Positions 1-32,000 of a stretch of 32,000 nt of DNA are shown here, piece after piece; the first letter of the stretch is position 1; each line of letters begins with the position of its first letter. The DNA comes from Candidatus Heimdallarchaeota archaeon B3_Heim. Lineage in GTDB: Archaea; Asgardarchaeota; Heimdallarchaeia; Hodarchaeales; Hodarchaeaceae. The DNA lies in contig NJBF01000014.1 of NCBI GenBank assembly GCA_003144275.1, positions 30,001 to 62,000 of the forward strand. The letters are read 5' to 3'. The position numbers were made by a program, and so were the translations under genes. The notes under the pieces were generated by a model. That model was given only the letters and a program-made list of their open reading frames with translations. It did not search any database and was not told the DNA's origin.

Positions 1-1902
1 AACTACACTATTCTCTATTATTAATAGTCTTGAATTTAACGTTTGACGGTCTTCATTGAATTCTAACTCGTCCTTTCTATCCATAAGGATTCTTTTAATC
101 GCAATTTTCTCCTGGATTATATCTATTAATCGTTCCAAATTAATTGCATTCGGTATACCGAATAAAATTGTATTCTGAAACTTTCGAAATTTTTCTCCTC
201 TGAACTTTATCCAAGAGTCCAAATTTATTTTATGGAAATCTAGTGATAACACAACCAGTTTTAATTTTGTATCATCAGGGATTTCTTCTGAGGATTCAGG
301 CCAAACAACAATTTTTATGGGATAGTCAGTTTTCTGTGCCCTAAATTTTTCTTTAATTTCATGTAGGGCATCATCTACAAATTTATGTTTTAATTCCTTA
401 ATTATTTTATTCATATTTGGAGCTTCAGAAAGAATAAATCTATTACCTTTCTTATGAAGGAATTCTGACGTATGTATAAGAGAACCGAGCACTTCTGAGA
501 CTAATACTATGTTTACTTCAGGTCTCCAAATAGCTAAATTGATTTCCTGATGTAAAGCTCCATAATTTTTGATTGAGTGAGGGATTGAATTAAGGAATAT
601 TGCAGCAATAATGTCTCTTCCTAATTCTTCCCACTTATCCAAAGTCATAAGAGTCTGGGTTGGTTTTACAAACATATCTAGTTCGTGAATCAGAATTTCT
701 GTGAATTCTGATGGAAGATGACGAAAAAATAGTAGATTCTGAGACGTTTTTGTGAAATTAATATCTGATTGATTAATAATCGAGATATTCCGTTGATCTA
801 TTCTTAGTTCGTATAAGAGTTTAGCTAATATGCTTAAAATAGTTCTTGTACCTTGAAACGTTGATTGTTTATTCCATTTTTCAATTAGGATATCAATTAA
901 TGCTGGATGAAAAGGGTATGCTTTTTCCATAAGAGAACGATAGGAATTTGTTGCAGTATTAACAGGAAAATCTTTCTTATTATCATAGTAAAACTGCGAA
1001 AATGTTTCAACAATTTGATTTAATGAATCTCTATCTAATACATCTTCTATCAGTTTCTTTTGGATAATTTGGTAAAGATCAGTTCTTTCTGATGGAATAG
1101 CCGAGGAGGCAAGCCGACCCAAAATTTGATCAATCTCTATGAGTAGTGGTTTATCATCACTATGGGTTGCTTGGTACTCTCTATCAGGGAGAGTTATGAT
1201 TAGAATCGATTTTTTAAGAGATCGCATACATTCGGTAAGTTCTTGCAGGAAAATAAGCGTTTGAAGTCCTAGATTAGAGTCATTAACTCGCACTCCTCTT
1301 GCTTTTGCCATGTATTCAGTAATTTCATCCAATAATATTACAATAGGTTCACATGATTGTAAAAGAGTAAAAAGACTTGCTTTACCAGGAGAAATACGTT
1401 TTTGGTCATTGTCTTGGACGATTTTATATCCTTCATTTCCTCTTACCTGATACGCAAGCTCTCCCCAAAGTGTGTATATATGGCTATCTGTCTCTTGACG
1501 CCCCTCTAAAGGGTTAAGATGAGTTCCAATAATTCTCACAGTTTTAGGATTGCACGAAAGGGTACTGACAGATATGTTCTGAGAAAAAAACCTCCGATTA
1601 GTCAAAAAATGGTGAATGGCAATTAAACTGTGTGTTTTTCCTCCACCAAACCGGGTTTGAACTCTGATTATACTGTTACCCTCACCTGTTGTTATTTTCC
1701 TCTGAATAGACTCGAGAAATTGAATTAAACCGCTTGTGAAATGAGTAGTTTTCACAAAAAGCTCTGGATCTCGATACATTAGATGGGCTACTCCCGTTAA
1801 GACATCTCCCAAATCCGCTACCAAAAGATCCTCTCGTTTCCCTAAGGATTCAATAAATTGATAAGGTTTAACAACTTTAAACCAAGGTTGCATAAATATC
1901 AT
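1..1902 (-). CDS. DUF499-family P-loop (AAA+-like) ATPase, 3'-truncated by the window edge (>630 aa); absent from the ORF track
   Basis: Manual translation from ATG 1902 (or 1893): MIFMQPWFKVVKPY...LLVADLGDVLTG...YRDPELFVKTTHFT...RVQTRFGGGKTHSLIAIHH (Walker A, about 1627-1647) and EPIVILLDEITEY (Walker B). The PW..V.P / ADL / Y.DP..F / QT.FGGGKTH pattern is typical of DUF499. Segments checked at both ends of the frame, including position 1, are open. Confidence 0.85.
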   Translation of the reverse strand, partial: MIFMQPWFKVVKPYQFIESLGKREDLLVADLGDVLTGVAHLMYRDPELFVKTTHFTSGLIQFLESIQRKITTGEGNSIIRVQTRFGGGKTHSLIAIHHFLTNRRFFSQNISVSTLSCNPKTVRIIGTHLNPLEGRQETDSHIYTLWGELAYQVRGNEGYKIVQDNDQKRISPGKASLFTLLQSCEPIVILLDEITEYMAKARGVRVNDSNLGLQTLIFLQELTECMRSLKKSILIITLPDREYQATHSDDKPLLIEIDQILGRLASSAIPSERTDLYQIIQKKLIEDVLDRDSLNQIVETFSQFYYDNKKDFPVNTATNSYRSLMEKAYPFHPALIDILIEKWNKQSTFQGTRTILSILAKLLYELRIDQRNISIINQSDINFTKTSQNLLFFRHLPSEFTEILIHELDMFVKPTQTLMTLDKWEELGRDIIAAIFLNSIPHSIKNYGALHQEINLAIWRPEVNIVLVSEVLGSLIHTSEFLHKKGNRFILSEAPNMNKIIKELKHKFVDDALHEIKEKFRAQKTDYPIKIVVWPESSEEIPDDTKLKLVVLSLDFHKINLDSWIKFRGEKFRKFQNTILFGIPNAINLERLIDIIQEKIAIKRILMDRKDELEFNEDRQTLNSRLLIIENSVV

Positions 1903-2021
1903 CTCAAATTTGATAGTCTAAAAGGGTTAGGAGGGGTATCCTCACTATCCAATAGCATTTGTTTATGTGCCTGAATACGAATCCTTTTTTTATGACTGGA
2001 TAAAGTTCTTTCGGGATATGA

Positions 2022-2213
2022 ATGAAAAAGCTGGTTAAGGATGCAACGAAAAAAGTAGGTAAAGAAGCTTTAAATATCTCAACAAGAGTGGTTTCTGGAA
2101 CAATATCCGAGATTGCGAAAGAATCCATTAAAGAAGAATTGGAAAAGAGTGGAGTAACTGAATCATTAAAGGAAACATTTTCAAAAAGGGAGAAGATGAG
2201 GACAGACGAATAA
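2022..2213 (+). CDS. small hypothetical helical protein (63 aa)
   Basis: ATG start, K/E-rich amphipathic helical composition, co-oriented and 13 nt upstream of the cupin ORF. Confidence 0.5.
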   Translation: MKKLVKDATKKVGKEALNISTRVVSGTISEIAKESIKEELEKSGVTESLKETFSKREKMRTDE

Positions 2214-2226
2214 ACTCAATAAAAAG

Positions 2227-2586
2227 ATGCATGAGAATTCTATTATGAAAATAAAAGAAACTATGAGTATTGAATCAGGGAATATTACGATATATAACTC
2301 AACTGGCACATCAATTCAGTGGTTGTGGGCAAAAAAAGACGGAGCTCCTAATTTTGCTCTCCGTAGATTCGTAATTGAGCCTGGAGGCCAAATAGGAGTT
2401 CATGACCACAATGAGGAACATGAAATCTTTATTCTTGCTGGAAATGGCTCTATTGCCAATGATTCAGGGGATAAATATAATATAAAAGCGAATGATACAA
2501 TTTTTGTTCCTCCGAATGAACCCCATGGTTATGTTAACACAGGAAATTGTGATCTAGTATTCCTTTGCATAATTCCTCTCATGTAA
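2227..2586 (+). CDS. cupin-domain protein (cupin_2 barrel)
   Basis: APNFALRRFVIEPGGQIGVHDHNEEHEIFILAGNG (HxH...E metal motif 1) and GDTIFVPP-like NDTIFVPPNEPHGYVNTG (motif 2). The start may be a downstream ATG. Confidence 0.92.
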   Translation: MHENSIMKIKETMSIESGNITIYNSTGTSIQWLWAKKDGAPNFALRRFVIEPGGQIGVHDHNEEHEIFILAGNGSIANDSGDKYNIKANDTIFVPPNEPHGYVNTGNCDLVFLCIIPLM

Positions 2587-2606
2587 GACAATCAGGAAGC
2601 AGAAAT

Positions 2607-3971
2607 ATGAAAGGAGTTTATGGCTCTGAATGGCTGGCTACTTACCATGAAGGTGATTCACGGCTTCAAAACAAACGTCATGGAATATTAAGGATAAATC
2701 CAGAAAAAAAAAGAATAGAATTTGCTGTTCAGACAAAAGAAACTGAACAGGCTCCCTTCATTCTGGTAAATTATCCTATTCAATACTTACAAGAGATTAA
2801 GAAAATCGAAAAGAGAAAAAACTTCAGAAAACAGGAATTTCTCGAATTTATTTTTGGAGATTCCCCCAATGTAATAAAACCTCTCTTTTCATTTAATTTA
2901 GTAGAACTAGACACCATTTCAAAAGAAATTCTCCGTTATCAACAAGAATTCAAAAAGAAGTCATCAGAAAAGAAATCCTCCCCAGAACCTGATATTGTCA
3001 AAGTTCTTTCTAATTTGTTGATGAAGCCAGTTGAACAACTACAGCATCTTTTTGATGATATAACCTCCCAGTTACGTCTTTTTACGCAGAAACCAAAATC
3101 TTTTGGGTCAAAAATTCTAACAACGCTTGATCCCCCTCAAGAATATGAAATACAGGAAGTATCTCTGCATAATAGAGTGATTCATTTTTATCAATCAACT
3201 AACAAATTCAAGAGTACATTCATCATGCTTTCACCTTTGGGAGGGAAATTGGAAGATTTATTCCCAATTAATAAATCCTTAACTATGGGTGGTTTTAATG
3301 TGGTTTTTCTTGGAGTTAGAGGATTTACTTCTCCAATAGAGCAAGACACAGATTTTAAATTGAAAAACTATGTTGACGATCTAAGAACTACCATTGAGTT
3401 TCTAGCACCTAATAAAAAAGTAATTTTAGGTGCACATTCCATTTTATCGGCAGTAATATTTGAAGAATTCATGAAAGAAGAATACAATAATATTGAGAAA
3501 TTTGTGGTTCTGTCAGGGATTCACCGTGCTCCGAATACTTTCAGGAATGGAGTAAAAGCATTACCACCAGTCAAACTCTGGGGACCATTTAAAGGACAAG
3601 TGAAGAAGATGGCACCAAAAGTACTTTTCACTAAGAAGTGTCCATCTGATATTCATCAACCCTTTGTAAAAGAGGCCTTTACTGTTCCTGACAAAGTATA
3701 TTCGAAAATTTTCAGAGATTTTTTACCAAAATTCGATTACAGTTCGACTTTAACTACGATTAATAAGCCCCTCCTATGTTTATGGGGAAACGAGGATCAA
3801 ATTATCCCCATCGAATTGAGAGAAGAAATGAGACGGACCTTACCAAATGATTATTTTTATTATAAGACTTTACCTGGAGGACACATGCTCCCCTATGAAT
3901 CTCCAACTCAAGTCGGGCAAGAAATAACCAAGTTTATTAATGCAAGAAGGAGTAGAATCCATATTGAGTAA
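2607..3971 (+). CDS. alpha/beta-hydrolase fold protein with an N-terminal PH-like domain
   Basis: C-terminal half has the hydrolase pattern: GFNVVFLGVRGF, YVDDLRTTIEFL, VILGAHSIL (nucleophile elbow), LCLWGNEDQII (acid), GGHMLPYE (His). Likely start ATG 2607 (MKGVYG); the ORF track begins at 2565, overlapping the cupin. Confidence 0.8.
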   Translation: MKGVYGSEWLATYHEGDSRLQNKRHGILRINPEKKRIEFAVQTKETEQAPFILVNYPIQYLQEIKKIEKRKNFRKQEFLEFIFGDSPNVIKPLFSFNLVELDTISKEILRYQQEFKKKSSEKKSSPEPDIVKVLSNLLMKPVEQLQHLFDDITSQLRLFTQKPKSFGSKILTTLDPPQEYEIQEVSLHNRVIHFYQSTNKFKSTFIMLSPLGGKLEDLFPINKSLTMGGFNVVFLGVRGFTSPIEQDTDFKLKNYVDDLRTTIEFLAPNKKVILGAHSILSAVIFEEFMKEEYNNIEKFVVLSGIHRAPNTFRNGVKALPPVKLWGPFKGQVKKMAPKVLFTKKCPSDIHQPFVKEAFTVPDKVYSKIFRDFLPKFDYSSTLTTINKPLLCLWGNEDQIIPIELREEMRRTLPNDYFYYKTLPGGHMLPYESPTQVGQEITKFINARRSRIHIE

Positions 3972-4290
3972 TGAAACAAAAAATCAATTTTTTACAATAA
4001 AATTTAGTGATAAATCCGAATGGAATAATTTTAAGGAAGATTTTAAGAGTATTTTACGTGAACATGAAGTAAAATATCAGTATTCTGAGAAAGTTCCAAC
4101 CTTTCACATTCTATACAAGAGTGAAGACATAAAATTACGAATTGATTGGAAAGACGAGAATCTTATCGTAAATCTTCATACATTAAAGATATTAACTCCA
4201 GAATCTCAAGAAGCGTGTAATGAGATATACGAATTACTTCTTCTCTTTGAAGGAAAGCTTGAAGATGGACGTTCTCCCTATGATTGGTAA
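3940..4290 (+). CDS. hypothetical protein (~110 aa)
   Basis: ORF overlaps the end of the hydrolase gene (operon-like); globular alpha/beta-like composition; start may be TTG 3964. Confidence 0.7.
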   Translation: MQEGVESILSNETKNQFFTIKFSDKSEWNNFKEDFKSILREHEVKYQYSEKVPTFHILYKSEDIKLRIDWKDENLIVNLHTLKILTPESQEACNEIYELLLLFEGKLEDGRSPYDW

Positions 4291-4294
4291 AACA

Positions 4295-4471
4295 TCAATC
4301 AGAATATGTTTTTTCGAGTGCTTTAATGAACTCTTTTAATAGTGAGTAAAAAGGACGAAGTTGTCCTTCTTCCCATTTTGCCGCAATTTTTTTGTAAAGA
4401 TCTCCTTCCAAGATGAGTTGAAGTCCAGTAGAGGTTTGCTGTACTGATATTCCCTCTGGTTCCATAGCCAT
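4295..4471 (-). CDS. small hypothetical protein (58 aa), below the ORF-track size cutoff
   Basis: Manual translation MAMEPEGISVQQTSTGLQLILEGDLYKKIAAKWEEGQLRPFYSLLKEFIKALEKTYSD*. It fills the otherwise empty gap, converges on the 4290 stop, and has a TATA-like element upstream. Confidence 0.6.
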   Translation of the reverse strand: MAMEPEGISVQQTSTGLQLILEGDLYKKIAAKWEEGQLRPFYSLLKEFIKALEKTYSD

Positions 4472-4525
4472 CACATAGCAATTTCAAAGGTGATAAATAA
4501 TACGAATCTAGCTAAAACTGCAGCG

Positions 4526-4538
4526 TATAAAGTTTTGC
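4526..4538 (-). promoter_or_regulatory. putative archaeal BRE/TATA promoter for the 58-aa ORF
   Basis: Minus strand reads GCAAAACTTTATA about 55 nt upstream of ATG 4471. Confidence 0.4.
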
Positions 4539-4543
4539 TAGGC

Positions 4544-4570
4544 AAAAATACAAAAAAAAGAGAGAGAAAA
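4544..4570 (-). terminator. T-rich archaeal-type terminator after porB
   Basis: Minus strand TTTTCTCTCTCTTTTTTTTGTATTTTT begins about 12 nt after the porB stop. Confidence 0.55.
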
Positions 4571-4581
4571 TGGGGGAGTAT

Positions 4582-5529
4582 TTAAACTCCACATTTTGCT
4601 TTAATTTCTTCCCAACGTTTATCGATATCTTCTTGGAACAACGTTATCAAATCGTCTCGCTGTTCAGGTTTATAAAGATGTCTAAATCGACCCTGAGCCC
4701 TTAAATATTCATCAATAGGTTTTTTCTTGCTTGGATCACTGGCAATACGAAGACTGGGACGATCCATTGTGTACTCTCCATCTATAACACGATAAAGAGG
4801 TTGGATACACGTTTGAACAGCTAATCTAGTGATTTCGATTGAAAGAGATGGATCGAATCGTTGTCCACGAGTACAAGAGGCATCCACATGAATAAAAGCT
4901 GGTCCTTCTACATCTAATCCCTGTCGAACCTTTTCAATCAGATCTTTAGGCTCTGCAGGAACTGCGGTTGCAACGAATGGAATTCGATGTGCAACTACGA
5001 TATCAACAAGAGGTTTTTTAAATTGGCCCTTACCTGGAACAACAGATCCTGCGGGGGATGTTGTGGTATTTGCAGCAAACGGAGTTCCGCTAGAACGTTG
5101 AATACCTGTGTTCATATAGGCTCCATTGTCATAACAGATATAGAGGAAATCATGACCTCGTTCCAATGCACCTGAAAGCGATTGCAAACCGATATCAAAT
5201 GTACCACCATCACCGCCAAACGCTACGATATCAATATGTTCGTCTTTAATCATGCCTTTACGTCGCATGGCATTATATGCAGCTTCAACTCCGCTAGCTA
5301 CCGCAGATGTGTTTTCAAAAGCTACATGTAACCAAGGTACTTCCCATGCTGTAAAAGGGTAAATTGTGCTTGCTACTTCTAAACAACCTGTCGCATTACA
5401 AACAACTGTAGGTTTATTGAAAGCCATTGTGACTTGACGTGCCATAGATCCCGCAGCACATCCAGCACATAAACGATGTCCACCTGAAAAATGAACTTTT
5501 TCTTTTGCATATTCTTTGAGTGTAGGCAT
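4582..5529 (-). CDS. porB: pyruvate/2-oxoacid:ferredoxin oxidoreductase beta subunit
   Basis: SGGHRLCAGC, NATGCLEV, WLHVAFEN, TPP-binding GGDGGTFDIG, YDNGAYMNTGIQRS. GGAGG at 5537-5541 favours ATG 5529 over the track start 5559. Confidence 0.96.
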   Translation of the reverse strand: MPTLKEYAKEKVHFSGGHRLCAGCAAGSMARQVTMAFNKPTVVCNATGCLEVASTIYPFTAWEVPWLHVAFENTSAVASGVEAAYNAMRRKGMIKDEHIDIVAFGGDGGTFDIGLQSLSGALERGHDFLYICYDNGAYMNTGIQRSSGTPFAANTTTSPAGSVVPGKGQFKKPLVDIVVAHRIPFVATAVPAEPKDLIEKVRQGLDVEGPAFIHVDASCTRGQRFDPSLSIEITRLAVQTCIQPLYRVIDGEYTMDRPSLRIASDPSKKKPIDEYLRAQGRFRHLYKPEQRDDLITLFQEDIDKRWEEIKAKCGV

Positions 5530-5540
5530 ATTCATTCCTC

Positions 5541-6716
5541 CTATTCTCGGACACCCCACCAGAAATAAGGAAGGTTTTCACCTTCATTAAAGCCTTGTAT
5601 TGATCGATTATAGATCTCAGTCCATTCTTTGACTAAGCAATCACGGCCTCCTAATCCATAGCAATACTCTGCCATGTAAGGCGTTTGTTTCGAATCAAAT
5701 AGTGTAGATTTGACATCTTGTCCCAAAATACCTCCAGGACTTCCGAAAGAATGTGCTCGTTCAACGGAAATAATACCCTTAATGTTCTTGGTCAGGGTAG
5801 AAAATTCGTTTCCGAACCAAGGACGATAAACCCTTACTTTGATAAGGCCCACCTTTTCTCCATTTGCGCGTAGTTCATCGATCGCTGTTCGGGCATTTCC
5901 AGCCCCACTTCCCATTGTTACAAAAGCATATTCTGCATCATCCATTTGGTAACTTTCAATGGGGTTGTATTCTCGGCCTGTTAATTTTTGCCAGTCCTTG
6001 AAAGTATCGATAATGATTTGTTTTGATCGTTGTTGAGCATCTCTTACTTGTGCTCGTGCTTCCATATAATAATCCTGCAAGTGTAATAACCCAATACTTA
6101 CTGGATTATCAGGATCTAATCGTAGAATGGATTTTCGTTCTCCACCAAGAAAGTCTGATACGAGTTCCCTTGTTACTGGTTCAACACCCTCTATCGCGTG
6201 AGAGAGGATGAACCCATCTATCCCGACGGCAACTGGGAGAAGAACTTCAGGGTGTTCGCCAATTTTAAAAGCCATTATTGTTTGATCATAAGCTTCTTGG
6301 TTGGTTTCAGCAAATTGACTAATCCAGCCACTATCTCTGAATAAAAGCTGATCTGTTTGTTCTCCATGAATATTGATGGGGCCAGATATTGCTCGATTAG
6401 CTATAGCACATACTATTGGAGTACGTGAGGAAGAGGCAATTTGCAAAATCTCATACATGAGCATTAGGCCTGCACTTGCAGAGGAAGTAAATACTCTACC
6501 ACCAGCAGTACTTGCTCCAATACATGCGGACATTGCTGAATGTTCTGATTCTACACATACAAATTCCGTATCAACTTCCCCATCAGCAACAAAATCAGAA
6601 AAGCGTTCAACAATAATTGTTTGGGGGGTAATCGGATAAGCTGCTACTACATCGGGATTGACTAATTTAGCTGCTTGGGCGATAGCATCATCGCCAGTAA
6701 CTGCAATTTTACTCAT
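5541..6716 (-). CDS. porA: pyruvate/2-oxoacid:ferredoxin oxidoreductase alpha subunit
   Basis: VVAAYPITPQT, VESEHSAMSACIGAS, TSSASAGL, NRAISGPINIH, YGLGGRD. ATG 6716 overlaps the porD stop (ATGA), with GGAGG at 6724-6728. Confidence 0.96.
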   Translation of the reverse strand: MSKIAVTGDDAIAQAAKLVNPDVVAAYPITPQTIIVERFSDFVADGEVDTEFVCVESEHSAMSACIGASTAGGRVFTSSASAGLMLMYEILQIASSSRTPIVCAIANRAISGPINIHGEQTDQLLFRDSGWISQFAETNQEAYDQTIMAFKIGEHPEVLLPVAVGIDGFILSHAIEGVEPVTRELVSDFLGGERKSILRLDPDNPVSIGLLHLQDYYMEARAQVRDAQQRSKQIIIDTFKDWQKLTGREYNPIESYQMDDAEYAFVTMGSGAGNARTAIDELRANGEKVGLIKVRVYRPWFGNEFSTLTKNIKGIISVERAHSFGSPGGILGQDVKSTLFDSKQTPYMAEYCYGLGGRDCLVKEWTEIYNRSIQGFNEGENLPYFWWGVRE

Positions 6717-7066
6717 TTCAAATCCTCCATGATAATTGCTTTTTCTCCTTTTCTCCCTGGACATTCATATGCACAGACACCACACCCTTTACAGTAGAAC
6801 ATGTCGAATTCAGGATGAGCTTTACCATCTTCACCTGCAACCATTGTAATGGCACTATCTGGACAGTAGAAATAACATTTATAGCAACTTGTGCAATTTT
6901 CTACTATTAAACGAGGTTGTTTTGCAGCCCAATCTCCTGTTCGGAAGAATTTGGCTGTTCCTGCAGGTGTGCTACCCGCCATGGGGAGTTTTTTGTAACC
7001 CCATTTCTCAGTCACCCATTTCTTGAATTCCTCATCACTAACATCTGTAGGTAATACGTCTGGCAT
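6713..7066 (-). CDS. porD: 2-oxoacid:ferredoxin oxidoreductase delta subunit (2x[4Fe-4S])
   Basis: TGDWAAKQP, CTSCYKCYFYCPD and YCKGCGVCAYECP ferredoxin motifs; GGAGG at 7077-7081. Confidence 0.95.
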   Translation of the reverse strand: MPDVLPTDVSDEEFKKWVTEKWGYKKLPMAGSTPAGTAKFFRTGDWAAKQPRLIVENCTSCYKCYFYCPDSAITMVAGEDGKAHPEFDMFYCKGCGVCAYECPGRKGEKAIIMEDLK

Positions 7067-7644
7067 TAGATTGTAACCTCCAAGTAAGAACGATTTATTG
7101 CTTTAATATTTTTATCAGAAATCGCTCCTTTCCCTTTAAAACGATTCTTAACTGCGGTTTCAAGGACTTCTAATTTGATAATTTTATTGTCAGTTACTTT
7201 ACACAAAGCACCCAATATTGCAGTGTTGGTAACAGCTAAACCAATCTCTTCTTTTGCAATTTTTGATGCATCGACAGTAGCTAACTTTACGTCAGGTCGC
7301 TTTTGTTTTATTGCTTGTACATCCGCTTTATTGGGATCATTGGTGTTTATCAGAATCAAACCACCTTGTTGTAATCCTGCAGTCACATCTATCTGACTAA
7401 GCAGAGATGGGTCCTGGACAACCACAATATCGGGTTCATATACTTCTGTCTTCATGTAGAACTTTTCGTCCGAAATACGGGCAAATGCAGCTATGGGTGC
7501 ACCGCTCCGTTCAGGCCCAAAAGTTGGGAAGGCGTGAACATGCTTATCTTCTAGTAGCGCAGCTTCTGCTATTAAATAACTACTAGTCATGACACCTTGC
7601 CCGCCTCTACCATGTAATCGGATATCTATTATATTAATTGTCAA
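7066..7644 (-). CDS. porG: 2-oxoacid:ferredoxin oxidoreductase gamma subunit
   Basis: IRLHGRGGQGVMT, FPTFGPERSGAP, NTAILGA; first gene of the canonical porG-D-A-B order; TTG start with upstream GGAG. Confidence 0.95.
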   Translation of the reverse strand: MTINIIDIRLHGRGGQGVMTSSYLIAEAALLEDKHVHAFPTFGPERSGAPIAAFARISDEKFYMKTEVYEPDIVVVQDPSLLSQIDVTAGLQQGGLILINTNDPNKADVQAIKQKRPDVKLATVDASKIAKEEIGLAVTNTAILGALCKVTDNKIIKLEVLETAVKNRFKGKGAISDKNIKAINRSYLEVTI

Positions 7645-7941
7645 AACAAGTACATCTCCTAGTTATTAAGAGTACAGTAATCGGCTCTAATAACCTTACT
7701 AGGCAAATAATTGTTCCCCATGAATAATATTAGTAATAATGCTTAACAATAATAAACATCAATTTCTCTCTCATTATCATTAGTGCAGGTCAAGAGGAGT
7801 GTATATAAGTAATCAAATATCAATTATCATAGAGTTATAATCAGAAGTTTTCCTATCAAATTAAGATCGTTAACGATACGACTTCAGAACTTCCTTGATT
7901 GGGGAAACAGTTCAGAACCGAGTAATAAGGGGCATGAATCA

Positions 7942-8466
7942 ATGAAGGATCAATATGTTTTGAAAATTTGTTCTTCAGGATCCTACCAAGTCGGCAAAAC
8001 CTCACTTATCAGACGATATGCAGAAGGAGCCTTTACTTCGAACTACATGCCTACAATTGGAGTCGATATCACCAGCAAAGTAATAACGGTCGACAACCAA
8101 GAAGTTAAGCTGATATTACATGATACTGCAGGTCAGGAAGTTTTTGGTAAGCTTCGTAGATTCTATTATGAAGGTTCTGTTGGATGCTTAATCGTTTATG
8201 ACATTACACGAAGAGATACTTTCGAATCACTAGAATATTGGGTAAATGATTATCGAAGCGTGCGAGGAGAGGAAAGACCCATTGCTATTATTGGAAATAA
8301 GATAGATTTGGAGGATAAAAGACAAGTGTCTACAGAAGAAGGTGTCTCAATGGCCAAATCATTCGGTATTCCGTTTTATGAGTGTTCAGCAAAAACTGGG
8401 GGAGATATTATTCCTGAAATCTATACAACGCTCGTTAAATTCAATATTGAAAAATTGGATGTTTGA
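7942..8466 (+). CDS. Rab-like small GTPase
   Basis: G1 GSYQVGKTS, G2 PTIGVD, G3 DTAGQE, G4 NKID, G5 SAK; RabF-like YYEGS and IVYDIT. Confidence 0.93.
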   Translation: MKDQYVLKICSSGSYQVGKTSLIRRYAEGAFTSNYMPTIGVDITSKVITVDNQEVKLILHDTAGQEVFGKLRRFYYEGSVGCLIVYDITRRDTFESLEYWVNDYRSVRGEERPIAIIGNKIDLEDKRQVSTEEGVSMAKSFGIPFYECSAKTGGDIIPEIYTTLVKFNIEKLDV

Positions 8467-8472
8467 GCTTAT

Positions 8473-9672
8473 TTATTCCTCTTCTCCCTTTTCCTCTATT
8501 TTTACATCTGCGACTTCTTTTATCAGATTACCAGTACTTTCAACAGGTTCTCCATGAGAAATGGACACCTTTTCCTCCATATGAACAGCCAGATTTTCAT
8601 GGATTTGATCCTCCTCTAATAAATTAGGTTCATCCTGACCACCATTTACGATTTCAATAACAGGTTCTTGTTGGGATGATGTAGATTCGGCTACGGGTAT
8701 ATCAGATGCAATTTCATCATCATCTTCTATATCCTCTGTTTGTTCAGCTTCAAAATCACCCATCAATCGTTTCAACCTCCACAACATTTGTAATTTTAAT
8801 CTACGACTCTCATTATCGAATCCAAATGATTTCGCAAATTTCGGGGTTGATGTAAATATTAAGGATCGTGCTCGTTGTTCACTAATAATGAAATTATTTT
8901 CTTCTAATTTCCCACAAATTTCAGTTACTCTCATGGGGCCAATACCTGTAACCATTTTCTTTACCAATGCTAAGGATATTGGTTGACGGTAAGCAATCTC
9001 TGTTAAAACTCTCCTCTCATCTGAAAGAAGAAATAGATCAGGTGTTAGCGATTGAAAAAATTCATGGAAAATGGGGTTAAGCTGCATTACCCATCGATCT
9101 TTGGATATTTCTTCAATAACAATCGCAGAAGTCCTTTTTCTTTTTCGACTAAGCTTTCTTATGGCTCGTTTTATTGTAGGAGAATCCTCCTCAAAATTTT
9201 CAATGAGCTCATTTGAATGGATTGGCCTTCCAATGGAAAATAACGCCCCTTCAATTCGCTCTGCAAGAGAGGCAGGGGGAATTTCCCTCCGTGAAATAAC
9301 ATATTCTTCTTCCATTGGTTGTAAAAGTTCAGCCGAAGTTTTACTCAAGATTTGTGGAGAAACGAAATCAGCAAATGATGAGTCTTGTTCGATTACATTT
9401 TTGATAAACGGGAGGATTATTTGTTCATCTGTTATTGTATCCTCTTCAAGTAATGATTCTGGGAGGATACGGGTTAAATGGGCAAACTTATCTTCAAATG
9501 GTGTTTCTTTTATTTCAAAGACTTCAACTTCTTGTACTTCTTCCTCGACTACTTCATCAACGGTTGTTTCAGAATGTATCTGCTTTTCTTCTATTACTTC
9601 TTCTGCAGGTATTTCCTTTATTGCAGATACATCTGTATCTTCTTTATTTTTTCTCCGAAATAAGCGAAACAT
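8473..9672 (-). CDS. scpB: ScpB-like (kite) protein with long acidic N- and C-terminal extensions (ScpB2)
   Basis: Central ~170 aa match the ScpB tandem wHTH: IEGALFSIGRPI..., VLTEIAYRQPIS, TSTPKFAKSFGF; lies near smc/scpA. Confidence 0.8.
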   Translation of the reverse strand: MFRLFRRKNKEDTDVSAIKEIPAEEVIEEKQIHSETTVDEVVEEEVQEVEVFEIKETPFEDKFAHLTRILPESLLEEDTITDEQIILPFIKNVIEQDSSFADFVSPQILSKTSAELLQPMEEEYVISRREIPPASLAERIEGALFSIGRPIHSNELIENFEEDSPTIKRAIRKLSRKRKRTSAIVIEEISKDRWVMQLNPIFHEFFQSLTPDLFLLSDERRVLTEIAYRQPISLALVKKMVTGIGPMRVTEICGKLEENNFIISEQRARSLIFTSTPKFAKSFGFDNESRRLKLQMLWRLKRLMGDFEAEQTEDIEDDDEIASDIPVAESTSSQQEPVIEIVNGGQDEPNLLEEDQIHENLAVHMEEKVSISHGEPVESTGNLIKEVADVKIEEKGEEE

Positions 9673-9695
9673 CGTTTTTCCTCATTTTAGGGTAT

Positions 9696-10259
9696 TTAGT
9701 CAGTAATTTGTAGTTGACTCATGGCGTAATCTTTTAAACCTCGCTGAATAGCGATTTTAACCGTATCAGAGTCATGAGGGAATTTAAACAAGTTTAAGAA
9801 ATTTTCTGTTACAGTTATTTCTCGTTTATTACCTTTAGGAGTAACATTAACTAATGACATGGTTTGGAGTTCGTCAATATCTTGTGAGACATTCTTTCCA
9901 AAGATTCGTTGTAATTTGCTTGGACTTACAATTTCCTCAAGAACATACTCTTTAAAGGCAATAAGGCTTAGAATCTTTAGAAGATGTCTCGGAACATCAC
10001 TACGCTTTATAAATGGCCAATGGAGATGTGGTGCAAGCTCATCCCGTAATTGTAACTGAACTACCTTATTTTCTAGGTTGATAATATGATAGGCTGTATT
10101 TTTATCTATATGTTCATCTCTAAGTTCCTCAATATGGCGTTCAATTTCATTTTCATCTTTTTGGATGATTTCTGACAGTTCTTGGTAGGTAACTGGCCGA
10201 TCAAAAAGAAATAATGCTGCTTCAATAATGTCAGTCTCATTTAATGATTTTAAATCCAC
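9696..10259 (-). CDS. scpB: ScpB-like (kite) protein, divergent (ScpB1)
   Basis: IIEAALFLFDRPVTYQEL, LLKILSLIAFKE, ITVTENFLNLFKF follow the ScpB pattern; GTG start preceded by a GGTGA SD-like motif. Confidence 0.78.
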   Translation of the reverse strand: MDLKSLNETDIIEAALFLFDRPVTYQELSEIIQKDENEIERHIEELRDEHIDKNTAYHIINLENKVVQLQLRDELAPHLHWPFIKRSDVPRHLLKILSLIAFKEYVLEEIVSPSKLQRIFGKNVSQDIDELQTMSLVNVTPKGNKREITVTENFLNLFKFPHDSDTVKIAIQRGLKDYAMSQLQITD

Positions 10260-10769
10260 CAGTTCATCACCAAGATACCCTAAATTGTAGAAGGTTTTCT
10301 GGATTTATAATAATTTTTAATTAAGTACCTAATGAAAATCCATTAGTATGACAAAGCCAAGCAATTGATCATTCCTGAAAAACAGCTTTACACCAGAAAA
10401 TGCCAGAAGAAAATTGGTTATTTGTTGAATGACTTAAAAATTTAATAACTTGGCCCATATAATACACTTTCTAACTTTTGATTGAGTAATAGTATCTAAA
10501 TCTAATCCTTTTCTGCTTTTATCTTAGAAAGAGTATCTTTATAACACCTTTGCAGCTTTTATTTTAAGCGAATCCCTCAATTGAGGATTTCACTTTTTGA
10601 TACATTCAATGAATTGCTTACCCAGAATGATAAATGTGTGTTGAGAAATACTATTAGACTGGTGAGTAGATGTGTCTATTACAATCTGTGTAGGAAGAGT
10701 GTTTTGATTGTATTAAAAGAGGGAGAATTATCCCCAAATGAGAAATAAGAATATTAAAAAGGTGATTTT

Positions 10770-13169
10770 ATGAGTCTGGGACTCGAATCATTAGATTTAG
10801 ATAATCAGGAAAGTAAACTTTACATAATTTTGTTAGCAAACGGTCCACAAAGCTTAGGTGAACTAATTAAGAATACTGAGTTTTCCTCGGCCGAGATAAC
10901 TAAAGCGTTGGAAGGGTTGAAGAAAAAAGAATATGCCTTCGATATCCCTGGTATTAGCATGAGATATCACGCAATTTTACCCTTTAAAGATTTGAAATCG
11001 GCTGGAGAAAAAACAATTGCTGAAATAGAAGCTCTTGCTGCACAAATAGGAGAGAATGTTGCAAAAAAAATGGATATCATTCTCTCTACAATGCGTGATG
11101 AGTCTGAGCGGATGAAAACAGCCTTAACAAGTGCTCAATCATCAATCAGTCAATCTGATACACAATCCCAAACAGAAATTGAAGAACTAACAGCAAAAGC
11201 AGTTCTTGAAATTGAACAAACTAATGATGAAAGCATCAAAATTATGGGTGAAATGATTAAGAAAAAAGAGTCTGAACATCAGGAATTGTTATCGGGAATT
11301 GGATCAACATTTGAAGAGAAAGCAGGATTGTTTGAAAATAAATACCAAGAAACAAATGCTTTGCTAGAAAATAAATACAGCGAAGGACTAGATACCATAA
11401 AAACGGCAGAAGCTAATCGAAATGCAAATTTAAAGGGATCAGTTGAGGAACTATCTGCCGGAACAAGTGCTAAACTAAGTCAGGGCTTTGAAGAAGTTCA
11501 CACTTCAATGAAGAATACTGGAGAAACAGTGATTACATCAATAGATAAACAAGAGGAAAATGCCACTAATTTCATAACAAATTCTTCCACCGAGTTATCA
11601 AGTGTAGTAAGTAACACGAGTTCTGAAGGCAAGCAGGAAATAAAAGATTCACTGAAAACATATCACGAAAATTTAAGTCAAAACCTTGATTTAAAGAAGG
11701 AAGAAGCAGTTAATTTATTCCAAAGCTCACGTGATCAATTCACTAGTAAGACCCTAGATAACGCTCAAAACATTCAAGAGTCGATCAATGAGGTACTTAG
11801 TACAGCTCAAAATCAAATCTCAGAAATGATGCAGAAAATCAATGATTCTCTCAACGAGAAATTTACGGCCGCAAAATCGCAAGTTGATAATTCAATGGGA
11901 ACTTATTCTGACTCTTTGAAGCAACAGGTTGATAGTGATTTTGAGAAGGTGATTTCTGATACAACAGGGACATTAGCTGATCTTGTTCAAAACGCAAACA
12001 GTACCTATGAGAAAGCTGTTACTGAGATAGAATCTCATTATGCTCAGTTTGAAACAGATTCAAATACTAAGATAGATACGTTTAAAGAATCTTCACTTAA
12101 CGATTTGAAGCAATCGATTTCTTCCCTAAAAACCGAGGTTCAGAAGCAAATTTCAGACTTTATACAAACGATGAAACCCCAGGAATTATTCCTTAAAGAT
12201 GAGTTAAATCGCTTCACATCCGAATTTTCAGATAGTCAGAGTCTATCTCTTTTACAATTCACAGAAACTATTGATTCATTCAAAGCAGAAGTAACGAACA
12301 AAAATCAGGAGTTATCTTCTCTCATCCAAAGCGAGATGAGCGGATTAAAGCAAACTATCCAAGAAGGGATAACTGAGATGAACTCTTTCGTACACTCTTA
12401 TGATGAAAAGTATGGAACTACTCTAATGAATGCAGCTACAAAAGCATCTGAAGGACTAATCTCAAAAACTCGTGGTCTACAGGAGAAAACTGTTGCTACC
12501 ATTAATCACATGTCAAAATCTGCAGTCAATCAGTTAGGTGAAGTACACCAGGTAATATCAGATGGTATCCAAACAGAAATATCCACTTTGGAGAAAGAGC
12601 TATCCGATTATTCTGCTAAATTTCAAGAAGTTACTAAAAAGAACGATGATGCCATGAAGAATTATCTTTTCTCCCTAGAAAAGCTTGCATCACTTGTTAC
12701 TGACACCAAACATCCTCCAGTCCAAACAGCTCCAATTGTTTCAAAGGAAGCCAATTTGACTTATATTCAAGGGATGTTTAATCGATTGAAAGGCGGTATA
12801 ACTCTCTTGATTCCATTTGTAGAGGATATTCCAGTAGACCTCATTTTAGCTACGAAAAGTCATCAACGAGTAAATTTGGTAACAATGATAGATCCTAATA
12901 CGCATATTGACTTATTAAAGAAACTTTTACAGAAACCAAATGTAAGAGTTCGTCAAATCGACTCTCGTAAATTTGAGGGCGTAGAAGGGTATTTAGCTGC
13001 CGATCGTGATGCAGAAGAAGTACTTATTGGGGTTAAAGAAGATAATGGGGATACTATAGGAATTGCTAGCCAAGCAGATTCTTTTATCGTCTTGATGGGA
13101 AAAATTGTTTTGGGAGATTATTTTTTGGCAAGATCTACCGAAATTAGTCGTGCTGAAGTAGGGGTGTAA
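10770..13169 (+). CDS. TrmB-like protein: N-terminal wHTH, ~575-aa helical/coiled-coil region, C-terminal TrmB/PLD-like alpha/beta domain
   Basis: N-terminus LGLESLDLDNQESKLYIILLANGPQSLGEL...ALEGLKKKEY...RYHAILP is TrmB-wHTH-like. Residues ~72-647 contain one Pro and no Trp or Cys. C-terminal ITLLIP, VNLVTMID, NVRVRQID, AADRDAEEVLIG resembles TrmB C-terminal domains. AAGGTGA upstream. Confidence 0.75.
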   Translation: MSLGLESLDLDNQESKLYIILLANGPQSLGELIKNTEFSSAEITKALEGLKKKEYAFDIPGISMRYHAILPFKDLKSAGEKTIAEIEALAAQIGENVAKKMDIILSTMRDESERMKTALTSAQSSISQSDTQSQTEIEELTAKAVLEIEQTNDESIKIMGEMIKKKESEHQELLSGIGSTFEEKAGLFENKYQETNALLENKYSEGLDTIKTAEANRNANLKGSVEELSAGTSAKLSQGFEEVHTSMKNTGETVITSIDKQEENATNFITNSSTELSSVVSNTSSEGKQEIKDSLKTYHENLSQNLDLKKEEAVNLFQSSRDQFTSKTLDNAQNIQESINEVLSTAQNQISEMMQKINDSLNEKFTAAKSQVDNSMGTYSDSLKQQVDSDFEKVISDTTGTLADLVQNANSTYEKAVTEIESHYAQFETDSNTKIDTFKESSLNDLKQSISSLKTEVQKQISDFIQTMKPQELFLKDELNRFTSEFSDSQSLSLLQFTETIDSFKAEVTNKNQELSSLIQSEMSGLKQTIQEGITEMNSFVHSYDEKYGTTLMNAATKASEGLISKTRGLQEKTVATINHMSKSAVNQLGEVHQVISDGIQTEISTLEKELSDYSAKFQEVTKKNDDAMKNYLFSLEKLASLVTDTKHPPVQTAPIVSKEANLTYIQGMFNRLKGGITLLIPFVEDIPVDLILATKSHQRVNLVTMIDPNTHIDLLKKLLQKPNVRVRQIDSRKFEGVEGYLAADRDAEEVLIGVKEDNGDTIGIASQADSFIVLMGKIVLGDYFLARSTEISRAEVGV
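11328..11393 (+). repeat. in-frame 33-nt tandem repeat (11-aa unit) inside the TrmB-like gene
   Basis: ttgtttgaaaataaataccaagaaacaaatgct / ttgctagaaaataaatacagcgaaggactagat = LFENKYQETNA / LLENKYSEGLD. Confidence 0.65.
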
Positions 13170-13173
13170 GCTC

Positions 13174-14034
13174 CTACTGCTCTTTTTTTCTTTTTCCAAT
13201 AACCTTGATGTAAATTTCATAAGGTGGATTTAGTTCCTGTTCAGCGGTTATCGATTCATCGCGGAATAAATATAACAGAGATATTAGAACTCTTGCTCGA
13301 GTTAACCGTTTTTGCTCTTCTGAACCATCTTTTGTTTCCATTCCCCTAACTAACTTAGTAAATTCAGCCTCATCATTTTTATCTTGTTTAGCAAGGGTTT
13401 GAATCACTTCAAATGTTCGATTGACAATATCTTCAATCGCTACCCGATCTAAATCTAATTCATAATCAAAGCTCTCAAAGTCAGAAATTACTAATTTTCG
13501 TCTTTTACGTATTTCTTCCCCAGATTCCCTTTGTTTCCTCTTTTCTTCCTTAATCCTTTCAATTTTAAGCTTTTCATCTTCCTCTTGTAGACCTAATAAT
13601 AATTCTGCGTAGAACTCATCTGGATTAGCACTTTCTGCAAGTGATAATAATTCTCTCGTAATATAATATGGTAAGGGAATTTTAAACTTAAAAGCTCGTC
13701 TTTTTGTTCTTATAGAAATTTTTTCTTCTTGTTTTTTTTCGTATTTGATAGCTAGACTTACTTTCTTCTTATGAATTCGTGCAGCAGAATAGATGGCTTG
13801 CCCCAGAATACGAAAATCTAATCCTTGGTCCAATAATTTACGATAAAACTCAGGAAGAATTTCCTTTAGTTTGAATTCCTTAATGTAAGCAACTCTTTCA
13901 GGAAATAGATCTGGATTAATTAAATAAACAAAGGGTTCTTCCAAGAAAAATTGTTCACTATGGCTGAAAAGCCTGATGTACTCGTCTTCGGTATCAGGTG
14001 CTTCCTCATCTTGAGTGTTTTCAGGTTCAGCCAT
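13174..14034 (-). CDS. scpA: ScpA-like kleisin
   Basis: Directly downstream of smc (41 nt). N-terminal LDFRILGQAIYSAARIHKKKV resembles the kleisin N-terminal helix (AA.LL..KS). C-terminal EFTKLV...RVLISLLYLFRDESITAEQELNPPYEIYI resembles the ScpA cap wHTH (FLALL.L....I...Q...F..I.I). Confidence 0.82.
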   Translation of the reverse strand: MAEPENTQDEEAPDTEDEYIRLFSHSEQFFLEEPFVYLINPDLFPERVAYIKEFKLKEILPEFYRKLLDQGLDFRILGQAIYSAARIHKKKVSLAIKYEKKQEEKISIRTKRRAFKFKIPLPYYITRELLSLAESANPDEFYAELLLGLQEEDEKLKIERIKEEKRKQRESGEEIRKRRKLVISDFESFDYELDLDRVAIEDIVNRTFEVIQTLAKQDKNDEAEFTKLVRGMETKDGSEEQKRLTRARVLISLLYLFRDESITAEQELNPPYEIYIKVIGKRKKEQ

Positions 14035-14075
14035 GCTAAAAATCCGCTTGTACTTGTTAATTTGATAATCTATGA

Positions 14076-17000
14076 TTAAAATGTCTGATCTCTTTCTAAT
14101 TGTTGATCTTCACTCATTTGTATCGAGAATACAGAACTTAACCCTTTTACATTAGTGCAACCGTATAATCTATCCGCCCAGGCCATCAAAATATCACGAT
14201 GACTTATGACAAGAAATTGTGCTGCAGGAGTTGTTGATTTCCTTGACTTCTTGCCATCCTCCTCTGCTCCATCTCTTCCTACACTACGGGACATCTTATA
14301 CAGTAATTTTGCCACTCTCCTAACATTCATTGGATCCAAGGCGGCATCTATTTCATCTAGGATATAGAATGGTTGTGCATCAACGGTTTGCACTGCAAAA
14401 ATAAATGCTAATGCTGTTAGTGCTTTCTCACCGCCAGACATGCTTTCTAAAGAAGCAATTTTTTTGCCTGCAGGGTGTGCTTCAATGAAAAGGCCTCCTT
14501 CGAATATATCTTCCCCCTTCTTGGGATCTTTTTCAAGGATAAGCCGTGCATCTCCTCCAGAGAGCTCATTGAATATCTGGCCAAAATGTCTATTTACAGA
14601 TTTGTAAACTTTCATGAATACTGAATATTTTTCTGTTTCAATCTCTTCTATGAAGTCTAGGATTACTTGCCGTTCCTCAATTAATATATCTCTACGATCC
14701 AGTAATTCCATATATCTCGAATTTTCAGATTGAAATTCCTTCAAAGCGCGCATATTGACTGGTTCTAATCGTTTCTTCTCATCTGACTTACGATTTATCT
14801 CTGATTTGATCTTAGATTCATTTATTTTTTCTAATTCCTCTGCATCTGCAGGAATGATCTCAATCTGTGCCTCTAATGCTTCACTTTGTAATTTTTCCGT
14901 TTCTACAGCGATTCTTTCCCGTTGTAATTTTATATCGGTAACCTTTTCTTCATCTTTCGCAATCTTTTCGTTTAATCGCTCTTTATCTTTAATCAGTTGC
15001 CCTTGATACTTCTTTTGAGTTGACAGATCAGATCTATAATCCTTTATTTCCGTTAGAAGAGTTTCTTCATTTTCTAAGATCTTTTCTAAATCTGAATTGA
15101 ATTGTTCTACCTGTTCAACTAGTACTTGAATTTCTCCTTCCAAACTTGCTGTTTCAACCTTAATTGTATTATTTTCATTTTTCGTTTCTGATAATCGAGC
15201 TGTTCTTTCCTCTTTTTGGGCCTCAATGCTATTAATTCGTGAATCTATACCACTTAATTGGCCCTGTGATTTTCCCAACCTCTGTTCAATTTGATTCATT
15301 TTTTCTAACAAAGGCCGTGTATCTGCCGCCTCAAGACGTTCTTCAATATTTTTTGCCTCCTCCCCGATGACTTCAAGATTCTGCTCGTGGTGTTCCATCT
15401 CTTGTTTTTGTTTATCGCGAGCAATGTGGCGTTCTTCGAGCTTTTGTTTTAATGGGTCAAGTTCACCTTCAATACTTTGTTGATTTTCACTATATAGTTT
15501 AATTTCACTCTCTTGTTGACTTAATTGAAGTGTGGCTCCCTGTATGCTTTTTTCCAATTTCTCTATAGAAGAAATAATTACTTTCTCTATTCCTAGGAGT
15601 TTTTTCTGATTCTCCTTTGCTTGGGATAAATTAGACTTATATTCACCAAGTTTGGTTGTAATTTGTTCCATTTCAATTTGTAAAGAATCTACAGAGGCTT
15701 GAGCAGATAATAGATGAAATCCTCCAAATATTATTCCATTTGAGTAAAAAATATCACCATCAGCAGTAGAAAGGGTTGAACCTTGTTTTTTCCAGAGATT
15801 GGCAGCTTCTGCTAAAGTAGAAACGACTTGATTTTGCTCTCGGATTTTCTTGACAATATTTGAGAAATCATCAGTAGATTTCAGTTTAAATTTCTCAAGA
15901 GGGATAAAATTTGCAGCACCTATTGAATGTTCTTTCAAGAGATTGATACACTGTAAGCTAGCGTCAATGGTATCGGTTATAATAGCATCAGAAAGATGTC
16001 CAACCTCAGGGGGAAGATTACCACCATCTTCAGATAAATTTTGAAATTCACCAAGAATTCCCTTTATGGTTCCCTCGTTTTTCTTTCCACTTATGTAGGA
16101 TACCGCTGGGTTTTCTTTTCCTGCTTCCGATTTAACAAATGATGAAATTGTTTCAATTTTCGCTTTTAGAACTAATTGTTTGTCACTTAGTTCTCTTACA
16201 TGACTATCAGTTTCTTCAATCTGTCTTTCTAAATCCATTTTTTTCGTTTTTATTTCTTCTAGTTTTGCAGAAGCCTCAGTTTGTTGATTGCTTTCTTCTT
16301 CTATTTGGGTTTTCAGTTCTTTAGCCTTTGTTCCAGCCGAACTGATTAGTGCTTCCGCTTCTGATTGCCGTCGTTGATATTCATCAACATTATTCTGAAA
16401 AGCATTCACCATATTTTGAGATACTTCAAATGAAACCTGAGTTTTGGTTAAACGATCACCTTCAATTTTTTGGCGTCTTTCCGCATCCTCAAATTCTGCT
16501 TTTATCTCATCATACTCTTGATTTTTTAATTCTAGTTCTTCTTCAAGTGAAGTACGATCATTTTGGATTTGTGATATCCGTTCAACTAATTCTTCTTTTT
16601 TACCAGTCAATTCTCCCTTGGTTTGACTATCATCCAGAATTTTCTTTTGAATTTCTTCAGAGCGTGATTCTAATTGTTTTACTCGATTTTCATTAGATTT
16701 TATTGTTTTTTTGTTATATTCCGTTTTTTCTTGAACTTTTGTTTTCTCAATATTTTTTTCCTCTGCAGACGATCGAATTTCTTTCAGAGAAGTCTCCACA
16801 CGAATTAAAGAGTCTTCTAACGTTCTGATTTTCTCAGTAACTTCTTCAACATTAGTATCGATTTGCGACCGCTCTGATACAATATTTTCTTGACTGCTAC
16901 GAATAGTAGCGATATCTTCATCGAATTCTGTTAATGCACGATTGTTATTATGATAGGAATAGGATATTAAAAGAGCTTTCAGATTTAAAATATCAGTGTC

Positions 17001-17663
17001 TAATTGACTCCACCTTTCAGCATCTTCTTTTTCTTTTCGTAATAATTCAACACGTTTAGCAACTTCATTTACTAGAAGCTGTAATTCAGCCATTCTTTTA
17101 TTCGCTTCTTCTAGCTCTGAAAGGGCAGAATGCTTTTTTTTATCAAACTGTCCCACTCCTGCGAGATTTTCCATCATTTGTCGACGTTCGATCGGATTCA
17201 TTCCGACAATTTCACCGACTTGGCCTTGAGCTATTATATTATAGCTATTTACGACATCTATGCCTGCGATTCTTAGTTTATCTAAAATATCTGTTCGTGT
17301 TGTTCGTTTCCCATTCAGTCTGTATGTGCCTGATCCATTTGTTTTTAGTTCTCGGCTTACAATTACTTCTGATTCTTTAATAGGAATGGCATAATCACTA
17401 TTGTCAAAGACAATTTCAACAAATGCCTTTTCTGACTTTTTTTTGCCCCCGATTCCATTATAGATGAGGCCCACCATCTTATCTGCCCGCATACTTTTTT
17501 TGGAAAGAGCACCAAGACAGAAATTAACGGCATCAATCGAATTAGATTTTCCACTCCCGTTTGGCCCAACAATTACAGTAAATCCTTTGGCAAGGGGCAT
17601 TCGGACTGTACCAGGTCCATATGATTTCCAACCGGTCATCCTAATTTCTTTGATATGTACCAA
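14076..17663 (-). CDS. smc: chromosome segregation protein SMC (1195 aa)
   Basis: Walker A GPNGSGKSN, Q-loop IIAQGQV, hinge GX6GX3GG (GDIFYSNGIIFGG), signature MSGGEKAL, Walker B/D-loop FYILDEIDAALD, H-loop VISHR, two long coiled coils; TTG start. Confidence 0.98.
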   Translation of the reverse strand: MVHIKEIRMTGWKSYGPGTVRMPLAKGFTVIVGPNGSGKSNSIDAVNFCLGALSKKSMRADKMVGLIYNGIGGKKKSEKAFVEIVFDNSDYAIPIKESEVIVSRELKTNGSGTYRLNGKRTTRTDILDKLRIAGIDVVNSYNIIAQGQVGEIVGMNPIERRQMMENLAGVGQFDKKKHSALSELEEANKRMAELQLLVNEVAKRVELLRKEKEDAERWSQLDTDILNLKALLISYSYHNNNRALTEFDEDIATIRSSQENIVSERSQIDTNVEEVTEKIRTLEDSLIRVETSLKEIRSSAEEKNIEKTKVQEKTEYNKKTIKSNENRVKQLESRSEEIQKKILDDSQTKGELTGKKEELVERISQIQNDRTSLEEELELKNQEYDEIKAEFEDAERRQKIEGDRLTKTQVSFEVSQNMVNAFQNNVDEYQRRQSEAEALISSAGTKAKELKTQIEEESNQQTEASAKLEEIKTKKMDLERQIEETDSHVRELSDKQLVLKAKIETISSFVKSEAGKENPAVSYISGKKNEGTIKGILGEFQNLSEDGGNLPPEVGHLSDAIITDTIDASLQCINLLKEHSIGAANFIPLEKFKLKSTDDFSNIVKKIREQNQVVSTLAEAANLWKKQGSTLSTADGDIFYSNGIIFGGFHLLSAQASVDSLQIEMEQITTKLGEYKSNLSQAKENQKKLLGIEKVIISSIEKLEKSIQGATLQLSQQESEIKLYSENQQSIEGELDPLKQKLEERHIARDKQKQEMEHHEQNLEVIGEEAKNIEERLEAADTRPLLEKMNQIEQRLGKSQGQLSGIDSRINSIEAQKEERTARLSETKNENNTIKVETASLEGEIQVLVEQVEQFNSDLEKILENEETLLTEIKDYRSDLSTQKKYQGQLIKDKERLNEKIAKDEEKVTDIKLQRERIAVETEKLQSEALEAQIEIIPADAEELEKINESKIKSEINRKSDEKKRLEPVNMRALKEFQSENSRYMELLDRRDILIEERQVILDFIEEIETEKYSVFMKVYKSVNRHFGQIFNELSGGDARLILEKDPKKGEDIFEGGLFIEAHPAGKKIASLESMSGGEKALTALAFIFAVQTVDAQPFYILDEIDAALDPMNVRRVAKLLYKMSRSVGRDGAEEDGKKSRKSTTPAAQFLVISHRDILMAWADRLYGCTNVKGLSSVFSIQMSEDQQLERDQTF

Positions 17664-17902
17664 ATGTCGGGCCCCTATTAAGAGACTAAAAGAAGTGCAA
17701 TATTTGCAGATTGTTTACTTGAATTAAAGCCCTTCCTAATAAAACATCATTCTTTTCAAGGTCTTTGATTGAAATGTCTATTAAAAAGGTATTCAAATGA
17801 GTCATTAGTCGTTCTATGGATAACAGTAGAATCATTGAAATGAAAGTTATTTTTTAAAGGTTCTTTGAAAGAAAACAAACGTAAAAAGTTCATAACAACT
17901 GG

Positions 17903-17922
17903 ATACTTTTATATAAAAGTAT
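17903..17922. promoter_or_regulatory. perfect 20-bp palindrome centred on TATATA
   Basis: ATACTTTTATATAAAAGTAT is its own reverse complement; it lies in the intergenic gap upstream of smc. Confidence 0.55.
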
Positions 17923-17977
17923 ATACAGATATCCAGAATTAACTTGGGAGAAATATGACGATAATCCCATCCGTTTC

Positions 17978-18547
17978 TCAAAATTTCCAAGCTTTTCCCT
18001 TTTTCTCCCTCTCTACAAGTAAAATACCTAGATGAGAAAAGGGTGAACTAAGTCCCTCTCCAGATTTAGCTGAACAAAAATAATATCCAGATAATCCATA
18101 ATCTTTAACGAAATTCTCCGCTGCCTCAGATATCAATTTTCTTTTATCGTCCTCTACTGTATCTATCTTATTTCCCAACAGAATTATCGGGAGGTCAGGA
18201 TTATTGTGCTCTTTCATCATTTTAAGCCATTCAGGGATTTCTGAAAGAGTTTGAATCCGTGAAGTGTCAAATGCGACAATACCACCTGAGGATCCTTGAC
18301 AGTAACCAGGAAAAAGTGATTTAAAGCGATTTTCTCCCGCATAATCCCAATAGGCTATTCTGAGTATTGTCTCGCCTACTTCATGATCTAAAACCAGAAA
18401 GTTCACTCCAACAGTACTTATTGCAGGAATATAACTATTTGTTTCAAGACGTTTGAGTAAGGTAGTTTTTCCCACACCGCCAGGACCTGCCACTACAACT
18501 TTAACAGTTAAAACATCTGGGGTAAATTGAAACTTACTACTGGCCAT
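17978..18547 (-). CDS. Ras-superfamily small GTPase (Rab/Roc-like), G3 = DYAGE
   Basis: G1 GPGGVGKTT, G2 STVGVNF, G3 WDYAGENRF, G4 NKID, G5 SAK. Confidence 0.92.
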   Translation of the reverse strand: MASSKFQFTPDVLTVKVVVAGPGGVGKTTLLKRLETNSYIPAISTVGVNFLVLDHEVGETILRIAYWDYAGENRFKSLFPGYCQGSSGGIVAFDTSRIQTLSEIPEWLKMMKEHNNPDLPIILLGNKIDTVEDDKRKLISEAAENFVKDYGLSGYYFCSAKSGEGLSSPFSHLGILLVEREKKGKAWKF

Positions 18548-18571
18548 AAGTCATTCATTTCCAAGTAATGA

Positions 18572-19096
18572 TTACTCTTTGTTTTTCTGTTTCTCTAGAA
18601 TTCGAGTCACAAGTCTATGAAGGAGCTCTTGGGTGTTTTTTCCTGTGATTGCACTGGTTGTAAAATATTCATCAATATTGTGCTGATTTCTGAATTCATT
18701 AATCTCAACAGGTGAAATAGACAAACCAAGGTCGGCTTTTGTAGAGACTAGGAAATTTGTACTCTCTGTTTCCCTACCATATACCTGTATCCATTCATGG
18801 AGGGCATTAAAAGTTTGTTCTCGTGAGGGGTCAAATGCAAGTATTAGTCCGTCGCAATCAGAGGAGTATTGTGGAAAAATCGTCTGAAAACGCGGCTCTC
18901 CACCGAAATCAAATAGATGAACGTCGATAATATCACCATTATCCAATGAAATACTTTTAACTGTAAAATCAAATCCTACAGTGGAGTAGAGGTCTTTTAA
19001 AGGGAATTTTTCATGCATAAATCGATGTACAAGTGATGATTTTCCCACGCGTTTTTCTCCTGCGATTACCACTTTAACTGATTTATTCTGTGACAC
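18572..19096 (-). CDS. Ras-superfamily small GTPase (Rab/Roc-like), G3 = DFGGE
   Basis: G1 GEKRVGKSS, G2 STVGFDF, G3 FDFGGEPRF, G4 TKAD, G5 SAI; GTG start. Confidence 0.9.
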   Translation of the reverse strand: MSQNKSVKVVIAGEKRVGKSSLVHRFMHEKFPLKDLYSTVGFDFTVKSISLDNGDIIDVHLFDFGGEPRFQTIFPQYSSDCDGLILAFDPSREQTFNALHEWIQVYGRETESTNFLVSTKADLGLSISPVEINEFRNQHNIDEYFTTSAITGKNTQELLHRLVTRILEKQKNKE

Positions 19097-19265
19097 CCAG
19101 TATTCCCATTCCGAAGATAAACTCTTTTTAGTTTAGTATCGAGGTTTGAGTTAATTATCTGCAATTAATCTAATTGGCAAAGTTTCATTTAAATCTTCTT
19201 AATTGGCCTTTTTCAAATAACCATTCATTTTGCGAGACGAGTTTTCCTTTATACTTTAGATCTAA

Positions 19266-20435
19266 TCAGGGCGTATCATCTGGATTTAGATTATCGGAGT
19301 TTTCTTGGTTTTTATTTTCAACGATTGAAGATAATTCAGTTGGTAAATGGATTTCTGCTGTCTTTATGAGCATAGAAAGTTCTTCAGCATGCAAAGCTAC
19401 AGTTGAGAGTAAGGAAAAGACCGCTTCATACTTTTCATTAACTTTTCGATCAATTACAGCCTGAATTTCACTTTGGATTCGTTCCAGTTCTTCTTTATTT
19501 GTTTGCATACTCTGAGATTGAGATTCAATTATTGTTTCGTATTCTTTCATCGAATTTTGCAGGTTTTGGGTAATCTCTTCTCTTGAACGTGATGTCTGGG
19601 TTTGAATTTCTTCAGAGAAGCTAGCAAAAGCCTGTTGAAGATCATCGCCTACTTTTTTTCTTGTATAGTGTTCCGATACTTCATTCAGAATTTGAATATC
19701 GGATTCTTTGAGATTTTGTGTCGTGAGGGTAATTTCAGTCCTAATATTTTCATTAAAACTCTCTAACATTCGGGAAAAATTTTCAAAATGAGATTGCTGG
19801 TCCTTTTTTGATAATGAAATAATTTCCTGGAGTTTTTCTTTAAAGCTTAAGAGACTCTCCCTCACATTACTAAACGCCTCTGTATGAATTTGAGTAATAT
19901 TATTTAATGATTTGACACTAGCTTCTAGTGTAGTTGTAGTTTTTGTAACCTCTTCGAATTTTGTTCGTACTAGCTCTCCCAAAGCAGAAACAGATGATTG
20001 TAAATTAGATTCACTCTTTTCAAGATGCCCTGAAATTTCCGAAAACCCCTCCTTTACTTCAGCTGTAAGATTGCCTAATTTCTCTTCCTGTTCTTGCAGA
20101 GAATTATTTAAGTTCTCATGGTCTTGTTTCTGTGAAGATATTTCGGCTTTGAAATTATTTTCTTGTGTTTCCATTGCCACGGTAAGAGTCTGTATTTCAG
20201 AGGAAATTTCTTCCTGCACATGCTTTATCTCTGAATTAAAATTATCATTAAAATCCCTCATTTTTTTACCAAGTTCTATATCAAGATCCTGAGATTTTGA
20301 TTCCCAATTGTTTATTTTAGACTTTAATTCTTCAATTGTTGCAGAATTCTTTTGTAAATAAGTTGTTAACTCTAAAATCCTTTCGGCTAATTCTAGTTCT
20401 TCAGGATTTGAATCTATTTTCTCTTCTTCAGCCAA
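19266..20435 (-). CDS. long coiled-coil/helical protein (~390 aa)
   Basis: E/S/Q/L-rich and proline-free over ~350 residues. TTG at 20435 with upstream GGAG is the likely start (track start 20459) and overlaps the upstream gene's stop. Confidence 0.8.
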   Translation of the reverse strand: MAEEEKIDSNPEELELAERILELTTYLQKNSATIEELKSKINNWESKSQDLDIELGKKMRDFNDNFNSEIKHVQEEISSEIQTLTVAMETQENNFKAEISSQKQDHENLNNSLQEQEEKLGNLTAEVKEGFSEISGHLEKSESNLQSSVSALGELVRTKFEEVTKTTTTLEASVKSLNNITQIHTEAFSNVRESLLSFKEKLQEIISLSKKDQQSHFENFSRMLESFNENIRTEITLTTQNLKESDIQILNEVSEHYTRKKVGDDLQQAFASFSEEIQTQTSRSREEITQNLQNSMKEYETIIESQSQSMQTNKEELERIQSEIQAVIDRKVNEKYEAVFSLLSTVALHAEELSMLIKTAEIHLPTELSSIVENKNQENSDNLNPDDTP

Positions 20436-20853
20436 TCTCAGTCTTCTCCTTAAAATCATTTATTGAATCTTCAAAGGATATTCTAATATCTTCAAGGCGG
20501 TTAAATAATCGTGTTTCAATACTTTCTTGTAGGATGAAATCGTTAATTTGGACTTTTTCACGAATCACTGGAGCAAAACGTTTCCAATGTGATTGAATTT
20601 CAGTTATATTTTTTAAATTTGAGACAATAAGAACTTTCAATTCTTCACTTAACATATTTACTAGGAGTCCATACTTTTCACTACCAACTTGAATCTCTAA
20701 GAACCCCTCTTCAAGTGTAGGAATTCTTTTAATCGCCAGATAAAAATTTGGGTTTTCTTGAACCACAGGGAATAGCTCTCGAGGCGTTTGGATGAATATA
20801 CCGGCAACAGAAAACCCTATAGCGAATTTGTCAAGTAGCTCTCTTAGACTCAT
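20428..20853 (-). CDS. hypothetical protein with a Roadblock/LC7- or longin-like pattern plus a C-terminal helix
   Basis: Apparent order: helix LRELLDKF, strand VAGIFIQT, strand, helix FYLAIKRI, strands FLEIQVG, KYGLLVNML, LKVLIVSN, helix EIQSHWKRFAPVIREKV. ATG 20853 is preceded by GTGAT. The fold call is by eye only. Confidence 0.5.
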   Translation of the reverse strand: MSLRELLDKFAIGFSVAGIFIQTPRELFPVVQENPNFYLAIKRIPTLEEGFLEIQVGSEKYGLLVNMLSEELKVLIVSNLKNITEIQSHWKRFAPVIREKVQINDFILQESIETRLFNRLEDIRISFEDSINDFKEKTEIG

Positions 20854-20969
20854 TAGAATCACAAGTATAGATATTGATTATTAGACTCAGTATGATGAAG
20901 ACTATTAAAATAATCGATATTCAAGAAAAGTAAAAAGCTCATAAAACTACGATTTTAACAGTGATCCTC

Positions 20970-21677
20970 ATGAGTAGCCCAAACCCCGGAAGCGAAACAA
21001 CAGTTATTATCCCAACTTTAAACGAGGAGAAAAATATAGAAAATATGATTACTCAACTACTTAGTTATTATCCAGGTATTTCTGTTATAGTTGCTGATGA
21101 TGGATCTAAGGATGAAACAGGAACAATAGTTTCCGATTTTCATGCAAAGAATGAACTAATACGATTTCTTGATCGGAAGGATGAAGAGATTAAGGGATTA
21201 ACAATCTCACTAATTGATGCTTTGGAAATTACGCAGACACGATATTTTGTTGTAATCGATTCTGATTTTCAACACCCTCCCGAAAAAATTGGTGAAGGGA
21301 TAAAACTTTTTGATACGGGTAGTCAGTTAATAATTGGTACACGTACGAGTGTTGAAGGCTGGGGCCTTAAAAGGAAAATTATTTCGTGGGGAGCAACAAC
21401 ATTGGGAAAAATTAGCTTATTCTTACGGAGACGACCGAGGCCTAAAGATATAATGAGTGGTTTTTTCGGAGGTCAGACGGAATATTTTAATACAATTATC
21501 CGTAATCATCCAAAAACCATTTCTCCACGTGGTTATAAACTTCTATTTGATATTTTAAAGGTTTTACCAAGAGATACTCAAATTGGAGAATTCTATTATG
21601 AATTTCAAACACGACAAGCAGGGGAATCAAAAATAGGTCTAAAACATATACTTGTTTATTTTCGTTCTCTTTTTTGA
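20970..21677 (+). CDS. GT2 glycosyltransferase, polyprenol-phosphate mannose synthase (DPM1)-like
   Basis: VIIPTLNEEKNI, IVADDGSKDET, VVIDSDFQHPPE (DxD), IGTR, DIMSGFF, GYKLLFDIL, RQAGESK. Confidence 0.88.
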   Translation: MSSPNPGSETTVIIPTLNEEKNIENMITQLLSYYPGISVIVADDGSKDETGTIVSDFHAKNELIRFLDRKDEEIKGLTISLIDALEITQTRYFVVIDSDFQHPPEKIGEGIKLFDTGSQLIIGTRTSVEGWGLKRKIISWGATTLGKISLFLRRRPRPKDIMSGFFGGQTEYFNTIIRNHPKTISPRGYKLLFDILKVLPRDTQIGEFYYEFQTRQAGESKIGLKHILVYFRSLF

Positions 21678-21700
21678 GAAGAAAATATCGCTTTAGAAAT

Positions 21701-22324
21701 TCAGGTTTGTCGTTGTTCTGTAACTGTGCGTTGGGGAGCTGCTTTCAATCGACTTGTAGTTCTACTAGTTTTCCGTTGATTTTCAACAAATCTCATGACA
21801 TTCGTTCCGAGAAGGCCAAAAGCATTCTGAATATTGATGCCTGTTTTTGCTGATGTCTCTATATAATGACATTCGAATCCTTCTCCTTTTGTGAGGTTCG
21901 ATAGACGATTGGTAAATACTCGGCCTTGTTCTGGAGAAACCGTATCGTCAGATAATTCTCTCATATCAATCTTGTTAGCTACCACCACTATAGGCACACG
22001 TCCTCTCCCATTATTCGCCCAAAGCTCATTAATCCATTTTGGTGTGTTAAAATAAGAATCAGGACGGGTTACATCATAAACCAAGAGGGCACCGACACAT
22101 CCTTTGTAATATACTTCTCTAACGGCATCAAACCGTTGTTGTCCAGCTAAATCCCAGATTTGATAGCGGATATCCGATCCATTAACCATATCGTCTCTCA
22201 TAGCGAAATCCGCACCGATAGTCAGGAGATATTGTGATTTGAAACCTTTACCTAAGTACCGCTCGCGAATAGCTGTTTTTCCTACCCCTCCATCTCCAAT
22301 AAGTACAATTTTTAAAACGGTCAC
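21701..22324 (-). CDS. Rab-like small GTPase with a basic C-terminal tail
   Basis: G1 GDGGVGKT, TIGADF, YQIWDLAGQQRF, YYKGC, LVYDVT, NKID, ETSAK. Confidence 0.95.
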   Translation of the reverse strand: MTVLKIVLIGDGGVGKTAIRERYLGKGFKSQYLLTIGADFAMRDDMVNGSDIRYQIWDLAGQQRFDAVREVYYKGCVGALLVYDVTRPDSYFNTPKWINELWANNGRGRVPIVVVANKIDMRELSDDTVSPEQGRVFTNRLSNLTKGEGFECHYIETSAKTGINIQNAFGLLGTNVMRFVENQRKTSRTTSRLKAAPQRTVTEQRQT

Positions 22325-22605
22325 TCGTCACTCTTCCAACTATCAATGGATAAAACTAAGAATAAAACTTATTATGTCTTTCTAGTAATATTCTCCGAAT
22401 ATCCTGTGAATCAGTATTGTTAATTTCACTCTTAAGCGTTCTCTCATTAATTTGACGACGTAAGTACGCACATTTATTGACAGTATTTGAATTTTTAGAT
22501 TTGATTAATGGAACTTTCAAAAGATTTTTTTAAGAAATGGGGTTACTTAAGCAGACATTAATGGAAAAGAGATTTCACTCAACTAAAAAATAGTGGGTTA
22601 GTATT

Positions 22606-23592
22606 ATGGGCAATGTATTGTTGTTGAATAGAAAACAGGTAGAAACTGTTTTGGATATGAAAGATACAATTAAAGCAATGAAAACTGCATTTGGTCAGCT
22701 TTCAGATGGGACTGCAATCCTTCCACAACGGATTGTAATATCGAGTAAGAAAGGTTTGAGCCTCTATATGCCTGCTTACCTTCCACAATCAAAATCACTT
22801 GCGGTTAAAGTGGTTACTGTCTTTAAAGACAATCCAAAATCGTATGATCTTCCTACGACACTGGGAAAAGTACTTTTACAAGATATTGAAACAGGTGATG
22901 TTATTTGTATCATGGATGGAGGTTTTTTAACAGCCATGCGGACAGGGGCCGTTTCTGGATGTGCTATTGACTATTTAGCGAAAAAAGAAGCTGAAACAGT
23001 GGGATTATTCGGTACAGGTGTACAGGGTATGACCCAGCTGTGGGCCGCTTGTGTAGCAAGACCATCTATTAGTAAAGGCAAAGTGTTTGATGTTCGTAAC
23101 GACATTGCTGAAGATTTTGCCCAACAAATGACTGAGAAGCTGAAGATTCCAATAGAAGTCGCTAATTCAGCAGAAGATATCATTAAAAGTTCTGAGATTG
23201 TATTAACTGCGACTACATCTGCCGCACCGATTTTTCATGGGAAATGGATCCAACCAGGTACCCATATATCAGGGATCGGGTCGCATAGTCCCGGTACACG
23301 TGAATTAGATAGTGAAACAATAGTTCGTTCCAAAGTTGTATGCGACCAAGTCAGTGCATGCCTCGCAGAAGCAGGAGACATTATTATACCTATTACTGAA
23401 GGTATAATCACTAAAGAGCATATCTATGGAGAATTAGGTGAGATAATTATGGGAAAAAAGGCAGGTAGGGAAGATAATCAAGAAATTACATTGTTTAAAT
23501 CCGTAGGTTTAGCGGTTCAGGATGCAGCTACCGCAAAATTAGTATTTGATAAGGCTAAAGCTGACAATATTGGGAAAACGGTCGATATTTAG
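22606..23592 (+). CDS. ornithine cyclodeaminase/mu-crystallin family protein (could be archaeal alanine dehydrogenase or an imine reductase)
   Basis: LYMPAYL, AVKVVTVFKDNP, LTAMRTGAVS, GLFGTGVQG, GIGSHSPGTRELD, LFKSVGLAVQD. Confidence 0.92.
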   Translation: MGNVLLLNRKQVETVLDMKDTIKAMKTAFGQLSDGTAILPQRIVISSKKGLSLYMPAYLPQSKSLAVKVVTVFKDNPKSYDLPTTLGKVLLQDIETGDVICIMDGGFLTAMRTGAVSGCAIDYLAKKEAETVGLFGTGVQGMTQLWAACVARPSISKGKVFDVRNDIAEDFAQQMTEKLKIPIEVANSAEDIIKSSEIVLTATTSAAPIFHGKWIQPGTHISGIGSHSPGTRELDSETIVRSKVVCDQVSACLAEAGDIIIPITEGIITKEHIYGELGEIIMGKKAGREDNQEITLFKSVGLAVQDAATAKLVFDKAKADNIGKTVDI

Positions 23593-23632
23593 TTTTTATA
23601 TTGTAAAAAATGACCGTAAAAGCTTATATCAC

Positions 23633-23642
23633 CTTTTTTTTT
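23633..23642 (+). terminator. poly-T tract downstream of the OCD-family gene
   Basis: T-run about 40 nt after the 23592 stop in a convergent intergenic gap; a second T-run follows at about 23672-23680. Confidence 0.4.
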
Positions 23643-23680
23643 AGAATACGAGTTAATAATTCTTATTCTCATTTTTTTTT

Positions 23681-25093
23681 CTAGACTAACATTTCGAAGA
23701 ACCACACAAGATCCAATAATAAAGAATAACTGATTGTAATTCCTTCTTTTGACCTTGTTCCGAGGATAGAATATTCGATACCTTTCTCAGAGCCCTTCAC
23801 TTTAACATTTAAGTTTCCAGCCTCACTGATTTGATTTGCAACAACAGTTCGGTGTTTAATTTGGTCTTGGATATATTGAGTTCCAGTTATCTCAATATTT
23901 TTCCATGGATTATCCCAAGAAGGTGGTCGTGAATTGTGGGGATTGTCTATTTGGAGAGAGAATTGATGCTTGGGAATTTGTATAGAATTTCCCTTAAGAA
24001 GTGCTTGATCAGATGAAGGAAATGTCACACGAAGGAGGGGCAATTGCGATGAGAAAGTCTCAATTTCAACTGTGTTCTCCTCATAATTGATATTTTTGGC
24101 TTGATACCGAATTGAGGTAAACAATGGGATTAAAAGATTGGATTCCGTTGTTTTTTGGACAATATACTTCGCATTCTGCGGACTTATTGATCCAAGTTGA
24201 TCAGTACTTACTTCCATTTTCGGGGGGGAAGCACTTTCCATTTTTTCCTGGTGAATTTTTTTTTCTTCCAGTTTTTTCAAATCTCTCTCTGGATGAAGCT
24301 TGATTTTTGGAAGTCTAGTAAGTTTATACAAAGCCTCCTCTGCTTGATATTTACTCGTATATGTGTCTTTCAAAGTATGAGTTACAGGGCTACTTGCAGG
24401 GGACCAAGATACTGTGAAGTCTCTTGAATCTCCCTGTGTTTCATCTGATTTTAGTAGATACCCTTTTTGATTCAGTAGACCCACAGAGGCCAAAGCCATA
24501 TTGTAAGCGTTTAGGAAGCTGTTCGGAGTCATAGATTCCATTCTAATTTGAATGACAGTTGTGCCATCTTGATACCAATAGAGGCTATATGCTTCAATAT
24601 CGTAGTTTCGCCGAAGCATCTCTCCCAATTCTGTTTCTAGAAACAAATTACGAACAAATACTGAATTCTCAGCACTTATTTTAAAACGCTGGTCAAAAAG
24701 AGGAACTCCCAACTTGACTCTAGTTTTAGGATCATTCCAGGTGATTTGGGGAGATACTAAAAGATTTAACCTATCATTACTTGACTGGCGAAATTTAGCC
24801 CTATCAATAACACCTCGCAAAATTAAATCGCGGTCTGTTACCCCTTCTTGTTTATTTGTTATAACCTTAATCTCAAGAGACTTGAAGGGACCTGCTTTGT
24901 GTGACTCTATAATTGGATCAGAAGATAATCCACCATAATCAATAATTTTAGTATCTGGATAACGACGGACAAGGTAATAGAATACATCCTTCGCGAAGGT
25001 ATTCTCATCCTTTATATTTTGGGAGTATAAGGCGTAAATGATGAAGTAAAGAAAAATGAGAACAATTCCTATTATGAATACAGATTCTAGCAT
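23681..25093 (-). CDS. hypothetical single-pass membrane protein (470 aa)
   Basis: N-terminal hydrophobic helix VFIIGIVLIFLYFIIYALY followed by two globular-looking regions separated by a polar linker. Confidence 0.8.
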   Translation of the reverse strand: MLESVFIIGIVLIFLYFIIYALYSQNIKDENTFAKDVFYYLVRRYPDTKIIDYGGLSSDPIIESHKAGPFKSLEIKVITNKQEGVTDRDLILRGVIDRAKFRQSSNDRLNLLVSPQITWNDPKTRVKLGVPLFDQRFKISAENSVFVRNLFLETELGEMLRRNYDIEAYSLYWYQDGTTVIQIRMESMTPNSFLNAYNMALASVGLLNQKGYLLKSDETQGDSRDFTVSWSPASSPVTHTLKDTYTSKYQAEEALYKLTRLPKIKLHPERDLKKLEEKKIHQEKMESASPPKMEVSTDQLGSISPQNAKYIVQKTTESNLLIPLFTSIRYQAKNINYEENTVEIETFSSQLPLLRVTFPSSDQALLKGNSIQIPKHQFSLQIDNPHNSRPPSWDNPWKNIEITGTQYIQDQIKHRTVVANQISEAGNLNVKVKGSEKGIEYSILGTRSKEGITISYSLLLDLVWFFEMLV

Positions 25094-25293
25094 AGTACAT
25101 TCTCCAAAAAATTAGTTTAACAAATGTATAAGTGAAATATTCCTGTACAGAAACCATGATTTCATTTTCAACATTAAGTGTCGCAAACCATCATTATTAA
25201 TTTAATATTATTCTAGCGGAACTTGTATTATTCTAAAGGAGAATATTCAATCACTTTGTTACATCTTGCTTAAACAATGTAGAGTTGCTAAAA

Positions 25294-25584
25294 ATGAAAA
25301 CACGACGAGAACAAATTGTAGAATTGTTATCGAAAAATGAAAAAATGACTCTTCAAGAATTAGCTGATTTTACTAAAACATCAGTTAAGACTATAGCTAT
25401 GGACTTAGATTCAGTCCGAAAAACAATAAAGTACGATAATAAGCGAATTGAGGTAAATCCTGCTTCGTGTGTGGCTTGTGGTTATGTGTTTTTAGGTAGA
25501 GGACGAATTAGCGACCCTCATAAATGTCCTGAATGTCATTCAGAAAGGATAAATGCTCAGAAATTTCGTATTGTCTCGATTTGA
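25294..25584 (+). CDS. HTH plus Zn-ribbon transcriptional regulator (COG3357-like)
   Basis: TRREQIVELL...TLQELA HTH; CVACGY and CPECHSERI zinc-ribbon CxxC pairs. Confidence 0.88.
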   Translation: MKTRREQIVELLSKNEKMTLQELADFTKTSVKTIAMDLDSVRKTIKYDNKRIEVNPASCVACGYVFLGRGRISDPHKCPECHSERINAQKFRIVSI

Positions 25585-25613
25585 AACAGTAGATATGATT
25601 TTCGGTTGAAAAT

Positions 25614-26033
25614 TTATTCCCCACTACTTCCGAATCCTCCTCCTCTGTCCGATTGATCATCAAGCCATTTAGATTCACTGATTTGCACTTTTACAACTCT
25701 GTGAATGATTAATTGAGCTACTCTATGGCCAGGTTGGATTAGATGATCCTCCACCCCTCTGTTGTTCATAACAATCATTATTTCCCCCCTATATCCAGAA
25801 TCAATTATTCCTGCGGTACAAAAAACTCCTTTCTTTGCTAGTGAACTTCTACTTTCGATTTTCCCAAAGAAACCAGCTTCAATCTCTAGACATATACCAG
25901 TGTGAACAATGTCAGTACTCCCAGTAGGGAGAGTTAGATCATCAATTGCATATAGATCAAAAGCAGCGTCATTTAAATTATGTTTTGTTGGAATTTGGGC
26001 TTTTTTAGACATTTTTTTAACTTTTAACTGCAT
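25614..26033 (-). CDS. dut: dUTP diphosphatase (trimeric dUTPase)
   Basis: Motifs AAFDLYA, ESRSSLA, GIIDSGYRGE, RVAQLI, RGGGFGSSG. Confidence 0.95.
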   Translation of the reverse strand: MQLKVKKMSKKAQIPTKHNLNDAAFDLYAIDDLTLPTGSTDIVHTGICLEIEAGFFGKIESRSSLAKKGVFCTAGIIDSGYRGEIMIVMNNRGVEDHLIQPGHRVAQLIIHRVVKVQISESKWLDDQSDRGGGFGSSGE

Positions 26034-26126
26034 TATTTTTCAATTCCGGTTTACAATCGACTTTAAAGAGATGTGATTGCGTTCTCGCTCATTCTAAATC
26101 TGAATAAACCCCCCCTTCTTTTTAAC

Positions 26127-27326
26127 TCAGGATCCAAGTATCTCTTTAATAATATTCACAGCCCACAGAATTTCTTCCTCTTTGATAACAAGTGGTGGAG
26201 CAAATCTGATAGCGTAATCATGAGTTTCCTTGGCTAAAATTCCTTTGTCTATTAATTGTTGTGTAAACGGCCGAGCTTTCTCTGTTAATTCGATCGCAAT
26301 TAATAATCCTTTACCCCGAACCTCCTTGATTCTAGGGTGTTTAATTTCTTTTAACTTTTGCAGAAATAATTCACCCATAGTCGTGGCCTTTTCATCAAGT
26401 TTTTCATCGACAAGAATGTCCAAAGCTGCGTCGCCCACTGCGCACGCTAATGGAAAACCACCAAAAGTCGATCCATGTGTACCAGGAGTAAAAACTTTCA
26501 TAATTTCCTTGCGACTGACAACTGCAGAGACAGGTAGCAGACCTCCTCCTAATGCCTTTCCCAAAGTCATGACATCGGGGATAATTCCATCATGTTGATG
26601 ACAAAACATCTTTCCAGTCCGACAAAATCCAGTTTGGATTTCGTCTAGAATCATCAGTACATTATTTACTGTGCAGATTTCACGTACTTTCTTTAAATAC
26701 CCCCCTTTCGGAATCAAAACCCCCGCTTCACCTTGGATAGGTTCAACCATAAACCCTACAGTATTTGGAGTTATAGCTTTTTCAAGAGCTTCAATATTAT
26801 CGTAAGGTATTACTTTAAATCCTGGTGTATATGGTCCGAAACCAGTGTATGCATCTGGGTCAGTAGAAAAGCCAATAATGGTTGTGGTTCGACCATGAAA
26901 ATTATTTTCACAGACTATAATTTCGGCTTTATCTTTCTCAACTCCCTTTTCTTCATAACCCCATTTTCTTGTCATTTTAATTGCAGTTTCGACTGCTTCT
27001 GCCCCTGTGTTCATGGGTAGGGCCATATCGAACCCCTCTCCACAAATATCAAGCAGATGTTTAAGAAAAAGACCCATGCGGTCGTTGTGGAATGCTCGCG
27101 AGGTCAATGCGACACATTTTAGCTGTTCTTCAAGAGCCTCAACTATTTTCGGGTGTAGGTGGCCCTGATTGACAGCAGAATAAGCCGAAAGGCAATCTAA
27201 ATATTTTTTTCCTTCAGGGTCATAAACCCAAACTCCTTTGGCTTTGGTAATTACAACAGGTATGGGATGATAATTATGTGCACCATATTGCACATCAAAC
27301 TCAATGTATTCTTTAGAATTAGGCAT
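26127..27326 (-). CDS. rocD: ornithine--oxo-acid aminotransferase (class III PLP enzyme)
   Basis: YGAHNYHP, YLDCLSAYSAVNQGH, PMNTGAEAVETA, NFHGRT, EPIQGEAG, DEIQTG, TLGKALGGG, HGSTFGG. Confidence 0.94.
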   Translation of the reverse strand: MPNSKEYIEFDVQYGAHNYHPIPVVITKAKGVWVYDPEGKKYLDCLSAYSAVNQGHLHPKIVEALEEQLKCVALTSRAFHNDRMGLFLKHLLDICGEGFDMALPMNTGAEAVETAIKMTRKWGYEEKGVEKDKAEIIVCENNFHGRTTTIIGFSTDPDAYTGFGPYTPGFKVIPYDNIEALEKAITPNTVGFMVEPIQGEAGVLIPKGGYLKKVREICTVNNVLMILDEIQTGFCRTGKMFCHQHDGIIPDVMTLGKALGGGLLPVSAVVSRKEIMKVFTPGTHGSTFGGFPLACAVGDAALDILVDEKLDEKATTMGELFLQKLKEIKHPRIKEVRGKGLLIAIELTEKARPFTQQLIDKGILAKETHDYAIRFAPPLVIKEEEILWAVNIIKEILGS

Positions 27327-27702
27327 AACAATCACATTATCTATACAGATTATCCTTAAAATAAGGAAGAAGTTTATTGTTTAGAGATCTCTGAATGGAC
27401 AAAATATCAATACGATAAAAAACTTTCGAATGTAGCAATATTGATCACTAGAATTTCTATATTTTTGTCCATCTTTAATAGTAATTTATGGGGATTGGTC
27501 AATTTCAACTGAATTAATTTCTTCACAGTCTATTGAATTGTTGAAAACTCTATTGGCTATTCCCAAAATTCATCATAATTATGTAGATTATTGGTAAAAT
27601 TTCTAATTGGAACGAATTAAATACTATATTATTCAAAAAAGTATATTAAGAGAATCCTTACGTATCTTAATGGTCAACTAAAGATTGGGGAGAAAATGAT
27701 TA

Positions 27703-28434
27703 TCAATCGTTATAGAAATCAATATATCGGAAGTGTGGCGGATCATACAGTGATTCATCTTGGAGCACGTTACAAACAAATTCAAAAAGTTTCAAAACTG
27801 ATTCAGGCTGGTTGGCCGCACAGCCTAAATTTAATTTTACTGAGAATTGTCTCATTCTATGTTCATCTAAGCTCCCCCCTGTCTCTTTGCCAGTAATCCA
27901 CCCTCTCCTGATTTTATAAATTTCTTTCTCAACAAAATCTGGAGGTTTATTTTTCTTAAAATACTCCAGGTCTTCCTCATCAAACACAGGATCTTGGAAA
28001 AATTCGTCTATATCCACTGCTACAAAGAAACATCTATTCGAGGAGGGTATATATTGTTCAAAATCAATGTAAACGTTCGTCGACTCTGCCCCTACTAAAC
28101 TATACAGGATTAAGATTATTGAATCCTCGGTAACGTAATCTACTAGCTCCGTATCTCTTATCGTCTTATCTGGTTTACCTTTCTTTCGCATAAGAAGTTT
28201 AGAACTAATGGTTTCATAATAATGTCTCATAAATATTTCGGTAATTTCTAGCGATGACAGATCACATCCTCGTTGCCGTAATTTCTCAATAAACTTATCC
28301 GATTTTATGATTGTTAAAAAATCTCTAAATCTTTCAAACTTAGAGTCTGGGATTTTTTCTATCTCACTTATCGGGGAAAGAACTACTAGGTTAACCTTAT
28401 CTAATCCACGAGCACCCACTAAATACAACCTCAA
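27703..28434 (-). CDS. hypothetical protein (243 aa), no family recognised
   Basis: Long ORF with TTG start and protein-like composition; no competing long ORF. Confidence 0.65.
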   Translation of the reverse strand: MRLYLVGARGLDKVNLVVLSPISEIEKIPDSKFERFRDFLTIIKSDKFIEKLRQRGCDLSSLEITEIFMRHYYETISSKLLMRKKGKPDKTIRDTELVDYVTEDSIILILYSLVGAESTNVYIDFEQYIPSSNRCFFVAVDIDEFFQDPVFDEEDLEYFKKNKPPDFVEKEIYKIRRGWITGKETGGSLDEHRMRQFSVKLNLGCAANQPESVLKLFEFVCNVLQDESLYDPPHFRYIDFYND

Positions 28435-28667
28435 AATGATTGCTTGATATTTAATAGTCTACAGTATTTATAATTACCCTATAACTCTATAATCCTACAG
28501 CACCTTAAATTCAATGATACGTATCGGATATTAAATTCTATAATTCATTCTATACTCCACAACTGGATACCACGTTAAAGGAATACGCGAGTATAAGTTA
28601 ATTTCAAGTATTAATAAAAAACATCTTTTTTTTTAGGAGAATTTGATTATTATCTAGATTCATCCAG

Positions 28668-29129
28668 TCAAGTACCATAGTTGAGTATTTGATTTTGTTT
28701 TACTTTCCGCAATGTGATTGAAGTATAGGTTTTGTTTACCCCTTCAATGAGGGAAATCTGCTTCTCAACAATATCGTGCAAATTATCGATCGAAGCAGCA
28801 TTTCCAATACATAGAATATCATGAATTCCTGTTGTGATCTTTATTACATGAATTTCTGTTATTCCATCAAGAATCGATATAATATCTTCCATATGACTAG
28901 CATCGATATCTAACTCGCAGATAAATTCTATTTGATAATGAATTTTCGCGGGATCTATATCAATTGTAAATCGTTGAATTACTCCCTGAGTTTCTAGTTT
29001 TTTTACCCGATCAGATATCGTTTGTGGGGAAACTTTCAATTGGGTTGCAATATCACGATATCTCTTTCTTCCATCCTTACTAAGAGCGTGTAAAATTATG
29101 TGATCATTTTCATCCAATGCTTTATCCAT
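28668..29129 (-). CDS. Lrp/AsnC family transcriptional regulator
   Basis: LDENDHIILHALSKDGRKRYRDIA..LKVSPQTISDRVKKLETQGVI HTH; RAM domain ITTGIHDIL...IEGVNKTYTSI. Confidence 0.93.
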   Translation of the reverse strand: MDKALDENDHIILHALSKDGRKRYRDIATQLKVSPQTISDRVKKLETQGVIQRFTIDIDPAKIHYQIEFICELDIDASHMEDIISILDGITEIHVIKITTGIHDILCIGNAASIDNLHDIVEKQISLIEGVNKTYTSITLRKVKQNQILNYGT

Positions 29130-29176
29130 TGACGGATGTCTCCAAATTGTCGGTGATTTTTAATTTTCTTTCTTGT

Positions 29177-29983
29177 TTACGAATTAGAAACTTTTCCTAA
29201 GCGCCAAATTAACCAGTAACGATGGGCAATACTTGCAGGTAGCAAAGCAGGTATTAATACCATGAGACCAAGGACAACTAATGTTCCTAGTTCTAATTTT
29301 AAAGTTAAAAGGATCGCCCAGATTCCACCGGCAAAGATAGCGTAGACTATAATGAATACAACATAGTCTGCCACGGTATCAAACGCCCCTTTAAGAAATC
29401 CAAACATGCTATTCAAAAGCAAGATGCCCAGTTCAATTATTCCTTGAATTATTAGTTTTATAAATTCTAAAAATCCCTGAAATACAGATGCCCCTCCCAA
29501 GATAACCGATCGAGCGCCAGCGAAAATAGAATCCAATCCTAGATATGCACCAGGTATCGCAATAAATAGTGTATAGAGAAAGAGGAAAACTAAAGCTAAA
29601 ATTTCATTCAAATTGGTAAATAATATCAGAATTCCTGTCAGAAGTGCAAATGGGGTCATTAAGATAGAAAAACTAACTAAACCATCTATTCCAGGATTCA
29701 TTTCTTTTTTATCGGGATTTTGAGAGAAGAATCGGATCGCTCGATGTGCCTGAGTATAAGTTTTAGTTGGACGTTCTCTACGGGTGAATCGAACATACGA
29801 TTCATTTTTGGGTCTTTGAGAAGGTTTGACTATCACATTTCCAAAATCAATGTCAGATATTTCATCTCTGGCGATTTTACCCGCACGTTTCATCTCACGG
29901 TTAATTACATTACCTGCCTCGACAGCTTTCTTTCCAAAAAATCGTCCAAGCTTCTTAGTTGTGGACTCATCTTTTTCACTCAT
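29177..29983 (-). CDS. hypothetical multi-pass membrane protein (about 4 TM in two hairpins)
   Basis: Basic N-terminal ~95 aa, hydrophobic hairpin, amphipathic linker, second hydrophobic hairpin. ATG 29983 is likely (track TTG 29992). Confidence 0.8.
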   Translation of the reverse strand: MSEKDESTTKKLGRFFGKKAVEAGNVINREMKRAGKIARDEISDIDFGNVIVKPSQRPKNESYVRFTRRERPTKTYTQAHRAIRFFSQNPDKKEMNPGIDGLVSFSILMTPFALLTGILILFTNLNEILALVFLFLYTLFIAIPGAYLGLDSIFAGARSVILGGASVFQGFLEFIKLIIQGIIELGILLLNSMFGFLKGAFDTVADYVVFIIVYAIFAGGIWAILLTLKLELGTLVVLGLMVLIPALLPASIAHRYWLIWRLGKVSNS

Positions 29984-30244
29984 TCTTTTCAAGCATCCTT
30001 TTTAGTAAGTCATTAAACTGACCCTTAGATTTTTAAGCATTCTTCTAAAGGTATACAATTTCTCCATCCATTATTATTAGAAAAAAGTTCCGCCTTAATG
30101 TGTCAAGAAAAAGAAAATAGAATTATCATAGTTCTTGCTATTTTTGTAAGATATCTAAAGAAAAATAAGATAAAGAGTTTATGATTGCTAAACCCTTAAG
30201 AATTTCTCTCTTAGCTTTTAAGTGATTGAATAGAGTGTAATTAC

Positions 30245-30952
30245 TTGATTAGTGAATCGCAGCTTAACACGTTACATAATTTTACTGAACTTCTCCTTAA
30301 ATGGTTTGAAAAGAACAGACGTGATTTACCTTGGAGAAAAAAAAGAGATCCTTATCATATTCTTGTGAGCGAAATTATGCTGCAGCAAACCAAAGTGGAC
30401 CTTGTAATTCCGATCTATGAGGAATTTCTAAGAAGATTTCCAACAATAGAGGTTTTAGCAGGTGCTTCTCTAGAGCAAGTACGATTAATAACAGACAAAC
30501 TTGGGTATACTCGGAGAAGTAAATTTCTTTTTGAGATTGCAAAAGAACTAAGTGATAGAAGAAAGGGTGTATTTCCCTCCTCTCTTGATGAGTTATTAGA
30601 ATTGAAAGGTATTGGCCGATATACTGCAGGAGCTATCCTCAGTTTTGCGTTTGAAAAAAATGATAAGAACGCAGCCATTGTTGATGTGAATGTCGAGAGA
30701 GTGATTAGTCGAATCTTTGGCACTTGGAGAGACGAAAGAAATGCTAAATTTGATAGAAGAATGTGGGCATTTGCAGAAGAATTTATTATAAATGGTAATG
30801 TCTGGACAAAAAATCAAGCGATTATGGATTTAGGAGCTATTCTTTGTGTTTCTTCAAATCCCAGATGCTATATATGTCCTATGAACGTTCTCTGCAAATA
30901 TTATAAACAGGTAGTTCCCAAAATAACTCCATTGGATTCCTTTTTTGAATGA
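30245..30952 (+). CDS. mutY: short MutY-like HhH-GPD DNA glycosylase with [4Fe-4S] cluster, lacking the C-terminal MutT-like domain
   Basis: RRDLPWR, PYHILVSEIMLQQT, LGY, HhH LKGIGRYTAGAILSFAF, VDVNVERVISR, QAIMDLGA, C-X6-C-X2-C-X5-C. Confidence 0.85.
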   Translation: MISESQLNTLHNFTELLLKWFEKNRRDLPWRKKRDPYHILVSEIMLQQTKVDLVIPIYEEFLRRFPTIEVLAGASLEQVRLITDKLGYTRRSKFLFEIAKELSDRRKGVFPSSLDELLELKGIGRYTAGAILSFAFEKNDKNAAIVDVNVERVISRIFGTWRDERNAKFDRRMWAFAEEFIINGNVWTKNQAIMDLGAILCVSSNPRCYICPMNVLCKYYKQVVPKITPLDSFFE

Positions 30953-30970
30953 ATAACAAATGGTGATACT

Positions 30971-32000
30971 TTGAAAAAACAGATCAAAGAGAGAGATCCC
31001 TTTCCTGAGTTTATCAAACACATCACACCATATATTTATAGCATTATTCGGAAATTGAAAGACTCTAGTGGTACTAATTCAGAATCAGAAGTTTTTTTCG
31101 AGAATATATTTCTTTCAGAAAATGTAAATGCAACAGATCAAAAAATTAATTCAATTTCAACTGTTATGGCGGTTTTGATATATGATTGTCTCTGTATAGG
31201 ATTAAAGACTCTTAAGAGGGTCGAATTGCTGGGTGAACATTCGTACTTCAATTCAATTCACATGATATTTGATAGAATTACTGAAAAAAACTTAGATATC
31301 CCTCTGTTTCACTCACCAATATTTCCTCTACACTCTCTTATTGAACTGTTCGTATCTAAACCTTATATTTCAAATGAATGTCTAAAATTCCTTTTAGAAA
31401 ATACTAGCAATTCAATAAACTATTCCCAAATGAAGTTCCCTTATTACTATGATAGGAGTATCGGGCAAAATAAAATAAAAAACCAAGGCCAAGTTTTTAC
31501 TCCGATCTCTGTCATAGATTTTATTTTTGATCAGGTGATTGTTCCTGAAACTGAGATAATTCTTGATCCTGCAGCTGGTACTGGTGTTTTTTTACTTCGT
31601 GCTTTAGAAAACTTACCCAAGATTGACCTTTCTGAAGTAATAAAAGTAATTGCAATTGAGAAAGATCCGATACTCAGTCTCATATGTGAGAGCGCATTAA
31701 AAGTATTTTGCAAATTACAATCACAATCAATCGAATGTCAAGTATATAATCAAGATTTTTTTCAAAGTGCCTCTATTTTAAGTGAGTTACGGTCTGAAAA
31801 GCATGGAGTTATTGCTATTTTAATGAATCCGCCATATACTCGTCAAGAGCTAATTCCAATTAGGGAAAAAGATTTCATAAGGAATAGAGTTTCTTCTACA
31901 AGCGTTATTTCGGATTTTAAACGGAAATACACTTCTTTTCGAGTTTCAGGTCAATCTAGTTTATATATTTATTTCATCCTTTATATTTCTGAGTTTTTAA
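30971..32000 (+). CDS. N6-adenine DNA methyltransferase (gamma class, Eco57I/TaqI-like), 3'-truncated by the window edge (>340 aa); absent from the ORF track
   Basis: Manual translation from TTG 30971 (GGTGAT upstream) is open to the window end: GQVFTP (motif X), ILDPAAGTGVFL (motif I, about 31559-31594), IAIEKD, NQDFF, MNPPYTRQE (motif IV, NPPY at 31826-31837). Confidence 0.88.
   Translation, partial: MKKQIKERDPFPEFIKHITPYIYSIIRKLKDSSGTNSESEVFFENIFLSENVNATDQKINSISTVMAVLIYDCLCIGLKTLKRVELLGEHSYFNSIHMIFDRITEKNLDIPLFHSPIFPLHSLIELFVSKPYISNECLKFLLENTSNSINYSQMKFPYYYDRSIGQNKIKNQGQVFTPISVIDFIFDQVIVPETEIILDPAAGTGVFLLRALENLPKIDLSEVIKVIAIEKDPILSLICESALKVFCKLQSQSIECQVYNQDFFQSASILSELRSEKHGVIAILMNPPYTRQELIPIREKDFIRNRVSSTSVISDFKRKYTSFRVSGQSSLYIYFILYISEFL

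Follow-up and report, generated by a model that had tools for sequence, protein, structure and literature searches.

A conserved tandem pair of diverged ScpB paralogues in Hodarchaeales as a candidate heterodimeric kite of a single SMC complex

The genes described here lie in a 32,000-nt window (the whole stretch of DNA analyzed, NJBF01000014.1:30001-62000 of assembly GCA_003144275.1; positions are counted from its first letter) of the genome of Candidatus Heimdallarchaeota archaeon B3_Heim, a Hodarchaeum of the order Hodarchaeales (Heimdallarchaeia, Asgard) that is 94% complete. The gene scpB1 (9696 to 10259, minus strand) begins with GTG and encodes a protein of 187 amino acids (B1), and scpB2 (8473 to 9672, minus strand) encodes one of 399 amino acids (B2); both products match PF04079, and a spacer of 23 nt (9673 to 9695) separates the B1 stop codon from the B2 start codon. 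Farther upstream, on the same strand, are the sole SMC gene of the genome (14076 to 17663; 1195 amino acids) and scpA (13174 to 14034; 286 amino acids), which encodes a divergent ScpA-type kleisin without a Pfam match. The Hodarchaeum B1-B2 unit is split from smc-scpA by a gene that lies antisense between scpA and scpB1 (10770 to 13169, plus strand) and encodes a 799-amino-acid protein with a TrmB-type helix-turn-helix (HTH) domain (PF01978, E = 1.3e-7, residues 5 to 69 in a Pfam scan) and a long coiled coil. This gene was found at the same site in 17 Hodarchaeum loci and is absent in a second Hodarchaeales family; we treat it as context, outside the kite pair. Judging from the gene layout, scpB1 and scpB2 are probably cotranscribed. 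One 156-nt contig of the metatranscriptome library X17 corresponds to positions 9454 to 9599 within scpB2 (100% identity); it is neutral on cotranscription, since it does not bridge the two genes and DNA carry-over is possible.

Both proteins matched the SMC_ScpB model (PF04079; cutoff, 27.4 bits) between model positions 2 and 153 of 160, B1 with 68.6 bits (E = 5.9e-19) and B2 with 59.4 bits (E = 4.1e-16, residues 139 to 287). Canonical Asgard ScpBs scored 113 to 131 bits on the same model among the matches listed, compared to about 60 to 69 bits for B1 and B2. On the NCBIfam equivalog model TIGR00281, B1 scored 41 bits and B2 52 bits, and neither reached the cutoff of 89.2 bits. The sequences thus place B1 and B2 as members of the SMC_ScpB family, though not as typical ScpB orthologues, since both fall below the equivalog cutoff. 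They share approximately 26% identity with one another (BLASTP, E = 5e-5). A profile built from 21 B1 orthologues matched the Pyrococcus ScpB structure 6JUV at an E value of 2.4e-20, and the profile of the B2 orthologues matched it at 3.2e-19. The AlphaFold2 (AF2) model of B1 (pLDDT 76) contains two winged helices in the form of two helix-helix-helix-strand-strand units, and the ten best Foldseek matches of this model were all ScpB structures (including 6JUV at 7e-11, 3W6J, and 4I98), followed by components of Nse1-Nse3-Nse4, with 7DG2_C as the 11th match (E = 2e-3), and then by MukE. B1 is therefore predicted to consist of tandem winged helices, and the same architecture is indicated for B2 by its full-length Pfam match together with the 6JUV profile match. 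The initial annotation of this stretch had described two adjacent, co-oriented ScpB genes 23 nt apart, each with a tandem winged-HTH pattern, dissimilar in sequence, with IAYRQPI in B2 and IAFKEYVLEEIV at the corresponding position of B1. All of this holds: the open reading frames lie exactly as described on the minus strand, and both motifs are present (B1 residues 100 to 111 and B2 residues 226 to 232).

The two proteins differ strongly in their architecture. B1 is a bare tandem winged-helix core that has neither tails nor a C-terminal helix, and in its second winged helix an insertion of 5 to 6 residues after IAFKEY, kept in all three lineages in which the pair was found, replaces the conserved RQP motif. 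In B2, the ScpB core (approximately residues 130 to 290) is preceded by an N-terminal arm of 130 residues with the conserved motifs MFRLFRR, ETPFE, and FISPE, and it is followed by a conserved basic helix of the KLQ..WRLKR type (approximately residues 288 to 305) and then by an acidic tail of approximately 90 residues. B2 has its IAYRQP motif and its WRLKR-type C-terminal helix in common with single-copy Heimdallarchaeial ScpBs, a related helix being found in the single ScpB of a neighboring Heimdallarchaeial family, and long acidic N-terminal arms also occur in canonical ScpBs of other Asgards. The two copies have kept features in a complementary manner, B2 being ancestral-like and B1 stripped down and altered, and the B1 and B2 families each display their own set of invariant residues.

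A synteny survey recovered the pair in 19 of the 21 Hodarchaeum genomes (completeness of the two that lack it, 71% and 80%), in both genomes of the second Hodarchaeales family, where smc, scpA, B1, and B2 are contiguous, and in one further contig representing a third lineage, where scpA, B1, and B2 are joined by 4-nt junctions. The short copy comes first and the long copy second wherever the pair is present, and no locus with a single copy of the B1 or B2 type was observed among the loci examined. Spacers of 9 to 34 nt separate the two genes in 19 of the 21 orthologous loci; in the third lineage, whose two kites fall into the B1 clade and the B2 clade, respectively, the spacer is 4 nt. The recurrence of the same tandem pair across a genus, a second family, and a further contig places this arrangement far beyond chance. 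Both copies are under strong purifying selection comparable to that on scpA. On unsaturated orthologue pairs, the dN/dS ratio of B1 is 0.03 to 0.09 in 8 of 9 pairs (the closest pair, with a very small dN, gives 0.23), compared to 0.05 to 0.09 for the B2 core and 0.03 to 0.13 for scpA.

Outside this group, nearly all of the approximately 280 other Asgard genomes (301 sampled) have one canonical ScpB (E of approximately 1e-33) or none. In the few genomes with two matches that were checked, the genes lie at different loci, the second encoding a diverged kite beside another SMC. A scan of approximately 185,000 species genomes found B1-type proteins (at least 60% identity) only in contigs of this Hodarchaeum group. 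Most records of B1-type proteins are labeled Hodarchaeota or Heimdallarchaeota, the few exceptions bearing other Asgard names. On this distribution, the duplication appears to be confined to a subclade of the Hodarchaeales.

Several lines of evidence bear on the origin of the two copies. Hidden Markov models (HMMs) of B1 and B2 matched canonical Asgard ScpBs at E values of 1e-17 to 1e-24. The possibility that one copy is the Nse1/3-like second kite of Asgards was considered and rejected, as the second kites of two other Asgard genomes were matched only at 4e-4 to 1.5e-9. In a quick tree of 96 ScpB cores, B1 and B2 each formed a strongly supported clade inside the ScpB radiation, B2 grouping with the single-copy ScpBs that possess its IAYRQP motif and C-terminal helix, and B1 on a long branch. 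Neither a single clade of B1 and B2 (AU test, P = 0.154) nor a clade of B1 and B2 with their single-copy sisters (P = 0.485) was rejected; both groups were defined with the tree already in view and involve long branches, so the tree gives no date for the duplication. A Pfam scan (E ≤ 1) listed neither the MAGE nor the Nse1 family for B1 or B2. The MAGE model PF01454 found nothing genome-wide at E ≤ 1, a result of little weight because control genomes were equally silent. Together, these data indicate that both copies derive from the ScpB-like lineage and neither from the second Asgard kite type nor from Nse1/Nse3, and the pattern fits a tandem duplication of an ancestral scpB followed by asymmetric divergence.

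The SMC protein aligned over its full length with TIGR02169 at 606 bits, below the equivalog cutoff of 729 bits. Its best PDB matches were Pyrococcus SMC (3e-102) and then SMC2, SMC3, SMC4, and SMC1 (1e-47 to 1e-31), with SMC5 at 1.5e-11, which places it with the SMC1-4/prokaryotic type and apart from the SMC5/6 type. Its identity to each of the two SMC paralogues found in other Asgards proved uninformative for classing it, as it is 27 to 29% identical to both and both are SMC1-4-like against the PDB. No match to the SMC_ScpA family (PF02616) was found at E ≤ 1 for the 286-amino-acid protein or anywhere in the genome. An HMM of its orthologues matched the genes flanked by SMC and canonical ScpB in two further Asgard genomes (7e-21 and 7e-15) and the gene directly upstream of B1 and B2 in the third lineage (3e-80). 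The AF2 model of this protein (pLDDT 64) comprises an N-terminal helical domain with a long helix (residues 74 to 114), a C-terminal winged helix, and a middle region of approximately 85 residues between them. Of its ten best Foldseek matches, eight were kleisin chains (ScpA, Scc1, and Brn1), mostly through their C-terminal winged helices; the top matches (4I99_C, 6QPQ_B, 5H66_C, 1W1W_E, and 6QJ2_B) had target TM scores of 0.62 to 0.78 at weak E values of 0.026 to 0.13, and 4I99_C, with a TM score of 0.78, matched the profile at an E value of 0.68. Taken together, the HMM matches, the gene position in the third lineage, the predicted architecture, and the Foldseek matches identify the protein as a divergent ScpA-type kleisin. 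In the model, its N-terminal helical domain is combined with a C-terminal winged helix similar to domains that bind the SMC cap, and it is orthologous to the kleisins adjoining canonical ScpB in other Asgards.

One SMC and one kleisin were thus detected in this 94%-complete genome. No PF04079 match besides B1 and B2 was found in it, and searches with the HMMs of B1, B2, and ScpA found no further kite or kleisin. A second SMC complex was rejected as well: the remaining weak SMC matches proved to be coiled-coil proteins that lack an SMC domain. With one SMC, one kleisin, and no further kite or kleisin found, a spare kite would have no other complex to join.

The association of B1 with B2 was modeled using B1 and the core of B2 (residues 125 to 310), each with an alignment of 21 rows. 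The complex scored 0.74, against 0.14 for the best of three controls, a level attained by 58 of 80 solved complexes and by 2 of 110 mismatched pairs; the runs agreed in at least 57% of contacts, and the pLDDT of the partner was at least 67. The predicted interface joins the N-terminal winged helix of B1 (residues 6 to 88) to that of B2 (residues 131 to 213) with pseudo-twofold symmetry and consists mostly of a hydrophobic core conserved in both copies (E13/E141, F17/F145, and L71/L198). No interface substitutions that would forbid homodimers were found in this model. The interface mode is that of solved ScpB homodimers, and such a score is to be expected from this likeness; it indicates that B1 and B2 can be modeled as a ScpB-type dimer, and neither that they bind nor that each prefers the other over itself. 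The model supports a B1/B2 dimer through the N-terminal domains, with the proviso that its passing may reflect no more than likeness to the solved ScpB homodimers.

On balance, we consider it probable that B1 and B2 form a heterodimeric kite for a single condensin-type SMC complex, and the genomic evidence carries most of the weight for this reading. It is favored by one SMC and one kleisin, by two kites that are coupled and co-occur, by selection on both copies, and by their complementary retention of features. A further point in its favor is that kleisins of this family carry two kites in nonequivalent positions: two ScpB copies bind one ScpA asymmetrically (3W6J and 4I98; PMC7055376). Collectively, the genomic evidence and the B1/B2 model support the proposed placement of two different kite paralogues on one kleisin. 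Against it stand the failure of six archaeal ScpA-ScpB pairs to bind in vitro (PMC7055376), a complex score that does not distinguish a heterodimer from homodimers, a kleisin too divergent for any Pfam match and the antisense gene that splits the Hodarchaeum locus.

A sequence of events can be proposed under the heterodimeric reading. The ancestor of the two genes, a single scpB located downstream of smc and scpA, would have been duplicated in tandem in the ancestor of a Hodarchaeales subclade. Each duplicate could then have specialized for one of the two kite positions on ScpA, given that bacterial ScpA binds two ScpBs in nonequivalent positions. B2 would have retained the ancestral extras (IAYRQP, the basic C-terminal helix, and the acidic arms), and B1 would have become a minimal core with a remodeled second winged helix. 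The two proteins are predicted to pair via their N-terminal winged helices, like ScpB homodimers, and would jointly occupy the middle region of approximately 85 residues of the divergent ScpA to give an SMC2-ScpA-B1-B2 complex, in which B1 and B2 would be present at 1:1 stoichiometry with position-specific roles.

The same data can be read as two alternative homodimeric kites, with B1 dimers and B2 dimers using the same SMC-ScpA core to give two flavors of complex, for instance with and without the B2 arms. Eukaryotic condensins I and II, which have SMCs in common and differ in their accessory subunits, offer a likeness. We consider this alternative rather unlikely. The hydrophobic N-terminal interface is conserved in both copies, all solved prokaryotic kites are homodimers (e.g., 6JUV, 3W6J, and 4I98), and the strong difference in appendages would suit different functions. 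However, genes coupled within 9 to 34 nt have no obvious route to differential expression, B1 and B2 strictly co-occur in every locus seen, and the heterodimer model passes its controls.

Quite unlikely, in our assessment, is a loss of the kleisin partnership, in which one or both copies would act as independent winged-helix DNA-binding or regulatory proteins. An independent role has reportedly been put forward for those archaeal ScpB homologues that fail to bind ScpA. In its favor are the high divergence of the present kleisin, the loss from B1 of RQP, the most conserved ScpB motif, and the absence of an interaction in vitro for all six archaeal ScpA-ScpB pairs tested in one study (PMC7055376). 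Yet the middle region of the present ScpA is long in the model (approximately 85 residues), compared to 30 to 66 residues, by that paper's definition, in the archaeal ScpAs that did not bind (PMC7055376), and scpA-B1-B2 adjacency is kept in three lineages with genes that overlap or nearly so. Further, the genetic precedent for kleisin binding by archaeal ScpB is positive, and the kite site of archaeal ScpA may become exposed only with the help of SMC (PMC11840125). Decay of one copy, or an assembly or annotation artifact, might have been suspected from the low Pfam scores relative to canonical ScpBs but is effectively refuted by frames intact in more than 20 independent assemblies, low dN/dS ratios, and family-specific invariant residues.

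Among known systems, the locus most resembles Smc-ScpAB (3W6J, 4I98, and 6JUV) in its smc-scpA-scpB order, its SMC and kite families, its kleisin architecture, and the predicted dimerization of B1 and B2 through N-terminal winged helices. It is unlike Smc-ScpAB in that two diverged paralogous kites stand in place of one gene, the kleisin lacks a match to the ScpA Pfam family, B2 carries long arms, and the second winged helix of B1 is remodeled. With Nse1-Nse3 on Nse4 (7DG2), it shares the proposed placement of two paralogous tandem-winged-helix kites in both positions on one kleisin, and B1 has a distant fold similarity to 7DG2_C. In contrast to Nse1-Nse3, B1 and B2 match neither the MAGE nor the Nse1 family and lack a RING domain, the SMC does not belong to the SMC5/6 type, and the duplication is lineage specific and lies inside the ScpB-like clade, so that its origin is independent of Nse1/Nse3. 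We therefore regard the locus as a Smc-ScpAB-type locus with its kite encoded by two diverged genes and not as a member of the Nse1/Nse3 group, the parallel being one of logic and not of descent. The initial annotation had proposed an asymmetric kite paralleling or prefiguring the eukaryotic state. Its asymmetric kite is retained here as the best reading and its parallel in logic stands; prefiguring is not supported, in view of the ScpB-like descent, the missing MAGE and Nse1 matches, the SMC1-4-type SMC, and the confinement of the pair to a subclade.

The same annotation had cautioned that duplicated kites in Asgard/TACK archaea might already have been noted, and Asgard kite paralogues have indeed been described, in separate SMC operons. 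Van Hooff et al. (bioRxiv 10.1101/2024.01.07.573240) described ScpB-like and Nse1/3-like kite paralogues in Asgard and TACK archaea, with a third, Nse3-related kite in some Hodarchaeales sensu lato; each of the Asgard paralogues has an operon to itself, complete with an SMC and a kleisin, and they were read as parts of different complexes, and one ScpB-like kite was counted in Hodarchaeum mangrovi. Both data sets include Asgards, Hodarchaeales sensu lato among them, with more than one kite gene; unlike the published paralogues, both kites here are ScpB-like, adjacent, and associated with the sole SMC and the sole kleisin. Full-text searches, which covered papers outside subscription journals, found no account of two ScpB genes in tandem.

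The B1/B2 pair is a real and conserved feature of these genomes, and a heterodimer is its probable form. To our knowledge, all solved or characterized prokaryotic kites (ScpB, MukE, and JetB) are homodimers of one gene product, and we know of two-gene kite pairs only from eukaryotic SMC5/6. The Hodarchaeales are the archaeal order currently proposed to be closest to eukaryotes. If the heterodimeric reading is true, the pair would give prokaryotes their first candidate heterodimeric kite, within the Asgard order ranked closest to eukaryotes, and would be an independent case of a homomer-to-heteromer transition in SMC history, one absent from the latest comparative survey. B1 and B2 also offer a natural system for examining the role of each nonequivalent kite position on the kleisin and the disputed question of whether archaeal ScpB binds ScpA.

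A more far-reaching proposal, which we regard as a long shot, is that the condensin/cohesin-type complex of Hodarchaeales has already turned a symmetric kite dimer into an obligate two-subunit kite with position-specific roles, in which the arms of B2 would contact DNA, membrane, or SMC and B1 would serve as a minimal clamp. As far as we know, the step from a homodimeric to a heterodimeric kite is assumed to have led toward the asymmetric accessory subunits that eukaryotic SMC complexes possess but has never been observed. Should an obligate two-subunit kite be true, the Hodarchaeales would provide a living example of this step, and the condensin/cohesin-type complex of the archaeal ancestor could have had two distinct kites before hawks replaced kites.

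The core of B2, the longer of the two tandem ScpB-family kite paralogues, is flanked by two arms. The N-terminal arm (window 9280-9672, minus strand) consists of short conserved motifs set in acidic, variable sequence: it opens with a basic-aromatic tip, MFRLFRR, which is followed by lysines and conserved among B2 orthologues, and carries two further conserved motifs, ETPFE..F and FISPE. The C-terminal arm (8473-8760, minus strand) is an acidic low-complexity tail that follows the conserved WRLKR helix; its length differs among orthologues, ranging from 60 residues to more than 200. The SMC locus is flanked by four genes for Ras/Rab-like small GTPases, at 7942-8466 (plus strand), 17978-19096 (minus strand), and 21701-22324 (minus strand). 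The one downstream of B2 matches PF00071 (E value, 5.6e-49), and its position is kept in the Hodarchaeum loci examined.

Two Hodarchaeum assemblies hold additional copies: G018 encodes an extra canonical-type ScpB (G018:C70:7543-7989; E value, 2.5e-33), and the B1/B2 pair is present twice in G012 (contigs C485 and C38). These extras would be explained most simply by mixed bins, the estimated contamination being 4 to 6%. In other Asgard genomes, a second SMC of approximately 1,200 aa is directly followed by a diverged kite gene (L043, G230:C1:1706000-1725999; L046, G171:C10:778500-798499) with PF04079 scores of approximately 63 to 69 bits. The same genomes have another locus encoding an unusually long SMC (∼1,480 aa), ScpA, and canonical ScpB, and in comparison with PDB structures both SMCs appeared SMC1-4-like, not SMC5/6-like. 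Outside the window, two adjacent genes (L090, G000:C96:88000-105404) encode proteins of approximately 1,200 aa each with weak coiled-coil similarity to SMC and no Pfam family; a tubulin/FtsZ-family GTPase gene adjoins them.

Between scpA and scpB1, an antisense gene (10770-13169, plus strand) encodes a protein of 799 aa, in which an N-terminal HTH of the TrmB type is followed by a very long helical middle. In 17 Hodarchaeum loci this gene is found at the same place; the contiguous operon of the second Hodarchaeales family lacks it. A functional link between its product and the SMC locus is conceivable, because TrmBL2, a TrmB family member of Thermococcus kodakarensis, positions Smc-ScpAB by serving as a roadblock (PMC11840125).

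Follow-up and report, generated by a model that had tools for sequence, protein, structure and literature searches.

The window, a 32,000-nucleotide stretch of the Candidatus Heimdallarchaeota archaeon B3_Heim contig NJBF01000014.1, carries on its forward strand (10770..13169) an open reading frame for a 799-amino-acid protein, hereafter the rod protein, which lies in the middle of an smc-scpA-scpB gene run. All other members of the run are on the reverse strand. These are SMC (14076..17663; SMC_N at 4.9e-49 together with a match to the hinge), a probable kleisin ScpA (13174..14034) that is convergent with the rod gene and leaves 4 nt between the two stop codons, ScpB1 (9696..10259; PF04079, 5.9e-19), which is divergent from the rod gene, and its kite paralogue ScpB2 with acidic extensions (8473..9672; PF04079, 4.1e-16). 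The assignment of the product of 13174..14034 to ScpA is probable: Pfam returned no match for any of six homologues, even at E=10, and a profile of the candidate searched against the PDB retrieved as best hits the C-terminal winged-helix chains of ScpA (4i99_C at E=0.021, then 5xg3_C and 5xns_C). In the loci of this genus and in those of a sister family, the gene always sits between smc and scpB. The antisense position of the rod gene between scpA and scpB1, as described in the first-pass annotation of this DNA, is thus borne out with the kleisin as a probable assignment.

The rod protein is composed of a TrmB-type winged helix-turn-helix (residues 5–69, 10782..10976; PF01978 and family profile), a helix of about 563 residues (73–635, 10986..12674) that Fourier analysis resolves into a coiled-coil rod of about 51 repeats of 11 residues, and a C-terminal PLD-like alpha/beta domain (residues 655–799, 12732..13166) recognized with AlphaFold2 and Foldseek and devoid of the HKD motif. 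AlphaFold2 places the helices at residues 73–353 and 360–635, on either side of a predicted turn at the rod centre (residues 354–359, 11829..11846). Prolines occur at positions 26, 60, 71, 470, 649 and beyond, and a single one, P470 (codon 12177..12179), falls within the helix, where it is invariant in orthologues. Both the TrmB-like termini and the long helix with its lone proline, which had been read from the letters alone, are therefore confirmed, the C-terminal domain at the level of its fold. Nearly all of the 22 homologues retrieved are also 799 residues long, their alignment (A1) is gap-free over the 799 aligned residues, without indels down to 43% identity, and at least 65 clusters of orthologues share this architecture, so that the layout is not due to chance. 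The rod protein is real and conserved in Asgard archaea.

The N-terminal match to Pfam TrmB scores 31.8 bits against a cut-off of 25.6, and the family N-terminal profile retrieves from the PDB the Thermococcales chromatin protein TrmBL2 (5bpd, E=6e-13) and the sugar-sensing regulator TrmB (3qph, E=1.5e-12). The C-terminal region (residues 625–799) was modeled confidently by AlphaFold2 (pLDDT 88.7), and Foldseek ranked TrmBL2 and TrmB first for the C-domain, with probability 1.0 and TM-scores by query of 0.52 to 0.65, followed by PLD, Nuc and FAM83 proteins; TrmBL2 is the best structural match. This relationship comes from the fold search; at the level of sequence, the C-domain matched neither PF11495 in Pfam nor any TrmB chain in a profile search of the PDB. 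The sugar-binding subdomain of TrmB (G320/E326), which binds the effector, is absent, and the PLD-like domain is the last one in the chain, as in TrmBL2. An active PLD enzyme was rejected, the His-Lys-Asp triad (HxK(x)4D) not being conserved in the family alignment of the C-domain, where invariance is limited to one Pro and to one Glu from the EE pair of an RDxEEV motif. The rod protein thus shares the winged helix and PLD-like fold of TrmB (3qph, 2f5t), and with TrmBL2 (5box, 5bpd, 5bqt) it has in common the entire domain order of winged helix, amphipathic helix and PLD-like domain; at 799 residues versus 264, it holds about 540 extra residues inside the helix.

The first-pass annotation had assumed a DNA-binding N-terminus, an expectation that is weakened here. 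The winged helix is acidic (net charge −3, pI 4.9), whereas the compared stretch of TrmBL2 has a net charge of +1, and the whole protein is acidic, with −37 for the rod and −3 for the C-domain. Residues R48, Y50 and R54 of TrmBL2 are not kept and align with E42, T44 and E48 of the rod protein. Tyr50 and Asp51 of TrmB, reported as recognition residues (PMC4158304, Table 1), align with T44 and K45, a position that varies in orthologues and in the wider family, and the recognition helix itself is acidic and lacks conservation. As the protein is acidic and lacks the Tyr and Arg that contact DNA in TrmB, DNA binding by its head appears doubtful. These features would suit a rod that leaves DNA unbound and works as a scaffold or in the manner of a cytoskeleton, with the winged helix and the PLD-like domain as protein-binding modules and the rods as spacers or components of higher-order assemblies, as in bacterial coiled-coil-rich proteins. 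The acidity of all three parts and the lack of the conserved recognition Tyr and Arg, at positions that vary across the family, argue for such a scaffold. On the other hand, the winged helix clearly belongs to the TrmB family, its wing motif G61...R65 is invariant in orthologues (with G61 in at least 90% of a sample of the wider family), the closest characterized relatives all bind DNA, and filament formation is without support. We consider the scaffold rather unlikely.

The rod displays a strict periodicity. Its Fourier spectrum peaks at a period of 3.67 residues with a power of 12.5, against 1.1 for the next peak and 0.2 at the heptad period of 3.5, and the hendecad phase is continuous across residues 71–620, drifting by no more than about 100 degrees along 550 residues. 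In the register table, the core falls on positions a, d and h and forms a narrow hydrophobic stripe of 3 positions in 11, 24% of positions being conserved as hydrophobic. The same period was found in all 19 distant homologues analysed, while control periods were 3.51–3.55 for the SMC arms encoded here, which are heptad-like, and 3.58 for a neighbouring coiled coil. The rod thus consists of about 51 consecutive hendecads without interruption, and not of heptads; if the structural reading developed below is true, it would stand out among natural hendecad coiled coils by its length and regularity, with no register break.

The 11-residue amphipathic periodicity is also a property of the 11/22-mers of apolipoproteins A-I, A-IV and E (PF01442), and it accounts for weak matches of the rod to the Pfam Apolipoprotein family (57.9 bits) and to apolipoprotein A-I and A-IV chains in the PDB. 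From these matches and the periodicity, one could regard the protein as an amphipathic 11-mer protein coating lipid or membrane surfaces in the manner of apolipoproteins, perilipins or LEA proteins. The Pfam score is under the family cut-off of 90 bits, the stripe is narrow, one proline in 563 residues contrasts with the proline-punctuated 22-mers, folded TrmB-like domains flank the rod, and the mirror-symmetric conservation described hereafter indicates helix-helix pairing. We rejected an apolipoprotein-like lipid binder, and a lipid coat is extremely improbable; the scaffolding of membranes, proposed initially, is likewise without support.

AlphaFold2 folds the rod as a hairpin with the helix broken at residues 354–359, and the conservation profile along the rod is mirror-symmetric, with a reflection centre at 355.5 (P=0.0055), the two results not being fully independent as they share one alignment. 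Besides P470, the only invariant helix-perturbing residue is G239, and 239+470=709 is close to the mirror sum of 711. An independent clade of 1795-aa proteins gave 7 of its 8 best mirror centres at 871.5–877.5, for a geometric centre of 877.5, and none of 300 shuffles performed as well; the test was replicated in a group of about 1000 residues (460.0 versus 460.5, P=0.002). No centre peak emerged from the 808-aa and 750-aa length groups, for which the alignments are gappy (14–27% identity), nor from a set of 761-aa proteins that are almost identical to one another. In 11 of 63 length classes, against about 3.5 expected, the predicted centre is enriched in prolines (P=6e-4), and Pro and Gly are absent from the rod centre of the 799-aa clade. 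Reflection of the hendecad-stripe phase produced a broad plateau (coherence about 0.95 for centres from 315 to 372), which is compatible with an antiparallel arrangement and does not discriminate.

The coiled coil of TrmB is itself antiparallel, with F81/I91' and F84/L88' pairs (PMC4158304), the orientation that we infer for the rod; it spans a few turns with about 11 residues paired, compared with a rod-protein helix of about 563 residues starting at residue 73. Given the symmetry about 355.5 and the AlphaFold2 turn at the same place, the halves of the rod probably pair antiparallel, and the single extended helix of about 85 nm implied by the original description is disfavoured. Since an intramolecular hairpin and an antiparallel dimer yield identical contact maps, both forms have to be considered. 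The most likely is a hairpin of about 42 nm; a homodimer in which two chains run antiparallel over about 84 nm, each end bearing a head, is less likely. Co-folding of two copies of residues 1–480 (score 0.02) bears neither way on dimerisation.

Our reading of the rod protein is that of a TrmBL2-type protein with an antiparallel hendecad rod acting as a structural spacer or tether, to which we give an even chance of being correct. The short antiparallel dimerisation helix of a TrmBL2-type ancestor would have grown into about 51 uninterrupted hendecads, and the halves of the helix would pair in register, residue i facing approximately residue 711−i. This would bring the inactive PLD-like domain next to the winged helix, the two forming one TrmBL2-like head that caps a stiff, acidic rod of two strands. 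The protein would be neither an enzyme nor an ordinary regulator; its head could bind a partner, be it DNA as in TrmBL2 or a protein, and hold it at a fixed distance. In the hairpin form the chain would have the topology of an SMC arm, SMC and Rad50 arms being likewise long intramolecular antiparallel coiled coils that unite N- and C-terminal domains, and the rod arm of about 280 residues would be of the same order as the estimated 330 or so of the neighbouring SMC. Unlike SMC and Rad50, the rod protein has no ATPase head or hinge domain, and no homology to them was detected. If this structural reading is true, a small archaeal chromatin or regulator fold, that of TrmBL2, became a rod with the topology of an SMC arm.

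The rod protein is a member of a family without a name that spans the Asgard archaea and counts 553 clusters, in which the domain is nearly always C-terminal in proteins of 700–1800 residues and all members with a taxon name are Asgard. Their annotations go no further than 'HTH domain protein' or 'TrmB', and we did not find a description of the rod family in the literature searched. The distance between the anchors that flank the rod is 582 residues in 59 of 60 orthologues, and 593 (+11) in 7 of the 9 proteins of about 808 residues, the length class of the sister-family homologues. Rod length is thus exact within a clade and different between clades, relatives reaching about 140 repeats. Exact conservation of length down to 43% identity indicates that selection has acted on the length itself, and the protein would be a molecular ruler. 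The clade-fixed length would also agree with the scaffold considered above, as would the basic and aromatic loops that some clades have at the rod centre and that resemble a binding tip, and the lack of a conserved genomic context outside one genus. What is new here is the hendecad run, the mirror-symmetric conservation, the fixed spacing of 582 residues and the unnamed Asgard family of 750–1800-aa proteins. As to the lengths themselves, the 63 distinct anchor distances taken modulo 11 do not depart significantly from uniformity (chi-square P=0.19); in ten further length classes the difference from 582 is nonetheless a whole multiple of 11.

The genomic context differs between this genus and the rest of the family. 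The rod gene is linked to smc and scp in all 16 loci examined in the genus, down to 43% identity, which supports the first-pass reading within the genus; outside it, no such linkage was seen. In the sister family smc, scpA, scpB1 and scpB2 are contiguous, which bears out the claim that the rod gene splits the usual run, and the rod homologue is on other contigs. Of 20 distant loci of the family, not one carries smc or scp at a distance of about 8 kb or less, and neighbour clustering of these 20 loci revealed no recurrent neighbour. The linkage therefore arose once, as one genus-level event, in which the gene became inserted antisense into the cluster. The whole neighbourhood is syntenic within the genus, hence the retention of the rod gene beside smc may simply be inertia.

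The position in the cluster is nevertheless a hint that the rod protein may act on the nucleoid alongside SMC-ScpAB. TrmBL2 was shown experimentally to stall Smc-ScpAB in Thermococcus kodakarensis, acting as a roadblock (PMC11840125), which makes a link of the rod protein to SMC thinkable, and by analogy a role with SMC is possible. In its strongest version, the rod protein would be a dedicated partner of SMC-ScpA-ScpB1/B2, touching SMC, the kleisin or the kites directly and serving as a loader, as an adaptor that binds the arms or, like TrmBL2, as a barrier or positioning factor. The conserved place between scpA and scpB1 throughout the genus favours such a partner, as do the architecture shared with the roadblock protein and a winged-helix head that would join other subunits with winged helices, namely both kites and the ScpA-like kleisin, whose PDB matches are confined to the C-terminal winged-helix chains of ScpA. 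In addition, a search of genome G000 with an SMC query found this SMC alone. Yet the linkage is a single event that the sister family and the distant loci do not share, and the rod gene, antisense to the smc cluster, is not in an operon or co-transcribed with it. Moreover, the rod protein evolves much faster than its neighbours, with 43–47% identity in the same genomes where SMC has 70–72% and ScpA 73–77%, and family members often occur in two copies per genome, a pattern that SMC does not match. The proposed SMC-associated architecture factor finds support in its linkage in the genus and in the precedent of TrmBL2, and is weakened by the single origin and the antisense orientation; a dedicated partner is, in our view, unlikely. 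With TrmBL2 shown to position Smc-ScpAB in Thermococcus, the arrangement in Hodarchaeales offers a concrete, testable candidate for a factor that is associated with SMC in archaea close to eukaryotes.

The spacer or tether reading can be taken further, to the whole Asgard family as 'headed rulers', each a TrmBL2-like head on a hendecad hairpin of clade-fixed length, which would serve as nucleoid barriers, tethers or spacers beside SMC-kleisin-kite complexes and would for that reason have been captured into the Hodarchaeales smc cluster. We hold this extension to be distinctly improbable; if true, the closest relatives of eukaryotes among the archaea would have a class of chromosome-architecture factors that is new.

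In the 510-bp region (10260..10769) between the divergent rod gene and scpB1, an alignment of six close orthologous regions reveals a conserved block (10510–10605) that includes the TATA-like CTTTATAA as well as an imperfect palindrome (10566–10595). Together with the divergent arrangement and the TrmB membership, this block could suggest an ordinary TrmB-family transcription factor acting through the shared region on its own gene and on scpB1-scpB2. The block, with its palindrome, is however missing from a subclade of about 45% identity that keeps the gene order, and, unlike for TrmB, there is no sign of an operator shared across the rod-protein clade. An acidic, non-conserved recognition helix and the absent sugar-binding subdomain argue in the same direction, and a rod of at least 560 residues and exactly conserved length would have no role in such a regulator, which we consider very unlikely. 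Nothing significant was retrieved from Rfam for the intergenic region, and promoter and terminator scans performed no better than on shuffled sequences. In metatranscriptome X20, too few contigs to infer expression or a ranking of genes fall on the rod gene, namely two of 151 nt that match it at 99% identity or more.

The giant rod protein announced in the first-pass annotation is real, and its structural account can now be both sharpened and corrected with respect to hendecads (11-residue repeats), antiparallel pairing, ruler-like length and an Asgard-wide family. The open reading frame at 10770..13169 (+) encodes 799 amino acids, of which residues 5–69 match the TrmB winged helix of Pfam (31.8 bits; cut-off 25.6). 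A profile of the family's N-termini matches TrmBL2 (5bpd, E=6e-13) and TrmB (3qph, E=1.5e-12), and this match extends past the wing into the helix. The middle of the protein gives a sub-threshold Apolipoprotein match in Pfam (57.9 bits vs a 90-bit cut-off). AlphaFold2, run on 19 orthologues, placed helices at residues 73–353 and 360–635, and P470 is the sole proline within residues 72–648. The C-terminal residues 625–799, folded with a 24-sequence family alignment, reached a pLDDT of 88.7. For this domain, TrmBL2 and TrmB came top in Foldseek searches of both PDB and Swiss-Prot models, ahead of PLD, Nuc, FAM83 and cardiolipin synthase proteins. The family alignment of the C-domain shows no conserved HKD motif; one Pro and the Glu-Glu of an RDxEEV motif are all that is kept family-wide, the first Glu being present in 90% or more of the sequences. 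The proposed anatomy, TrmB-like ends separated by a long helix, was borne out: the layout is that of TrmBL2 but with ~540 residues added inside the helix, and the rod protein is a member of the TrmB/TrmBL2 family of changed form.

The family is spread across Asgard archaea. A profile of the C-domain retrieved 553 clusters at 50% identity (376 with E<=1e-10), the domain lying nearly always at the extreme C-terminus of proteins of 700–1800 aa. In a survey of the phylum, 167 of 400 genomes had a match, often two per genome, and all taxon-named members are Asgard (Hodarchaeales, Heimdall-, Thor-, Frey-, Jord- and Helarchaeota). Source annotations go no further than 'HTH domain-containing protein', 'TrmB' or 'hypothetical', and no description of such rod proteins was found in the literature searched. 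One genome of the window's genus (G067) carries a partial second copy of the last 100 residues (G067:C18:84020-84310, inside locus L017; E=1.5e-49) as a 142-aa ORF directly downstream of the full gene.

Averaged over orthologues, residues 80–645 show a single dominant hydrophobic period of 3.67 (11/3) with a power of 12.5, the next peak being 1.1 and the heptad power 0.2. The hendecad phase drifts by just ~100 degrees across 550 residues, along which no break occurs at P470, and in each of the 19 distant homologues analysed the maximum falls at 3.65–3.68. As a control, the SMC arms within the window peak at 3.51–3.55. Written in rows of 11, the rod has a core of three columns (a/d/h), and only 24% of its positions are conserved hydrophobic; the seam is narrow, as in two-stranded coiled coils and unlike the wide face with which 11-mers bind lipid. 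A 397-aa helical protein at 19266–20459 (-), also used as a control, has a period of 3.58, neither heptad nor hendecad; it adjoins a Roadblock-like ORF and twin small GTPases, and L001 and L003, two syntenic loci, retain a counterpart with faint Apolipoprotein matches.

The length of the rod is fixed and ruler-like. The alignment of 19 orthologues (43–78% identity) contains no indel across its 799 columns, and, measured from the conserved Pro ending the winged helix to the conserved Thr opening the C-domain, 59 of 60 orthologues share a spacing of 582. Among proteins of ~808 aa, the size class to which the sister-family homologues belong, 7 of 9 have a spacing longer by precisely one hendecad (593), and 11 of 14 members of a 1795-aa clade have a spacing of 1553. 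Several further length classes differ from 582 by an integral number of hendecads, but taken over the full set of 63 classes the spacings show no significant unevenness modulo 11 (P=0.19).

In our reading, the two halves of the rod pair antiparallel and in register, on the following grounds. AlphaFold2 breaks the helix at 354–359, right at its midpoint and in a stretch lacking Pro and Gly; taken alone, this break could be an artefact. Per-column conservation is, however, mirror-symmetric, with a reflection correlation maximal at i+j=711 (centre 355.5), runner-up values at hendecad-related offsets, and only 0.55% of hendecad-row shuffles matching the peak at any centre. The positions of G239 and P470, the two helix-perturbing residues that never vary, add up to 709. 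The symmetry was replicated in the independent 1795-aa clade (ten genomes, 47–55% identity; 0/300 shuffles as good), where seven of the eight best centres fall at 871.5–877.5, the geometric centre being 877.5, and prolines occur at 866 and 871. A ~1000-aa group has its mirror centre at 460.0 (predicted 460.5, P=0.002), and a ~910-aa group points in the same direction without significance (412.5 vs 414). The 15-residue stretch at the predicted centre contains a proline in 11 of 63 length classes, three of them from one clade, against ~3.5 expected (P=6e-4). Finally, in TrmB, too, the coiled coil pairs in antiparallel fashion (F81/I91', F84/L88'); it has been termed a hinge for domain swapping (PMC4158304). 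An intramolecular hairpin of ~42 nm is the arrangement we favour as the probable one; an antiparallel dimer of ~84 nm, whose contact map would be identical, is possible but less likely. Several clades have a basic/aromatic loop at the exact rod centre, e.g. RGSAWKALFLGQHK and GFFWMGKKKKYK (rod centres of family members P0188, P0205, P0235, L084, P0165 and P0232), and this loop resembles a binding tip placed at the apex of a hairpin; it is missing from the clade of the window.

The gene is surrounded by SMC (14076..17663, -), ScpB1 (9696..10259, -) and ScpB2 (8473..9672, -), the latter two kites with clear Pfam matches. Pfam gives no match for the 286-aa product of 13174..14034 (-), which is a probable kleisin (ScpA), judging from its constant position between smc and scpB and from a six-sequence profile for which three of four PDB matches are ScpA C-terminal winged-helix chains (4i99_C, E=0.021; 5xg3_C; 5xns_C). 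Its stop codon lies four bases from that of the rod gene, as had been claimed.

The first-pass annotation further proposed an SMC-linked chromatin bridge. The order scpB2-scpB1, rod, scpA-smc is kept in 16/16 loci of the window's GTDB genus, even at identities of 43–47% for the rod, 70–72% for SMC and 73–77% for ScpA; the wider surroundings (POR genes, small GTPases) are likewise syntenic. In the sister family of the same order (loci L065, G078:C625, and L066, G079:C701) smc-scpA-scpB1-scpB2 is uninterrupted and co-directional, so that the tandem kite paralogues are older than the rod insertion, and the rod homologue (808–812 aa) lies on different contigs. Among 20 loci from other families, none has smc, scpA or scpB within ~8 kb of the rod homologue, nor do they share any other neighbour. 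Taken together, the insertion happened once. The rod gene, being antisense, is outside the smc/scp operon, and the linkage is weak evidence of a functional tie. The prior for such a tie is somewhat raised by T. kodakarensis, where TrmBL2 acts as a block at which Smc-ScpAB stalls, at dif among other sites (PMC11840125); the proposal is only partly supported, by genus linkage and this precedent, against which stand the single antisense insertion and the details of the head. A genome from another family has a 3-kb contig (G039:C92, L045) that encodes the C-terminal part of the rod together with a ScpA sharing 75% identity with that of the window; rather than a genuine occurrence there, it looks like a contig mis-binned from the window's genus. 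Two genus genomes have a second, uninterrupted and divergent smc-scpA-scpB cluster (L067, G059:C485; L068, G062:C70; SMC 30–36% identical), one encoding a 1472-aa SMC; a query with the SMC protein found only one SMC in the window's own genome. Condensin-like and SMC5/6-like operons, as well as three kite paralogues, have been reported in Hodarchaeales (preprint 10.1101/2024.01.07.573240).

By homology, the head may bind DNA, and its wing motif G61...R65 is invariant among orthologues. However, the net charge is -3 for the winged helix (pI 4.9), -37 for the rod and -3 for the C-domain, and where TrmBL2 has the contact residues R48, Y50 and R54, the rod protein has E42, T44 and E48 (D51 corresponds to K45), positions that are variable or acidic family-wide. 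These details argue for caution, and a head serving as a protein-binding module is a serious rival.

The otherwise divergent scpB1/rod intergenic region contains a strongly conserved block (10510–10605), ~175–260 nt upstream of the rod ATG, with a TATA-like CTTTATAA and an imperfect palindrome AATCCCTCAATTGAGGATT (10566–10595). It has no Rfam family match, is absent from the ~45% subclade and is kept in orthologous regions of the 72–94%-identity subclade; folded as RNA, the block scores better than shuffled versions (z=-3.4).

Follow-up and report, generated by a model that had tools for sequence, protein, structure and literature searches.

A Roadblock-fold and helical-rod gene pair with Rab-like GTPases and a DPM1-like glycosyltransferase forms a conserved gene neighborhood in Hodarchaeales

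Small GTPases number in the dozens in Asgard genomes, which also code for many Roadblock/longin proteins. Within the Asgard archaea, the Hodarchaeales have been reported to be the nearest relatives of eukaryotes known so far. Neighborhoods that join Roadblock and GTPase genes are established for MglA/MglB and the conservon, and MglB is known to position the intrinsic catalytic Gln and the intrinsic Arg finger of MglA (PMC4316618). Most Asgard lineages are reported to have an operon of LAMTOR1-like, Rab-like, and DENN genes (Liu et al., bioRxiv 10.1101/2020.10.19.343400). Asgard GTPase and Roadblock/longin genes are rarely found in operons (PMC10933270), which makes the matching of regulators to their GTPases difficult to predict. 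The locus described here is a new variation on the known Roadblock-GTPase theme. With modest confidence, we interpret it as a conserved functional neighborhood of Hodarchaeales and close relatives, in which a coupled pair of genes for a Roadblock-fold protein and a helical rod would provide a platform, regulator, or effector of two Rab-like GTPases, A and B; the structure of the genes, the fold, the phyletic range, and the conservation of both motifs and neighborhood were established directly.

The locus lies in a 32,000-nt stretch of contig NJBF01000014.1 of Candidatus Heimdallarchaeota archaeon B3_Heim, called the window here. A sequence-only reading of the window had proposed that four consecutive minus-strand genes at 17978-20853 form a self-contained module of a Roadblock-like protein, a long coiled coil, and two GTPases, and the ORF listing agrees with the four-gene run (table 1). 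The ATG start giving the 141-aa form of the Roadblock-like protein is backed by ortholog alignments. The overlap between the two genes of the pair is 8 nt if the rod gene begins at TTG 20435 and 32 nt if it begins at ATG 20459. The TTG lines up with the start Met of the rod orthologs, gene callers begin these orthologs at the equivalent position, and the ESM Atlas record of the rod protein begins there as well, so the 8-nt overlap that had been claimed holds with this ortholog-backed start. The two GTPase genes do follow after 169 nt and are separated from each other by 24 nt. Just past the divergent GT2 glycosyltransferase gene is a third Rab-like GTPase gene, co-directional with the module, whose place is kept within the genus. 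The same genome also carries a canonical Robl-Ras-Robl run on contig 57.

Table 1. Features of the locus, in window coordinates
Feature	Position	Strand	Description
Roadblock-fold protein gene	20428..20853	-	141 aa from ATG 20853; alternative GTG start at 20862
All-helical rod gene	19266..20435	-	389 aa from TTG 20435; 397 aa from ATG 20459
Intergenic spacer, rod gene to GTPase A	19097..19265	-	169 nt
GTPase A	18572..19096	-	174 aa, GTG start, Rab-like
GTPase B	17978..18547	-	189 aa, Rab-like
GT2 glycosyltransferase	20961..21677	+	238 aa, divergent from pair
Third Rab-like GTPase	21701..22324	-	207 aa, canonical DLAGQ

The predicted structure of the 141-aa protein suggests a divergent Roadblock-type fold in a family without annotation. 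Its AF2 model (pLDDT 83.7, pTM 0.74) comprises the elements H3-14, E18-22, E27-32, H36-42, E50-56, E59-67, E73-79, and H80-100, which is the Roadblock order a-b-b-a-b-b-b-a, plus a C-terminal helix. Residues 1-100 form the core, and the helix predicted at the end of the ORF by the sequence-only reading was seen as a conserved amphipathic helix at ~103-138. When the model was compared with PDB representatives using VIA-align, the top 24 matches were all Roadblock or longin platform domains (Z 8.5-10.7; rmsd 2.4-3.6 over 90-114 aa in all but one), the best being the LokiRagO C-terminal domain (Z 10.7, rmsd 2.4, 96 aa), with Mon1-Ccz1, MglC, MglB, LAMTOR subunits, and Asgard Roadblock proteins among the others. 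GAF, IclR, and profilin folds reached Z 8.4 or lower. Models with no clear match typically score Z 7-8 in this comparison, so the best values of Z 9-10.7 are modestly higher, and PAS/GAF-type folds are near neighbors. Foldseek searches of PDB, AFDB, and Atlas agree with the Roadblock-type matches, but their E-values are weak.

The Roadblock call, which had been made by eye, is thus upheld by the fold but not by sequence comparison. The 141-aa protein had no Pfam or NCBIfam match (E<=1 and 0.01, respectively), and a search of the whole genome with PF03259 (Robl_LC7) at E<=10 returned 12 places, none of them at its ORF. Comparison by hhalign of a 32-sequence family alignment with six canonical Roadblock proteins of the same genome was co-linear and not significant (E 0.13, probability <1%), and an HMM search of PDB sequences found no Roadblock protein. 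We consider it highly improbable that the protein is instead a PAS/GAF-like small-molecule sensor and the locus a ligand-responsive signaling unit. GAF, IclR-effector, PAS, and chemoreceptor ligand-binding domains are present among the structural matches (Z up to 8.4, and rows of the Foldseek searches), but they rank below the block of 24 Roadblock/longin rows, and the succession of N-terminal helix, five strands, and closing helix is that of Roadblock proteins. Moreover, the family alignments contain no conserved cofactor-binding motif or Cys/His cluster, F10, G18, W90, and R92 (HWKR motif) being the only invariant residues.

The product of the second gene had been described as a long coiled coil. 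It is a long all-helical protein, but its hydrophobic period is 3.58-3.60 residues rather than the 3.5 of a heptad pattern (power 4.9 versus 1.14±0.29 in shuffles). Its model (pTM 0.23) has three long helices of ~100-130 aa each, which may fold back. The N-terminal and central part varies in length among orthologs and the C-terminal ~200 aa, with an RKVNEKYE motif, are conserved; the tail is acidic. The rod has no transmembrane segment (maximum KD(19) = 1.42), and Pfam and sequence-feature searches found no known anchor domain and no GRIP or ALPS-like anchor. A Foldseek search of PDB with the rod model returned nothing, and feature and structure searches of the Atlas gave only unnamed helical clusters, below 0.9. 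Faint Pfam matches to Apolipoprotein, Baculo_PEP_C, Perilipin, and ATG17 were all below cut-off for the rod protein of the window, and we read them as helical-repeat noise.

As claimed, two GTPases are encoded downstream; both exceed the Pfam thresholds for Ras, Roc, and Arf, with Ras scores of 95.6 (A) and 101.5 bits (B). GTPase A has the P-loop GEK[RH]VGKS, G3 DFGGE, G4 TKxD, and a polybasic C-terminus, and GTPase B the P-loop GPGGVGKT, G3 DYAGE, G4 NKID, G5 SAK, and a basic C-terminus. Their best solved relatives are Rab18, Rab30, Rab11, Rab12, and Rab8, not MglA, and their Gtr1_RagA scores (18.0 and 12.1 bits) are under the cut-off of 22. Of the features of a Rab in the eukaryotic sense, A and B have the Ras-fold G domain with motifs G1-G5 and lack the catalytic Gln and the C-terminal Cys; neither C-terminus contains Cys, and hence there is no Cys prenylation motif or lipid-anchor cysteine. 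Both retain every nucleotide-binding motif but have Glu in place of the catalytic Gln (DxxGE), as do their orthologs in family f2, and A and B orthologs show no variation in G1, the switch I Thr, DxxG, [NT]KxD, or SA[K/x]. This motif invariance, with DxxGE in both paralogs, argues for selection on the two GTPases. Given the Glu substitution, their GTP cycle is probably unconventional, with intrinsic or partner-assisted hydrolysis.

Within the genus, the entire region from the gene for a 470-aa protein (or OCD) to SMC is collinear, and its 19 genomes therefore add little independent weight. SMC was rejected as a module member, since its adjacency is confined to the genus and is absent at all distant loci. 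The 8-nt overlap of the pair is also found in close relatives, and at every distant locus the two genes overlap or lie no more than 58 nt apart; the pair persists in L005, L029, L030, L048, L050, L051, and L053, where the flanks differ. Wherever context suffices at the distant loci, there is a Ras-family gene within three genes of the pair. When these neighboring GTPases were compared with all ~49 Ras-family genes of B3_Heim, some matched B best (150 vs 108, 132 vs 101, and 118 vs 95 bits) and others A (139 vs 95 and 85 vs 53 bits). The GTPase kept near the pair in the most distant loci is the B ortholog, which L051 and L053 have beyond the GT2 gene, on its opposite side. For G078, the B-like gene that scores best genome-wide is 3.3 kb downstream of the pair, and in L029 three genes, one of them on the opposite strand, lie between the pair and a B-like gene. 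GTPase A is directly downstream of the pair only in the genus of the window and two of eight distant lineages (L004 and L030), the Ras-family gene beside the pair in L005 is orthologous to neither A nor B, and L048 and L050 have no GTPase within the available context, their upstream sides being cut off.

Ras-family genes are frequent in this genome (49 matches in 3.95 Mb, ~1 gene in 80), yet orthologous GTPases adjoin the pair in the 19 genus-level genomes and at several distant loci with different flanks, and the arrangement is therefore more than chance. Synteny elsewhere had been set as a test of the proposed module, and the neighborhood does recur beyond simple collinearity, through changes of side and flanks.

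All orthologs have a spacer before GTPase A, ranging from 52 to 187 nt, which makes it possible that this gene is transcribed separately from the pair. The 169-nt spacer of the window has no clear terminator and, ahead of the GTG of GTPase A, contains an SD-like purine motif. Upstream alignments gave no consistent TATA/BRE element, Rfam had no match in 17600-21100, and scans for sigma-70 promoters and terminators, which do not apply to archaea, were at shuffle level. The one metatranscriptome with matching RNA yielded two contigs of ~250 nt, both within the rod gene (19723-20220) and each with 5 differences, for which DNA carry-over is possible; neither bridges 19097-19265.

Among 400 Asgard genomes, the Roadblock-like family was found in 19/21 and 2/2 genomes of the two families of the window's own order, with no credible match in other families; the sole weak match outside was a stop-interrupted fragment in f20 (E 1.7e-4). 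True absence from one genome, G065, was rejected, as an assembly gap of 300 N adjoins its GTPase genes. B-type GTPases (E<=1e-35) occur in 20/21 and 2/2 genomes of the same two families, with three marginal matches elsewhere, and the B-like GTPases outside the order sit in histidine-biosynthesis or malic-enzyme gene contexts with no pair nearby. Thus the pair and the B-type GTPases nearly coincide in phyletic range.

This coincidence bears on the alternative that the gene order is inherited without direct interplay, the pair being a self-standing structural complex such as a cytoskeleton-like or chromosome-associated rod, and the GTPases lying near it only through the abundance of the Ras family and the relatedness of the lineages. 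The 49 Ras-family matches, the collinearity of the whole region within the genus, the non-orthologous GTPase of L005, the lack of any in view at L048 and L050, and the spacer before GTPase A in every ortholog are all in keeping with such an explanation, as is the report that GTPase genes of the Asgard archaeon MK-D1 are generally not in operons with Roadblock/longin genes (PMC10933270). It would not lead one to expect the near-identical ranges, however, nor that orthologs of B or A, rather than random paralogs, are kept near the pair despite changed side, orientation, and flanks, and we regard it as unlikely.

The sequence-only reading fell short in calling the module self-contained. Setting aside the rod gene, the neighbor found most constantly is the GT2 gene, a fact left unaccounted for if the locus is read as a GTPase module alone, and the deeply conserved set consists of this divergent DPM1-like GT2, the Roadblock-like/rod pair, and a B-type GTPase. 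The GT2 matches dolichol-phosphate mannose synthase in the catalytic domain; its closest solved structure is that of the Pyrococcus furiosus enzyme (DPMS, 5mlz; E 5.9e-25, residues 24-243 of 374), and the membrane domain is absent, leaving no transmembrane segment. Its NCBIfam equivalog scores are far below the cut-offs. It divergently adjoins the pair in the genus and in L004, L005, L051/52, and L053, each time as the reciprocal best match of the window GT2; L050 has a GT2 at the same place, but not an ortholog, and L029 has none next to the pair. An OST48_N-like gene directly follows the rod gene in two distant lineages. The upstream 470-aa membrane protein of the window was considered as a counterpart of this neighbor and rejected, as BLASTP found no similarity and the OST48-like ortholog of B3_Heim is on contig 88.

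In animals, DPM3 holds the transmembrane-less DPM1 at the membrane. By analogy, the pair could be a scaffold that holds the DPM1-like GT2 at the membrane, with the GTPases as upstream regulators or unrelated passengers. The recurrent divergent orthologs, the match to the catalytic domain of an enzyme whose membrane part is missing here, and the OST48_N-like genes of the two distant lineages would all fit this proposal. We nonetheless judge it quite unlikely, because the GT2 is not beside the pair in L029, the OST48-like ortholog of B3_Heim is unlinked, the rod is itself devoid of a transmembrane segment or known membrane-binding domain, and we know of no role of the Roadblock fold in glycosyltransferase anchoring. 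It is also conceivable, though very unlikely in our view, that the pair, the DxxGE GTPases A and B, and the GT2 make up one machine, in which the GTPases would control the delivery, by a Roadblock-capped helical rod, of a soluble dolichol-phosphate glycosyltransferase or some other cargo to a membrane site. Were the DPM1-like link true, GTPase switching would be tied to lipid-linked glycan synthesis in an archaeon.

Under the reading we prefer, that of a functional neighborhood of the pair with GTPases A and B, what we infer is that a complex forms, which way regulation runs (GAP, GEF, or effector), and which process of the cell is served. The Roadblock-like and rod proteins would form a stoichiometric complex, in its simplest form a Roadblock-fold dimer seated on the rod via its own C-terminal helix, perhaps in the manner of LC7 on the dynein intermediate chain or of the Ragulator Roadblock pairs, around which LAMTOR1 helices wrap. 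This complex may then act as platform, regulator, or effector for A and B as dedicated Rab-like GTPases, by analogy with MglB-MglA. All four proteins lack transmembrane segments and lipid-anchor motifs, so membrane contact, if any, would run via the polybasic tails of the GTPases or via the conserved, hydrophobic helix at the C-terminus of the rod.

The locus offers a specific, testable pairing of Asgard GTPases with candidate partners, kept across rearrangements: one Roadblock-fold family, one helical partner, and two orthologous Rab-like GTPases whose catalytic site has an unusual Gln-to-Glu change. Hodarchaeales isolates have been reported (bioRxiv 10.1101/2025.02.26.640444), so that binding, GTPase kinetics, localization, and co-expression are directly measurable.

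Among eukaryotic systems, the genetic association of a long helical protein with Rab-like GTPases recalls Rab-golgin and other coiled-coil Rab-effector tethers. The rod differs from golgin-type tethers in its period of 3.6 residues rather than a heptad and in having no transmembrane, GRIP, or ALPS-like anchor, and the GTPases differ in the absence of a prenylation motif. Ragulator-Rag and Mon1-Ccz1-type platforms provide the best structural matches of the 141-aa model, and in Ragulator LAMTOR1 helices wrap Roadblock dimers, but the resemblance is one of fold and logic only. In contrast to Rag GTPases, which are defined by a C-terminal Roadblock domain, A (174 aa) and B (189 aa) each consist of a single domain.

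The actinobacterial conservon (CvnA-D) is likewise a multi-gene GTPase module with a Roadblock protein and an unknown partner, and the Group 1 Rup neighborhood combines a GTPase without the catalytic Gln with a predicted coiled-coil protein (PMC4316618). Unlike both, the present locus has no histidine kinase, diguanylate cyclase, or OmpA-type membrane protein; it belongs to an archaeal lineage, its GTPases are Rab-like, and the Gln is replaced specifically by Glu. The Asgard LAMTOR1-like/Rab-like/DENN operon also places a Roadblock-superfamily protein with a Rab-like GTPase in a conserved neighborhood. Here, there is no DENN protein, the partner is an all-helical rod, and the Roadblock-fold family is a different one, without annotation and detected only in Hodarchaeales.

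MglB-MglA (PDB 3t12, 6hjm, 1j3w), the Roadblock GAP and Ras-like GTPase of bacteria and archaea, shares with the locus a small Roadblock-fold protein encoded beside a single-domain Ras-superfamily GTPase. MglB, like the 141-aa protein, has a C-terminal helix beyond the core, which is functional in MglB, and the structural search with the 141-aa model recovered both MglB and MglC at modestly raised scores (Z 9.1-9.6). In contrast to MglB, the 141-aa protein has no sequence similarity to Robl_LC7, and in contrast to MglA, GTPases A and B are Rab-like by best match and carry DxxGE instead of the catalytic Gln (PMC4316618). Finally, the Hodarchaeales locus has a long helical protein between regulator and GTPases, two GTPases, and a glycosyltransferase as a constant neighbor.

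The sequence-only reading proposed four consecutive minus-strand genes encoding a Roadblock-like protein, a long coiled coil and twin GTPases, and these are present as described (table below) in a MAG of 3.95 Mb and 94% completeness, the window being contig 23, 30001-62000. The source names of homologues assign the MAG to Hodarchaeales. The Roadblock-like ORF has a possible GTG start 9 bases upstream; orthologues mostly start at the ATG position. For the helical (rod) protein gene TTG 20435 is the most likely start, since it aligns with the orthologues' start methionine, with the orthologue starts of gene callers and with the start of the ESM Atlas record; it yields the 8-nt overlap with the Roadblock-like ORF that had been claimed, which ATG 20459 would extend to 32 nt. 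The gap between the rod gene and GTPase A is 169 nt, as first read, and the spacer between GTPases A and B is 24 nt. Two small metatranscriptome contigs are both confined to the interior of the rod gene and have no bearing on co-transcription.

Features of the region and of related loci (window positions unless a locus or contig is named; pair, Roadblock-like and rod genes)
Feature	Position	Strand	Remarks
Roadblock-like ORF	20428-20853	-	141 aa from ATG
Rod gene	19266-20459	-	from ATG
GTPase A	18572-19096	-	174 aa; GTG start, position identical in all orthologues
GTPase B	17978-18547	-	189 aa
Glycosyltransferase (GT2)	20961-21677	+	238 aa
Ras207	21701-22324	-	207 aa, Rab-like, canonical DxxGQ
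Rab-like GTPase	7942-8466	+	canonical DxxGQ
470-aa protein	23681-25093	-	one N-terminal TM helix, no family match
SMC (1195 aa), conserved 286-aa protein	13174-17663	-	after module
Rod orthologue	L032:10210-11592	+	tandem duplications
OST48_N-like gene	L051:7058-8362	-	convergent after rod gene
OST48_N-like gene	L053:6820-8094	-	convergent after rod gene
Cas12f/TnpB-like fragment	L053:4336-4581	-	81 aa
OST48_N-like orthologue	contig 88, around 84.4-85.7 kb		unlinked
Robl_LC7, Ras-family, Robl_LC7	contig 57, 16972-18933	+	canonical Robl_LC7 genes, in a row
Ras-family gene	contig 70, 9899-12163		together with nearby tandem-Roadblock ORF
L005			GT2, pair, Ras-family gene, TiaS, arginase
L004			GT2, pair, A-like
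L030			pair (13-nt overlap), A-like, unrelated genes
L029			glycerate-kinase-like gene, pair, three other genes, B-like
L051/52			B-like, GT2, pair, OST48_N-like gene
L053/54			B-like, GT2, TnpB fragment, pair, OST48_N-like gene
L048, L050			pair, then ABC ATPase or TBP; upstream side truncated

The 141-aa protein has no match in Pfam or NCBIfam. Its AlphaFold2 model, built from a 21-sequence alignment (pLDDT 83.7, pTM 0.74), runs helix, two strands, helix, three strands, long helix and two more helices, the last of which (112-138) has a heptad-like hydrophobic pattern. When VIA-align was run exhaustively against 48,161 PDB representatives, rows 1-24 were all Roadblock or longin platform domains, including a Lokiarchaeal RagA-like C-terminal domain (Z 10.7, rmsd 2.4 over 96 residues) as well as Mon1-Ccz1, CPLANE, MglC, MglB, LAMTOR subunits, Rag C-terminal domains and three solved Asgard Roadblock proteins. 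These Z-scores are moderate, and Foldseek (PDB, Swiss-Prot models, AFDB clusters, Atlas) recovered the same families at weak E-values. GAF, IclR and profilin folds reach only Z <=8.4 by VIA-align, and a PAS/GAF-type sensor seems a very improbable identity for the protein. By sequence, a PF03259 search of the genome at E<=10 found 12 places, the 141-aa ORF not being one of them, hhalign of its family against six canonical Roadblock proteins from the same genome was not significant, and an HMM search of PDB sequences gave nothing relevant. The by-eye Roadblock assignment thus stands for the fold and falls for membership of Robl_LC7, and we therefore place the product, with its predicted Roadblock fold, in an unannotated family of its own outside Robl_LC7. 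Only F10, G18, W90 and R92 are invariant across the family, the latter two within an HWKR motif opening the long helix.

The rod protein is modeled as three helices (19-127, 135-264 and 271-367) followed by a disordered acidic tail, with a pTM of 0.23 at which their relative placement is not fixed. Its hydrophobic residues keep a single coherent period of 3.58-3.60 along the full length in the window protein and most orthologues (power 4.9 vs 1.14+-0.29 in shuffles), not the classical 3.5, so that the proposed long coiled coil is better described as an amphipathic rod or bundle. Orthologues span 224 to 518 residues, with variable N-terminal and central parts and a conserved C-terminal ~200 residues; the most hydrophobic stretch comes right after a RKVNEKYE motif with an invariant I..R..NEK core. 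In the L032 orthologue a ~25-residue segment (EKLEQQAQDTEK...STQFSTVN) has recently been duplicated in tandem, which shows that the central part grows by repeat gain. No informative family (Pfam, NCBIfam) or fold match and no TM segment were found.

GTPases A and B both exceed the Pfam Ras, Roc and Arf thresholds and have Rabs as their closest solved structures, in keeping with the twin GTPases first reported; with the two further Rab-like genes the window holds four Ras-family genes in 32 kb. Orthologues show no variation in the P-loop, switch I Thr, DxxG, [NT]KxD and G5 motifs, so neither A nor B is a decayed pseudo-GTPase. GTPase A has an unusual P-loop, GEK[RH]VGKS, and TKxD. A and B both end in basic residues and lack a C-terminal Cys. 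At the catalytic-Gln site of the Ras superfamily both carry Glu (DFGGE in A, DYAGE in B), which orthologues of the order's second family also have, and Gln is still present in one very distant B orthologue. This Glu need not mean inactivity: Ras Q61E has been reported to hydrolyze GTP faster than wild type. The change suggests a non-canonical hydrolysis mechanism.

Searched with a profile, 1.84 billion representatives yielded fewer than 20 full-length relatives of the Roadblock-like family. Among 400 Asgard genomes it occurs once per genome, in 19 of the 21 from the window's genus and in the two that represent a second family of the order; elsewhere among the 400 there was no credible match, the one other hit being a weak, stop-interrupted fragment in family f20 (E 1.7e-4). 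Of the two genomes of the genus without a match, one (G065) is broken by an assembly gap at precisely the module site. The range of B-type GTPases (E<=1e-35) is nearly identical, and three marginal B-type matches elsewhere sit among unrelated metabolic genes.

Gene order does not vary within the genus and runs 470-aa membrane protein or OCD, Ras207, GT2 (opposite strand), Roadblock-like, rod, A, B and SMC, with a ~2-kb insert between B and SMC in several genomes. The 470-aa protein (33-38% identity) marks the upstream edge in most of these genomes, and Ras207 keeps its position beyond GT2 throughout. These genomes are not independent and collinearity alone could explain their order, so the verdict on linkage rests on distant loci, where the pair persists, mostly with a B or A orthologue nearby. 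Compared with the whole genome, the neighboring GTPases of L051, L053 and L029 match B best and those of L030 and L004 match A best, each by a clear margin; that of L005 is no specific orthologue. In genome G078 the strongest B-like gene overall lies near the pair. For each of the GT2 genes of L051, L053, L005 and L004, the window GT2 is the reciprocal best match. These loci thus define a conserved set whose linkage resists rearrangement: the fused pair with a B-type GTPase, joined by A in several lineages and, as a rule, by the divergent GT2. Inherited gene order without direct interplay appears unlikely. SMC adjoins the module within the genus only and was rejected as a member. In one distant lineage (L053) the TnpB-like fragment separates GT2 from the Roadblock-like gene.

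GT2, the most constant neighbor of the pair, is similar to Pyrococcus dolichol-phosphate mannose synthase (5mlz, E 5.9e-25) over the catalytic domain, and lacks that enzyme's membrane domain and any TM segment. In this GT2 resembles animal-type DPM1, which depends on DPM3 for anchoring. That the pair scaffolds this TM-less DPM1-like enzyme seems quite unlikely. The OST48_N-like (oligosaccharyltransferase subunit-like) genes of L051 and L053 score below the Pfam cut-off.

What the data show is gene structure, fold, motif conservation and a linkage that withstands rearrangement, and the mechanism proposed here builds on these. Translational coupling in all lineages and the amphipathic C-terminal helix of the small protein suggest that the pair forms a stoichiometric complex which, by analogy with MglB-MglA and Ragulator-Rag, would be a dedicated platform, regulator or effector of A and B. 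We lean slightly towards this reading as a whole, non-canonical hydrolysis included; any one direction (GAP, GEF or effector) is clearly less probable than the whole.

Gene order cannot generally match Asgard GTPases to regulators (Tran et al., PMC10933270), and with cultured Hodarchaeales reported (bioRxiv 10.1101/2025.02.26.640444) this makes the module useful. The arrangements on contigs 57 and 70 indicate that Roadblock-GTPase linkage recurs in the window's genome. Such gene pairs are well established in MglAB, the conservon and Group 1 Rup neighborhoods (PMC4316618), the last of which combine a coiled-coil protein and a GTPase that lacks the catalytic Gln; an Asgard operon of LAMTOR1-like, Rab-like and DENN genes is a further example (bioRxiv 10.1101/2020.10.19.343400). 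The present locus adds a family of Roadblock fold that sequence models miss, a helical protein as its obligate partner, twin DxxGE GTPases and the link to a glycosyltransferase, all of them new.
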